NCBI GenBank assembly: GCA_002436105.1
Contig: DIXU01000001.1
Location: 265,500 to 329,499, forward strand
DNA length: 64,000 bases
Direction of reading: 5' to 3'
DNA from: Candidatus Aminicenantes bacterium UBA6072
GTDB taxonomy: Bacteria; Acidobacteriota; Aminicenantia; UBA2199
Positions 1 to 64,000 of this stretch are shown here, in pieces (the first letter of the stretch is position 1; every line of letters begins with the position of its first letter). Made by a program: the position numbers and the translations under genes. A model generated the notes under the pieces. That model was not told where the DNA came from and did not search any database. It saw only the letters and a list, made by a program, of their open reading frames with translations.

Positions 1-62
1 CGTCCTGAAGCGCGTAACGGAGATCTTCGTTGACCGGTATCATCCGAGGATAAGGACGAGCA

Positions 63-1505
63 TCAGGATTTCCCCCACGGCACGGTCTCCGAGGTCAGGC
101 CGGCCGCCTGAAGGAAATTCCGGTAGCAGTCGTGGGGGTTGGCCATGTTGAAATCGCCGGTCATGGTATAGGCCAATCCCGGGCAGCTGCCGTTGCAAAA
201 GGGGGCCCATTCGCAATCCCTGCAGCCGGGAACGCTCGTCATCGGGATCTGCCGCCGTTCCTTGAGCGCCTGCAGCGTGGGATCGGCCTTCCAAATGGTC
301 TGAATGGAATCCCGGTTGATGCGCCCGAGCTCCAGCCCGGCCAGCATGTTGCAGGGCGAGATGATGCCGTCGTGGTGCACCGCCAGCTTGTTGTACATGC
401 AGCCGCAGGCGGTCAGGAAGCCCATTCGCCAGCGCTTGGCCTTTTCGCCGGTAGCCCTGGCATGCTCCATCTCGCCGTACGATTTCCATTTGGCCAATGG
501 CCCGGCCGTGGCATTGATGCGGCCGCTGTGTTTCTCCTCCAGGCGGATCAATGCCTTCATCGCCTGGAATTGCTGCCCCGGCAGCAGGGTGATTCCGGCC
601 TGGTTGTCGCAGCCCGCCCCCATGGGCATGGCGTCGTTGGTGCCTATACTGTGCAGCCCAACGTCTTCCAGAAGCAATTTCGCGATGTTATCGAGGTCTT
701 CGACGTTATGCCGATTGATGGTCACCCGCGAGGTCGCCGGAAAGCCCGCCTCCTTCAGGAGCCGTAGGCCGCGAATCGCCCTCTCGAACGAGCCCTTGCC
801 CCGGCTCTTGTCGTGGATTTCGGCGCAGGAGCCGTCGATCGACACCTGGATGGAGTTCAGCCGCAGCCGGCGCTTTTTTTCTTCCAGGCGCGCGATCATC
901 CTTTCGTCGATCAGCGTGCCGTTGCTCAGGATCGAGAAACTCATGCGTTTTTCGATGATCCGATCGATCAGATCAAAGAGGTCCTTACGGACAAAAACCT
1001 CGCCGCCGCTCAGGGTCAGGGTGCGCACGCCCAGCCGGCCCAGCTCGTCAAAAAAAGTCAGCCATTCCGTTGTGGAAAGATCGGGCCGGTCGTGCATCTC
1101 GTGAGCATAAAAGCAATACTCGCAATGGAGATTGCACTTGCCGGTCAATGAAATGTCGAAATCTCCCGGCCGGTCCGAGATTTCGGCGTACTCTTCGGGA
1201 GCGAGCCGCTGCAAGCCTTCCGGCGCGACCTCGATGAATTCGCCTTCCAGGAGCTCGCCCATGAAGTCGCAGACGTCTTTAAAAATGTCCTCATCGGGCG
1301 CCCCCTCATAATCCTCGAGCAGGGCGCGGGCGATCTCCTCGGCGCTGTTGCCGCCGTCGAGCTTCCGCCAGACCGCGAATCCCGTTTGATTGATGACCTT
1401 GTCCCGGCCCGCATCCGGGTTGAAAAGGATGGCATTGTCGCCCTGGCGGCACGTGGAGATTTTCGGGGCCCTTCCGTACTTTATCCGAAAATCGAGCTCT
1501 TTCAT
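63..1505 (-). CDS. Radical SAM/SPASM-domain peptide-modifying enzyme with N-terminal PqqD-like RiPP recognition element
   Basis: 480-aa ORF. The N-terminal ~95 aa resemble PqqD/RRE (ILFNPDAGRDKVINQTGFAVWRKLDGGNSAEEIARALLEDY). A CNLHCEYCFY CxxxCxxC radical-SAM cluster motif follows. The C-terminal segment is Cys-rich (7 Cys; CNMLAG...PGCRDCEWAPFCNGSCPG...HDCY), typical of a SPASM/twitch auxiliary cluster domain. Confidence 0.85.
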   Translation of the reverse strand: MKELDFRIKYGRAPKISTCRQGDNAILFNPDAGRDKVINQTGFAVWRKLDGGNSAEEIARALLEDYEGAPDEDIFKDVCDFMGELLEGEFIEVAPEGLQRLAPEEYAEISDRPGDFDISLTGKCNLHCEYCFYAHEMHDRPDLSTTEWLTFFDELGRLGVRTLTLSGGEVFVRKDLFDLIDRIIEKRMSFSILSNGTLIDERMIARLEEKKRRLRLNSIQVSIDGSCAEIHDKSRGKGSFERAIRGLRLLKEAGFPATSRVTINRHNVEDLDNIAKLLLEDVGLHSIGTNDAMPMGAGCDNQAGITLLPGQQFQAMKALIRLEEKHSGRINATAGPLAKWKSYGEMEHARATGEKAKRWRMGFLTACGCMYNKLAVHHDGIISPCNMLAGLELGRINRDSIQTIWKADPTLQALKERRQIPMTSVPGCRDCEWAPFCNGSCPGLAYTMTGDFNMANPHDCYRNFLQAAGLTSETVPWGKS

Positions 1506-1604
1506 CTGCGAACCGAAGATCTCCCCGATCGATCACGCCCTGGGCAAGAATCGTTAGGGGGTAGTTTATGGCAATCTCAGGGATTTGTCAAACGGATATC
1601 GCTG

Positions 1605-2125
1605 GGGCGAGGGGATGCCACGAAGCCGAAGGTTCCATGTTCCACGTTCCATGTTCCACGTTCCATGTTCCACGTTCCACGTTCCATGTTCCACGTTCCA
1701 TGTTCCATGTTCCACGTTCCATGTTCCACGTTCCATGTTCCACGTTCCATGTTCCACGTTCCACGTTCCATGTTTGCAACAGATGTAGTTATTAATTGGG
1801 AATTTGGTGCTTGGTATTTGGCATTTAAGTCCTAATATTGGCTTTTTTGACCGTAAACCGTTTACTGTCTACCGTCAACCGATTGGAATTACGAGCAATG
1901 GTATTTGTCGTTATGCGTTATCCTTGATGAGAAAGAACCAGAGATGATCTTCTCTCTGACTATCACTACCACTATCACTACCACTCAGGGCTGTTAGCTC
2001 TCCTGCTAACACGATCACTAACACTACCATTCGGCTTGTTTTTCGTTCTTGCTGACACTGACACTGTCACTGACACTGGATTCCGTTCTGGTCTCCGGCT
2101 ACCACTATCACTACCACTGATCCTG
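1605..2125. repeat. Composite intergenic repeat element, copy A (heptamer array + GGTGCTTGG module + ACCGTAAACCG module + GATGAGAAAGAAC module + TNNCAC hexamer arrays)
   Basis: Large blocks are near-identical to 3972-4400 (same orientation) and to 5548-5885 (reverse complement). Examples are GGGGATGCCRCGAAGCCGAAGG, GGAATTTGGTGCTTGG, GACCGTAAACCG, GCAATGGTATT and GATGAGAAAGAAC. Copies A and B additionally share CTATCACTACCACT, TTCTTGCTGACACTGACACTGTCACTGACACTGG and a GTTAGC-N6-GCTAAC hairpin. Copy A lies between the divergent rSAM and ABC genes and ends in the ABC promoter region. Confidence 0.8.
1632..1771. repeat. (GTTCCAY)n heptanucleotide tandem array, about 20 units, the VNTR-like module of copy A
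   Basis: Direct reading shows alternating GTTCCAC/GTTCCAT units. Homologous arrays of about 7 units (4015-4066) and about 5 units (5810-5845, inverted) occur in copies B and C. On the minus strand the 21-nt period encodes (M/V)E(H/R)GTWN in all three frames. Confidence 0.85.
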
Positions 2126-2134
2126 ATAATGCAC

Positions 2135-2140
2135 TATAAT
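2135..2140 (+). promoter_or_regulatory. Candidate -10 box (gcacTATAATg) for the ABC exporter gene
   Basis: TATAAT hexamer 9-60 nt upstream of the candidate starts. The same gcTATAAT pattern recurs upstream of many genes in the window (5905-5910, 9672-9677, 32162-32167, 36605-36610, 50448-50453). Confidence 0.4.
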
Positions 2141-2148
2141 GACCTCCA

Positions 2149-3963
<1,815 letters not shown>

Positions 3964-3971
3964 GCCGGAAA

Positions 3972-4400
3972 TGGCGAGGACGAGGGGATGGCCAAGAAGC
4001 CGAAGGTTCCATGTTCCACGTTCCACGTTCCACGTTCCATGTTCCATGTTCCACGTTGGCAACTGATGTAGAATTCTTTGGAATTTGGTGCTTAGGATTT
4101 GGAATTTATGCCCTGATATTGCATTTTTCTGACCGTCAACCGTAAACCAATTGCAATTGCAAGCAATGGTATTATTCTTGATTCGTGATGCGTAATGCGT
4201 GATGAGAAAGAACAAAAGATGCTCTTCTCTCTGACTATCACTACCACTAAGAGCTGTTAGCCCTCCTGCTAGCACTATCACTAACACTCGGCTTGTTTTT
4301 CGTTCTTGCTGACACTGACACTGTCACTGACACTGGATCCCGCTCCAACCTCTGGCTACCACTACCACTAAGGGCTGTCAGTGCTAACACTTGTCGCGGA
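3972..4400. repeat. Composite intergenic repeat element, copy B
   Basis: Same module order as copy A, with about 7 heptamer units. It lies immediately downstream of the ABC exporter. Confidence 0.8.
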
Positions 4401-4469
4401 TTTCTTTTTTCCTGACTTGCAAGTTGGTTTTCTCTATGGTATTTTTGTACAGGAAAATGGAGGTTTGTC

Positions 4470-4886
4470 ATGAAAAAAATAGTGCTTCTCCTTGCGGTTT
4501 CTTTGCTCCTCACGGGCTGCGTCTGTTTCCCGACGGCCGGCGGGCTTCCGGAGGGGAAGCAGGTCAAGGTCAACATCCAGGACAAGACCTTCAAGGGCGA
4601 GCTGCTTTCAGTGACCCAGGAGTTGATCGTCATCCGCTACAAGGACAAGGACAAGGACAAGGAAATCGTCCTGGGCTGCCCGACCAATGAGACCGAATTG
4701 GTGAAAGTGAAGAGGGGCTGCGGCCCGATCGTCGGCCTGCTCTCCAAGGACAAGAAGTACAGATTCAAGGATACCCCCCCGGCCAAGATCGGTGAGAATA
4801 TCATCGACCTCTCCCACGACTCCCTCTACGCATCCAAGATGCCCGATTGGGTCAAGGAGCAGATGACGCTCCTCAGCCAGCTTTGA
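4470..4886 (+). CDS. Small lipoprotein, hypothetical
   Basis: 138 aa with signal peptide and lipobox (LLLTGC) and a KDKDKDKE low-complexity stretch. AGGAG-like SD (ggaaaatggagg) upstream. Confidence 0.55.
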   Translation: MKKIVLLLAVSLLLTGCVCFPTAGGLPEGKQVKVNIQDKTFKGELLSVTQELIVIRYKDKDKDKEIVLGCPTNETELVKVKRGCGPIVGLLSKDKKYRFKDTPPAKIGENIIDLSHDSLYASKMPDWVKEQMTLLSQL

Positions 4887-4919
4887 TCCGATTCCTGTCG
4901 GAACACTCTTTTTACGAAA

Positions 4920-5543
4920 GTGAGGCGCCTGTTTGATCTGGTTCTGAGATTGGCCATCGTCTTTTTTTCCCTGTGGCTTCACGACAGGGTGCGCGTGTGG
5001 ATGGCCGGCCGCTGCGGCGACCGCGAAGCCGCCTCCCGGCAGCGGTCGCCGGAAAACCCCTTTGCCCGCGTCGACTGGATCGGCAGCGTGCTGCTCCCCG
5101 CATTTCTTGTTTTCCGCGGCCAGCCGGTGCTGGGCTGGGCCAGGCCCCTCGAGTTGGACGCCGACAAATTGCCCCGCCCCCGGCGGGATGCCCTGCGGAT
5201 CGCCATGGCCGGCCCGTCGGCGAACCTGCTGCTGGCGCTGGCCGGCATCGGTATTTTCCGCGGCCTGGACTCCGCCGGGCTGCTGACCTCGCCAATCCTG
5301 ATACAGATCCTGCCGTTTTTCTGCCTGACCAATGCCTGCCTCGCCGTCTTCAACCTGCTGCCCATCCCGCCGCTGGCCGCCAGCGGCGCCGCCGAGCAGT
5401 TCCTGGGCGGCGACGCCCTTTCTTCCTTTGAAGACATCAAGCCCTTCGGCTTTCTCCTGCTGCTGGCCGGGGTCTATTTCAATTTCTTCGATTTTCTCAC
5501 CATACCGCTGAGCCGGCTGGTCAACACGATGCTGGGATTCTGA
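4920..5543 (+). CDS. Peptidase M50 (site-2 protease) family homolog with substituted catalytic motifs (putative pseudo-protease)
   Basis: 207-aa polytopic membrane protein with a GTG start. Where M50 enzymes carry HExxH it has LHDRVRV. Where they carry NxxPxxxLDG it has NLLPIPPLAASG. The Glu, second His and Asp ligands all appear replaced. Confidence 0.55.
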   Translation: MRRLFDLVLRLAIVFFSLWLHDRVRVWMAGRCGDREAASRQRSPENPFARVDWIGSVLLPAFLVFRGQPVLGWARPLELDADKLPRPRRDALRIAMAGPSANLLLALAGIGIFRGLDSAGLLTSPILIQILPFFCLTNACLAVFNLLPIPPLAASGAAEQFLGGDALSSFEDIKPFGFLLLLAGVYFNFFDFLTIPLSRLVNTMLGF

Positions 5544-5547
5544 AGGA

Positions 5548-5885
5548 ACATTGTCAATAACAGTGCCGTTAATTGAAATCGGTTTACGGTAGACGGTAAA
5601 CGGTTTACGGTAAGAGAAGAACCAGCCATCTCTTGTTCTTTCTCATCAGGCATAACGCGTCACGCATCACGAATAATACCATTGCTTGTAATTGCAATCG
5701 GTTTACGGTTGACGGTAAACGGTTTTCGGTAAAAATAAGGTAATATCAGGACTTAAATCCCAAAACCCAAGCACCAAATTCCAAATAATCAAGTACATCC
5801 GTTGCCAACGTGGAACATGGAACGTGGAACGTGGAACATGGAACCTTCGGCTTCGCGGCATCCCCTCGCCTCTTCCTTCTATTGA
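5548..5885. repeat. Composite intergenic repeat element, copy C (inverted orientation, lacks the hexamer arrays, ACCGTAAACCG module duplicated)
   Basis: Reverse complement matches copies A/B through the GGGGATGCCGCGAAGCCGAAGG, heptamer, GGTGCTTGG, ACCGTAAACCG and GATGAGAAAGAAC modules. It sits between the M50-like gene and the S46 peptidase promoter. Confidence 0.8.
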
Positions 5886-5942
5886 AATCCCTGCTCCGGC
5901 AAGCTATAATCACGATATCCCTTTCCCATCAAGGAGCCATCC

Positions 5943-8099
5943 ATGCGCATCATGATCTTCTGCACGCTGTTCCTGGCCGCCCTGGCGCTGCCCGCCGTCG
6001 AGGGCATGTTCCCCGTCGACGGCATCACCCCAACCATCATTGCCGACATGAAGGCCCTGGGATGCCGCTTCGACCCGGCCGAGATCTGGAAGCCCGGCGA
6101 AAAGTGCCTGGCCATGGCCGTGGCCAACCTCGGCGCCACCGGCTCCTTCGTCTCCGCCGACGGTCTCATCATCACCAACCACCACGTGGCCTTCGGCGCC
6201 GTGCAGAGCCTCTCCTCGCCGGAGCGCAACTACATCCGCGACGGCTTCCTGGCTGCCGGCCGCGGGCAGGAGGTCCCCGCCCCGGGCTACAGCGTGCGGG
6301 TCATGACCGGCTACGAGAACGTCACCCCGCGCTTCCGCGCCGCGCTGCGCGCCGGGCTGGACCCCGCCAAGCGCCAGCAGCTGGTGGAAAGGATCTCCAA
6401 GCGGCTGGTCGCCGAGGGCGAGAAGACCCCGGGCAACGAGTGCGCCGTGGCGGCGTTCTACGGCGGGCTGGAGTTCTTCCGCGTAACCTATTTCAAGATC
6501 CGCGACATGCGCGTGGTTTACGTGCCGGCGCGCTCGGTGGGCGAATACGGCGGCGAGGTGGACAACTGGATGTGGCCGCGCCACACCGGCGATTTCTCCT
6601 TCCTGCGCGCCTACGTGGGCCGCGACGGCCGCCCGGCCGATTATTCCCCCGACAACGTCCCCTTCCGGCCGCTGCATTATTTCCCCGTCGCCAGGACGCC
6701 GCTGCGCGCGGGCGATTTCACCATGATCCTGGGCTACCCCGGAACGACCAAGCGCTGGCTCACGGCCGCCGAGGTGGCCAACGAGGTCGAAGCCAGCTAT
6801 CCCGGCCGCATCGCCCTGCTCGAGCGCTACATCGAACTCGTCGAGAAGCTGTCGGCCGCCGACGAGGGGGTGAGGATCAAGAACGCCGGCATGCTCAAGG
6901 GGCTGTACAACTCGATCAAGAACAACCGCGGCATGCTCGTCGGCCTCGTGCGCGACTCGGTCCTGCGGCAGCGGCGCCAGGCCGAGAGCGAGCTGGCGTC
7001 CTGGATCGCCGCCGATCCCGCCCGGCAAAAGCGCCACGGCCGCCTGCTGGCGGACATCGAGCGCCTGGCCGCCGAGGAGCGCGAGATCGCTTCCCTGGCC
7101 ACGATCAGCGGCTGGCTGACGCGGGGCTGCCGCCTGCTGGACTGGGCCCTGACCCTGAACCAGTGGGGACGCGAGAAAACCAGGAAGAACCTGGACCGCC
7201 AGACCGGCTTCCTGGACCGCGACATGGCCAACCGCATGGCGCGGCTGCCCATCAGCCAGCGCAACCTCGACCTGGCCACCGACAGGGCCGTCTTCGCCTT
7301 TTTTATGGGCCAACTCCTGGATGCCGACCCTGCCGGCCATTTCAGGAAGCTGGCGCAGGAGGTCGAGCGCTTCCCCGGCGCTGACCGCGCCGCGAGGATC
7401 CAGGCCTTCGCCGACCATCTCTACCAGGGCACGCGCCTGGCCGACCTGGACTTCAAGCAAAGGATGTTCGCCTCCGACGCCAGGGCCATGGCCGCCGCCG
7501 GCGACCCGTTCCTGGACCTGGCGGCCAGGATCCAGCCCGCCTTCGACGCCCTCGACCGCCGCCGCAGCGCCATCAGCGGCAACTGGCTCGAGCTGAAGCC
7601 CCTTTACGTCCAGGCCATGAGGCAGGCGCGGCCGCTGGCGCCGCCCTACCCCGACGCCAACCGCACGCTGCGCTTCAGCTACGGGCGCGTCGAGGGCTAC
7701 GCCCCGCGCGACGCCGTGCGCTACGCCCCCTTCACCACCCTGGCCGGCGTGCTGGCCAAGCACAGCGGCGCAGCCCCCTTCAACCTCAGCGACGCGTTCA
7801 TCGCCGCCGCCGCAGGCGACGGGCGCCGGCGCCACGCCGACCCGGAGCTGGGCGACGTGCCGGTGAACTTCCTGACCAGCAACGACTCGACGGGCGGCAA
7901 TTCGGGCAGCCCGGTGCTCAACGCCGACGGCGAGCTGGTCGGCGTCCTCTTCGACGGCAACTACGAGTCGCTGGTCAGCGACTTCGTGTTCCAGCCCGGC
8001 CTGACCCGCTCCATTCACGTCGACATGCGCTACGTGCGCTATGTCGCCGACCAGGTCGACCGCGCCGCCCCGGTGCTGCGCGAGCTGGGACTGGAGTGA
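5943..8099 (+). CDS. Peptidase S46 family dipeptidyl-peptidase (DPP7/DPP11-like), secreted
   Basis: 718 aa with signal peptide. The N-terminal block is GATGSFVSADGLIITNHHV and the C-terminal catalytic Ser block is GGNSGSPVLNADGELVGVLFDGN, both characteristic of S46. Confidence 0.9.
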   Translation: MRIMIFCTLFLAALALPAVEGMFPVDGITPTIIADMKALGCRFDPAEIWKPGEKCLAMAVANLGATGSFVSADGLIITNHHVAFGAVQSLSSPERNYIRDGFLAAGRGQEVPAPGYSVRVMTGYENVTPRFRAALRAGLDPAKRQQLVERISKRLVAEGEKTPGNECAVAAFYGGLEFFRVTYFKIRDMRVVYVPARSVGEYGGEVDNWMWPRHTGDFSFLRAYVGRDGRPADYSPDNVPFRPLHYFPVARTPLRAGDFTMILGYPGTTKRWLTAAEVANEVEASYPGRIALLERYIELVEKLSAADEGVRIKNAGMLKGLYNSIKNNRGMLVGLVRDSVLRQRRQAESELASWIAADPARQKRHGRLLADIERLAAEEREIASLATISGWLTRGCRLLDWALTLNQWGREKTRKNLDRQTGFLDRDMANRMARLPISQRNLDLATDRAVFAFFMGQLLDADPAGHFRKLAQEVERFPGADRAARIQAFADHLYQGTRLADLDFKQRMFASDARAMAAAGDPFLDLAARIQPAFDALDRRRSAISGNWLELKPLYVQAMRQARPLAPPYPDANRTLRFSYGRVEGYAPRDAVRYAPFTTLAGVLAKHSGAAPFNLSDAFIAAAAGDGRRRHADPELGDVPVNFLTSNDSTGGNSGSPVLNADGELVGVLFDGNYESLVSDFVFQPGLTRSIHVDMRYVRYVADQVDRAAPVLRELGLE

Positions 8100-9025
8100 T
8101 GGAGAAGATCGCGCTGCTCTTCAACCCCAGCTCCGGCAAGGGCCGGGCGGCGCAGAACCGCCGCGCCCTGCAGCGCTGCCTGCGCGAGCAGGGGATCGCC
8201 TACGACTGGTTCGAGTCGCGCCACGAGGACGACCTGCGCGACCTGGTGGCCGTAACCGCCGAGGACTACCCCCGGCTGGTCGCCGCCGGCGGCGACACGA
8301 CGCTGCTGATCGTGATCAACGAGCTGATGCGCCTGAAGGCCGACAACACCCTGGGCATGATCGGCCTCGGCTCCTGCAACGACGTGGTGCGGGAATTCGG
8401 CATCCAAACCATGAAGAAGGCCTGCCTGGCCATCCGCCGCGGCCGCACGCGCCCGATCGACCTAGGGGCGGTGCGCGAGGGGAAAAAGGTCCTGCGCTAC
8501 TATCCGGGGCAGGCCTCCCTCGGCCTGGCGGTGCTGATCAACCAGTTCGTCAACCAGGTGGTGCAGCGCAGCCCGCGCCTTGGCAAGTACCAGACCCTGT
8601 CGGGGCTGCGCGGCGGCTGGCAGGCCTGCCGCTCCTCCGAGATGCCGATCCGTCTGGAGGTGGAGCATGCGAACGGCCGGGTCAGCGGCGAGTTCATGCT
8701 GGCCGTCTTCGACAACATCCGCTACTACGCCGCCGGCCGCAAGGCCCTGCCCCAGGCACGACCCGACGACGGGCTGCTCGACGCCCTGCTGATCCGCAAG
8801 TGCTCGTTCCCGCGCCTGGCCTATCTCGCCCTGCTGACCCCGCCCGCGTTCTATGCCGAAAAGAAGGAGGCGCTGGTCCTGCAGGCGGCGAACTTCCAGG
8901 TGAGCGCCGAGAAGGATTTCACCGTCCAGGTCGACGGCGAGGTCCTGAGCCAGGACGGGCAGCCGCGTTCCTTCCGCAGCCTGGAGTTCGCCTCGGTGCC
9001 GCGGGCGCTGAAGATCATTTCCTGA
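8099..9025 (+). CDS. Diacylglycerol/lipid kinase catalytic-domain protein (YegS/DAGK_cat family)
   Basis: About 308 aa. LLFNPSSGKG and GGDTTL motifs fit the DAGK_cat family (GGDGT-like). Start overlaps the S46 stop (TGATG), suggesting co-transcription. Confidence 0.8.
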   Translation: MEKIALLFNPSSGKGRAAQNRRALQRCLREQGIAYDWFESRHEDDLRDLVAVTAEDYPRLVAAGGDTTLLIVINELMRLKADNTLGMIGLGSCNDVVREFGIQTMKKACLAIRRGRTRPIDLGAVREGKKVLRYYPGQASLGLAVLINQFVNQVVQRSPRLGKYQTLSGLRGGWQACRSSEMPIRLEVEHANGRVSGEFMLAVFDNIRYYAAGRKALPQARPDDGLLDALLIRKCSFPRLAYLALLTPPAFYAEKKEALVLQAANFQVSAEKDFTVQVDGEVLSQDGQPRSFRSLEFASVPRALKIIS

Positions 9026-9072
9026 TCCTTCCGCCTGTGCTATAATCCCGAAAAAGACCATGGGGGTGCACG

Positions 9073-9270
9073 ATGAAGTACAAGCTGTTCACCGGACAGG
9101 GAGCCGACCTGGAAAAGAAGATCAACGATTGGCTCACGCCCAACATCGAGCTGCTGCACATCGCCCAGAGCACGGTCAGCGCCATGGTCGGCGAGCGCAC
9201 CGTTCCCTACACCATCCTCTCGGTTTTTTACAACGAGCGGGGGATCGTCGAGCAGCGCAATCTGGACTGA
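9073..9270 (+). CDS. Small hypothetical protein (65 aa)
   Basis: ORF with non-biased composition, preceded by tgcTATAATcc. No recognisable motif. Confidence 0.35.
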   Translation: MKYKLFTGQGADLEKKINDWLTPNIELLHIAQSTVSAMVGERTVPYTILSVFYNERGIVEQRNLD

Positions 9271-9363
9271 GAAACCGGCACTCGGCGTAAGGCGCACGGT
9301 GGACGGCGTTCGGCTAAAAGAAGAACTGTGGATCGTTTCGTTGCCCTATTGGGCAACGAAGAA

Positions 9364-9448
9364 TGCCGGAGAAGGGAATCGAACCCTTATGAGGGAAATC
9401 CTCGTCAGATTTTGAGTCTGATGCGTCTGCCAATTCCGCCACTCCGGC
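9364..9448 (-). tRNA. tRNA-Leu (anticodon CAA)
   Basis: Reverse complement folds as a type-II tRNA. Acceptor is GCCGGAG/CTCCGGC, the anticodon loop is CTCAAAA, there is a long variable arm, and the T-loop is GGTTCGATTCC. Confidence 0.85.
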
Positions 9449-9547
9449 CCAGAATCAGAAATGCATTATAATCAGCGCCCGTTGCTTTGTCAACGCGGGC
9501 GGAAGGAAGTGCCGGTGAAACAGTGGCGCTGCCAGATTCTTCTCTTT

Positions 9548-9612
9548 GTTTTGGTCATTAGGTAATTGGTGCTTGGAATTTATTTGTGATTTGGTGCTTG
9601 GGATTTGGAATT
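9548..9612. repeat. Partial copy of the GGTGCTTGG module of the composite repeat (tandemly duplicated)
   Basis: attGGTGCTTGGaatttatttgtgatttGGTGCTTGGgatttggaatttt matches the gaatttGGTGCTTGGtatttgg module of copies A-C. It lies in the divergent region between tRNA-Leu and the M14 gene. Confidence 0.6.
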
Positions 9613-9696
9613 TTATTCTTCTGAATACCTTTTTCTGACTTTTGCCTTTTTCCTTTTACCTTTAAAGGGTTTATAATCGATTTTCGAGGAGGCGCC

Positions 9697-12252
9697 ATGA
9701 AAAAAATTCTGCCGGTCATTCTGCTCCTGTCCGCGCTGGCCGCTCCGGCCCGGTCCCTTCAGACCCCCGACCAGTTCCTCGGCTTCCAGCTGGGTAGCGA
9801 CGGCAACCTGGCCCATTACGACCGCATCAAGGCCTACTTCGAGCATCTGGCCGGCGAATCCCCGCGCGTCCGGACCGTGACTCTCGGCAAGACCACCCTG
9901 GGCAATGACCTGTTCATGGCCCTCATCTCCTCGGAAGCCAACCTCAGGGACATGGACCGGATCAAGTCCGTCGCCCGCACCCTGGCCCAGGGCGAGGCCG
10001 ACGCGGCCGAGGCCGGGCGCCTGGCCGACTCGGGCAAGGCCATCGTCGCCATCACCTGCAACCTGCATTCCACCGAGATCGCCTCCTCGCAGATGGCCAT
10101 GGAGCTGGGTTACCGCCTGGCCGCCGGCGGCGCCGACGTCCGGGACATCCTGGACAGCGTCGTCGTGGCGCTGTTCCCCTCGGTCAACCCCGACGGCCAG
10201 ATCATGGAGGTGGAATGGTACGCCAGGACCCGCGGCACGGAATACGAGGGGACAAGTGCCCCCTACCTCTACCACTGGTACGCCGGCCACGACAACAACC
10301 GCGACTGGTTCAAGGGCAGCCTCAAGGAAACGGCGCTGATCCTGAAGGCGCTCTATCACGACCTGCACCCGCAGCTGCTGGTCGACGAGCACCAGATGGG
10401 CTCGAGCGGCGACCGCCTGTTCATCCCCCCCTACCAGGACCCGCCCACTCCGGGAGTGCACCCGCTGGTGTGGCGCAGCATCAACCTCATCGGCTCGCGC
10501 ATCGCCTATGACCTGGAAAAGCTCGGCCTGAAAGGGGTGGCCTCGCGCGGCTTCTTTACCGGCTGGTGGATCGGCTCGCTGGACGACACGGCCTGGTTTC
10601 ACAACATCCCCGGAATCCTGTTCGAGGGGGCCTCGACGCGCCTGGCCTCGCCGATCTACGTCGAGCCCGAGGAGGTGCAGAGCGCCGAGAGCCCCGGCAA
10701 CGAGGAGCGCATCTTCAGCCCCAGCCCCTGGCAGGGCGGCTGGTGGCGCCTCGCCGACCTGATGCGCTACGACCTGCAGGCCACCCTGTCGGTGCTGGCC
10801 ACGTCGGCGCGCATGCGCAGGGAACTGCTGCTCGACACCTGGCAGGCGGCGCGCGAGAACATCGCCCGCGGCCGCGACGAGGCGCCCTACGCCTTCGTCA
10901 TCCCGCGCCGGCAGCACGACCCGGGGGCGGCCGAGCGCCTGGTCCAGGTCCTGCTCCGCTCCGGCATCCGCGTCTTCCGGCTCAGCCACCCCGCCCGCGT
11001 CGGCGATACGATGTTCGACAAGCGCTCCTATGTCGTCCCCCTGTCGCAGCCCTACCGCGCCTTCGTCAAGAACATCTTCGAGAAGCAGCGCTATCCCGAC
11101 CTGCGCAGGGATCGCAAGGCCGATCCGGAACTGCCGTACGACATGGCCGCCTGGACACTGCCCCTGGGCATGGGCGTGCGCAGCGAGGCGGTCAACGAAC
11201 CGCTGCAGGCCGTGATGGAGCCGGTCGGCGCCGAACCGTCGCCGCCGCTTCCCTTTCCCGAAGAGCTTGAGGAATACATCGTCCTCGACGCGCGCCACAA
11301 CGCCTCCTACCGCGCCGCCTTCGAGCTGCTGGGCAGGGGCAAGGCGGTCTACCGCAACCAGGACCACCCCGATTTTCCCCGGGGCTCGTTCCTGGTCAAG
11401 AAAAGCGAGACGCTGGAACTGCTGCGGGCCATCCACGCCGAGGCGCCGCTGGCCCCCGCCTCGAGAAAGGAGCTGCCGCTGGGGCAGTTCCGCCGCCTGC
11501 GGCCCTTCCAGGCCGGGCTCTACCAGAACTGGGGGCATAACATGACCGAGGGCTGGCTGCGCTACGTGTTCGACGAATACAAGGTCCCCTACGAGACGGT
11601 GCGCCCCAAGGACGCGGCCCGCAAGGACTGGGACAAGAAATTCGCCGTCATGGTCTTCGCCGGCGCCTCGGAGAGCGAGATCGAAACCGGCAAGCCGCCC
11701 AAGGAGCGGCAGAAGTGGGCGGCGCCGGTCCCGGCCGAATACTCGGGCGGCATCGGCGCGGAAGGCGAAAAGGAACTCAACGATCTGATAAAAAAGGGGA
11801 AAACCCTGGTCTTCATGGAAAATTCCTGCGACTACGCCATCAACAAGCTCAAGCTGCCGGTGAGCAACATCATGGAGAAGAATACCCGGGTGGTCTGCCC
11901 CGGCTCCTACCTGCGGGCGCAAGTGAAGGAATCGCCCCTGACCCTGGGCATGGACAGGAGCGCCGCCGTCTTCTTCCGCTCGACACCCACCTTCGAGACG
12001 CGGCTGCCCCGCGCCGCCGGCGAAAGCCGCTCCACGCCGCTGGTCTTCGGCGAGCGCGACCTGCTGCTGTCAGGCTGGCTGGATGGCGAGGAGCACCTGG
12101 CGCGCAGATCGCTGCTGGTCGATTATCGCCGGGGCAAGGGCCGGATCATCCTCATCGGTCCCGACGTCGTCCACCGCACCCACGGCGAGGGGACGTACAA
12201 GATCATCTTCAACTCGCTGCTGGCCGCCGCCGAAGAGAACCAGAAGAAGTAA
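9697..12252 (+). CDS. M14 family metallocarboxypeptidase-like protein, secreted, large multi-domain (851 aa)
   Basis: Signal peptide, then an M14-like N-terminal domain (HSTEIASSQMAMEL..., HDNNRDW, ...DEHQMGS). ttTATAATcg box and GGAGG SD upstream. Confidence 0.8.
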   Translation: MKKILPVILLLSALAAPARSLQTPDQFLGFQLGSDGNLAHYDRIKAYFEHLAGESPRVRTVTLGKTTLGNDLFMALISSEANLRDMDRIKSVARTLAQGEADAAEAGRLADSGKAIVAITCNLHSTEIASSQMAMELGYRLAAGGADVRDILDSVVVALFPSVNPDGQIMEVEWYARTRGTEYEGTSAPYLYHWYAGHDNNRDWFKGSLKETALILKALYHDLHPQLLVDEHQMGSSGDRLFIPPYQDPPTPGVHPLVWRSINLIGSRIAYDLEKLGLKGVASRGFFTGWWIGSLDDTAWFHNIPGILFEGASTRLASPIYVEPEEVQSAESPGNEERIFSPSPWQGGWWRLADLMRYDLQATLSVLATSARMRRELLLDTWQAARENIARGRDEAPYAFVIPRRQHDPGAAERLVQVLLRSGIRVFRLSHPARVGDTMFDKRSYVVPLSQPYRAFVKNIFEKQRYPDLRRDRKADPELPYDMAAWTLPLGMGVRSEAVNEPLQAVMEPVGAEPSPPLPFPEELEEYIVLDARHNASYRAAFELLGRGKAVYRNQDHPDFPRGSFLVKKSETLELLRAIHAEAPLAPASRKELPLGQFRRLRPFQAGLYQNWGHNMTEGWLRYVFDEYKVPYETVRPKDAARKDWDKKFAVMVFAGASESEIETGKPPKERQKWAAPVPAEYSGGIGAEGEKELNDLIKKGKTLVFMENSCDYAINKLKLPVSNIMEKNTRVVCPGSYLRAQVKESPLTLGMDRSAAVFFRSTPTFETRLPRAAGESRSTPLVFGERDLLLSGWLDGEEHLARRSLLVDYRRGKGRIILIGPDVVHRTHGEGTYKIIFNSLLAAAEENQKK

Positions 12253-12264
12253 GGGCCCGCAAAA

Positions 12265-12888
12265 TCAGCCAGCCGGGAGGGAGGGAAAGCCCAACCACCG
12301 TGCCGTGATCCGCATATAGTCGCGATAAGACTGGCCGAATTTCCCGAGGCAGTATTCTTCTTCGCGGATCATCTGGGAGCGCTGCAGAAAAAAGGTGATC
12401 AGCGTGATCACGGCGAACAGCCAGGAAAGGGAAGCCACGCTGACCGCGGCGTAGACGAGCAGCATGGACAGATACATGGGGTGGCGGGAGAACCGATAGA
12501 TGCCCGACGTGAATGGCCGGCCCGGAGGGGTCGCAGCGACCCGGCAAGAAGCCAGCAGCAGCACGGCAACCCCGGCGGCGAATATTCCCAACCCGACCCA
12601 AAACCATGCCGTTCCGGTCCGGAAGGGCAGGAAAACGGAGTACAGCGTGGCGCCGATCCAGAATCCCTGGGTGAGAAACAACATGATGCGGTCCTTCCGG
12701 CTGCGGATGATTCCGGCCACATGACTCGTGCGCTCGCCGATGCCACTGGGCAGCAGGATCACGGCGAGCCATTGCAAGGGATAGATGATCATGAACAGCC
12801 ATGCATTGGCGAGGCCGATTTCAAAGGCGGGTCTCCATGACATGGTGAACCTCCCGTCGGGATTGGCGCTGGAAGCATAGGGTAGCAC
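12265..12888 (-). CDS. Isoprenylcysteine carboxyl methyltransferase (ICMT/PEMT) family membrane methyltransferase
   Basis: 207-aa polytopic protein with the C-terminal RHPMY...EEEYCLGKFGQSYRDY motif typical of ICMT/phospholipid methyltransferase families. Confidence 0.7.
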   Translation of the reverse strand: MLPYASSANPDGRFTMSWRPAFEIGLANAWLFMIIYPLQWLAVILLPSGIGERTSHVAGIIRSRKDRIMLFLTQGFWIGATLYSVFLPFRTGTAWFWVGLGIFAAGVAVLLLASCRVAATPPGRPFTSGIYRFSRHPMYLSMLLVYAAVSVASLSWLFAVITLITFFLQRSQMIREEEYCLGKFGQSYRDYMRITARWLGFPSLPAG

Positions 12889-13003
12889 AAGATGAACGGC
12901 CGAAGAAGAGCTGCAGGGGTCAGCCGGGAAGCTTTCCCTGGGGTCCGTCCGTCGCCGGAAGTTTCTCCCGGCGCCGACGACCGGTCACGCCGCAACGCCT
13001 ATT

Positions 13004-14581
13004 TCAGCGCGGCAACTTCTCTCGGCGTTGGCGGTGGTGTGAAATCGCCCGGCGGTGGACCTCGTCGCGCACCTGCTGCAGCAGCAGGCGCAAAGGGGAA
13101 CCCGCTGCCGGCACCGTGGACGTGCCGTCCTCCAGGAACAGGCGCTCTTCCTTCTTGGCCAGGGCCAGCAGGTCGCAGGAGAGCCCCAGGTCGGCCTTGA
13201 CCTGGCGGGCCGCGCCCAGTTGCGGCAAACCGCCATCCAAGAGCAGCAGGTCGGGGACGGGCGCAGTCCCGGCGAAACGGCGCCGCAGGACCTCTTCCAG
13301 CGCTTCGCTGTCGCCGGGGGGGGCATTGCGAATGAGATAGCTGCGGTAGAGGCGCTTTTCCGGTTGACCTTCCCTGAACGCCACCATGGCGCCGACACGG
13401 TTCTTTTCTCCCAGGTGGGAGATGTCGAAGCCCTCGATGTGCGAGGGAAAATTCCGCAGCCGCAGCATGCTTTGGATCTCAGCGCCCAGGGCGCGATAAT
13501 CGCTCTTCTGCACGAACAGCGCCAGGTTCTTCCGCGCCAGGTCCAGGACCCGTTTCTTGCCGCCGCGCTGGGCGCAGCGGATGAGGACACGGCGCCCCGC
13601 CCGGGCGGAGAACATCCCGGCCATCTCCCTTGCCTGAGCCGGCGGCCGGGAAACAATGATTTCACCCGGCAGGGGCCGCAGACGGTAAAAATCGACGAGA
13701 AACTCGCGCAGCGCCTCTTCCTCCGATTCGCACAGCGTCGGCAGGTGGAAGAACTCGCCGCGGATCACCCGTCCCTCGCTGAGGGCCAGGCGGACAAAAA
13801 AACCCTCCCGCCCCAGCAGCGAAGCGGCGATCACGTCGCAGTCGCCGCGGGTGCGGCGGACAATATAGGGGCGCAGCGAAAACCCGCCCAGCACCTCCAG
13901 GTCCTCCTTGGCCTTCTGAGCCCCCTCGAAGTCCTGGCGCGCCGCCAGGACCCGCATGCGCGCGCGCAGCCGGGCGCCGGCCTTGCCCTTGCGGCCCTTG
14001 AGCAGGTCGACGGCCCCGGCGACCTGGCGGCGGTAGTCGTCGGTCCCGATCCTGCCGGCGCAGGGGGCCGAGCAGCGCTCGATGTGGTGAAAGAGGCAGG
14101 GGATGCCCTTGCGGAAGAGGGCGGCACCGCAGGTGCGCAGGCGGAACAGGCGGGAAACGAAGTCGATCAGTCGCCGCGCCCTGCGGGCATCCACCAGCGG
14201 CCCGAGGGCGAAACTGCCGGCGGCGACGCGCCGTGAGTAGAAGATGCCGGGAAACTCGTCCGCCAGCGTGATCTCGATGAACGGGAAGCTCTTGTCGTCC
14301 TTGAGCCGGATATTGAACGGGGGCAGATGGCTGTGCACCAGGTCGTTCTCCAGCAGCAGGGCGTCCGTCTCGCTCTCGGTGACGATGGTCTCCAGGGAAG
14401 CGGAACGCTCGAGCAGGCGCCGTACCAGGGGGTCGTCCTGCCTGCGGAAATACTGGGAGACGCGCTTGCGCAGGTCGGCCGCCTTGCCGATGTAGAGAGG
14501 TTTGCCGGCGGCGGACTTGAACAGGTAGACTCCGGGCCGCTCGGGAAGGTTGCCGCTACTTTTCAGCACCTGCGCCGGCAC
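13004..14581 (-). CDS. uvrC: Excinuclease ABC subunit C
   Basis: GIY-YIG block is PGVYLFKSAAGKPLYIGKAADLRKRVSQYF. UvrC-type RNase H-like and HhH C-terminal regions are present. The longest ORF extends to 14740, but that would overlap bamD by 185 bp. A GTG (V54) start near 14581 is more plausible. Confidence 0.85.
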   Translation of the reverse strand: MPAQVLKSSGNLPERPGVYLFKSAAGKPLYIGKAADLRKRVSQYFRRQDDPLVRRLLERSASLETIVTESETDALLLENDLVHSHLPPFNIRLKDDKSFPFIEITLADEFPGIFYSRRVAAGSFALGPLVDARRARRLIDFVSRLFRLRTCGAALFRKGIPCLFHHIERCSAPCAGRIGTDDYRRQVAGAVDLLKGRKGKAGARLRARMRVLAARQDFEGAQKAKEDLEVLGGFSLRPYIVRRTRGDCDVIAASLLGREGFFVRLALSEGRVIRGEFFHLPTLCESEEEALREFLVDFYRLRPLPGEIIVSRPPAQAREMAGMFSARAGRRVLIRCAQRGGKKRVLDLARKNLALFVQKSDYRALGAEIQSMLRLRNFPSHIEGFDISHLGEKNRVGAMVAFREGQPEKRLYRSYLIRNAPPGDSEALEEVLRRRFAGTAPVPDLLLLDGGLPQLGAARQVKADLGLSCDLLALAKKEERLFLEDGTSTVPAAGSPLRLLLQQVRDEVHRRAISHHRQRREKLPR

Positions 14582-15401
14582 CGTCCTGCCCCGTCGGGGC
14601 TTCCTTTTTTTCCTTTTCCGCCAGGCGGGCGAGCTTATTGATCCGGCGCTGAGCCTTGCGGGCATACTTGGAGCCGGCATGGCTGCCGACCACGCGCTGG
14701 AAGAACGAGAGGGCAGTGGCGTGATCCTGCATGGCGGCATACGTCCGGCCGGTGTAATAGAGAAGCTTGTCGTTGCCGTTGAACTCGGGATATTCGTCCA
14801 TGACCTGCTTGAAGCGGGCGATGGCCCCCTCGTAGGATTTCATCAGGAGGTTGTAGTAGCCGATGCGGAAGAAATGGGTGGCCAGGACCTGCCGGCACTC
14901 GTCGATCTTCTTCTTGGCTTCGCCGGCCTCGGGGGTGCCGGGATACTGCTGGATCACCCCCTCGAAGGCCTTGACGGCGCTGAAGGTGTTGGTCTGGTCG
15001 CGCTCGGGCTTGCGCATCTGCTTGTAATAGCACATGCCGATCTGGTACTTGGCGTAGACGGCATCGGGTGAATAGGGGAAGAGGCTGACGTATTCCTGGT
15101 ACTCGGCGGCGGCCATGATCAGCGACGAGGAGTCGCGCTCCCTGAAGTAGGAGTCGGCGATGCCCAGCTTGGCCTTGTTGGCATAGATGGAGTCGGGATA
15201 GAGCTGCCCGATCTCCTTGAACAGCAGGCGGGCCTTGTCCGGGTCGCGGGTCATGTATTTCATGGCATTTTCGTACATGGTCTTGTCCGAGCCCTTCTCG
15301 CTCGGGTCGATGGTGACCGTCTTCTTGGAACGGCAGCCGGCCAAGGCGACCAGCAGCACCAGGGAGATCAGCAGGGCGGTTTTTTTCATGAACGGCTCCA
15401 A
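14556..15401 (-). CDS. bamD: Outer membrane protein assembly factor BamD-like TPR lipoprotein
   Basis: 281 aa with lipoprotein signal (LVALAGCRS). TPR-like repeats and a Lys-rich C-terminus fit BamD/YfiO family architecture. Confidence 0.7.
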   Translation of the reverse strand: MEPFMKKTALLISLVLLVALAGCRSKKTVTIDPSEKGSDKTMYENAMKYMTRDPDKARLLFKEIGQLYPDSIYANKAKLGIADSYFRERDSSSLIMAAAEYQEYVSLFPYSPDAVYAKYQIGMCYYKQMRKPERDQTNTFSAVKAFEGVIQQYPGTPEAGEAKKKIDECRQVLATHFFRIGYYNLLMKSYEGAIARFKQVMDEYPEFNGNDKLLYYTGRTYAAMQDHATALSFFQRVVGSHAGSKYARKAQRRINKLARLAEKEKKEAPTGQDGAGAGAEK

Positions 15402-16051
15402 TACAGTTGATTTTCAAACTCTTTGATCTTGCCGGCGATATCGGTGGCGTTGAACAATGCGGTGCCGATGACGAACAAATCGGCGCCCGCCTCCTTCAGC
15501 CGGGCAACGTTCCCGGGATGGATGCCCCCGTCCACCTGCAGCAGGGCCTTGCTCCCCAGAGCGGCCAGTTCCATTTTCAGGACGGATACGCGGTCCAGGG
15601 TGGCGGGAATGAACGACTGCCCCCCGTAGCCGGGGAAGACGCTCATGAGCAGGACGTAGTCCAGCTCGGCCAGGTACGGACGCAGCCGCTCCAGCGGCGT
15701 GTCGGGATTCAGGACCAGGCCGGCGCGGCAGCCGTCGGCGCGGATCCGCCGCAGCAGCCCGCCGATGTCGGTCGCCGCTTCGGCATGGAATGATATCCAG
15801 TCGACACCGGCCCGGATGAAATGCGCCGCCGCTTTCTCCGGATTGCCGACCATCAGGTGGGCGTCGAGGCCGAAGCGAAAGCGTTCGCGGACGGCGCGTG
15901 CCAGCGAGGGCCCGAACGAGATCTGGTCGACGAAATGTCCGTCCATGACGTCCAGGTGGATGAAATCGATGCCGCTGGCGGCGAAGGCGCTCAGCTTGGC
16001 CTCCAGGTTGAAGAAATTCGTCGACAGGATGGAGGGGAAGACGGGATTCAT
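15386..16051 (-). CDS. rpe: Ribulose-phosphate 3-epimerase
   Basis: Contains PSILSTNFFNLEAKL...DFIHLDVMDGHFV, the canonical RPE motifs. Confidence 0.9.
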   Translation of the reverse strand: MNPVFPSILSTNFFNLEAKLSAFAASGIDFIHLDVMDGHFVDQISFGPSLARAVRERFRFGLDAHLMVGNPEKAAAHFIRAGVDWISFHAEAATDIGGLLRRIRADGCRAGLVLNPDTPLERLRPYLAELDYVLLMSVFPGYGGQSFIPATLDRVSVLKMELAALGSKALLQVDGGIHPGNVARLKEAGADLFVIGTALFNATDIAGKIKEFENQLYWSRS

Positions 16052-16770
16052 TGGCTGACCTGGATGCCGATCTGGTTCCGGGCGCCGATCTCGAACCCCG
16101 GCGCCGGGAACTGCTTGAGGATGATGCCCGGCTTCAGCCCGAAATAGGGCATCTCCTCGATCTTCGATATTTTCAGTCCGTGGCTTTCGAAGAACACCAG
16201 GACCCTGGCCGCCTCCTTGCCGATCAGGTCGGGCATGACGTACGAGGCCCCCTCGCCGCCCCGGGAAATGAGCAGGTCGACGGCCGAGTTCTCGGGCACG
16301 CGGCTGCCGGCCGGCAGCGATTGGCTGATGACGCTGTCGGGCATGGCCTCGGCGGCGCTGATAAAGGCGGTATGGCCCTTTTTCAGCTTGCTCTTCTTCA
16401 GCAGCAGCTCGCTCTGCTTCTGGCTCAAGCGGACCAGCTGCGGAACGATCACCTGCCCCGGTTCCGAGGCGACGAAGATCTTGATGACCGCCTTTTCCTT
16501 GACACGGGTCTCTGGTGCCGGGAACTGGCTGACCACGGTGTTCGGGGCGTAGGCGCTGCCGAAGTCGCCGATGACCTTTTTGAGATAGACCCCTTTCCTG
16601 GCGGCGACGGCGTAGGCCTCCTGCAGGGGCAGGCCGGTCAGGTCGGGTGAGCTGACCTCGGCCCCCTTGACCAGCAGGCTGACGGTGAAAAACACGGCCA
16701 GGACCATGACCAGGGAGTAACCGGCAAGGATCCCGACGGCCTTCCCGGCCAGCACCATTTTCTTGTTCAT
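16048..16770 (-). CDS. PASTA domain-containing membrane-anchored protein
   Basis: N-terminal TM helix followed by three PASTA-like repeats (GLPLQEAYAVAARKGV..., VPQLVRLSQKQ..., MPDLIGKEAARV...). Confidence 0.7.
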   Translation of the reverse strand: MNKKMVLAGKAVGILAGYSLVMVLAVFFTVSLLVKGAEVSSPDLTGLPLQEAYAVAARKGVYLKKVIGDFGSAYAPNTVVSQFPAPETRVKEKAVIKIFVASEPGQVIVPQLVRLSQKQSELLLKKSKLKKGHTAFISAAEAMPDSVISQSLPAGSRVPENSAVDLLISRGGEGASYVMPDLIGKEAARVLVFFESHGLKISKIEEMPYFGLKPGIILKQFPAPGFEIGARNQIGIQVSQ

Positions 16771-16840
16771 CAGGGCCCTAATTTACCATATCACCCCGGT
16801 GATTGCAAACCGCAAAGAGCGGAAGATCAGGCATCCAGCG

Positions 16841-17398
16841 TCATTTTCGCAGGCGCAGCAGCCGCTCGGCCTTGGAAAAAACGCAGCCGCAGTAGTCCTG
16901 GTGGCGTATCCCCAGCACCGCCGCCCGCGCCCGGGCCGCCGGCCAGCCGTCGCGCTTCTTGAAGTTCTCGGCCAGGAAATCGACACCGGTTTCTCGCGCC
17001 AGCTCCAGCCCCTGCGCGTTGACCTGGGCAGTCGCCTTGTAGGGGCTGATCGACAGGGTGCTGGCCACGATGTCGAAGCCGCTGATCCGGGCATGCAGCA
17101 TGGTCTTCCTCAGCCGCAGCCGGAAACAGACCGAACAGCGCCGGCCGCGCTCGGGCTCGCGCTCCAGCCCGCGCACGGCGGCGAACCATTCCGCCATGTC
17201 GTACGGGGCGAACACTACCGGCCAGGAGAGCTTTTCCGCCAGGCGCGCCACTTCCAGGCGGCGGAATTCGTACTCGCGGAACGGCTGGATGTTGGGATTG
17301 CAGAAGAAGCCGGTCACCTGGAAGCCGGCCGCGCGCAGTTGTTCCAGCACATGGGGCGAGCACGGCCCGCAGCAGACATGGAGCAGCAGTTTTTTCAC
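16841..17398 (-). CDS. queH: Epoxyqueuosine reductase QueH (DUF208)
   Basis: N-terminal MKKLLLHVCCGPCS and conserved Cys pattern of QueH. Confidence 0.85.
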   Translation of the reverse strand: MKKLLLHVCCGPCSPHVLEQLRAAGFQVTGFFCNPNIQPFREYEFRRLEVARLAEKLSWPVVFAPYDMAEWFAAVRGLEREPERGRRCSVCFRLRLRKTMLHARISGFDIVASTLSISPYKATAQVNAQGLELARETGVDFLAENFKKRDGWPAARARAAVLGIRHQDYCGCVFSKAERLLRLRK

Positions 17399-18150
17399 AG
17401 GCCGTGCAGGCGCCGCAGCTCATGCATCAGGATGCAGGCGCTGACCCCGACGTTGAGCGAGTCGATGCGCTGCTCCTGGTCCAGGCGGATGCGCGGGAAT
17501 CTTTCCAGCAGCCGCGGGTCCAGGCCCGGCCCCTCGCCTCCGAAGAGCAGCAGGCAGGGGAATTCAATGCGCGCCATGTCCAGCTGGCCGCCGCCGGAAC
17601 GCGAGCCGGTCACGTAAACGCGGGCAGCAGCGCCCTGGGCCGCGGCGATCAGCTCATCGGGGCCGCGGAAGACCTGGAACGGCACATCCAGCAGGGCGGT
17701 CTGGGCGGCGCGAACGACCTTGGGGTGGTTGGGGCGGGCGCCGTCGCCGGCCAGCGCCAGCGCCGGCAGGTTGAACGCCGAGGCGCAACGGAACACCGTT
17801 CCCAGGTTGCCCGGATCCTGGACGCCGACGAGCCCGAAAACGACCCGGCAGCGGCGGAAATCGATGCGCGTCTCCGGCAGGGCCAGGACGGCGACCAGCT
17901 CCGGCGGGCTCTTCATCCCGCTCACCTTGGCCATCACCCGCGGGCTTACCCGCCAATGCTCGCCCACCTCGGCCCGCGGCAGCGGCAGGGCGGCGCCCAG
18001 GTCGGTGCGGACCAGCAGCTTGTCGACGCGCAGGGAGCGGGCGAGGAGATCGCGGACCAGCTTGTCGCCGGCGAAAAAAAACCAGCTCTCCCTGGCGGCC
18101 AGCAATTCCTTCAGCCTCGGGTTGTCAGGGGAAACGATGTCAGTCTTCAT
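17395..18150 (-). CDS. SpoU/TrmH family RNA 2'-O-methyltransferase
   Basis: SPOUT motifs (LLLFGGEGPGL, IPMxG-like, SLNVGVSACILMHEL). The longest ORF runs to 18252 but would overlap the upstream rSAM gene. The Met at about 18150 is likely the start. Confidence 0.8.
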   Translation of the reverse strand: MKTDIVSPDNPRLKELLAARESWFFFAGDKLVRDLLARSLRVDKLLVRTDLGAALPLPRAEVGEHWRVSPRVMAKVSGMKSPPELVAVLALPETRIDFRRCRVVFGLVGVQDPGNLGTVFRCASAFNLPALALAGDGARPNHPKVVRAAQTALLDVPFQVFRGPDELIAAAQGAAARVYVTGSRSGGGQLDMARIEFPCLLLFGGEGPGLDPRLLERFPRIRLDQEQRIDSLNVGVSACILMHELRRLHGL

Positions 18151-20554
18151 CCTTGAACACGACCTCCGTGCGGCGCAGGCACGATGTCCATTTTCTCTCC
18201 GGGTCCAGCAGCCGGTAGACGCGGGCGAAGCGTTCCTGGCCCTGGTGGGCAAAATCCATTCCCAGTTTCAGGCCGGCGGCGGAGAAAGCGAGATCGTCAC
18301 CGGGGGCGAGCAGGGCGGCGATATCCTCGTGCCGCGGGGCCTGAAAGCCCGCTGCGGGGGAGGGCCAGGAGAACTGGAAACCGACCCGCTGCAGCCCCTT
18401 GTGAAAAGAGGCCGCGCCGCGGACGAACTCGGCCTTCACGAAGCGGAAGTCGAGGCGCTCCCCGTTCAGGGCGGCGAGCACCTCCGCCTCACCCAGGTCA
18501 CCGGCCACGGCGACTTCGACCACCTCGTCGTCGCCTTCGGACCCGACCGGCAGCGGCGGCAGGGCGGCCATCTTGATGCGCGGATGGAACCCCTGGCTGT
18601 AACGGAACAGAAGGCCCGACATGCGCAACCGGCGCTCCAGGTATTGCATCATCGCCAGGTGCGACAGAAAGCGCAGATCGCCCTTTTTTCGATAATGCAG
18701 GCGCAGGCGGCGGTAGGAGCCAGGCGGTGCGGCCGCCGGCCCCGCCTCGCCCGCCCAGGCGGCAGGCGGGAACTCGCGACGCCCGAAGGCGCAGCCGGCG
18801 CAGAGGGCGCAGTCCTGGCCGGCGCATGACGGGGTCGGTTGGGCGATGCCGCTGCGCAGGTATTCTTCCTCCAGGTGGCGCCGATGGAAATTCAGTTGCA
18901 CGAAATCCCAGGGCAGATCCTCCGCCAGCGGCAGCTCGGAGAGAAAATCGGCGCCCTGCAGCGCGGGCAGCGCCTCCTGCCAGGCGGAGAGGTGGAAATG
19001 GGTGTCCCAGGCGGTATAGGTCTCCCCGCGCCGGTACGCCTCCAGCAGCAGGTCGCCGACGCGGGCGTCGCCGCGGGCCAGTATGGTCTCGACCATGCTC
19101 CGCCCCGGCGAGTGGAAATCCAGGTCGAGGTTCTTGTGGCGCCGCAGCCGGGCGCGCAGGCAGGCGATCTTCTCCTCCAGCTCGGCCATCGGGGCGCGGG
19201 CCGCCCACTGCAGCGGCGTATGCGCCTTGGGGACGAAAGAGGAGAAGGAGGCGTGGATGACGACCCGCGCCCGGCGCTCGCGCGCCGCGGCCAGGACCCT
19301 TTCCAGCAGCAGGGCGATGGCCTCGACATCGGCGGCGGTCTCGCCCGGCAGGCCGATCATGAAGTACATCTTGACCTTCTGCCAGCCGTGCTTCCAGGCG
19401 ATGTCCAGGGCGTGGAAGATCTCGGCGTCGCTGACGTCCTTGTTGATGGCGCGGCGCAAGCGTTCGCTGCCGGCCTCGGGGACGATGGTGATGCCGGTCT
19501 TGCGGAACATGGCCAGGGTGGCGAGCAGCTCCTCGCTCAGGGTCGAGGGTCGCAGCGAGGGGACGGAAAACGAGATGTCGGGCTGGATGGCGGACGGAAT
19601 GCGGCGCAGCAGCTCGCTCAGGCCGGGGTAATCGCCGGAGCTCAGCGAGGCCAGGGAGAACATCTCGTAGCCGGTGGCCGCCAGCGCCCGCTGGATGAAG
19701 TCGAGCGTCGCCGACGCTTCGCGGACGCGGAAAGGGGCGTAGTAGGACTTGGCCTGGCAGAAGCGGCAGTTCTGCGGGCAGCCGCGGGCGATCTCCACGT
19801 TCAGGCGGTTGAAAACAACGTCACAGATGGGGACGATCTCGGCCGGCTCGGGCCTGTTCCGGTCCAGGTCGGGGCAGACCCGCTTGCGCACCGTCCGGCC
19901 GCCGAGGTCCGGGACCAGGAACCGTCCGCGCCGCACCAGCGGATGGCGGGAAGGCACATAAACTCCCGGCACACGGCTGAAGTCCTCCAGGGCGGCGGCC
20001 CGTCCCGTCTTTTGCCGCCTCGCCCTCTCCAGCACGGCCACCAGGTCGGGGAAGAGCGCCTCGCCGTCGCCGAAGGCGAACAGGTCGATGAAGGCGCGCA
20101 GGGGCTCGGGATTGGCCGCGGCGATGCCGCCGGCGGCGATGAAGGGATCGTCGGGGCCGCGTTGCGCGGAAAACTGCGCCAGCCCGGCCAGGTCGAGGGC
20201 CAGCAGCACGTTGGTGAAGTTCAGCTCGCTCAGCAGCGAGAAAGCGACCATGTCAAAATCGGCCAGGGGACTGCGCGTCTCCAGCGAAAACAGCCTCATG
20301 CCGTGCTCGCGGAACAGGGGCACGTTCTCGGGATCGGGCAGGAAAGCCCTTTGGGCATGGACGCCCGGCATGCCGTTGAGCAGGTGGTAAAGGATCTTGA
20401 TGCCGGCGTGGCTCATGCCGATGGCGTAGGTGTCGGGGAAAAGGAGGCAGATGTTGAGGTCGTCGCGGCGGAACCCGCGGCGGCAGGAATTGATCTCCCG
20501 GCCCACATAGGCCTGGGGATTCTTCAAGCGGCCGATGAATTCGTCGGCGTTCAT
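18140..20554 (-). CDS. B12-binding-domain radical SAM protein (TIGR03960-like) fused to a DUF2344/TIGR03936-like C-terminal domain
   Basis: 804 aa. The B12-like N-terminal domain has the radical SAM cluster GCPQNCRFCQA. The C-terminal about 200 aa (YRRLRLHYRKKGDLRFLSHLAMMQ...) matches the DUF2344 family, which is usually a separate adjacent ORF. Confidence 0.8.
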   Translation of the reverse strand: MNADEFIGRLKNPQAYVGREINSCRRGFRRDDLNICLLFPDTYAIGMSHAGIKILYHLLNGMPGVHAQRAFLPDPENVPLFREHGMRLFSLETRSPLADFDMVAFSLLSELNFTNVLLALDLAGLAQFSAQRGPDDPFIAAGGIAAANPEPLRAFIDLFAFGDGEALFPDLVAVLERARRQKTGRAAALEDFSRVPGVYVPSRHPLVRRGRFLVPDLGGRTVRKRVCPDLDRNRPEPAEIVPICDVVFNRLNVEIARGCPQNCRFCQAKSYYAPFRVREASATLDFIQRALAATGYEMFSLASLSSGDYPGLSELLRRIPSAIQPDISFSVPSLRPSTLSEELLATLAMFRKTGITIVPEAGSERLRRAINKDVSDAEIFHALDIAWKHGWQKVKMYFMIGLPGETAADVEAIALLLERVLAAARERRARVVIHASFSSFVPKAHTPLQWAARAPMAELEEKIACLRARLRRHKNLDLDFHSPGRSMVETILARGDARVGDLLLEAYRRGETYTAWDTHFHLSAWQEALPALQGADFLSELPLAEDLPWDFVQLNFHRRHLEEEYLRSGIAQPTPSCAGQDCALCAGCAFGRREFPPAAWAGEAGPAAAPPGSYRRLRLHYRKKGDLRFLSHLAMMQYLERRLRMSGLLFRYSQGFHPRIKMAALPPLPVGSEGDDEVVEVAVAGDLGEAEVLAALNGERLDFRFVKAEFVRGAASFHKGLQRVGFQFSWPSPAAGFQAPRHEDIAALLAPGDDLAFSAAGLKLGMDFAHQGQERFARVYRLLDPERKWTSCLRRTEVVFKDED

Positions 20555-21621
20555 GTCAGGTAGGTGTTGATCTTGATGCGGAAGATGACGGCCTCGCCGA
20601 TGAACAGCGAGAGCAATGACGAGCCGCCGTAGGAGACGAAGGGCAGGGAGATGCCCAGCACCGGGAACAGGCCGATGGCCATCGACACGTTGATCAGGAA
20701 CTGGAACAGGACCAGGCCGTTGAACAGGTAGACGAAATAGAATTCCTCGTCGCTCTGGTGCTTGAAGCGCAGCTGGCGGTAAAAAACGAGGAAGAAAGCG
20801 AAGAAGAGCATGGACACCCCGAGGAAACCGAACTCCTCGCCGATGACCGAGACGATGAAATCGGTATGGCGCGCCGGCAGGAACTGGTAGCGGGACTGCG
20901 AGCCCTTCAGGTATCCCTTGCCCGCCAGCCCGCCCGAGCCGATGGCAATGCGCGACTGGATGATATGGTAGCCGGTGGAATCCTTGTACTGCGCGGGATC
21001 CATGAAGGAAACGATGCGCTCCTTCTGATAGGGCTTGAGCACGGAATGCCAGCCGATGCCGCCGGCGGCGGCGGCCAGCAGGACGGTGATCAGAACCAGC
21101 GCCGGCCGCACCTTTTTCAGCAGCATGACCAGAGGGATGAAGCCGCAGAGGATGAACGAGATCCCCATGTCGGGCTGAAGGACGATCAGGGCCACGGGGA
21201 CGGAAATGACCATGATCATTTTCAGGTAGGCCCTGCCGTCCACCTCATCGATCTGGGCCAGGAGCTTGGCCAGGTAGACGGCCAGGGGCACCTTAACGAA
21301 TTCAGAGAACTGGAAGCCGATGCCCCAGAGGCGGAACCAGCTCCGGGTGCGGGCAACGGTCCCGCCCACGGTGATCTGCAGGGCCAGGACCGCCAGCAGC
21401 ACCAGGTAGACGATGAAGGCCTTGCGGAAAATGAATTCGGTCTTCAGCGAAAAGACGGCGACGAAGGCCAGCAGGGAAACGCCCAGCCAGGCGACCTGTT
21501 TCAGGTAGTGGGTTTCGCCACTGGAATGGCCGGCGCTGTAGACCAGCAGAATGCCGGCCAGCGCCAGCGTCAGCAGCAGCGCGAACGTGAGCTTGTCGAA
21601 ATACTTAATGGTGTCTTTCAT
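20551..21621 (-). CDS. rodA: Rod shape-determining protein RodA (SEDS family)
   Basis: FtsW/RodA/SpoVE family, 10-TM. Start is probably the Met at 21621 (MKDTIKYF...). The longer ORF to 21735 would overlap mrdA. Confidence 0.85.
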   Translation of the reverse strand: MKDTIKYFDKLTFALLLTLALAGILLVYSAGHSSGETHYLKQVAWLGVSLLAFVAVFSLKTEFIFRKAFIVYLVLLAVLALQITVGGTVARTRSWFRLWGIGFQFSEFVKVPLAVYLAKLLAQIDEVDGRAYLKMIMVISVPVALIVLQPDMGISFILCGFIPLVMLLKKVRPALVLITVLLAAAAGGIGWHSVLKPYQKERIVSFMDPAQYKDSTGYHIIQSRIAIGSGGLAGKGYLKGSQSRYQFLPARHTDFIVSVIGEEFGFLGVSMLFFAFFLVFYRQLRFKHQSDEEFYFVYLFNGLVLFQFLINVSMAIGLFPVLGISLPFVSYGGSSLLSLFIGEAVIFRIKINTYLT

Positions 21622-23422
21622 CGGCGAAATACTTGCGATAAACCTGCCCCGCCAGGGGCGCGGCGATCGCCCCGGCATCGCCGCCGTTCTCCACCAGGAC
21701 CACCATGGCCAGGCGCGGATTCTGGCGCGGAGCAAAGGAAACGAACCACGAATGGGGCATGAAGCGCTTCTCCTTGGTCAGGCGCTTGTACTGTGGGTTC
21801 TCCTTGGTGATGATCTGCGATGTCCCCGTCTTGCCGCAGACATCCAGGCCGGGGATGCGGGCCGCCCGGCCGGTCCCCTCCTGGTTGACCACGCGGAACA
21901 GCCCCTCGACGACCTTCTCGAAGTGCTCCGCGGCGATGTCCACGCGCTTGAACTCCGGGCTGAACTCGCGGACGACTTTTCCCTGACGCTCGATGCGCTG
22001 CAGCAGGTGTGGCGTGGGCATGCGCCCGCGCAGGGCCACGGTGGCGATCAGCTTGAGCAACTGCGCCGGGGTGACGTTCAGCTGGCCGTGGCCGATGGAC
22101 ACCGAGATGGTCTCTCCCGGGAACCAGCGCTGCCGGAACGCCTCCAGCTTCCAGGCGCTGTCGGGGACCAGCCCCGGCCTCTCATTGGGCAGGTCGATGC
22201 CGCTCGCCTCGCCCAGTCCCAGCATGCGCGCGTAGCGGGCGATGGTGTCGATGTCCATCCTCTGCCCCAGGTTATAGAAATAGATGTTGCAGGAATCCTG
22301 CAGCGCCGTGAAGAGGTCCACCGTTCCGTGCCCACCCGGCTTCCAGCAATGGAAGGTCCGGCCGTAAAAAACCTGGCTGCCCGAGCAGTACTGGGCATGG
22401 GCAGGGGTGATCAGCTTCTCCTGCAGACCGGCCAGGGCCATGACGATCTTGAACACCGAACCCGGCGAGTACGCGCCCTGCAGGAACTTGTCCTGCAGCG
22501 GGTTGCGCGGGTCGTCACGGATCGCCTGCCACTCCGCGCCCGCCATCTCCCGGGAAAAGATCTCGGGATCGAAGGCGGGTTTGCTGACCAGGGCCAGGAT
22601 GCCGCCGCTGGCCAGGTCCATGACTCCGACCACACCGCTTTCTTCCCCCAGGAGGTCCTCGACGGCGCGCTGCAGGTCCAGGTCCAGGGTCAGGACGACG
22701 GTGGCGCCGATCACCGGCTTGGTTTCGGCGCTGACCTGCTGCACCTTCTCCACGCTGTTCTTGATGACGGTCTGCTCTCCCTTGCTGCCCTTCAAGAAAC
22801 GTTCGTACTGCTTCTCGATGCCGCTGCGGCCGATGCGGTCGCTCGGGCCGTAGGCGCCGGGGTCCAGTCCCGCCAGCTCCGCTTCGCTGACCTCGGACAT
22901 GTGTCCCAGGACATGGGCGGCTCTTTCGGCCAACGGGAAAGTGCGGTTGGGCTCGATTCCGATCTCGAACTCCGGGAATTCCTCCTGGCGGCTCTGGATG
23001 AAGACCACCGTACCCTGCGGCAGGTTGCTGCGGACGGGGATGCGGTAGAACATCGCGTACTTCCTGTATTTGGCAATGACCTGGCGGATCGCGGCGACGC
23101 TTTTTCCGGAGAAGAAGCTGGCCCGCCGGATCGTCTTTTCCAGGTCCTCCACGTTCTCCCGCACCAGGTACAGGGTGAAGTTGATCCGGTTTTCCGCCAT
23201 GACCCTGCCGGAACGGTCGACGATCAGTCCCCGTGGCGCGGGCAGATCGACCTTGCGCGTGATGTTGCGCATGGCCAGGCGCTGGTATTTTGCATTCTGC
23301 ACGACCTGGATGCTCCAGAAGACCACGAAGAGCGAGGTGAAAAGTACGACCAGGAGGACGGTCGAAAGGAGCGCCGCGCGCTTGATGAACCCGGGGGTGA
23401 GCCTCCTCTTGCTAAGATACAT
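21605..23422 (-). CDS. mrdA: Penicillin-binding protein 2 (class B transpeptidase)
   Basis: N-terminal TM, PBP dimerisation domain and transpeptidase motifs (STFK-like SVFK, SxN, KTG). It sits in the mreBCD-mrdA-rodA order. Confidence 0.9.
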   Translation of the reverse strand: MYLSKRRLTPGFIKRAALLSTVLLVVLFTSLFVVFWSIQVVQNAKYQRLAMRNITRKVDLPAPRGLIVDRSGRVMAENRINFTLYLVRENVEDLEKTIRRASFFSGKSVAAIRQVIAKYRKYAMFYRIPVRSNLPQGTVVFIQSRQEEFPEFEIGIEPNRTFPLAERAAHVLGHMSEVSEAELAGLDPGAYGPSDRIGRSGIEKQYERFLKGSKGEQTVIKNSVEKVQQVSAETKPVIGATVVLTLDLDLQRAVEDLLGEESGVVGVMDLASGGILALVSKPAFDPEIFSREMAGAEWQAIRDDPRNPLQDKFLQGAYSPGSVFKIVMALAGLQEKLITPAHAQYCSGSQVFYGRTFHCWKPGGHGTVDLFTALQDSCNIYFYNLGQRMDIDTIARYARMLGLGEASGIDLPNERPGLVPDSAWKLEAFRQRWFPGETISVSIGHGQLNVTPAQLLKLIATVALRGRMPTPHLLQRIERQGKVVREFSPEFKRVDIAAEHFEKVVEGLFRVVNQEGTGRAARIPGLDVCGKTGTSQIITKENPQYKRLTKEKRFMPHSWFVSFAPRQNPRLAMVVLVENGGDAGAIAAPLAGQVYRKYFADERHH

Positions 23423-23885
23423 CCAGCAGCGACTTCACTTTTTTCGAGCCCAGGATGACCGTGCCGGCCAGGGCGGTGGCCAGGGGCTGAACCATCAGCA
23501 GGCCGGTCGCGATCCGGTAACGGAAGATCAGCACCAGGAAAACATAGGCCACCAGGTTCGACAGGAACAGGGAGAGATGGATGAGCAGGAAAACGAACAC
23601 GTTTTTCTTCAGGTCCAGGAAGCGCGCCAGCGAGTTCAACAGGAAGGCGGCCAGGGTGCGCGAAAAGGAAAAAACGCCGATGACGCCGCCGGAGAGATAA
23701 TCGCCGGCGAAGCCGATGAGCGCGGCGCTGAGAATGGACGGCATGAAGCGCGAACGGATGGCGATGAAGAAAATGATCAGGTAGAGCAAGTCGATGGAGA
23801 AGCGCAGCGCCGGGTGGTAATGGGCAACGGCGAGCTGGCCAACGGCCAGCAGGATGAACAGGATGAAGCGGAAGCGGCTATTCAT
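23412..23885 (-). CDS. mreD: Rod shape-determining protein MreD
   Basis: 157-aa 5-TM protein immediately downstream of mreC. Confidence 0.75.
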   Translation of the reverse strand: MNSRFRFILFILLAVGQLAVAHYHPALRFSIDLLYLIIFFIAIRSRFMPSILSAALIGFAGDYLSGGVIGVFSFSRTLAAFLLNSLARFLDLKKNVFVFLLIHLSLFLSNLVAYVFLVLIFRYRIATGLLMVQPLATALAGTVILGSKKVKSLLDVS

Positions 23886-24685
23886 GAAGCAGGACCACCA
23901 GCTTCCGGATCGGCTTGTCCACGAAGAATGGCCGGACGGTGACCTCCTGGGTCAGGTAATCCTGGCGGATCGCCGTCACCCTGCCGATCGGAAGCAGGCT
24001 GGGGTAGATCAGGTCCGTTCCCGAGGTGACCACCCGGTCCCCCAGGCGCACCGGCTTGTTGGCCAGCAGGTACTCGAAGCGGCACTCGGGGCCATTGTCC
24101 CCCTTGAGCAGGCCCTCGAGCATGTTGGACTCGATGGCCGCCCCCGTGCCGCCGACGGGACTGGTGATCAGGCGCACCTGGGCGGTGAAGGCGGTCAGCG
24201 GCTTGGCGATGCGGCCGACCAGCTCGGCGTCGGCGTTGAGCACGACATCGTTCTCCACCAGGCCGGCGTGCCTCCCCTGGTCGATCACCAGCATGGCATA
24301 GGGGAAGTTGATGTCGACGGAGATTACCGTGGCCAGCAGGAAGCGGCTGAACTTGCCGCGGGCGGCTTTCAGATCCTGCAGGTCGCGCAGCTGCCGCTTC
24401 AAGGCGATGTTCTCCACGCGCAGGTCGACATGCTTCTTCTTCAACTGCTGGTATTTGCGGTAAATGCCGCGCTGAAAGACATAGCGCTGCAGTTCGTTGC
24501 CCACGAAACCCGTGGCCTTCTGGAAGGTGAGCTGCAGGGGCATGATCATGTTGGCCACGACCGTCTGCAGCAGCGACTGCTGGTTCTTGAGCATGATCTG
24601 CGACGAGATCAGGATCAGGTCGACGAAAAGGATCAGGACCAGGACGGCCGACTTTTTCTCCGTGCTGAGCCCGTGGGCCCCGGGA

Positions 24686-24696
<11 letters not shown>
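23878..24696 (-). CDS. mreC: Rod shape-determining protein MreC
   Basis: N-terminal TM, coiled-coil, beta-rich C-terminal domain. The Met at 24696 is chosen to avoid a 230-bp overlap with mreB. Confidence 0.8.
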
Positions 24697-25717
<1,021 letters not shown>

Positions 25718-25755
25718 GTCATGCTCCTTCGGTTGATACCGGCCACGCCTTGTCG

Positions 25756-26964
25756 TTATTCCTCAAAGATGGTCACCTGCTTCTTCAGGATCGCCTCCAG
25801 CCCGGAGGGCGCCAGGGCCCGGAAAACGATCTCCTTCACCCCGATGCTCTTGTAGGAGATGGTATGGATGAACCGCCCTTCGCCGTCCATCTTGACGGCT
25901 ACGCCATCGACGAACAGCTGGGAATGCGGATCGGCGCTGCCCTTGATCAGCACCATCTCGCCGCTGACGGACAGGGAATCGACCTCAATGCGCGGCGGCT
26001 CGGGCTGCTGGCCTTTTTTCAGCAGCGAGCTGCTGATGGCGATCCGGCCCATGCGCGCGGGCACCGACTCGATGCGCCGCGTCGCGTCGAAGACGGCCAC
26101 CTCCCAGTGCAGCTCGCTGAACTCGATGAAGGGCATGATGTCCAGCGTGACGGCGCTGTCACTGACCACCTTGGTCAGCAGCAGGTTGTCGCGCAATGCC
26201 GACGGGTAGAGTTTCAGGATGTAATCGCGCGCGCCCTGGACGCTCTTCCATTTGAACTGGATGATGGTGTCGTTGGGCTGGGTCAGGGCGATGGTCTCGG
26301 CCTCGGGCGAAATGAAGGGCGGCGGCGGGAACAAGGGGGCCGGGGCGCTCCGGCTGCCGTCGCGGCTGTTCACGTACTGCAGTTCATCCAGGTGAAACAG
26401 CCGGCCGTTCAGGTCGAAATCGAGCGGACCGGAATAGTTCCAGGCCTCGAGCGCCCCTGCGCCCAGCCGCATGCGGCCGGCGGCGGAAAGCGTGAAGATG
26501 TTGCCGCCTTTGAACAGGGAGATCTCCACCGGCCGGCCGGGGGCTTTCCTCTCCCAGTAGAATTCCCCCTTTTCCAGGGTCAGTTCCCGGGTCTGGGGGG
26601 TGAAGCGCAGCGCGCTCCCGGGCAGCGCCGTGAACAGGAAACCCTCGAAGAAGAATTCCCAGGCGGTCTGGGCGTCGGAATGCAGGCGGGCCTCGGAGAC
26701 GAAGTTCAGGGTCCGGATGTCCACCGGGCGCGTCTCCTCGTCGTCGAGCCATAAATTGCCCTTTTCCGAGATGCCGATGACCTGGAAGCCGGTCACGCCC
26801 GAGCCGGGGTCGCGGGCGGAGGAGAGGGAGGGAACGTCGGGGCGGTTCAGCCAGAAAAACGCGGCCATGACGAAAAGGACCGCGGCGGCCAAGAAGAACA
26901 CCCTGGACTTGCTCATGGACCCATGGTAGCAAAATCGCCCCGGAAAATCAATCATGACCGGCAA
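25756..26964 (-). CDS. Hypothetical membrane-anchored protein upstream of mreB
   Basis: 402-aa ORF with an N-terminal TM/signal anchor (FFLAAAVLFVMAAFFWL). No recognisable motif. Start is possibly at 26916. Confidence 0.5.
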   Translation of the reverse strand: MPVMIDFPGRFCYHGSMSKSRVFFLAAAVLFVMAAFFWLNRPDVPSLSSARDPGSGVTGFQVIGISEKGNLWLDDEETRPVDIRTLNFVSEARLHSDAQTAWEFFFEGFLFTALPGSALRFTPQTRELTLEKGEFYWERKAPGRPVEISLFKGGNIFTLSAAGRMRLGAGALEAWNYSGPLDFDLNGRLFHLDELQYVNSRDGSRSAPAPLFPPPPFISPEAETIALTQPNDTIIQFKWKSVQGARDYILKLYPSALRDNLLLTKVVSDSAVTLDIMPFIEFSELHWEVAVFDATRRIESVPARMGRIAISSSLLKKGQQPEPPRIEVDSLSVSGEMVLIKGSADPHSQLFVDGVAVKMDGEGRFIHTISYKSIGVKEIVFRALAPSGLEAILKKQVTIFEE

Positions 26965-26980
26965 AGGCCGGAAAAACCGG

Positions 26981-27532
26981 TCAGCCGATGAAGCCGATTC
27001 CCATAAGGAACTTGAACACCAGCACCGCGATCACGAAGAGCGAGTAGAACAGCACGCGGTACTCCCGATTCTTCATGTACAGGGCGATATCGAAGTTGGC
27101 GTTCTTGATCTTCTTGATCCTGGGGAAAAAGAGATTGGCTTCCCTGGCCCACTCCTCGTAGCGCGCGCCGAAGCGCGCCTTCATCCTTTTCCTCTCGACG
27201 GCGATGAGGAAGGTGAAGAAGAAGACGTAATAGACGGCGCAGATCAGAGCGGTCAGCCAATGGTTGCTGGCGACGGCGATGCCGGCGCCGATGAGGAGAT
27301 TGCCGAAATACAGGGGATTGCGGGTCAAAGAATAGGGGCCCTGGGTGGCCAGTTCCCGGTCCTTGTCGATGTAGCCGGACGACCAGCCGCGGAAGAACAT
27401 GCCGAGCATCATCACGAAGAAGCCGATGACGATCGAGCGTACATCGGGCGTGGCCAGGACCATGACGACGATCAGGGAGATGATCCCGACCAGGGAGCGG
27501 TATTTGATCAGCGTTTCAGTCGCGTTGCGCAT
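26981..27532 (-). CDS. ICMT/PEMT family membrane methyltransferase (second copy)
   Basis: The C-terminal motif is NPLYFGNLLIGAGIAVAS...ERKRMKARFGARYEEWAR. It is a paralog of 12265-12888. Confidence 0.7.
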   Translation of the reverse strand: MRNATETLIKYRSLVGIISLIVVMVLATPDVRSIVIGFFVMMLGMFFRGWSSGYIDKDRELATQGPYSLTRNPLYFGNLLIGAGIAVASNHWLTALICAVYYVFFFTFLIAVERKRMKARFGARYEEWAREANLFFPRIKKIKNANFDIALYMKNREYRVLFYSLFVIAVLVFKFLMGIGFIG

Positions 27533-28526
27533 CGATGTTTCGAGCCGCCGCGAGGATCTCCTCGGCGGCAATGCCATGCAGGCAATTCATTGTATCACAC
27601 CTGCGTCGATAACAGAAACTGCAGGCGAGACGGTGGAAAACGACCCGGCTGGCCGGATGGAGCGGCCCGTTGCGCTCGGGAGAGCTGGGCCCGAATACAC
27701 CCAGCGCCGGGGTGCCCGTCATGCCGGCCAGATGCAGGGCCAGCGTGTCGCCGCTGATGACCAGCCGCGCCCGGGCGATGAAGCAGATCAGGTCGGCGAA
27801 TTCCATGAAGGGGGCCAGGCGCGCGCCGCTCTGCCGGGCGACGGCCACGGCGGTTTCTTTTTCCCGGGCATTGCCCCACAGCATGACCGGGGTATGGCTT
27901 GGATCCAGTCCGCAGGCGACCTGGCGCCACTGCTCCGCGCTCAGGAGCTTGCTGGGCCAGGCGCCGCCGACATTGAGCACGGTCCAACCTTCCTTCAAAC
28001 CCTCCTGCTGCAGCCAGGCATCCAGCTGCCGCGAGGGCCGCCATTCGCGGGACGGGTACTCCACCAGCGGCGCAGTGATGCCCAGGAGGGAGAGCAGGTG
28101 CAGGTTCTTGTGGATCACATGGCGTTCTTCGGGGAATGGGGAAGCCTGCCTGGAATAGAATAGCGCGGCCAGCGGCTCGCGGACATTGCCGCGCCCAAAG
28201 CCGACCCGCGTCCCGCCCAGCAGGAACGAGAGCAGGGAGGATTTGATCAGTCCCTGGAAGTCGAGCAGGATGTCGAAACGGCCGCGCCAGCGGCGGACGA
28301 AGCGCGCCAGGCCGGCGGCCTTGGCCAGCGGGCCGCGCCGGGCCTTGAGGTCGAGAACGATGACCTGGTCGATGCCCGGGATATTGGCCAGCAACGCCGC
28401 ACCGGCGGGCTCGGCGATCCAGCTGATCCTCGCCGCGGGGCGCGCCCGGCGCAGCGCCTGGAATGCCGGCAGGGTATGAACGATGTCTCCCAGGGCTGAC
28501 AGGCGGACGATGGCGATATGTTCCAA
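27516..28526 (-). CDS. Glycosyltransferase family 9 (ADP-heptose:LPS heptosyltransferase, WaaF/WaaC-like)
   Basis: The N-terminal motif is IVRLSALGDIVHTLPAFQALR, and the GT9 C-terminal region is ISGDTLALHLAG. Confidence 0.85.
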   Translation of the reverse strand: MEHIAIVRLSALGDIVHTLPAFQALRRARPAARISWIAEPAGAALLANIPGIDQVIVLDLKARRGPLAKAAGLARFVRRWRGRFDILLDFQGLIKSSLLSFLLGGTRVGFGRGNVREPLAALFYSRQASPFPEERHVIHKNLHLLSLLGITAPLVEYPSREWRPSRQLDAWLQQEGLKEGWTVLNVGGAWPSKLLSAEQWRQVACGLDPSHTPVMLWGNAREKETAVAVARQSGARLAPFMEFADLICFIARARLVISGDTLALHLAGMTGTPALGVFGPSSPERNGPLHPASRVVFHRLACSFCYRRRCDTMNCLHGIAAEEILAAARNIDAQRD

Positions 28527-28527
28527 T

Positions 28528-29010
28528 TTAGCCGTACAATTCCTTGATGCGCCGGATCACCAGCGAGGTGGAGCGGACCTTGCCGCCGCCGACGATCGCC
28601 AGCTGCCCGCCGTAGCCGAGAACGACGTCCCGCTCCGGGATGGATTCCAGGGTGTAGTCCGAACCCTTGCAGTGGAAATGGGGAGTGATGGCCCGCAGCA
28701 CGCGTTCGACCGTCGGCTCGGAGAACAGGGTGACATGGTCCACGCAGGCCAGGGCGCAGAGGATGCGCACGCGACCCGACTCGTCGATGAGGGCGCGCGC
28801 GTCCCCCTTCAGTTCCTTCAGTGAGGAATCGGAGTTCAGGGCGACCACCAGGATATCGCCCAGAGCCTTGGCCTGCTGCAGGTAGCGCACATGGCCCACA
28901 TGGATCAGGTCAAAGCCGCCGTTGGCCAGGACAACGGTCCGGCCCTGAGCTTTCTCCCGCGCCACGACCGCGGCCAGCTGGGGCAGAGTGAGGAATTTAA
29001 CGCAGGGCAT
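28528..29010 (-). CDS. D-glycero-beta-D-manno-heptose 1-phosphate adenylyltransferase (RfaE domain II, HldC-like)
   Basis: Cytidylyltransferase motif GGFDLIHVGHVRYL. The longest ORF (to 29166) has an implausible Trp/Pro-rich N-terminus. The Met at about 29010 overlaps the kinase stop by 14 nt. Confidence 0.8.
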   Translation of the reverse strand: MPCVKFLTLPQLAAVVAREKAQGRTVVLANGGFDLIHVGHVRYLQQAKALGDILVVALNSDSSLKELKGDARALIDESGRVRILCALACVDHVTLFSEPTVERVLRAITPHFHCKGSDYTLESIPERDVVLGYGGQLAIVGGGKVRSTSLVIRRIKELYG

Positions 29011-29980
29011 CCTGGAGTTCCCGGCGGCGGACCGGATAAGCCCCCTCGTGCATGACGACAATGCCGCCGGCGATGTTCGCCAGCCGCGCCGAATCCAGCA
29101 GCGAGGCGCCGCTGGCCAATCCCAGTGCCAGCACGGCCAGGACGGTATCGCCGGCGCCGGTGACATCGACGATCTGCGAGGTCCCGAAGATGCCCAGCTC
29201 GGCCGCCCTTTCGCCGCGGCCGAAGACCAGCATCCCCCGGTGCCCGCGCTTCAGCACGACCCCGCGCGCATCCAGCCGCTCCAGCAGTTCCTTCCCCGCG
29301 GCAGTGAAGTCGGCGTCGCGGAGAAACTTCCGGTCCGGGAAAAGGCTCTTGATCTCGGGCTCGTTGGGCGTGGCCAGGGTCACCCCGGGAAAATCCAGCA
29401 GGTTGCCGCGGGAATCGGCCACGCTCGGCAACGCCGGGAACTTCTTGCGCAGCTGCTGAAAAACAGCGGGAATGACGGCCTGGGCCAGGTAATCGGAGAG
29501 GACCAGCAGGTCGCTTTCCTCCAGCGCCGCGTGCAGAGCCTTGACCAGGCGCAGCCGCGCCCGTTCGCCGACCGGCCCGGGCGGCAGGGTGTCGATGCGC
29601 AGGATCTGCTGCTTCTTGGTATTGTCGCCGCCGGCCAGGATGCGGCTTTTCAGGGGTGTCGCAAAACCGTCGGCGGCCACCAGGTGGCCGGTGGCGACCC
29701 CCTGCTCGCGCAGCAGGCCCAGCAGGACCTCGCCCGAGGCGTCCTTGCCCACGAAGCCCACGGGCAGCGGCACGGCGCCCAGGGTGCGCAAGTTCATCAC
29801 GACATTGCCGGCGCCGCCCAGGCGGTATTCGTTCTTCTCGAACTCGGTGACCAGCACCGGCGCCTCGCGCGACACGCGGCCGGCGGAGGTGAACACGTAC
29901 TGGTCGAGAATCAGGTCGCCCCAGACGGCCACCTTCCTGTTCCGGAAGCGGGAAATGATGGATGACAGGGAGGTCTGCAT
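28997..29980 (-). CDS. D-beta-D-heptose 7-phosphate kinase (RfaE domain I, HldA-like, PfkB family)
   Basis: VAVWGDLILDQYV...GGAGNV and C-terminal DVTGAGDT PfkB motifs. Confidence 0.85.
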   Translation of the reverse strand: MQTSLSSIISRFRNRKVAVWGDLILDQYVFTSAGRVSREAPVLVTEFEKNEYRLGGAGNVVMNLRTLGAVPLPVGFVGKDASGEVLLGLLREQGVATGHLVAADGFATPLKSRILAGGDNTKKQQILRIDTLPPGPVGERARLRLVKALHAALEESDLLVLSDYLAQAVIPAVFQQLRKKFPALPSVADSRGNLLDFPGVTLATPNEPEIKSLFPDRKFLRDADFTAAGKELLERLDARGVVLKRGHRGMLVFGRGERAAELGIFGTSQIVDVTGAGDTVLAVLALGLASGASLLDSARLANIAGGIVVMHEGAYPVRRRELQDALR

Positions 29981-30022
29981 TAAAAAATAGTAGCAAATCG
30001 CCGGCGGGGAGTCAAGAAAAAA

Positions 30023-30095
30023 TGCCGGGACGCGGAATCGAACCACGGACGCGCAGATTTTCAGTCTACCGCTCTACCTGCTGAGCTATCCCGGC
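30023..30095 (-). tRNA. tRNA-Phe (anticodon GAA)
   Basis: Reverse complement is GCCGGGATAGCTCAGCAGGTAGAGC...CTGAAAA...GGTTCGATTCCGCGTCCCGGCA. The anticodon loop is CTGAAAA. Confidence 0.85.
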
Positions 30096-30214
30096 ATTGT
30101 TGCTGATGATAGCGTAAAATCAAGGATTAGTCAAGCGACCGAGTGGCGACGCCGGGCAGGAACGGGAAATCCCCGATTGACTTTTAAAAAACCTTGTGAT
30201 AGTGATTTTTTCTG

Positions 30215-32110
30215 ATGGGCAAGATACTAGGGATCGACCTCGGCACCACCAAATCGGCCATCGCCTACCTCGAAGGCACCACTCCGGAAATCATCCTCAC
30301 CCCCGAAGGGCACCGGCTGCTGCCCTCGATCGTCGCCTTCACCTCCACCGGCGAGCGGCTGGTCGGCCAGCCGGCCAAGAGCCAGATGATCACCAACCCG
30401 CTCAACACCATCTCGTCGGTCAAGACGCTGATGGGCAAAAAATACTCGGAAGTCGAGCCCTACCTGAACGAATTCCCCTTCCATATCATCCGCCACGGCG
30501 ATGACCTGCTGCGCATCGAGATCAACAACAAGGTCTTTTCTCCCGAAGAGGTCTCGGCCATGATCCTGCTCAAGCTCAAGGACGCGGCCGACCGCTACCT
30601 GAACGATCCCATCGACAGCGTGATCATCACCGTCCCCGCCTATTTCAACGATTCGCAGCGCCAGGCCACCAAGGACGCCGGCAGCATCGCCGGCCTCAAT
30701 GTCAAGCGCATCATCAACGAGCCCACGGCGGCATCGCTGGCCTATTCCATCGACCTGAAAAAAAAGGCCAAGATCATTGTCTACGACTTCGGCGGCGGCA
30801 CGATCGACATCTCGGTGCTCGACGTGCAGAACGGCATCATCAAGGTCCTGGCCACGGCCGGCAATACCCACCTGGGCGGCAACAACTTCGACATCGCCCT
30901 GACCCAGAAGCTGACCCGCGAGTTCGCCAACGAGCACCGCATCGACCTGTCGCGCGACAAGGCGGCGCTGCAGCGCATCCGCGAAGCTGCGGAGAACGCC
31001 AAGATCGAGCTGTCGGCCGTCGAGGAATGCGAGATCAACCTGCCGTTCATCGCCGAGTCCGAGGACGGCCCGGTGCACCTGATCAAGTACCTGCGCCGCA
31101 GCGAGTTCGAGAACCTGGTCAAGAAGGATGTCGAATCGACCCTGGAGATCTGCGCCCGGGCCCTGCAGAATGCCAGCCTGCACATCGACGACATCGACGA
31201 GTTCCTGCTGGTCGGCGGTTCGACGCGCATTCCCTTCGTCCAGCAGAAGGTCAAGGAATTCTTCAAGCGCGAGCCCAACCGCAAGGTCAACCCCGACGAG
31301 ATCGTGGCCATGGGCGCCGCGGCCCAGGGCTCCATCATCAAGGGCGACAGCAAGGACATCCTGCTGCTCGACGTCACGCCGCTGGCCCTGGGCGTCAAGA
31401 CCTTCGGCGGCGCCTTCACCCGCATCATCAACGCCAATACCACCATCCCCACCAGCCGCAGCCTGGTCTTCTCCACCGCCGAGGACAACCAGTCCGAGGT
31501 CGACATCGAGATCTACCAGGGCGAGCGCGAGATCGCCGAGGAAAACAAGCTGCTGGGCAAATTCACCCTGCTGGACATCAAGCGCGCGCCGCGCGGAGTC
31601 CCGCGCATCGAGGTCACGTTCAGCATCAACATCAACGGCATCATGAACGTCATGGCCATGGATCTCTCCACCAAGAACAAGAAAGAGGTCCTGATCTCCC
31701 AGTCCGGCCTGCTGAGCAAGGAAGAGGTGGAGAAGCTTCGCGAGGAAGCCAAGAAGCTATCGGAGATCGACCTGAAGAAACGCGAGCGCATCCACAAGAA
31801 GAACAAGGTCATCAACCAGATCTATTCGCTCAACCAACTGAGCCGGGGCAGCCACCTGCCCCAGGAGATGAAGGCCGAGATCGCCGCCATGGTCCGCGAA
31901 GCCGAGAGGGAGGTCGAAAAGGAGGACCTGCCCAGCCTGGACGCTTTGGAAGCCAAGATGAACGAACTCTGGAAGAAGGCCAGCGCCATGACCGACGGCG
32001 TCGAGCAGCCCCCGTCCCGGATCGAAACCGCCGCCCCTCCCGCAACGGCCGGCGCCGGGCCCGAGCAGGGGAAAAAGGAAGACACCAAGCCTCTGAAGAT
32101 CAGCTTCTGA
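30215..32110 (+). CDS. Hsp70 family chaperone (DnaK paralog)
   Basis: Starts ILGIDLGTTKSAIA. Also has DFGGGTIDIS and LVGGSTRIP motifs. No adjacent grpE/dnaJ. Confidence 0.85.
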   Translation: MGKILGIDLGTTKSAIAYLEGTTPEIILTPEGHRLLPSIVAFTSTGERLVGQPAKSQMITNPLNTISSVKTLMGKKYSEVEPYLNEFPFHIIRHGDDLLRIEINNKVFSPEEVSAMILLKLKDAADRYLNDPIDSVIITVPAYFNDSQRQATKDAGSIAGLNVKRIINEPTAASLAYSIDLKKKAKIIVYDFGGGTIDISVLDVQNGIIKVLATAGNTHLGGNNFDIALTQKLTREFANEHRIDLSRDKAALQRIREAAENAKIELSAVEECEINLPFIAESEDGPVHLIKYLRRSEFENLVKKDVESTLEICARALQNASLHIDDIDEFLLVGGSTRIPFVQQKVKEFFKREPNRKVNPDEIVAMGAAAQGSIIKGDSKDILLLDVTPLALGVKTFGGAFTRIINANTTIPTSRSLVFSTAEDNQSEVDIEIYQGEREIAEENKLLGKFTLLDIKRAPRGVPRIEVTFSININGIMNVMAMDLSTKNKKEVLISQSGLLSKEEVEKLREEAKKLSEIDLKKRERIHKKNKVINQIYSLNQLSRGSHLPQEMKAEIAAMVREAEREVEKEDLPSLDALEAKMNELWKKASAMTDGVEQPPSRIETAAPPATAGAGPEQGKKEDTKPLKISF

Positions 32111-32161
32111 CCGCCGGCTTCGCCCGCGCGCCGTGATTTTTCCCCCGTGGCGGTTTTATGC

Positions 32162-32167
32162 TATAAT
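32162..32167 (+). promoter_or_regulatory. Candidate -10 box (tgcTATAATcc) upstream of metG
   Basis: TATAAT 35 nt upstream of the metG ATG, with no obvious SD. Confidence 0.35.
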
Positions 32168-32202
32168 CCGGCCTGGCAGCGGCATTCATCAGGAGCGCTT
32201 TT

Positions 32203-34230
32203 ATGGAAAGATTTTACCTGACCACACCGATCTACTACGTGAACGATGTCCCGCACATCGGCCATGCCTACACGACCATCCTGGCCGATGTCATCAAGCG
32301 CTACAAGCAGCTGCGGGGCTTCCGCGTCCACTTCCTGACCGGCACCGACGAGCATGGCCAGAAGATCGAGCGCAGCGCCGCCAGGCAGGGGTTGACCCCC
32401 AGGCAGCTTTCCGACGCCATGGTGGAGCACTTCCAGAAACTGTGGGCCACCCTGCACATCGAGTACGACGCATTCATCCGCACCACCGACGATGTCCATG
32501 TCCGGGGCGTGCAGAAGTTCTTCTCCCGCGTGATGGAGCAGGGCGACATCTACCTCGGCGACTACTCGGGGCATTACTGCATTTCCTGCGAGAACTTCAT
32601 CCCCGACAGCGTCGAGGAGACGCCCGAGGGCAAGCGCACCTGCCCCGACTGCGGCCGCTCCACCGACAACCGGGTGGGCGAAAAATGCTATTTTTTCCGC
32701 CTCTCGGCCTACGGTGACAAGCTGCTCAAATTCTACGAGGAAAACCCGGAGTTCGTCACCCCGCGCTCGCGCATGAACGAGGTGGTATCGTTCGTCAAGA
32801 TGGGACTGCGTGACCTGAGTGTCACCCGCTCCACCGTCAAGTGGGGAGTGCCGGTGCCGGGAGATCCCGGGCAAACCGTCTATGTCTGGTTCGACGCTTT
32901 GTCCAACTACATCACCGCCATCGACTACCTGAACGAGGGAGCGCGCTTCCGCGATTTCTGGCCCGCCGACCTGCACATCATGGCCAAGGATATCCTGAAA
33001 TACCATGCCGTTTACTGGCCCGCATTCCTGATGGCCGCCGGCCTGCCCCTGCCCAGGAAGGAGCTGATCCACGGCTGGTGGCTCAAGGACGAGAAGAAGA
33101 TGTCCAAATCAAGCGGCAATGTCCTCGATCCCCATATCCTGCTCAGGCACTTCAGTCCCGACGCCATCCGCTACTTCCTGATGCGCGAGGCCTCCATCGG
33201 CGCCGACGGCAACTTTTCCCATGAAGGCTTCATCAGCCGCGTCAACACCGACCTGACCAACGACTGGGCCAACCTGGTGTCGCGTACCACCGGCATGGTC
33301 GAAAAGTACTTCGCCAACTCGTTCCAGGGCGGCGGGCTCTACACCGACCAGGAAAAGGAGATCGCGGCCGGTTACCTGAGCCTGGAAAAAGCGGTCCTGG
33401 AGCTCTTTGACCAGTACCAGTTCAACCGCGGCCTGGAGATGATCTTCGAATACGTGAACCGCTTGAACCGCTACATCGTCGGGACCCAGCCGTGGAACCT
33501 GGCCAAGGAAGAGGCGAACCGGCCGCGCCTGGCCGGCGTGCTGAAGACCCTGTGCCGGGCGATCTTGAGCGTCAACACCCTGCTCTCCCCCATCCTGACC
33601 GAAACGTCCGCCAAGGTGCGCTGCATCTTCGATTCAGCGGATCCGGGTCTCGGCTGGAAGGAACTCCCCGAGGAGTTCCGCATCGGCCAGGGGACGCAGC
33701 TCTTCCCGCGCGTCGACAGCAAGGCGTTTTTTGCCGAAGCCGAGGCCTTTCCCCAGGGGGACGCCGCGGCCACTTCAGCCAAAGGAGCAACCATGCAGGA
33801 AACAAAGACCCCGGATGCCAACGTTCCACCCCTGGCGGCCGCCGCCGCGCCGTCGGCAGAAAGCAATGCGCCCCCGCAGGCGGGAGCGGCAATCGTTGCC
33901 GATGGGCTGATCGAGATCACCGACTTCAGGAAAGTGCAGATGGTCGTGGCCAAGGTGCTGGCCGCCGAGAAGGTGGAGAAGGCCGACAAGCTGCTGAAGC
34001 TGCAGGTCGACACCGGTTCGGACACCCGCACCCTGGTCGCCGGCATCGCCCTCCACTACAAGCCCGAGGAGCTGCTGGGCCGCAGGATCATCATCGTCAA
34101 GAACCTCAAGCCGGCCAAGCTGCGCGGCATCCTCTCGGAAGGGATGATCCTGGCCGCCTCCGACGCCGATAACCGCCCATTCATCCCCATCCTGCCCGAA
34201 GAGACCCCCATCGGAGCGGTTTTGAAGTAG
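32203..34230 (+). CDS. metG: Methionine--tRNA ligase with C-terminal EMAP/tRNA-binding domain
   Basis: HIGH motif PHIGHAY, KMSKS motif and zinc knuckle CPDCGRS are present. The C-terminal domain is DFRKVQMVVAKV... Confidence 0.95.
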   Translation: MERFYLTTPIYYVNDVPHIGHAYTTILADVIKRYKQLRGFRVHFLTGTDEHGQKIERSAARQGLTPRQLSDAMVEHFQKLWATLHIEYDAFIRTTDDVHVRGVQKFFSRVMEQGDIYLGDYSGHYCISCENFIPDSVEETPEGKRTCPDCGRSTDNRVGEKCYFFRLSAYGDKLLKFYEENPEFVTPRSRMNEVVSFVKMGLRDLSVTRSTVKWGVPVPGDPGQTVYVWFDALSNYITAIDYLNEGARFRDFWPADLHIMAKDILKYHAVYWPAFLMAAGLPLPRKELIHGWWLKDEKKMSKSSGNVLDPHILLRHFSPDAIRYFLMREASIGADGNFSHEGFISRVNTDLTNDWANLVSRTTGMVEKYFANSFQGGGLYTDQEKEIAAGYLSLEKAVLELFDQYQFNRGLEMIFEYVNRLNRYIVGTQPWNLAKEEANRPRLAGVLKTLCRAILSVNTLLSPILTETSAKVRCIFDSADPGLGWKELPEEFRIGQGTQLFPRVDSKAFFAEAEAFPQGDAAATSAKGATMQETKTPDANVPPLAAAAAPSAESNAPPQAGAAIVADGLIEITDFRKVQMVVAKVLAAEKVEKADKLLKLQVDTGSDTRTLVAGIALHYKPEELLGRRIIIVKNLKPAKLRGILSEGMILAASDADNRPFIPILPEETPIGAVLK

Positions 34231-34385
34231 AAGAGGTAGATGGGTAGAGGGGGGAACGGCACCGGCAACGAACTCTTTTCTTAACCCTTTAACTCTTCGA
34301 CACTTCAACCCTTCAACTTATCCGTGGCAGCAGAACTGGCAGCGGACTCATTGCCTTCCGCAGCCAGCGGCGCTACAATCATGCC

Positions 34386-35435
34386 ATGAAAAGACTCCTG
34401 TTCCTTTCGCTCGCCGCCGTGGCCCTTCTGGCCCAAGCCCAGGAGATCCGCCCGGTGCGCGACGACATCGGCTTCTGCTGGCAGCATGCGCAGCTGGCGC
34501 GGCTCATGTCGCTGCTGGACGCGGACCCGCGACCTCTGCCTGCTTCCTCCGGCATCGTCGCCGCCATTTCTCCCCACGACGACTTTCTCTACGCCGGCAG
34601 GGTGTATTATCCCCTCTTCAGACGCCTGCTCACGAAAGAGGCGGTGATCTTCGGCGTTACCCACGGCATGGTGCGCAAGGAGATCGGCGACCCGCAAGGG
34701 ATCCTGATCCTCGACGACTTCCCCGCCTGGGCCGGGCTGGGAGCCCCCGTCGCCATCTCGCCGCTGCGTGAAAGGCTCAAGCTGGGGCTGGCCAAGGGCG
34801 ATTTCATCGTCAGCAACAATGCCCATTCCCTGGAGCATTCGATCGAGGCCTTGCTGCCATGGCTGCAATTCGCCAACCCCGGCATCCGCATCACGCCGAT
34901 CATGGTTACGGCCATGCCCTACGCGAGAATGGAGGAGTTGTCCGGGAGGCTGGCCGCGGTTTTGGCGGCATATATCGAGGAGAACCGACTCCAGCCGGGC
35001 CGGGACATCGTTTTTCTCATTTCGGCCGATGCCAATCATTACGGCCGTGATTTCGATAACACCCCCTACGGCGAGGACGAACAGGCCCATGCCCGGGGAA
35101 CCCGCGAGGACCGGCGCATCGCCGCCGGGCTCGTCGAAGGGACGCTGAGCGACGAAAAGATCGGGAAACTGACGCGCGAGCTCTGGGGCACCACCCACCT
35201 CGATCCCGGGAACGCCTACTGGTGCGGCAAATACGACATCCCCTTCGGACTGCTGGCCACCCTCAAGACCGTGCGGGATACGGCCGGGCGCGGCCTGCGG
35301 GGAGAGTTGCTCGGCTATTCCGACACCTACAGCGAAGGGGTCCTGCCCCTGCGCCGCCCGGGATTCGGCATCACCGCCCCATTTTCGCCGAAACACTGGG
35401 TGGGATTCTTTTCGGCCGCATTCTGGCTGCAATGA
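34386..35435 (+). CDS. MEMO1-family protein (AmmeMemoRadiSam system protein B-like) with signal peptide
   Basis: The ISPHDDFLYAG motif and overall length fit the Memo family. The N-terminus MKRLLFLSLAAVALLAQAQE is a cleavable signal peptide. gcgcTACAATc box upstream. Confidence 0.75.
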   Translation: MKRLLFLSLAAVALLAQAQEIRPVRDDIGFCWQHAQLARLMSLLDADPRPLPASSGIVAAISPHDDFLYAGRVYYPLFRRLLTKEAVIFGVTHGMVRKEIGDPQGILILDDFPAWAGLGAPVAISPLRERLKLGLAKGDFIVSNNAHSLEHSIEALLPWLQFANPGIRITPIMVTAMPYARMEELSGRLAAVLAAYIEENRLQPGRDIVFLISADANHYGRDFDNTPYGEDEQAHARGTREDRRIAAGLVEGTLSDEKIGKLTRELWGTTHLDPGNAYWCGKYDIPFGLLATLKTVRDTAGRGLRGELLGYSDTYSEGVLPLRRPGFGITAPFSPKHWVGFFSAAFWLQ

Positions 35436-35490
35436 CCGCCGGAATGAACTTTTTGCCCGCTTTTTCGTTGAATAGGGCAGGAGCACAGCC

Positions 35491-36537
35491 ATGAACCAAG
35501 CACGCACTTTTTTCGGGCTTCTGATCATGATTTTCATCGCCGTCCCGGTCCTCGTCGGCATCATCTGGGCCGTGGGCATCACCCAGGCCTTCGTCTCGGA
35601 GAAGACCTTCACCGAGCTGCCCGGCGAGATCATCGCCGAGGTCCCCGAGCTGCTGGACGGCATGATGCTGGCGGCACGCGATGAGGATTCCGACATGGAT
35701 TACGACACCCGGGCCTGGTTGAACGCCGTGGCCGCCTCCGGGACCACCCCGAAGCAGCTGCTGCGGGAGACGGGGCTCGATGACTGGCTGGAGAAGGAAT
35801 TGAGCGGATCGCTCGCCTCGCTGGGCAGGATCATGAACGGCAAGAGCGCCGAGCGCTCCGTCTGGCTTGAAATGAAGCCGCTGAAAGCGGCGTTCAGCCA
35901 TCCGGCCATGGAAAGCTGGCTCGCCCGCGTGCTGGAAAACCTGCCCCCTTGTTCCGCGGGTGAATCGGAGGCCTGGGCGCGGGCCCTGGCCGACGAAAGC
36001 AGTTTCGGCTCGCTCCCGCCCTGCCGGCCGGGGGAGGTCCAGGCGGGCACCGTGGCCGCGTTCATCCGCGACCGCGCCGGCCGCGAGATCCCCGACCGGG
36101 TCAACATCATGGAAAACGCCCGCTTCCCGCGCGAAAACTTCAACATCGCCCGGACAATCGACTCGTTCGCCTACCTGCTCTTCCTGATCCCGGCCCTGTT
36201 CATCCTCCTGGGCGCGCTGGTCGGCGCGCGCAGCAAGTCCCATTTCTTCCGCTGGAGCGGCGCCGCGACCATGGCCGGCGGCGGGCTGGTCCTGGCCCTC
36301 TCCTCGCTGGCCAGGGATGCCCTTCCCTGGGCCATGCGCGTCGGGCCGCTGGACTACCGCTACTCCTCGCACTGGGTCCACTGGCACGAGGCCTTCGCCG
36401 ACCATGCCGGCAGCCTGGCCCAGTTGGTCACCCGCCATTTCATGTCGCCGGTGATCGCCGTCGCCGGCGGCGTTTGCATCGTCGGGCTGCTGCTTTTCGC
36501 CTTTTCCTTCACCTTTGCCCGCGATCGCGCAGCCTGA
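35491..36537 (+). CDS. Hypothetical integral membrane protein
   Basis: 348 aa with an N-terminal TM and C-terminal TM helices. No motif recognised. Confidence 0.5.
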   Translation: MNQARTFFGLLIMIFIAVPVLVGIIWAVGITQAFVSEKTFTELPGEIIAEVPELLDGMMLAARDEDSDMDYDTRAWLNAVAASGTTPKQLLRETGLDDWLEKELSGSLASLGRIMNGKSAERSVWLEMKPLKAAFSHPAMESWLARVLENLPPCSAGESEAWARALADESSFGSLPPCRPGEVQAGTVAAFIRDRAGREIPDRVNIMENARFPRENFNIARTIDSFAYLLFLIPALFILLGALVGARSKSHFFRWSGAATMAGGGLVLALSSLARDALPWAMRVGPLDYRYSSHWVHWHEAFADHAGSLAQLVTRHFMSPVIAVAGGVCIVGLLLFAFSFTFARDRAA

Positions 36538-36604
36538 TCTTCGCCGCGCCCCTGTTCCCGGTGCGAAGGCCGGCGGCCCGGGTTGAATTTTTTTTTGGAT
36601 CCAC

Positions 36605-36610
36605 TATAAT
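36605..36610 (+). promoter_or_regulatory. Candidate -10 box (ccacTATAATaccgtcATG), with a near-leaderless start for the glycoside hydrolase gene
   Basis: TATAAT ends 6 nt before the ATG. Confidence 0.35.
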
Positions 36611-36616
36611 ACCGTC

Positions 36617-38143
36617 ATGAAACCCATGCGCTTCTGCGCCATCATCCTGCTGGCGGCGTTGCCTTTGGCTGCGCTCCTCCAAGGGGATGCCGCGGCAGAA
36701 CTGACGGCGATCCCCCAAGGGGACGCTGCAGCTCAGCTGACAGCGATCAGCATTTCGCCGCAGCCCTACGGCGTCAACGTGCATTTGGCGCAGGACACCG
36801 TTCTGGCCAAGGCCAAGGCCGCCGGCATCGAATGGATCCGCATCGACGTCGATTGGAGCGTCATCGAAGCCAGCAAGGGAAGGTTCAGCTATGGCGAGGT
36901 CGACCGGGTAGTCAACTACGCCGCCGCCAAAGGGCTCTCCGTCTATGCCTCCATCGGCAGCACCCCCGGCTGGGCCAACGGCAAGAAGGGCAAGACCTAC
37001 CCGGCCGGCAACGTGAACGACTGGAAAAGTTTCGTCACGCGCACCGTCACCCGCTACAAGAGCAAGGTCAAGTACTGGGGAATCTGGAACGAGCCCAACC
37101 TGAAACTGTTCTTCGCCCTGGGCAAGGACAAGTTCGTCCAGCAGGTGTTTCTTCCCGGCATCCAGGCCATCCGCGCCGCCGACCCGGCCGCGTTCATCGT
37201 CGGTCCCGAACTGAGCCACAAGACCGAGACCGGGTCGGAATGGTACTTCTGGCTCAAGTACATCCTGGACAACGTAGGCGGCCACCTGGACGTCATCTCC
37301 CACCACATCTACGAGGACCTCGGCGTGTATTACATGTACGAGCTGCTGGAGGAGGGGGACAAGTTCATCCCGGCGGTGAAGAAGATCATCGAGGACTCGG
37401 GACAGGGCGGCAAGCCGTTCTGGATCACCGAGACCGGCTGGCAGACGCACAAGTACTCGGAGACCATGCAGGCCAACCGCTACCTGGAGATGCTGCACAC
37501 CCGCGCCCGCAAGAATTACCCGCACAAGATCTTTTTCTATGAGATCATCGACGATTCCCGCCCCGGCGTCGATCCTTTCGGCATCCTGCGCAGCAACCTC
37601 GAAGCCAAGCCGGCCTACAACACCTACCGCGATTACATCGCCGGCCTGCTTCCCGATCCCGGCAATCCCGACGACGAAAAGATCAACAAGAAGTGCTACG
37701 CCGAGCAGACCGCGGGCAACGGCGCCCCAACGAAGCAGAATCCGGCCCTGCGCTCCTTGTACCAGGCCCGGGATTTCCTGCGCGGTTACTCCGCTACCGC
37801 CAGCGCCTCCGTCGACCTTTATTACAGCTGGAACGAGGATTTCCTGGCCATCGCCCTGGCCGATTCCCGCGTCTGTCGCCTGGGGCGGCAGTTGCTGGAA
37901 CAGGCGCAGAGGTTTCTGGACGGCGGCGACTGGCGCGTATTGGACCAGCCCCTGCCCGGCGAACTGCACCGCCTCGCCGCGTCGCTGGCGGCGATCATCC
38001 AGAGCGAATACCCCGATTCACCGCTGGCCCCGCTGGCCCGCTGGGCTCAGAGGAACATGGAATTGATCGGACGCTCGCCGCTGCGCGACTTGCTGGAATT
38101 CTACCTGAAAGAGGAGATCCGGGCCTTGCGGACCTGCCGCTGA
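36617..38143 (+). CDS. Secreted glycoside hydrolase, clan GH-A (GH5/GH39-like)
   Basis: Signal peptide. GIWNEPN (acid/base) and FWITETGW (nucleophile) motifs are typical of the clan GH-A (beta/alpha)8 fold. An N-terminal duplicated AAELTAIPQGDAA segment is present. Confidence 0.7.
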   Translation: MKPMRFCAIILLAALPLAALLQGDAAAELTAIPQGDAAAQLTAISISPQPYGVNVHLAQDTVLAKAKAAGIEWIRIDVDWSVIEASKGRFSYGEVDRVVNYAAAKGLSVYASIGSTPGWANGKKGKTYPAGNVNDWKSFVTRTVTRYKSKVKYWGIWNEPNLKLFFALGKDKFVQQVFLPGIQAIRAADPAAFIVGPELSHKTETGSEWYFWLKYILDNVGGHLDVISHHIYEDLGVYYMYELLEEGDKFIPAVKKIIEDSGQGGKPFWITETGWQTHKYSETMQANRYLEMLHTRARKNYPHKIFFYEIIDDSRPGVDPFGILRSNLEAKPAYNTYRDYIAGLLPDPGNPDDEKINKKCYAEQTAGNGAPTKQNPALRSLYQARDFLRGYSATASASVDLYYSWNEDFLAIALADSRVCRLGRQLLEQAQRFLDGGDWRVLDQPLPGELHRLAASLAAIIQSEYPDSPLAPLARWAQRNMELIGRSPLRDLLEFYLKEEIRALRTCR

Positions 38144-39349
<1,206 letters not shown>

Positions 39350-39397
39350 AAAAAAGTATATTATTGTTTTTTTTAAACTAAATTCCCGGGAGGAAAA

Positions 39398-40657
39398 ATG
39401 AAACAAAGAGCAATTGCCCTACGGTTCGTCGTGTCGGTTGCCTTGATCGTTCTCTGCGGCGTCTCCTTGCCCGCCAATGGATTGAATCTCAACGGCTCCG
39501 GCTCGCGCGCGATGGGCATGGGCGGAGCCGTGATCGCCTGGACCAACGATGTCAGCCTTTTCTACTTCAACCCGGCCGGCGCGGCCAATGCCGAGGGCAC
39601 CTGGATCTCCCTGTTCGAGACCAACCTGCTCCCCAGCGGCACCTACGCGCTCGCCCCGTACGGCATTGATGCCAAGACCCAGAGCAAGCTTTATCCGGCC
39701 GGCGCGCTGGGCTTCGTCAAGCCGCTGTCGGACAAGCTGACCATCGGCCTCGGCATCTACACCCCCTCGGGCACCGGCGCCACCTGGGACGGCGAGCAGC
39801 TGAAACTCCTCTCCAACAACATGGCTTATGAATGGGAGAGTTTCCTTGGCGTGGTCACCGTTGCCCCGCTCGTGGCCTACAAGATCAGCGAGCAGGTGGC
39901 GGTCGGCGCCACGCTCAACCTGAACATCGGCATGATGGATATCAAGCGCCCCGGCGTCGGCCAGTACGAGGAGAGCCTGACCGGCATGGGCGTGGGCGCC
40001 ACGATCGGCATGCAGTTCACCCCCAGCGACAAGCTGGCCTTCGGACTCAGCTACAAGCTCCCGGTCAACGTCACCCTCAAGGGCGATGCCAAGATGGGCT
40101 TCGCCAACCTGCTCGGCGTCGGCGTCGAGAGCGAGATCACGCGCAAGACCACGCTGCCGATGTGGCTGGGCGCCGGCGTCAGCTTCAAGCCCATGGACAA
40201 GCTGCGGCTGGCCTTCGACATCAACTGGACCAACTGGAAGAAGCTGGACGAGATCCCGGTCGAGTTTTCCGACGCTGCCTGGACCCTGCTCATGGCCCAT
40301 CCGATCTACAAGGCCGCCTTCAACCAGGCCATCGAGCTGGACTGGAAGGACTGCCTGCAGTTCCGCATCGGCGCCGAATACATGCTCAACAAGGAGTGGG
40401 CGGTGCGCCTGGGCTACATGAGAGACCCGTCGCCCGCGCCGCTGGAGACGATGAACATCCTGCTGCCGCAGATCCCCTACAACATGTTCACCGTCGGCGC
40501 CGGCTACTCGGGCGCCAAGCTCAGCGTCAACGCCGCGCTGGAGATCCTGCGCGGGGCGAAGCAGACCGTGCCCCTGTCGGCGGCCGCCAAGATGCCGGGC
40601 GAGCACAACATGAACATCTTCGTGCCCAGCATCACCATCGCCTATCGCTTCAACTGA
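39398..40657 (+). CDS. FadL/OmpP1/TodX family outer-membrane transport beta-barrel
   Basis: Signal peptide, GSGSRAMGMGGAV start motif, NPAG hatch motif and a C-terminal aromatic beta-strand (ITIAYRFN). Confidence 0.8.
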   Translation: MKQRAIALRFVVSVALIVLCGVSLPANGLNLNGSGSRAMGMGGAVIAWTNDVSLFYFNPAGAANAEGTWISLFETNLLPSGTYALAPYGIDAKTQSKLYPAGALGFVKPLSDKLTIGLGIYTPSGTGATWDGEQLKLLSNNMAYEWESFLGVVTVAPLVAYKISEQVAVGATLNLNIGMMDIKRPGVGQYEESLTGMGVGATIGMQFTPSDKLAFGLSYKLPVNVTLKGDAKMGFANLLGVGVESEITRKTTLPMWLGAGVSFKPMDKLRLAFDINWTNWKKLDEIPVEFSDAAWTLLMAHPIYKAAFNQAIELDWKDCLQFRIGAEYMLNKEWAVRLGYMRDPSPAPLETMNILLPQIPYNMFTVGAGYSGAKLSVNAALEILRGAKQTVPLSAAAKMPGEHNMNIFVPSITIAYRFN

Positions 40658-40677
40658 CCTTACTTCCGTTCCGGCAT

Positions 40678-40712
40678 GGCGGAGGCGCCGGATGGCGCCT
40701 CCGCCGTTTTTT
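40678..40712 (+). terminator. Rho-independent terminator downstream of the FadL-like gene
   Basis: Perfect 12-bp stem GGCGGAGGCGCC-GGAT-GGCGCCTCCGCC followed by GTTTTTT. Confidence 0.75.
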
Positions 40713-40820
40713 GCCCCGTCAAGCTGAATTTCCCGCCGTTGCGCGGCCGTATTGAAAAACCGGCCGAAAAATAGTAAAATGGTATCTCAATCAAACTGAC
40801 TGCCATCTAGGAGAGCCAAC

Positions 40821-41228
40821 ATGACAGACGAGAAGAAAAAGAGCAAGGAGCGCCCTGCCGGGGCTTCCGCAGCCAAGAAACAGCCGGCCGGCGCCGCTGC
40901 AGATAAGCAGACCCAGGAGGCGCGAAGCGAGGTCCCGGTGATCCGGCCCGGCGACGAGCTGAAAGTGTTCTACCGCGTCATCGAGGCCGGCAAGGAAAGG
41001 ATACAGATCTACGAGGGCACCGTGATCGCCATCAAGAATTCGGGGATCTCCAAGACCATCACCGTGCGCAAGACCTCCTTCGGCATCGCCGTGGAAAGGA
41101 TCTTCCCCCTCCATTCCAAGCTGGTGCAGAAGATCGAAGTCAAGAAGCACACCCGCGTCAGACGGGCCAAACTCTTCTACCTGAGAAAACTCAAAGGAAA
41201 AGCCTCGCGCCTGAAAGAACTCAGGTAA
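40821..41228 (+). CDS. rplS: 50S ribosomal protein L19 with a Lys/Ala-rich N-terminal extension
   Basis: The core matches L19 (LKVFYRVIEAGKERIQIYEGTVIAIKNSGISKTITVRK...). There is an about 35-aa basic N-terminal extension. Confidence 0.9.
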   Translation: MTDEKKKSKERPAGASAAKKQPAGAAADKQTQEARSEVPVIRPGDELKVFYRVIEAGKERIQIYEGTVIAIKNSGISKTITVRKTSFGIAVERIFPLHSKLVQKIEVKKHTRVRRAKLFYLRKLKGKASRLKELR

Positions 41229-41827
41229 TGGCCGATTTCTCCATCGAATCGGCCTTATTGCATGACCAGCGCCGCTGGATATGCGGCCTGGATGAAGTCG
41301 GGCGGGGTTGCCTGTTCGGCCCCGTGGTCGCCGGGGCGGTCATTCTCGATCCGGCGGATCTCAATCCCGAGTACGACGACTCGAAAAAGCTCCCGCCGGC
41401 GCGACGCCGGCTCCTGGCACGAGACATCTACAGAAGGGCCAGGGGGTATTCCATCGGTTGGTGCTGGAACGACGAGATCGATGACTGCAATATCCTCGAG
41501 GCGAGCAAGCGCGCCATGCTGCAGGCGTTCCGCCGCCTGCAGCTTGCCCCCGATTACGCGCTGGTCGACGCCATCGACCCCGGCTTTCTTCCGGTCGCCG
41601 GACGGGCCGTGATCCGGGGCGACGAAAAGAGCCTCTCCATCGCCGCGGCCTCGATCATCGCCAAGGTGTTCCGCGACCGCCTGCTGGAGGAGATTTCCCC
41701 GTTTTTCCCCGAGTTTGACTTGGCAAGGAATAAGGGCTATCCTACACCCGGGCACAAAAATGTGTTATCATGGCAGGGGGAAACTATTTTTCACAGGAAG
41801 AGTTTCAAGCTGAAACATGGCTGTTGA
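41228..41827 (+). CDS. rnhB: Ribonuclease HII
   Basis: The motif GLDEVGRGCLFGPVVAGAVIL is present, and the DDSKKL start overlaps the rplS stop (TAATG). Confidence 0.9.
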   Translation: MADFSIESALLHDQRRWICGLDEVGRGCLFGPVVAGAVILDPADLNPEYDDSKKLPPARRRLLARDIYRRARGYSIGWCWNDEIDDCNILEASKRAMLQAFRRLQLAPDYALVDAIDPGFLPVAGRAVIRGDEKSLSIAAASIIAKVFRDRLLEEISPFFPEFDLARNKGYPTPGHKNVLSWQGETIFHRKSFKLKHGC

Positions 41828-44651
41828 AAACCGACTGAAGATCCTGCAGCTGGCCGACAAGTTGTTCAAGCAGGGAAAGATCGAGGCGGCGATCAAGGAA
41901 TACCACAAGATCATCGAGGTGAAGCCCGACGACCTGGAAGTGCGCCGCATCATCGGCGACCTGTACATCAAGCTCAACAAGCTGCCCGAAGCCTTCAAGC
42001 AGTTCGAATGGATATCGGACTTCTATCTGAAGGAAGGCTTCTTCACCAAGGCCATCGCCATGTACAAGCGCATCACCCGCCTCGATCCCCAGAACGAATC
42101 GGTCTCCTTCAAGCTGGCCGACCTTTATTCCAAGCAGGGGCTGACCATCGAGGCCAAGCAGATCTACCTGGAACTGGCCGAGGAATACAAGCGCCAGAAC
42201 AACCAGAAGAAGGCGCTGGGCATCTACAAGAAGATCCTGGAACTGGACCGCGGCAACATCAAGATGCGCACCCTGCTGGCGGACAACTACCTGCGCGAGG
42301 GAATGAAGGAGGAAGCGGTCGCCGAGTATCTCACGGCCAGTGATTTCCTGATCAAGAAGAAAGAATTCCCTCAGGCCGAGGAACTGCTGATGCAGACCTA
42401 CGGCAAGGTCAAGCATCTGAAGATCTTCGAGAAGCTGATCTCCTGCTACATCTCCCAGGGCAACAGCAGCAAGGCCATCCAGATGCTGCGCAATCTCGGC
42501 GACGAGATCTTCAAGCATCTGAATCTGCTGAAGATCCTGGGCGAGCTGTACTTCAAGAACAACCTCATTGAGGACGCCGAACAGATTTACAGGCGCATCG
42601 CCGAGATCGACTCCAACGAAACCGAAGTGATCATGAGGCTCGGCAAGGTCTACCTGCAGCGGGAGGAGATCGACAAGGCCTACCAGCTGTTCCTGCCGAC
42701 GATCGATCGCTTCATCGAGAAGGAGAAATTCGACGAGGCCAACTCGCTGCTGCGCTTCATCATCACCTCCAACAATACCTACCTGCCGGCCCTGAACAAG
42801 CTGGCGGCGATATTCAAGGCGACCAAGAAAACCAGCAGCCTGATCGCCCTGTACGAATCCCTGCTGCCGGTCTACGAGCAGCGCGACATGAAGACGGAGC
42901 TGATCGCCGTGCTGAACGAGCTGATCGAGCTGTCGGACACTCCCTTCGCCTACCAGGAGCAATTGGGCCGGCTGACCGGCGAGCACACGGCCGAGGAGGA
43001 GGAGAACAAGCAGGAGCGGGAGTTCATCGTCTTCCAGCTGAACAACGCCGACCAGGCCCTCAAGAGCAACAATTTCAAGAAGGCGGCCGAACTGCTCAAG
43101 ACCGCCCAGAACGCCTTCCCCAACAACATCGAGATCCGCACCAAGCTGTTCGACGTCTACCAGATGAGCAACGACATCGAGGCCCTGCTCAACGAGGGCA
43201 TCGAGCTGCTGAAGATCTACAAGCAGGAGAACCGGGACGAGGACCATAAGCAGCTGTTCGACAAGCTGACCCGACTCAAGCCCAACGACGAGCGGCTGCT
43301 GGACCTGAGCGGCCACGAGCGGACCAACATCGAGATCGACTTCGACCATGCCGAAATGATCGAGCAGATCCACGAGCTGCAGCAGCCCGGGATGGGCGAA
43401 ATGGAGCTGGATGGATTCCACGGCGGCGAGGAGGACATCTTCCTGCTCAAGGGCGAGGACAGCCTGCAGCAGAAGACCGAGTCCGAGAGCAAGAAGGGGC
43501 TGTCGTCGCATCTGGCCGAGCTGGATTTCTACATCAGCGAGGGGTATTTCAGCAACGCCGAGAGGGCCTTGGAGCGGCTGCGCCAGGAGTACCCGGAAAG
43601 CCGGGAGATCCAATCCCGGCTGGACCGCGTCCGGAAAGCCAAAGAGACGCGGCCCGACAAGACCGACTCCATTCGCGTCCAGCCCGGCGAGACCGAGAAG
43701 ATCGAGATCCAGTCCTCGATCGCCCAGGAAAGCGACACCCTGCAGAAATTCGAGGATTCCAAGGTGGAAATCCGGCTCGACGGCCTGCTGAACCAGTCCG
43801 GCGAGAAGATCGTCGCCAACGACTTCGCCGAAATCGACAGCATCCAGTTCGAGATCGAAATGGAGGAATCCGAAAGCAAGGAATCCGTGCCGTTCATCGA
43901 GATCGAGCAGGAACAGATCATCCAGACGCCGGCCGCGAACCCGAAAAACGCCCCGCCCGACCCCAACTTCCTCGGATCCAGCGCCGACTTCCTGGATATC
44001 GACAACATCTTCAACAGCGACGAAGCCCCGGCCGCGAGCGAATCACCGTTCCACGACATCGACGAGAGCGACCTGGCCGAGAGCGAGGTGGACATCCTCA
44101 AGGGCGAGAGCCTTTTCCTCGAAGAAGAGGACCTTTTCGAGACGGAAAAGCTGGTCTCCTTCGAGCTCGGCGCCATCAAGTACTGGATCGACGAGCTCCA
44201 GAAGCAGCGCACCTCGACCATTGAAAAGAACATGATGGAGATCTTCAAGGAATTCAAGAAGGGCGTCGACGAGAAGATCGGCCAGGAAGATTACGACACG
44301 CGCTACAACCTGGGCATCGCCTACAAGGAAATGGGGCTGATCGAGGAGGCCATCCACGAGTTCCTGATCTCCTCCAAGCACCCGCTGAAATTTTTCGACT
44401 CGGCTGGCCTGCTGGGCCTATGCTTCCGCGAAAAGGGGATGATGGACGAATCGATCGGCTGGTTCGAAAAGGCCCTGGCCACGTCCGACCGCAAGGACGA
44501 CGAGTACAACGCCGTCAAGTACGAAATGGTCCAGACCGCCAAGTTGAAGGAAGACTACCTCTACGCCAAGAAACTGGCCTTCGAGATCCTGAAGAAAGAT
44601 CCAAATTACCGGGACATCAAGGCGGTTTTCCAGGAATTGCAGAACAAATAG
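41817..44651 (+). CDS. Large TPR-repeat protein (944 aa), acidic C-terminal half
   Basis: There are many 34-residue TPR-like repeats (AIKEYHKIIEVKPDD..., AIAMYKRITRLDPQN..., AKQIYLELAEEY...). The start overlaps the rnhB stop. Confidence 0.7.
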   Translation: MAVENRLKILQLADKLFKQGKIEAAIKEYHKIIEVKPDDLEVRRIIGDLYIKLNKLPEAFKQFEWISDFYLKEGFFTKAIAMYKRITRLDPQNESVSFKLADLYSKQGLTIEAKQIYLELAEEYKRQNNQKKALGIYKKILELDRGNIKMRTLLADNYLREGMKEEAVAEYLTASDFLIKKKEFPQAEELLMQTYGKVKHLKIFEKLISCYISQGNSSKAIQMLRNLGDEIFKHLNLLKILGELYFKNNLIEDAEQIYRRIAEIDSNETEVIMRLGKVYLQREEIDKAYQLFLPTIDRFIEKEKFDEANSLLRFIITSNNTYLPALNKLAAIFKATKKTSSLIALYESLLPVYEQRDMKTELIAVLNELIELSDTPFAYQEQLGRLTGEHTAEEEENKQEREFIVFQLNNADQALKSNNFKKAAELLKTAQNAFPNNIEIRTKLFDVYQMSNDIEALLNEGIELLKIYKQENRDEDHKQLFDKLTRLKPNDERLLDLSGHERTNIEIDFDHAEMIEQIHELQQPGMGEMELDGFHGGEEDIFLLKGEDSLQQKTESESKKGLSSHLAELDFYISEGYFSNAERALERLRQEYPESREIQSRLDRVRKAKETRPDKTDSIRVQPGETEKIEIQSSIAQESDTLQKFEDSKVEIRLDGLLNQSGEKIVANDFAEIDSIQFEIEMEESESKESVPFIEIEQEQIIQTPAANPKNAPPDPNFLGSSADFLDIDNIFNSDEAPAASESPFHDIDESDLAESEVDILKGESLFLEEEDLFETEKLVSFELGAIKYWIDELQKQRTSTIEKNMMEIFKEFKKGVDEKIGQEDYDTRYNLGIAYKEMGLIEEAIHEFLISSKHPLKFFDSAGLLGLCFREKGMMDESIGWFEKALATSDRKDDEYNAVKYEMVQTAKLKEDYLYAKKLAFEILKKDPNYRDIKAVFQELQNK

Positions 44652-44717
44652 GCCTGCCGGCCTGAACCGTTTTCAACAGGGTTTTTCGGGGGTCCCCCTG
44701 ATCGCCTGACTGGGAAT

Positions 44718-44737
44718 ATCACATTTTTCACTATTGA
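44718..44737 (+). promoter_or_regulatory. 20-nt motif ATCACATTTTTCACTATTGA (copy 1) upstream of the sigma-54 activator gene
   Basis: Exact 20/20 match to 63478-63497. It contains a TTGA -35-like element. A cattatatt -10-like element lies downstream. Confidence 0.5.
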
Positions 44738-44816
44738 TTCGCCAAGCCATCATCATTATATTCCAAGCTTGAATTGACTTTTTCGCAGTGCCCGCCTTTG
44801 GCCAAGGAGTCAAGCT

Positions 44817-48700
<3,884 letters not shown>

Positions 48701-48704
<4 letters not shown>

Positions 48705-49630
48705 TGCCGCGGCTGCTGAAGAGGGCGGGGCGGTTCCTGCTTTTCATCTGGACGGTGGCCACCCTGACTTTCCTGCTGGCACGCGCCGTACCCGGCGACC
48801 CGGCCCTGGCCATCCTGGGGACGAACCCGAACCCGGAGGACATCCTGCGCCTGCGGCGTTCACTGCAGCTGGACCGTCCCCTGCTCGCGCAGTACATGAC
48901 CTTCATGCTGCATCTGGCCGTACTCGACCTGGGCGAATCGCTGGTCGACCGCAGGCCCGTAAGCACCTGCCTGCGTCGCCACCTGCCCAAAACGGTCCTG
49001 CTGGCCCTGGCGGCCATGACGCTCACCGTGCCCCTCTCCCTGCTGCTGGGCTTCCTCGCCGTCTTCGGGAAGAACCGGGTGTGGGAGGCGCTGGCAACGG
49101 CATTCTCGGCCCTGGGCCTGGCGGTACCCGTCTTTCTTCTGGGCCTGCTCCTGATCCTGGTCTTTTCCCTGGGGCTGGGGCTCCTGCCCGTTTCGGGGAG
49201 CGGCGGCATCCAGTTCCTCGTGCTGCCCGCCGTGACCCTGGCTTTCCCGCTGGGGGCCTTCCTCACCCGCATGGTGCGGGCGGTCCTGCGCGAAGAGGCG
49301 CAACGGCCCTACGTGCTCCTGGCCCGCTCCAAGGGGCTCTCCGCAGCCCAGATCTGCCGCCGCCATATCCTGAAGAACGCGTTCATCCCCATCGTCACCA
49401 TCGCCGGCATGCAGGCGGGCTCCCTCCTGGGCGGGGCCGTCATCGTCGAGAACCTTTTCTCCTGGCCCGGGATCGGCACGCTGCTGCTCACCGCCATCCG
49501 CCAGCGCGACCTGCCCTCCATCCAGGGGGCGGTGCTGCTGATGGCCGCGATGTACTACCTGGCGAACCTCCTGGTCGACATTTCCTATTCGCGGCTCGAC
49601 CCGCGCATTTCCCATGATCGGACTGGATAA
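48701..49630 (+). CDS. ABC transporter permease, OppB/DppB-like
   Basis: A 6-TM permease with an EAA-like loop. The start overlaps the sigma-54 activator stop (ATGA). Confidence 0.85.
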
Positions 49631-50444
49631 GGGGAACCCGCGCTTCCGGCTGGGCGTCCTGGTCCTGGCCGCGATCGGCGCCGGGCTCGGCGGCACCGTC
49701 CTGGCCGGGGGGATCGATCTCGACCTGCACCTGCTGCAGCGCCTGCAGCCGCCTTCCGGCCGCCATCTCCTGGGCACCGATGCCCTCGGGCGCGACATCC
49801 TTTCCTGCCTGGCATTCGGCACGCTGGTCTCGCTGGCCATCGCCCTGGCTGCGGTCGCACTGGCCGCGGTGGCCGGGACCGTGCTGGGCTTCCTGGCCGG
49901 CTGGTTCGGCGGCCGGACCGGCACGATCCTGATGGCGGGAGCCGATCTCATGCTGGCGTTCCCCGGTTTCCTGCTGGCGCTGTTCCTGGCCGCCCTGTGG
50001 GGCCAGGGAGCGCTCCAACTGGTCATCGCCCTGGCCGCGGGCGGCTGGGCCGGCACCGCGCGCCTGGTGCGCGGAGAAGTGCTGCGGATCAAGGAGCTGG
50101 ACTTCATCCTCGCCGCGCGCGGCTTCAATGCCTCGTCCCGGCACATCGCCGTCGAGCACATGCTGCCGTTGATCTTTCCCGCCCTGCTGACCCAGGCCGT
50201 CTCCGGGATCGCCGCCGTCATCCTGGCCGAGGCCGGCCTGAATTTCCTCGGGCTCGGGCTCGACCCGCGCCTGCCGACGCTGGGCGGCATGATCGACGCC
50301 GGACGCACCCACCTGTTCGACCGTCCGGCCCTGGTCCTCGTCCCCGGGGCCTGCCTCACCCTGCTGGTGGCCGGATTCCTGCTGCTGGCCGAGGGCTTCA
50401 ACGCCCGCCCGGGCACGGTTGCCTTTGAAAAATTAGGCGAATGA
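49614..50444 (+). CDS. ABC transporter permease, OppC/DppC-like
   Basis: A 6-TM permease that overlaps the upstream permease. No ATPase or substrate-binding protein gene is adjacent. Confidence 0.85.
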   Translation: MIGLDKGNPRFRLGVLVLAAIGAGLGGTVLAGGIDLDLHLLQRLQPPSGRHLLGTDALGRDILSCLAFGTLVSLAIALAAVALAAVAGTVLGFLAGWFGGRTGTILMAGADLMLAFPGFLLALFLAALWGQGALQLVIALAAGGWAGTARLVRGEVLRIKELDFILAARGFNASSRHIAVEHMLPLIFPALLTQAVSGIAAVILAEAGLNFLGLGLDPRLPTLGGMIDAGRTHLFDRPALVLVPGACLTLLVAGFLLLAEGFNARPGTVAFEKLGE

Positions 50445-50494
50445 CGATATAATGACCCCATCCGCTCCCCGAAGTGGGAACGGGGGAGGTCACC

Positions 50495-50785
50495 ATGGAG
50501 AAGCGCAAGGAACTGCGCGTCAAGAAAAGGGCCTTGTCCAGCCTGGAGAACAAGCCGGCGATCATCGTCGACATGTCGCTGAGCGGCATCCAGATCTCCA
50601 TGAACCGCCCCCCGCGAAACCAGAACGTCGTCATCAAGCTGCAGGTCAACGGCCAGGTCATCACCATCAAGGGGGATGTGCGTTGGATCGGCCGCACGTC
50701 GGCCAGCGCCTCGGCCAACCATATCGGCATCGCCATCCGCGAGGCCCCCGACGCATACTACCAGATGCTGGCGCTTCCCGGCTGA
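50495..50785 (+). CDS. PilZ domain protein
   Basis: RxxxR (KELRVKKR) and DxSxxG (DMSLSGIQ) c-di-GMP-binding motifs. GGGGAGG SD upstream and gaTATAAT box at 50448. Confidence 0.7.
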   Translation: MEKRKELRVKKRALSSLENKPAIIVDMSLSGIQISMNRPPRNQNVVIKLQVNGQVITIKGDVRWIGRTSASASANHIGIAIREAPDAYYQMLALPG

Positions 50786-50803
50786 GCGGGAGCGCCCCGC
50801 CCG

Positions 50804-53758
<2,955 letters not shown>

Positions 53759-53866
53759 GTTGCGCTCCGCGGTCTTCCGCCTGGCTGAATTATAGGAGCA
53801 TCGGCGGCGAAAGTCAATTTGAAATTGCAATTTCAGCCGATGTTTGCTATACTTTTTCCTATCGCC

Positions 53867-56212
53867 ATGGAAGAATTATTGAGCAATCCTCTGGTAAAAC
53901 TGGCCATCATCGTGGCCATCATGCTCCTGATCCTGAAGATCGTTTACCAGGTCCTCAAGACCGCCAAGGTGTCCGCTTTTCAGAACCGTTCCTTTTTCGA
54001 GGCGTTCTTCTACCTGCTGGCCAAAAAGGCCTACATGGAACGGGATGCCAAGCGCTTGCGCAAACAGAACCATTTCCTCAAGTCGGGAAAGGTCTACGAA
54101 GAGATCGGCGAGTTCAAGAAAGCGCTGCAGGTCTACGAGGAAGGCCTGGAGTACGACGTCATGGGCGAGCTGCTGGAGAAGCTGGGCAAGGAAAGCGAGG
54201 CCATCGAGATCTACAAGAAGAGCGGCAACAGCGACAATCTGGTCAAGCTGCTGCTCAAGCGCAAGAACATCGAGGCCGCCGGCACCGTCCTGGAGAACAA
54301 CAACCGCTTTCAGGAAGCCGCCGAGCTGTACTACAATTACGAGCGCTACGACAAGGCGGCCCAGATCTACGAGAAAAAGGGATTCTACAAAAAAGCGGCC
54401 TATATATATGAAAAGGGCGGCAACCTCAAGAAGGCCGCCGCCAATTTCGAGAAGTGGTTCGTCACCAGCTTCGACACGGCCATCGGCTTCCAGGTCTCCA
54501 AGCAGCTGGAGCAGGAGCTGCTCAAGGCCGTGGAGCTGTACACCCAGCTGAACGAGCTGGAAAAGGCCTACAATCTGCTGATCAAGTACGGGAAATTCGA
54601 GAAAGCCGCCGAAGTGGCGATCAAGATGAATCGCATTTCCGATGCCGCCCAGAATTTCGAACGCGCCCAGCAGCCCCTCCGGGCGGCCGAAATGTACGAG
54701 CAACTGGGCCAGCCCAAGATCGCCTACCTGCTGCGCGGCGAGAACGCGTTTGCCAAGGGCAGCACATTGGAGGCGGCCGAGTGGTTCCTCAAGGGCGAGG
54801 ATTACACGCGCGCCGCCGAGCTCTTTGAATGGGACAAGAAATTCACCAAAGCCGCCCATTGTTACTTCATGAACCAGAATTTCCTGGGAGCGGCCGAGAA
54901 CTACCTCAAGGACAACAACGAGGAGGAGGCGGCCAAAATGTTCGAGATGGGCCGGGAATGGAAGATGGCGGCCAACATCTCGCTGAAATACGGCAAGTTC
55001 CAGAAGGCCGGCGAGTTGTACGAGAATGCCCAGGAGTACTTCAAGGCCGGCTCCTCGTTCATCAAGGTGGACGACGACCGTCGCGCCCTGGCCAATTTCC
55101 AGCTGGTGCCGGTCGACTCGCCGGATTTCAATGCCGCCATCACCCACATGGCCAACATCTTCCTCAAGAACCGCAAGCCGCAGCTGGTCATCGAGAAGAT
55201 CGAGAAGCTTCTCGGCGAAAATCCGATCGACAAATCCAACATCGAATGGTTCTATGTCCTGGGGCAGGCCTACGAGAATGCCGGCAACTTCCGCAAGGCA
55301 TTCGAGATCTACCAGATGATCCTCACCGAGGATTACTCATTCAGGGACGTGCACCAGAAGATCAAGGACGTGGAGAACCTGATCCAGAAATACAAGGAGA
55401 TGGAGCTGATCAGCGAGGACTCCATCGAGCGCTACCGCATCGTGGAGAAGATCGGCGAGGGCGGCATGGGCGTGGTCTTCAAGGCCGAGGACACGGTATT
55501 GAAGCGCATCGTGGCCCTGAAGATCCTGAACAAGACCCTGGTGGCCGACAAGCGCAACCTGGAGCGCTTCTTTTCCGAGGCCCGCTCCACCGCCTCGCTG
55601 ACCCAGGCCAACATCGTCACCGTCTATGACGTGGGTCAGATCAAGGACGACTATTTCATTTCCATGGAGTACATCGAGGGCGAGAACTTCATGAACCTCA
55701 TCCGCCGCAAGAAGGTGTTCTCCCCCTCGCAGGTCATCTTCATCGCCATCAAGCTCTTCAAGGCCCTCGATTATTCGCATCGCAAGGGCATCATCCACCG
55801 CGACATCAAGCCGCATAACATCATGATCACCAAGCAGAAGGAGATCAAGATCATGGATTTCGGCCTGGCCGTGATCCTCGGCGACCAGAAAAAGGGCGAA
55901 AGCGGCGTCATCACCGGCACACCCTACTACATGTCGCCCGAGCAGATCCAGGGCATCCCCGTCGATCATCGCACCGACATCTATTCCTCGGGCGCCACCC
56001 TGTTCCACCTCACCACCGGCCACGTCCCCTTCAAGGGCGAGAACATCTTCTACCAGCACCTCTTCGACCCGGTGCCGCCGATCAAGAAATTCCGCAGCGA
56101 CGTCCCGGAGAAGCTCTGCTATATCATCGAGAAATGCATGGAGAAAAAGCGCGAGCAGCGCTTCCAGAGCGCCATGGAAGTGCTGAACGAGATGAAGACC
56201 ATCAAAATCTAA
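53867..56212 (+). CDS. Serine/threonine protein kinase with N-terminal TM helix and cytoplasmic TPR-like/KAA-repeat region
   Basis: The C-terminal Hanks kinase domain has GEGGMGVVFKA, VALKIL, HRDIKPHN and DFGLA. An internal Met at 53867 is preferred so that the divergent AAA+ gene is not overlapped. tgcTATACT box at 53846. Confidence 0.85.
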   Translation: MEELLSNPLVKLAIIVAIMLLILKIVYQVLKTAKVSAFQNRSFFEAFFYLLAKKAYMERDAKRLRKQNHFLKSGKVYEEIGEFKKALQVYEEGLEYDVMGELLEKLGKESEAIEIYKKSGNSDNLVKLLLKRKNIEAAGTVLENNNRFQEAAELYYNYERYDKAAQIYEKKGFYKKAAYIYEKGGNLKKAAANFEKWFVTSFDTAIGFQVSKQLEQELLKAVELYTQLNELEKAYNLLIKYGKFEKAAEVAIKMNRISDAAQNFERAQQPLRAAEMYEQLGQPKIAYLLRGENAFAKGSTLEAAEWFLKGEDYTRAAELFEWDKKFTKAAHCYFMNQNFLGAAENYLKDNNEEEAAKMFEMGREWKMAANISLKYGKFQKAGELYENAQEYFKAGSSFIKVDDDRRALANFQLVPVDSPDFNAAITHMANIFLKNRKPQLVIEKIEKLLGENPIDKSNIEWFYVLGQAYENAGNFRKAFEIYQMILTEDYSFRDVHQKIKDVENLIQKYKEMELISEDSIERYRIVEKIGEGGMGVVFKAEDTVLKRIVALKILNKTLVADKRNLERFFSEARSTASLTQANIVTVYDVGQIKDDYFISMEYIEGENFMNLIRRKKVFSPSQVIFIAIKLFKALDYSHRKGIIHRDIKPHNIMITKQKEIKIMDFGLAVILGDQKKGESGVITGTPYYMSPEQIQGIPVDHRTDIYSSGATLFHLTTGHVPFKGENIFYQHLFDPVPPIKKFRSDVPEKLCYIIEKCMEKKREQRFQSAMEVLNEMKTIKI

Positions 56213-56229
56213 AGCAAGGAGCGGCACAT

Positions 56230-57384
56230 ATGGATTTTTCACTGAGCGAAGAACACTTGGCATTCAAGGAAGAAACGCATAAATTCGCCGAGAAGGAAAT
56301 GCGTCCCAAGAGCCACGAATACGACGAGAAGAACGAATTTCCCCGCGAGATCATGCAGAAGGCCTTCGAGGCCGGGTTTCTCACCTCGGGCATTCCCGCC
56401 GAATACAACGGCGCCGGCTTTTCGACCCTGATCAACACCATCGTCTGCGAGGAGCTCGCCTGGGGCTGCGCCGGCATGTACACGTCGATCATGGCCAACA
56501 CCCTGGCCACCACCCCCATCGTCCTGTTCGGCAGCGAGGAGCAGAAGAAACAGTTCCTCACGCCGCTGACCGAAAAGATGACCTTCGCCTGTTTCGCCCT
56601 GACCGAGAAGGAGGCCGGCTCGGACAATTCCGCCATCCAGACCACCGCCGTCAAAAAGGGCGATCATTACGTCCTCAACGGCTCCAAGACCTTCATCACC
56701 AACGGCGGCGTCTCCCAGCTGGGAGTGGTCTTCGCGTCCACCGACAAGTCGCGCGGCGCCCGCGGCCTCACGGCCTTCATCGTGCCCATGGACTCGCCGG
56801 GCATCACCGTCGGCAAGCACGAGAACAAGATGGGCCACCGCGCCTCCAACACCACCGAGCTCTATTTCGACGAGGTCAAGGTCCCGGCCGCCAACGTCCT
56901 GAGGCGCGAGGGCATGGGCTTCATCATCGCCATGAAGACCCTCGATTACGCCCGGCCCGCCGTGGGCGCCGGCGGCGTGGGCGTGGCCCGAGCCGCATTC
57001 GAGGAAGCGCTGAAATACACCCAGTCGCGCGTGCAGTTCGGCCGTCCCATCGCCACCTTCCAGCACAACGCGTTCAAGCTGGCCGAGATGGCCACCGAGA
57101 TCGAGGCGGCGCGGCTGATGGTCTACCGCTCGGCATGGATGCTGGACAACGGGCTGAAAGCATCCAAGGAGTCGGCCATGGCCAAGGTCATGGCCACCGA
57201 CGTGGCCATGAAGGTCACCGTCGACGCCGTCCAGCTCTTCGGCGGCTACGGCTACATGAAGGAATACCCGGTGGAGAAGATGATGCGCGACGCCAAGCTG
57301 CTGCAGATCTACGAGGGCACCAACGAGATCCAGAAGCACGTCATATCGCTGGAGCTGCTCGGCGCGACCAAGAATATCGGCTGA
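56230..57384 (+). CDS. Acyl-CoA dehydrogenase
   Basis: ACAD N-terminal, middle and C-terminal domains, with the catalytic Glu region YEGTNEIQ at the C-terminus. Confidence 0.9.
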   Translation: MDFSLSEEHLAFKEETHKFAEKEMRPKSHEYDEKNEFPREIMQKAFEAGFLTSGIPAEYNGAGFSTLINTIVCEELAWGCAGMYTSIMANTLATTPIVLFGSEEQKKQFLTPLTEKMTFACFALTEKEAGSDNSAIQTTAVKKGDHYVLNGSKTFITNGGVSQLGVVFASTDKSRGARGLTAFIVPMDSPGITVGKHENKMGHRASNTTELYFDEVKVPAANVLRREGMGFIIAMKTLDYARPAVGAGGVGVARAAFEEALKYTQSRVQFGRPIATFQHNAFKLAEMATEIEAARLMVYRSAWMLDNGLKASKESAMAKVMATDVAMKVTVDAVQLFGGYGYMKEYPVEKMMRDAKLLQIYEGTNEIQKHVISLELLGATKNIG

Positions 57385-57415
57385 GCCGATGGGTCGCCCC
57401 AGCCGCAGCTGAACC

Positions 57416-58942
57416 ATGGCCATCCAGATCGACGGCGAAGCCCTTACCCTGGAGGAGTTCGACCGCGTCGCCCGCCTGCGCAAGCGGGTGGAGCTTTCCG
57501 AGCCGGCCGCGGAAAAGATCCGCCACTGCCGGCGCGTTCTGGAGGAATTCCTCCACAGCGACAAGCCCCATTACGGCATCAACACCGGCTTCGGCGCCCT
57601 GGCCCAGCGCCGCATCGAAAAAAAGGACCTGAAACGCCTGCAGCGCAACCTGATCCACAGCCACACCGCCGGCGTCGGTCCCTGTCTGCCGGCCGACATC
57701 GCGCGCGGCGTCATCCTGCTGCGCGCCAATGTCCTGGCCAAGGGCTACAGCGGCGTACGCCTGGAAGTGGTGCAGTTGCTCCTCGACCTGCTGAACAAGG
57801 ACATCGTGCCGCTGATCCCTTCCAAGGGCTCGGTGGGCGCCTCCGGCGACCTGGCTCCACTCTCGCACCTGGCCATGGTGCTGATCGGAGAGGGGGAAGT
57901 CCTATGCCAGGGCCTGGAGATGAACGCGGCCGCGGCCCTGAAAAAGGCCGGACTGCGTCCCCTGGAGCTCCTGGAAAAGGAGGGATTGGCCCTGATCAAC
58001 GGCACCCAGGTCATGACCGCCATCGGTATTTTCAACCTGCTCGAGGCGGAGAACCTGGTCAAGGCGGCCGATATCGCGGGCGCCATGACCTTCGAGGCCC
58101 AGCTGGGAAGCCCGACGCCCTTCTACGAGGAGATCCAGGAGGTCCGCCGCCATCCGGGGCAGATGGAAAGCGCCCGCAACGTCATGCGCCTGATCAAGGA
58201 TTCCCCGTTGTGGATCTCGCACCAGGGGAAGAAGAAGGTGCAGGACGCCTATTCCATCCGCTGCATCCCCCAGGTGCACGGGGCCGTGCGCGACACGCTC
58301 CAGCACGTGCGCCGCGTCCTGGAGATCGAGACGAACTCGGCCACCGAGAACCCGCTGATCTTCCCGGACAAGAAGATCATCCTGTCGGGCGGCAACTTCC
58401 ACGGCGAACCGGTGGCTTTCGCCATGGATTTCCTGGCCATCGCCATGACCGAGCTGGGAAATATCTCCGAGCGGCGCATCGACCGCCTGATCAATCCCGC
58501 ATCCAACATGGGGCTGCCCAATTTCCTGGTCGCCGACAACGGCCTCAACTCCGGCTTCATGATCGCCCATGTCACGGCCACGGCGCTGGCCTCGGAGAAC
58601 AAGTCCCTGGCCCATCCGGCCGCGGTGGACAACATCCCCACCTCGGCCAACCAGGAGGACCACGTCAGCATGGGCACAATCGGCGCCCGCAAGGCGCGCG
58701 AGATCATCGTCAACCTGCGCCATATCCTGGCCATCGAGTTGATGGCTGCCGCCCAGGCCCTCGATTTCTACGAGCTCAAGAGCTCGCCGCCGCTGGAGAG
58801 CGTCAAGGCCCTGATCCGCAAGCAGGTGCCGTTCCTCAACGAGGATACGCGCATGGACATCCCCATCCGCCAGGTCACCGACCTGATCGCGAGCGGCCAG
58901 CTGGTCGCTGCCGCCGAAAAGCCGGGCGTGCAGCTGCTCTGA
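57416..58942 (+). CDS. Histidine/aromatic amino acid ammonia-lyase (MIO-dependent, HutH-like)
   Basis: GSVGASGDLAPLSHLA with the ASG MIO-forming triad. About 508 aa. Confidence 0.85.
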   Translation: MAIQIDGEALTLEEFDRVARLRKRVELSEPAAEKIRHCRRVLEEFLHSDKPHYGINTGFGALAQRRIEKKDLKRLQRNLIHSHTAGVGPCLPADIARGVILLRANVLAKGYSGVRLEVVQLLLDLLNKDIVPLIPSKGSVGASGDLAPLSHLAMVLIGEGEVLCQGLEMNAAAALKKAGLRPLELLEKEGLALINGTQVMTAIGIFNLLEAENLVKAADIAGAMTFEAQLGSPTPFYEEIQEVRRHPGQMESARNVMRLIKDSPLWISHQGKKKVQDAYSIRCIPQVHGAVRDTLQHVRRVLEIETNSATENPLIFPDKKIILSGGNFHGEPVAFAMDFLAIAMTELGNISERRIDRLINPASNMGLPNFLVADNGLNSGFMIAHVTATALASENKSLAHPAAVDNIPTSANQEDHVSMGTIGARKAREIIVNLRHILAIELMAAAQALDFYELKSSPPLESVKALIRKQVPFLNEDTRMDIPIRQVTDLIASGQLVAAAEKPGVQLL

Positions 58943-59217
58943 TGTTTCAGCTCATCCTGCTGGCGGCGATCATTTATTTCCTTTACAGGTGGCTGCGCCA
59001 GGAAACGCCCGGGACACGGGGCAGCGACTCGCCGCCACCCCCCGCGACCGGGCCGTTCAACCGTTCCGCTGGACCCGTCGAGGAGATGCGCCAGGACCCG
59101 GTCTGCGGCACCTGGGTGCCGATCAGCCAGGCGGTCACCCTGAACCGCGACGGCGAGACGCTCCATTTCTGCTCGGCCGAGTGCCGGGACAAGTATCTCA
59201 AAGAGGCGAACAAGTAG
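58942..59217 (+). CDS. Small membrane protein with YHS/TRASH-type metal-binding domain
   Basis: TM helix (LILLAAIIYFLYRWL), then DPVCGTWV...LHFCSAECRDKY. The start overlaps the lyase stop (TGATG). Confidence 0.55.
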   Translation: MFQLILLAAIIYFLYRWLRQETPGTRGSDSPPPPATGPFNRSAGPVEEMRQDPVCGTWVPISQAVTLNRDGETLHFCSAECRDKYLKEANK

Positions 59218-59458
59218 TGTCAGTGAAAGTGTCAGCAAGAAACTCGCCGACTCAACCTTATTCCAGGCTTTAAGAAATAAAGAAAGAGAAAGTGGCCGGG
59301 AGGTAAGGCAAGAATAAAGGCGGCAATGAATTCGTTCTTTGCTGTTGTTCTCCCCTGTACAGTTTTTCCTGACCTCTTTTTTTTCTGCAAGGGCTAGTTC
59401 GCCGGGTTTTTTGCTGAACTGGCATTGACACTGACAATTTGAAGAAAAAAGTGGGGGT

Positions 59459-59980
59459 TTACTTGTGGCCGGTGGACAAGGCGGCGTCGGGGGTGCGCGC
59501 ATGGCGGTTGAGTTTTTCCAGGAGATCCTCCGGATTCATTTCATCCTTGTTCAGGATGGAATCTTTGCCCAAGCCCATGCCGATCAGCGCCCCCAGGCCG
59601 GCGGCCGGCAAGCCGATGAAAATTCCCGACAAGCCTGCGTCCATGACCGCATCATTGCAGCTGTGCGAATCCCTGCTGATGCCGAAGGCGACCAGTGTGC
59701 CCCCCAGAAATCCGATCAACATGCCGGTCCCGGCCCTCGACTTTTTCTTGATCCTCACCGAGCCGATCTCTGCCAGGCCGACGAGCGCTCCGCCGCTGCC
59801 GTTGCCGACGACCAGGCCGTCGCGCTTGACCGTCAGCAGCTCGTCGCGGATCTCGCTCCCATTCTCGCGCTGCACCACGACCTGGGCCCCCTTGCGCTCC
59901 CTGGCCGACAGCGGCGCCGACCCCAGCAGCAGCACCGCCATCATGCTCCAGGCCATGATCCTTTGCGTTCTCGTTCTCAT
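59459..59980 (-). CDS. Hypothetical secreted glycine-zipper protein
   Basis: GGAGG SD, signal peptide MAWSMMAVLLLGSAPLSA, and GxxxG-rich hydrophobic segments. Confidence 0.5.
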   Translation of the reverse strand: MRTRTQRIMAWSMMAVLLLGSAPLSARERKGAQVVVQRENGSEIRDELLTVKRDGLVVGNGSGGALVGLAEIGSVRIKKKSRAGTGMLIGFLGGTLVAFGISRDSHSCNDAVMDAGLSGIFIGLPAAGLGALIGMGLGKDSILNKDEMNPEDLLEKLNRHARTPDAALSTGHK

Positions 59981-60109
59981 CTTCCCTCCCCGGCACAAAC
60001 CTTGCAGCGGCCCATGCCATCTGGATCGCTTACTCCACCCTCGCCTTCAAATGGGCGTTCCTCATTTTTCTTCCGTTGTTTTGACGCGCAGCTTCTTTCT
60101 TGCCGCTCT

Positions 60110-60520
60110 TCACGATGCCAAGGAGACCAGCAAGGCGATGTACTTGGAATCGCCGGAACCATGGTTCTGGAAAAATCTATCCTGGGCCAGTTGCGCCATC
60201 CCATGCTCGAGCCTGAAGTCGATGTCGGTCCTCCAGGAGCGCTTTTTGCGTGCCCGGGTACCGAAGCCGAGGATCCAGCCGTAATCGAAGGACTTGATCC
60301 TGGCATAATCGTCCCCGAAGAATCGCCACTTGTCTCCCTCCAACCCGCTCATCCTGGCGCCCAACAGCCATCCCGCATAGACGCCTGCAAACAGGTGGAA
60401 ACCCTGCCGGCTGCGGACCAAATATTTCTCGAGGATCAAAGGAACCTCGAAATACTGATAATGGGCACGGATCGCACAACCGGTTGGCACTCGGTATATC
60501 CCCCTTCCGGGAATATCCAC
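60110..60520 (-). CDS. Hypothetical protein, outer-membrane beta-barrel-like fragment (possible gene remnant)
   Basis: Alternating aromatic/hydrophobic beta-strand-like pattern (FDYGWILGFG, WRTDIDFRLEHG), but no signal peptide and an odd C-terminus. An alternative-frame ORF 60177-60539 competes. Confidence 0.3.
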   Translation of the reverse strand: MDIPGRGIYRVPTGCAIRAHYQYFEVPLILEKYLVRSRQGFHLFAGVYAGWLLGARMSGLEGDKWRFFGDDYARIKSFDYGWILGFGTRARKKRSWRTDIDFRLEHGMAQLAQDRFFQNHGSGDSKYIALLVSLAS

Positions 60521-60717
60521 AATAACTCCTTCGTCTCATCCCCTTTCAGGGCATACAGCCCCTCGATGCGCAACAAGGAGGTCGAGTCAAACTCCCGGGA
60601 AGTCAACCGGGTAGCGGCGAAGGTCCGCAGGCGATTCTTCTTGACTTGCCGGGAAAATTAGGGTATATTCTGGTCTCACCGGTCATGATTTTTCAAAAAA
60701 AAGGAGTGTGATCGCAA

Positions 60718-60921
60718 GTGGCATTTGTAGAGCTTTCCCAGGGCGAATCTTTCGAAAGCGCCCTGCGCCGGTTCAAGCGCAAAGTGCAGATGGAAGCCAT
60801 CATCAAAGAGATCAAGAAGCACAGCGTCTACTTGAAACCCGGCGAGCGCAAGCGCCTCAAGGCCGCCCAGGCCAAGAAACGCATGCGCAAGCGGATGCGC
60901 AGAGACATTTCCGAGCTGTAG
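60718..60921 (+). CDS. rpsU: 30S ribosomal protein S21
   Basis: The sequence VELSQGESFESALRRFKRKVQMEAIIKEIKKHSVYLKPGERKR with a GTG start. AAGGAG SD at 60702. Confidence 0.9.
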   Translation: MAFVELSQGESFESALRRFKRKVQMEAIIKEIKKHSVYLKPGERKRLKAAQAKKRMRKRMRRDISEL

Positions 60922-60934
60922 AGACCCTGGCAAG

Positions 60935-61009
60935 CGGGGCGTAGCGCAGCCTGGTCAGCGCGCCTGCCTTGGGAGCAGGAGGTCGGAAGTTCAAATCTTC
61001 TCGCCCCGA
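60935..61009 (+). tRNA. tRNA-Pro (anticodon TGG)
   Basis: CGGGGCG acceptor, anticodon stem-loop CCTGC-CTTGGGA-GCAGG, T-loop GTTCAAATC. Confidence 0.85.
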
Positions 61010-61023
61010 TTCCACAAGTGCGG

Positions 61024-61096
61024 GCACCCGTAGCTCAAAGGATAGAGCAGCTGACTTCTAATCAGCAGGCTGAAGGTTCGAGTCCTTCCGGGTGCG
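61024..61096 (+). tRNA. tRNA-Arg (anticodon TCT)
   Basis: GCACCCG acceptor, anticodon stem-loop GCTGA-CTTCTAA-TCAGC, T-loop GGTTCGAGTCC. Confidence 0.85.
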
Positions 61097-61455
61097 CTTT
61101 CAGTTTCCTTTTTTCAGTTTTACCTGCAGTTCCCCAAAAGCAATTCAATACCCCTTGGGTGCGCGAGGATATTAGATAATATTATTGTTTTTGGAAACAA
61201 TCTGACTTAAAAAATCCGATGCATTTAGAATTAGAATGTGATCCTGACGAAACAGCAAATAATACATTTTTCGCCATCCTGGTCCCTCAACAATATTATC
61301 TGAAAAACACTCGTTTTTTGAGAAAAAAACCTTCACGCACCCGGGGTCCCATTCTTGACATTCCGTTCCCGCCGACTATGATGAAGGCAAGGGAATGAGG
61401 TCGCCGGAGAGCCGGCAGCTGCCGGCTCCTTCCAGGAAGACCGGGGGGAGGAAAA

Positions 61456-63369
61456 ATGAACATCAGGACATTGATCATGCTGGCGTTTTTGTTTTGCGCG
61501 GTTTTTTCCTTGGCGGCTGAGGAAGGGACGCCGACAGCCGTTTCGCCCGGCAACAGCCATGGCGTGGCCCTGGTCGAGAGCCGCTGCCCGGCGTTCAGCT
61601 GGTCGGGGGTGGCCTGGGCGCAGAAGTACCGGGTGGTGGTGTTCGCGGTCGCGGAACCGGGGGCAGGGATCGACGATGAGACACGGCAGGCCGTCGATGA
61701 CGGCCTGCCGGCGATGCCCGGCGCCGATCCGGAAGCGCACCGCAAGCCGGTCCTGTCCGCGGAGATCGCCGCCGGCGCCCTTTCCTGGACGCCGAGCGTC
61801 TCCCAGGGCTTGGCTGAAGGCGTGGATTACGCCTGGTGCGTGGGAGCCCTGGACGCCAATGGCGCCTGGACGTGGTCGGAGCTGATGCGCTTCCGGATCG
61901 ACATCGGCGCCAGGCAGGCCCTGGGTGCAAGGGACCCGGCAGGATTGAAAGAGGAGAAGGACGGGGCAACAGCCGATGCAGCGGGGTACGCTTCCGCGGG
62001 GAAAGACGCGGGCAAAAAAGACATGCCGGTTGATCGCGCCAGCCCCATGGGCACGGAGGGAGCCTGCAGCACGTTCTACGGCACGGGGGCCGGGGCCAAC
62101 AACTCCAGCGATTACTACGATAATAGTTTTTTCGGCAGCGGCGCCGGGTATGCCAACACAAACGGAATCTATAACACCTTCATGGGATTTTTCGCCGGAT
62201 ACAGCAACTCCACTGGGAACTATAATACCTTCATGGGCCATTCGGCCGGGGAAGCCAACACTATTGGTGGCCAAAATACCTTCATGGGCTATGATGCCGG
62301 TTCTTACAACACCTCTGGGGACTACAACACCTTCATTGGCAGTTCGGCCGGGGTTTCCAACACTACCGGGAATGCAAACACCTTCTTAGGAAACGAGGCC
62401 GGAGCTTTCAACACCATTGGAGATTACAATACCTTTTTAGGCACTAGGGCAGGATTCCACAACATCGACGGATGGCATAACACTATTATTGGACGTTATG
62501 CCGGACACGCCAACACATCCGGAAGCTACAACACCTTTTTGGGCAATGGCAGCGGCGAGGCCAATACTACCGGCTACCGCAACATCTTTATAGGAGGTGG
62601 AGCTGGCCAATATAACATCACAGGAGGAGACAATACTTTCCTGGGCCATGCCGCCGGGCACGAAAACACTGCCGGAAACAGGAATGTTTTTCTCGGTTAC
62701 AATGCCGGTTTTTACGAAGCCGGCTCCGACAAGCTGTACATCGACAGCAGCGACACGACCGCGCCGCTGATCTACGGCGATTTTGCCGCCAACCTGGTGC
62801 GCGTCAACGGCACGCTGGAGACGACCAGGACCGGGAGCAACAACGTCCTGGCGGTCACGCGCACCGACGGGGCGTCGTTCAAGCTCAGCGCCATGGGCGC
62901 CTCGGGCCAGCTGGGCACCGTCTCCTCGCACCCGGTGAACTTCATGACCAACAACGTCAAGCGCATGACGATCGCCATCAGCGGCAACGTCGGCATCGGC
63001 GTCACCGTGCCTGCCTACCCCCTGCACATGGCCAGCGGCGCCCACTGCACGGCCGGCGGCGTGTGGACCAACGCCTCCAGCCGGGCGCTGAAGGAGAACA
63101 TCGTCGATTTGAAGGCGGAGGAAGCGGTGGCCGCCTTGAACGAACTGAACCCGGTCAGGTTCACCTACAAGTCCGACCGCGCCGACGAGCAGGTGGGATT
63201 CATCGCCGAGGACGTGCCCGAGCTGGTGGCCACCCGGGACCGCAAGGGCATGAGCGCCATGGACGTCGTGGCCGTCTTGACCAGGGTGGTCCAGGAGCAG
63301 CAGAAGGCGCTCGCCGGGCTGCAGGCCGAGATCAAGATGCTGAAAGAGGCGGCGCAAGCGGACAAATAG
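61456..63369 (+). CDS. Secreted tail-fibre/adhesin-like repeat protein with C-terminal peptidase S74 intramolecular-chaperone (auto-processing) domain
   Basis: Signal peptide. Ten to eleven tandem 17-residue repeats NTFxGxxAGxxNTxGxx run from about 62170 to 62700. The C-terminal domain is SSRALKENIVDLKAEEAVAALNELNPVRFTYK...GFIAEDVPELV...coiled-coil, matching the endosialidase/tail-spike chaperone (S74) signature (SxxxLKENI, FIAxxVP). Confidence 0.8.
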   Translation: MNIRTLIMLAFLFCAVFSLAAEEGTPTAVSPGNSHGVALVESRCPAFSWSGVAWAQKYRVVVFAVAEPGAGIDDETRQAVDDGLPAMPGADPEAHRKPVLSAEIAAGALSWTPSVSQGLAEGVDYAWCVGALDANGAWTWSELMRFRIDIGARQALGARDPAGLKEEKDGATADAAGYASAGKDAGKKDMPVDRASPMGTEGACSTFYGTGAGANNSSDYYDNSFFGSGAGYANTNGIYNTFMGFFAGYSNSTGNYNTFMGHSAGEANTIGGQNTFMGYDAGSYNTSGDYNTFIGSSAGVSNTTGNANTFLGNEAGAFNTIGDYNTFLGTRAGFHNIDGWHNTIIGRYAGHANTSGSYNTFLGNGSGEANTTGYRNIFIGGGAGQYNITGGDNTFLGHAAGHENTAGNRNVFLGYNAGFYEAGSDKLYIDSSDTTAPLIYGDFAANLVRVNGTLETTRTGSNNVLAVTRTDGASFKLSAMGASGQLGTVSSHPVNFMTNNVKRMTIAISGNVGIGVTVPAYPLHMASGAHCTAGGVWTNASSRALKENIVDLKAEEAVAALNELNPVRFTYKSDRADEQVGFIAEDVPELVATRDRKGMSAMDVVAVLTRVVQEQQKALAGLQAEIKMLKEAAQADK

Positions 63370-63477
63370 CCGCACCGCCCATGTTCCGCGGCAGCAACGG
63401 GACCGGCCTGGCCCTCAGGGAAGGCGGTCTCGAGCGCAGGACCATGGCTCGACAATATCTCTGCAGTGAAGAAACAG

Positions 63478-63497
63478 ATCACATTTTTCACTATTGA
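63478..63497 (+). promoter_or_regulatory. 20-nt motif ATCACATTTTTCACTATTGA (copy 2) upstream of a lipoprotein gene
   Basis: Exact match to 44718-44737. ttgaac / taagaat -35/-10-like elements follow. Confidence 0.5.
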
Positions 63498-63720
63498 ACT
63501 GTTTCCGGTTTAAGAATACGATTTCTGCGGGGCCGGAAGACGCCGCCTTCACCTTGAACGGCATGCCTTTCGCGCAGGTCCGTTATCCCCATAAGCAGGG
63601 AGATATCGGGCGTCTGTTCTGGTGGTTCCCCGGCAGCCCGCCCATGCCGGCCCGCCGGGAGCTTGGCGCTTGATTTTTCCCTAAAAGGGGCGTACATTTT
63701 CCGGCGTCAAGGAGAAACCA

Positions 63721-64000
63721 ATGAACCCTGCCCGGATCTTCAAGAATTCGTCGCGGATCGTCACCCTGGCCGCCGCGGCCCTGGCCCTGCTCTCCTGCGG
63801 CAGCAGCCGGATCACATTGTCCGATATGGTGGGCACATGGCTATTCCGCAACACGGTCAGCGCCGACTATTCCCAATTCATCGCCGCCGAGTGGCAGATC
63901 GTCTTCAACGCCGACGGGACGTACCTGATCCCGGAGCTGAGCAACATGACCCAGCCGGACTTCGACTGCAGGGACGGCCTTTTCCGCATTGTCCTCCATT
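63721..64000 (+). CDS. Lipoprotein, hypothetical (partial, continues beyond window)
   Basis: AGGAG SD, signal peptide with lipobox (ALLSCGSS). The ORF is open to the window end. Confidence 0.5.
   Translation, partial: MNPARIFKNSSRIVTLAAAALALLSCGSSRITLSDMVGTWLFRNTVSADYSQFIAAEWQIVFNADGTYLIPELSNMTQPDFDCRDGLFRIVLH

What the first reader, a model, noticed from the sequence alone, without database searches (positions are those of the whole stretch)
4920..5543. M50/site-2-protease homolog with all three zinc-site motifs substituted (HDRVR for HExxH, LAASG for LDG)
The protein keeps the M50 membrane topology and the NLLPIPPL signature. However, the catalytic Glu is Asp, the second His is Arg, and the Asp of the LDG zinc ligand is Ala. 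A triple substitution is unlikely to be sequencing noise and suggests a pseudo-protease, possibly a regulatory or scaffolding paralog. It is retained inside the repeat-bracketed cassette next to the peptide-modification genes.
Basis: seen in the sequence. Interest (0 to 1): 0.55.

Follow-up and report, generated by a model that had tools for sequence, protein, structure and literature searches.

The report
Conserved zinc-less site-2 protease homolog
This gene encodes a membrane protein that keeps the fold of a site-2 (M50) zinc protease but has lost its zinc-binding and catalytic residues in every known relative, so it is most likely a bacterial "pseudoprotease" of unknown role, always paired with a small exported protein.

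Summary
ORF 4920-5543 (+) encodes 207 aa that read HDRVR where M50 proteases have HExxH, and NLLPIPPLAASG where they have NxxPxPPLDG.

It is neither sequencing noise nor a decaying gene:
- None of 120 ortholog clusters (65-100% identity, Aminicenantes MAGs) has the canonical residue at any of the four positions.
- dN/dS is 0.16-0.30.
- The GTG start is conserved in 14 of 14 genomes, and an in-frame stop lies 33 nt upstream.

The gene always follows a 138-aa exported small beta-barrel protein. The pair always lies between an ABC exporter with its radical-SAM (SynChlorMet) peptide-modification genes and a block of peptidase genes. In this genome the pair is inverted between inverted repeats.

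My verdict is a clade-wide, selected, almost certainly non-proteolytic S2P homolog. Its function is inferred only, and any link to the peptide-modification genes is unproven. It is a new variant of a known kind; the closest described case is plant EGY3.

The parts
4920..5543 (+). M50/site-2-protease homolog, 207 aa, GTG start ('M50L'); conserved zinc-less variant
4980..4994 (+). HDRVR in place of HExxH: first His kept, catalytic Glu replaced by Asp, second zinc-binding His replaced by Arg
   Evidence: Sequence. In 114 orthologs with this region: 0 have E at position 22 and 0 have H at 25; R25 occurs in 112 of 114. Canonical relatives have E in 100% and H in 99%.
5055..5075 (+). NPFARVD in place of the subfamily motif NPxxHxD; invariant His replaced by invariant Arg (R50, 5067-5069)
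   Evidence: H in 100% of 73 canonical relatives; R in 120 of 120 orthologs.
5349..5387 (+). FNLLPIPPLAASG: the N/P-rich M50 signature is kept; the Asp of LDG (third zinc ligand) is replaced by Ala153 (5376-5378)
   Evidence: Sequence. Position 153 across 120 orthologs is A 107, S 9, P 3, T 1 and D 0. Canonical relatives have PPLDG.
4470..4886 (+). Partner gene: 138-aa exported protein (lipobox LLTGC here, a type-I signal peptide in some orthologs), small beta-barrel plus helices, two conserved Cys. It lies 33 nt upstream of M50L, in the same frame and strand.
3978..4370 (+). Composite intergenic repeat, copy B: (GTTCCAY)n array followed by further short-period arrays. It forms the left inverted-repeat arm flanking the gene pair.
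5556..5870 (-). Composite intergenic repeat, copy C, inverted relative to copies A and B. It forms the right arm flanking the gene pair.
   Evidence: I2: 90 nt, 91%; I4: 76 nt, 80%; I7/I8: 92-94%.
1604..2113 (+). Composite intergenic repeat, copy A, direct with copy B. Copies A and B bracket the ABC exporter gene.
   Evidence: families D1-D5 and D8.
2149..3963 (+). ABC exporter (transmembrane domain plus nucleotide-binding domain, no peptidase domain); a constant neighbour of the pair
   Evidence: Pfam and NCBIfam. Adjacent to the pair in every locus that extends far enough.
63..1505 (-). PqqD-fused radical SAM/SPASM maturase, ScmE-like (SynChlorMet cassette); edge of a larger radical-SAM/PqqD/ScmC gene cluster that lies left of the window
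   Evidence: TIGR04250 scores 396.1 bits against a cutoff of 400. The cluster beyond the window is shown in L026/L027.
5943..8099 (+). S46 (DPP7-like) peptidase, first gene of the conserved S46/DAGK/65-aa/M14 block on the other side of the pair

Best explanation
The gene encodes a functional, selected but non-proteolytic descendant of the small, PDZ-less M50/site-2-protease subfamily: a bacterial S2P 'pseudoprotease'.

Shown:
- The M50 core fold and the non-catalytic signature residues are kept (GD, R42, NP, D52, GW, AGP..N, N138, FNLLPxPPL).
- Four residues that are invariant or nearly so in active relatives are replaced throughout the clade: the general-base Glu by Asp, the second zinc His by Arg, the third zinc ligand Asp by Ala/Ser, and the subfamily His of NPxxHxD by Arg.
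- The clade has also gained its own invariant residues: R40, R66, E159, D165, E171 and K174.
- The gene is always paired with an upstream gene for a small exported beta-barrel protein.

Inferred:
- With two of three ligands gone, the protein cannot hold the catalytic zinc. The invariant Arg25, and possibly Arg50, occupy the former metal site and stabilise it through charge.
- The retained substrate groove now binds rather than cuts a peptide or transmembrane segment. The protein acts with its exported partner as a membrane/periplasm binding, scaffolding or gating module, by analogy with EGY3 and the iRhoms.
- Its client is unknown. The adjacent ABC exporter and radical-SAM peptide cluster is the leading candidate but is unproven.
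For: - Motif replacement in the sequence itself and in alignment with 73 canonical relatives.
- Among 120 ortholog clusters, 0 have E22, H25, H50 or D153, whereas R50 is 120/120 and R25 is 112/114.
- Purifying selection: dN/dS 0.16-0.30 against 13 orthologs, with no stop codons.
- The N-terminal helix carrying HDRVR is coding. The GTG start is conserved 14/14, and codon-position variability is 0.30/0.17/0.50.
- The exhaustive representative search puts the clade in one 50%-identity cluster. Scores then fall from 320 to 121 bits, and 140 of the 149 other listed hits have HExxH, nearly all also with PPLDG and most with NPxxHxD. The 9 without HExxH are clade fragments or mostly N-terminally truncated entries.
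- Numerous clade-specific invariant positions argue for a new function rather than mere loss.
- The pairing with the 138-aa exported protein is constant.
- Amino-acid identity to orthologs (65-75%) is similar to that of neighbouring housekeeping-type genes.
- There is precedent for a functional S2P pseudoprotease: EGY3 lacks HExxH yet stabilises other chloroplast proteins (PMC10978774; PMC9355673).
Against: - No biochemical data exist. Loss of zinc binding and of proteolysis is inferred from residue identity alone.
- The first His is kept and the Glu becomes Asp, a conservative change, so a remodelled site cannot be formally excluded.
- I could not obtain model coordinates. The idea that Arg25/Arg50 fill the metal site rests only on the positional equivalence of residues 21, 25 and 153 with the zinc ligands.
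- Physical interaction with the 138-aa partner is inferred from gene adjacency within one fairly narrow clade, where synteny is conserved in general.
- The partner's fold is generic and gives no functional clue.
Confidence: 0.72

Rival explanations
1. The pseudoprotease pair is a working component of the neighbouring radical-SAM (SynChlorMet-type) peptide system. It could be a non-catalytic leader/peptide-binding escort for the ABC exporter, or a self-immunity or receptor-decoy protein. On this view it descends from an M50 protease of the kind seen as YydH in the Bacillus yydFGHIJ epipeptide operon.
For: - The pair abuts the ABC exporter in every locus that extends far enough. Radical-SAM/SPASM hits lie beyond the exporter in nearly all loci with enough sequence.
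- In relative L002 the exporter closes a co-directional ScmD-ScmE-ScmF-ScmC-peptidase-ABC operon.
- The window's own genome has a large radical-SAM/PqqD/ScmC cluster immediately to the left.
- The pair-to-ABC junction is tight (from an 18-nt overlap to about 230 nt), whereas the S46 side tolerates insertions of 2-7 kb.
- An M50 protease next to a radical-SAM enzyme and an ABC transporter is a known RiPP layout: YydH, PMC7026026.
Against: - In most genomes the pair is convergent (tail to tail) with the exporter, so they are not co-transcribed.
- The S46/DAGK/M14 block on the other side is just as conserved. Synteny in this clade is therefore not specific evidence.
- The radical-SAM clusters already carry signal-peptidase-I-like or S24-like peptidase genes.
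- Neither protein matches any SCM family model in NCBIfam.
- I could not test whether SCM cassettes in other phyla carry any M50 gene.
Confidence: 0.2
2. The protein is still a hydrolase with a remodelled active site. The site would use H21 and D22 together with clade-specific acidic residues (E159, D165, E171), a different metal stoichiometry, or a metal-independent mechanism.
For: - H21 (109/114) and D22 (113/114) remain nearly invariant.
- New invariant acidic residues have appeared.
- Strong conservation of the NLLPIPPL groove suggests that a substrate is still bound.
Against: - Two of the three zinc ligands are replaced by residues that cannot ligate zinc (Arg, Ala).
- H21 itself is Q or N in 5 orthologs, and R25 is never H.
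- All 140 full-length canonical relatives examined keep strict HExxH and LDG, which shows how little variation the active enzyme tolerates.
- To my knowledge, no active M50 with an HDxxR-type motif has been described.
Confidence: 0.07
3. The true product is the 180-aa form starting at Met28, as called in public annotations of this genome. The 'HDRVR' helix would then not be translated, and the motif question would be moot for the first motif.
For: NCBI/JGI/ENA gene calls for this contig and several relatives give 180-aa proteins starting MAGRCGD (P0339, P0005, P0007).
Against: - The GTG at the position of 4920 is conserved in 14 of 14 genomes.
- Codons 2-27 show a coding pattern of variability (position 3 > 1 > 2), and S17, W19, H21, D22 and R25 are near-invariant.
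- The helix at residues 2-31 is modelled at pLDDT 94-98 and corresponds to the HExxH helix of canonical relatives.
- Met28 is not conserved as a start, and many orthologs have other residues nearby.
- Even if this were true, motifs 2 and 3 would remain substituted.
Confidence: 0.04
4. The finding is a sequencing or assembly artefact, or a recently inactivated pseudogene.
For: Each substitution is one nucleotide away from the canonical codon. Two related loci (L022, L023) show frameshifts.
Against: - The identical 207-aa protein occurs in independent assemblies from NCBI, ENA, JGI and Logan.
- The substitutions are fixed in 120 clusters.
- dN/dS is well below 1.
- The two frameshifted loci are MFD-labelled MAGs, and loci from MFD MAGs also show split ABC, ScmE and S46 hits. 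That points to indel errors.
Confidence: 0.01

Closest known systems
Small PDZ-less M50 site-2 proteases ('site-2 protease family protein' / 'Zn-dependent protease', about 200-230 aa, with HExxH, NPxxHxD and FNLxPxPPLDG)
   Same: These are the direct sequence relatives, at 30-41% identity and E = 1e-30 to 1e-19. They share length, predicted helix layout and all non-catalytic signature residues.
   Different: The general-base Glu, two of the three zinc ligands and the subfamily His are replaced (E to D, H to R, D to A/S, H to R). The clade has its own invariant residues and a dedicated exported partner gene.
EGY3, the chloroplast S2P pseudoprotease of plants
   Same: It is an S2P homolog that lacks the zinc-binding HExxH motif, is conserved, and is functional without proteolysis, since it stabilises other proteins (PMC10978774; PMC9355673).
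   Different: EGY3 is reported only from plants (PMC9355673 abstract) and is a larger thylakoid protein. The present clade is bacterial (Aminicenantes), belongs to the small PDZ-less subfamily, and has also lost the LDG Asp. Homology with EGY3 beyond shared family membership was not tested, and an independent origin is most likely.
iRhoms and Derlins (rhomboid pseudoproteases)
   Same: They follow the same logic: an intramembrane protease fold that has lost its catalytic residues and acts by binding clients (PMC3149277).
   Different: They belong to a different, unrelated protease family (serine rhomboids) and are eukaryotic.
YydH of the Bacillus subtilis yydFGHIJ epipeptide operon
   Same: It is a membrane-bound putative protease (M50 family by my own recollection, which the cited paper does not state) encoded beside a radical-SAM peptide-modifying enzyme and an ABC transporter (PMC7026026).
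   Different: YydH is presumed to be the active processing protease and is co-transcribed with the operon. Here the homolog lacks the catalytic residues and is usually convergent with the exporter.
Solved S2P structures: MjS2P (3b4r), RseP (7w6z, 9j83), SpoIVFB (8vjl)
   Different: Sequence identity is only 18-20%. All of these have an intact zinc site, and RseP carries PDZ domains. No structure of the small subfamily was found by sequence search.

Membership tests
Peptidase family M50 / site-2 protease (Pfam PF02163) | Significant sequence similarity to family members | tested here: met
   phmmer gives E = 5e-30 to 1e-19 against canonical members. All 31 clade members tested hit PF02163 at E <= 0.01, the best at 1.5e-9. 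Caveat: the window protein scores 25.1 bits, below the Pfam gathering score of 27.2.
Peptidase family M50 / site-2 protease (Pfam PF02163) | M50 membrane core fold | tested here: met
Peptidase family M50 / site-2 protease (Pfam PF02163) | HExxH motif (two zinc ligands and the general-base Glu) | tested here: not met
   The motif reads HDRVR at 4980-4994. None of 114 orthologs has E22 or H25.
Peptidase family M50 / site-2 protease (Pfam PF02163) | LDG motif Asp (third zinc ligand) | tested here: not met
   The motif reads LAASG at 5373-5387. Position 153 is A, S, P or T, and never D, in 120 orthologs.
Peptidase family M50 / site-2 protease (Pfam PF02163) | N/P-rich segment preceding LDG (NxxPxxxL) | tested here: met
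   FNLLPIPPL at residues 144-152, with F144, P148, P150 and P151 invariant and N145 and L152 nearly so.
Peptidase family M50 / site-2 protease (Pfam PF02163) | Zinc binding and intramembrane proteolysis | not testable with these tools
   This needs purified protein (metal analysis, cleavage assay).
Small PDZ-less M50 subfamily (about 200-230 aa) | NPxxHxD motif with invariant His | tested here: not met
   The motif reads NPFARVD. Position 50 is R in 120 of 120 orthologs and H in 73 of 73 canonical relatives.
S2P pseudoproteases (EGY3-type) | S2P homology with loss of the zinc motif, yet conservation under selection | tested here: met
S2P pseudoproteases (EGY3-type) | Orthology or common origin with plant EGY3 | not tested
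   No EGY3 sequence was compared. EGY3 is reported as plant-only (PMC9355673), and the nearest relatives here are canonical bacterial proteins, so an independent origin is likely.
SynChlorMet (SCM) radical-SAM peptide-modification cassette | Match to a cassette family model (ScmC/D/E/F) or co-directional operon membership | tested here: not met
   Neither the M50 homolog nor its partner hits any NCBIfam model relevant to the cassette. The pair is convergent with the cassette's ABC gene in most genomes.
Known anti-phage defence proteins (PADLOC) | Match to a defence-system model | tested here: not met
   Neither protein gives a hit.

The most novel reading that the evidence does not exclude
A bacterial intramembrane pseudoprotease system of a kind I found undescribed in the searched literature. 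In it, an S2P scaffold whose zinc ion has been replaced by invariant arginine side chains works with a dedicated periplasmic beta-barrel protein as a non-catalytic peptide receptor, escort or immunity module for the adjacent radical-SAM RiPP exporter. The module's orientation, and therefore its expression, would be switchable by inversion between flanking repeats.
Probability: 0.12. Interest if true: 0.7.

Novelty: new variant of a known kind. Interest (0 to 1): 0.48.

Why it matters
Pseudoproteases of intramembrane protease families have proved to be important regulators in eukaryotes. iRhoms and Derlins do this for the rhomboids, and EGY3 does it for S2P in chloroplasts. In the literature I could search, S2P pseudoproteases are described only from plants.

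This clade is bacterial, selected and specific to one lineage, and it loses the catalytic and metal-site residues in a clean, complete way. That makes it a natural experiment on what the S2P fold does when it cannot cut. It also allows a direct test of whether arginines can structurally replace the zinc.

The finding flags a practical annotation problem as well. These proteins are labelled 'Zn-dependent protease' or 'site-2 protease family protein', or are truncated to 180 aa so that the altered motif disappears from view.

The biological role is unknown and the organisms are uncultured, so the immediate impact is moderate.

Tried and rejected
- Upstream start or alternative alignment that would supply a canonical HExxH. 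Rejected: an in-frame TGA lies at 4884-4886, the upstream ORF is a different protein without HExxH, and there is no second M50 homolog in the window or in 25 related loci.
- Pseudogene or sequencing noise. Rejected.
- An intermediate form in other phyla. The only non-Aminicenantes locus retrieved (L024, WOR-3, 31% identity) is fully canonical, with HEYAH, NPLSHLD and PPLDG. The most divergent clade member (L023, 55%) still has HDKAR, NPFARVD and PPLAG and is split by a probable indel error.
- NCBIfam, PADLOC and a PDB sequence search gave no useful match for the M50 homolog. Pfam, NCBIfam and PADLOC gave nothing for the partner beyond a chance-level RimP hit.
- The fold search on the partner returned only generic Sm/SH3-like small barrels with Z no higher than 6.1, which is uninformative.
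- Rfam found only tRNA-Leu in the first 10 kb. Promoter and terminator scans around the pair were at chance level.
- Literature searches found nothing for 'SynChlorMet', nothing relevant for Aminicenantes plus radical SAM, and no bacterial S2P pseudoprotease.
- Not done: I did not spend the third homolog search. I judged that a search for a canonical small-M50 or RseP paralog in the same genomes was unlikely to give a taxonomically interpretable answer. Model coordinates are not returned, so no distances around the former zinc site could be measured.

Full report
**1. What is in the sequence**

The ORF at 4920-5543 on the + strand starts with GTG and encodes 207 aa.
- Residues 21-25, at nt 4980-4994 (CAC GAC AGG GTG CGC), read HDRVR.
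- Residues 145-152 read NLLPIPPL.
- Residues 152-156, at nt 5373-5387, read LAASG.

The in-frame codon at 4884-4886 is TGA. It is also the stop codon of the upstream gene. The reading frame therefore cannot be extended upstream to pick up a canonical HExxH, and the upstream protein contains none. No second M50 homolog exists in the 64-kb window or in the 25 related loci I fetched.

**2. Whether the protein is an M50 homolog and the residues are equivalent**

Pfam PF02163 scores 25.1 bits for this protein, just below the gathering threshold of 27.2. All 31 clade members I scanned hit PF02163, the best at E = 1.5e-9.

An exhaustive phmmer search of 1.84 billion representative proteins gave 5614 hits. 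All other full-length clade members collapse into a single representative (P0025, 320 bits); the other clade hits listed are fragments. Scores then drop to 121 bits and identities to 41% or less. Of the 149 further listed proteins, 140 carry HExxH, nearly all also carry PPLDG, and most carry NPxxHxD. The nine without HExxH are fragments of this clade or mostly N-terminally truncated entries.

I aligned 30 clade members with 73 canonical relatives (A2). The positions that are conserved in both groups but differ between them are:
- E22 to D (canonical E in 100%)
- H25 to R (canonical H in 99%)
- G41 to Q
- H50 to R (canonical H in 100%)
- V77 to L

Everything else that marks the subfamily is retained: H21, G33-D34, R42, N46-P47, D52, G55, P60, G72-W73, A97-G98-P99, N102, N138 and F144-N-L-x-P-x-P-P-L152.

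**3. Whether this is noise or decay**

It is neither.
- The identical 207-aa sequence occurs in independent assemblies held by NCBI, ENA, JGI and Logan.
- Across the 120 best ortholog clusters (65-100% identity, almost all exactly 207 aa), position 22 is never E, position 25 is never H, position 50 is R in 120 of 120, and position 153 is never D.
- Nei-Gojobori dN/dS between the window gene and 13 orthologous genes is 0.16-0.30, with no internal stops.
- The GTG start is conserved in 14 of 14 genomes. Codons 2-27 show coding-type variability, with mean pairwise differences of 0.30, 0.17 and 0.50 at codon positions 1, 2 and 3.

The last point matters because public gene calls for this very contig, and for several relatives, start at Met28. 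That gives a 180-aa product lacking the altered first motif (P0339, P0005, P0007). I consider those calls too short.

Two related loci, L022 and L023, are frameshifted. Both come from MFD-labelled MAGs. Loci from MFD MAGs also show split hits in the ABC, ScmE and S46 genes, which points to indel errors rather than decay.

**4. Fold**

The M50 core is therefore intact. Coordinates are not returned by the tool, so I could not measure the geometry around the former zinc site. Residues 21, 25 and 153 are the positional equivalents of the three zinc ligands, and in a retained fold they must converge on one point. Arg25 is therefore expected to sit where the metal was. This is an inference.

**5. 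Distribution and context**

A scan of one genome per GTDB species found 22 loci. Twenty-one belong to this clade. Most are labelled Aminicenantes or Acidobacteriota, and four carry other labels (three 'uncultured Clostridia' and one 'Chrysiogenales'). The twenty-second is a canonical protein from WOR-3.

In every clade locus with enough flanking sequence, the gene is immediately preceded by the 138-aa gene at window 4470-4886. The pair lies between two conserved blocks:
- On one side is an MsbA/bacteriocin-type ABC exporter, with radical-SAM/SPASM, PqqD and ScmC genes of the SynChlorMet type beyond it.
- On the other side is an S46 peptidase / diacylglycerol-kinase-like / 65-aa / M14 carboxypeptidase block.

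The 138-aa protein has a signal peptide, with a lipobox in some members and a type-I site in others. It has two conserved cysteines, no Pfam domain and only 67 detectable homologs, all uncharacterised (the two named ones are from Aminicenantes). Its predicted fold is an Sm/SH3-like small barrel, which is functionally uninformative.

In the window's own genome, the region just left of the window holds a large radical-SAM/PqqD/ScmC cluster.

The link to peptide modification remains unproven, for three reasons:
- In most genomes the pair is convergent with the exporter, so they are not co-transcribed.
- The peptidase block on the other side is equally syntenic.
- The radical-SAM clusters carry their own signal-peptidase-I-like or S24-like genes, which could serve as leader peptidases.

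**6. The 'repeat-bracketed cassette'**

A composite intergenic element occurs three times in the window and nowhere else in it. It is built from short-period arrays: (GTTCCAY)n, (ACCGTNA)n, (ACTAYC)n and (CTGACA)n.
- Copy A lies at about 1604-2113.
- Copy B lies at about 3978-4370 and is direct with copy A.
- Copy C lies at about 5556-5870 and is inverted.

Copies B and C therefore flank the gene pair as inverted repeats, with arms of up to 90 nt at 91% and 112 nt at 84% complementarity.

Comparison with relatives shows that the pair is inverted in the window and in L004, L006 and L013, relative to the other loci in which both flanks can be read. All four inverted genomes have flanking inverted repeats. 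Five genomes checked in the common orientation (L005, L008, L011, L014, L016) have none of note.

This is a local inversion at a fixed chromosomal site, not a mobile cassette. Whether it still flips is unknown.

**7. Mechanism**

Shown: the protein is a selected M50-fold membrane protein. Its general base and two of its three zinc ligands are replaced, and so is the subfamily-invariant His of NPxxHxD. It has gained its own invariant charged residues (R25, R40, R50, R66, E159, D165, E171, K174). It is always encoded with an exported partner.

Inferred: the protein does not bind catalytic zinc and does not cleave. The arginines stabilise the vacated site. The preserved NLLPIPPL region and the loop equivalent to the substrate-binding beta-hairpin still bind a peptide or transmembrane segment. 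The protein therefore acts as a binding, scaffolding or gating module together with its partner.

The closest functional precedent is plant EGY3. It is an S2P homolog without HExxH that stabilises other proteins and is reported only from plants (PMC10978774; PMC9355673). The iRhoms are the rhomboid analogue (PMC3149277).

A role in the neighbouring radical-SAM peptide system is attractive but unproven; I give it about 0.2. The YydH-type layout is the model for this idea (PMC7026026). A remodelled but still active hydrolase is unlikely, at about 0.07.

**8. Verdict**

The pseudoprotease interpretation is strongly supported at the level of sequence, evolution and fold. The 'regulatory/scaffolding paralog' and 'cassette' parts of the interpretation are not established.

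I found no description of a bacterial S2P pseudoprotease in the searchable literature. That library is incomplete, and MEROPS-style 'non-peptidase homologues' of M50 may be catalogued elsewhere.

I rate the finding as a new variant of a known kind, of moderate interest.

Noticed in passing
window 1604-2113, 3978-4370, 5556-5870: A composite intergenic element built from consecutive short-period arrays: (GTTCCAY)n with up to 20 copies, (ACCGTNA)n, (ACTAYC)n and (CTGACA)n. It occurs three times, only in the three intergenic regions around the ABC gene and the M50-like pair, and nowhere else in the 64 kb. The heptamer array recurs in only one relative (L006). Its nature (regulatory array, MITE-like element or recombination substrate) is unknown.
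   Followed up: partly
window 3978-5870 compared with L004, L005, L006, L008, L011, L013, L014, L016: The two-gene segment (138-aa gene plus M50-like gene) is inverted in the window, L004, L006 and L013 relative to the other relatives in which both flanks can be read. All four inverted genomes have inverted repeats flanking the segment. Five genomes in the common orientation have none of note. This may be repeat-mediated inversion, or even an invertible switch. No recombinase gene was seen nearby.
   Followed up: partly
window 5001-5543 (Met28 start) versus 4920: Public gene calls for this contig and several relatives (P0339, P0005, P0007; L026) start the M50-like gene at Met28, giving 180 aa and dropping the helix that carries HDRVR. 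Conservation of the GTG start and the codon-position pattern indicate that the 207-aa form is correct.
   Followed up: yes
window 63-1505 (-) and L026/L027 11463-21443: The ScmE-like radical SAM/SPASM protein has an N-terminal PqqD fusion and scores 396.1 bits against TIGR04250, whose cutoff is 400. Just outside the window, the same genome carries what look like two or three SCM-like sets: several radical-SAM genes, four PqqD-type genes, ScmC, a radical-SAM-ScmC fusion, a methyltransferase and an S24-like peptidase. No precursor peptide was identified.
   Followed up: partly
window 4470-4886 and alignment A3: The 138-aa partner protein switches between a lipoprotein signal (L-S/T-A/G-C) and a plain type-I signal peptide (FSA-LWL..AAD) in different orthologs. 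It keeps two invariant or nearly invariant cysteines (C70, C84), probably forming a periplasmic disulfide.
   Followed up: partly
window 9073-9270 (+): A 65-aa ORF with no Pfam hit on record is conserved at 69-98% identity and in the same position (after the DAGK-like gene) in the related loci that reach that far. It is likely a real small protein.
   Followed up: no
window 9364-9448 (-): tRNA-Leu (anticodon CAA), lying between the 65-aa ORF and the M14 carboxypeptidase gene.
   Followed up: yes
L001/L008, L020, L022, L023 (MFD-labelled MAG contigs): Several genes (ABC, ScmE, S46 and the M50-like gene) appear split into overlapping or frameshifted pieces in these assemblies. This looks like indel error rather than biology and should not be read as pseudogenisation.
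   Followed up: partly
window 5943-12252: The pair sits beside a conserved run of exported peptidases: an S46 DPP7-like dipeptidyl peptidase and an 851-aa M14 carboxypeptidase-domain protein. A diacylglycerol-kinase/YegS-like gene lies between them. Whether this block relates to the pair is unknown.
   Followed up: no
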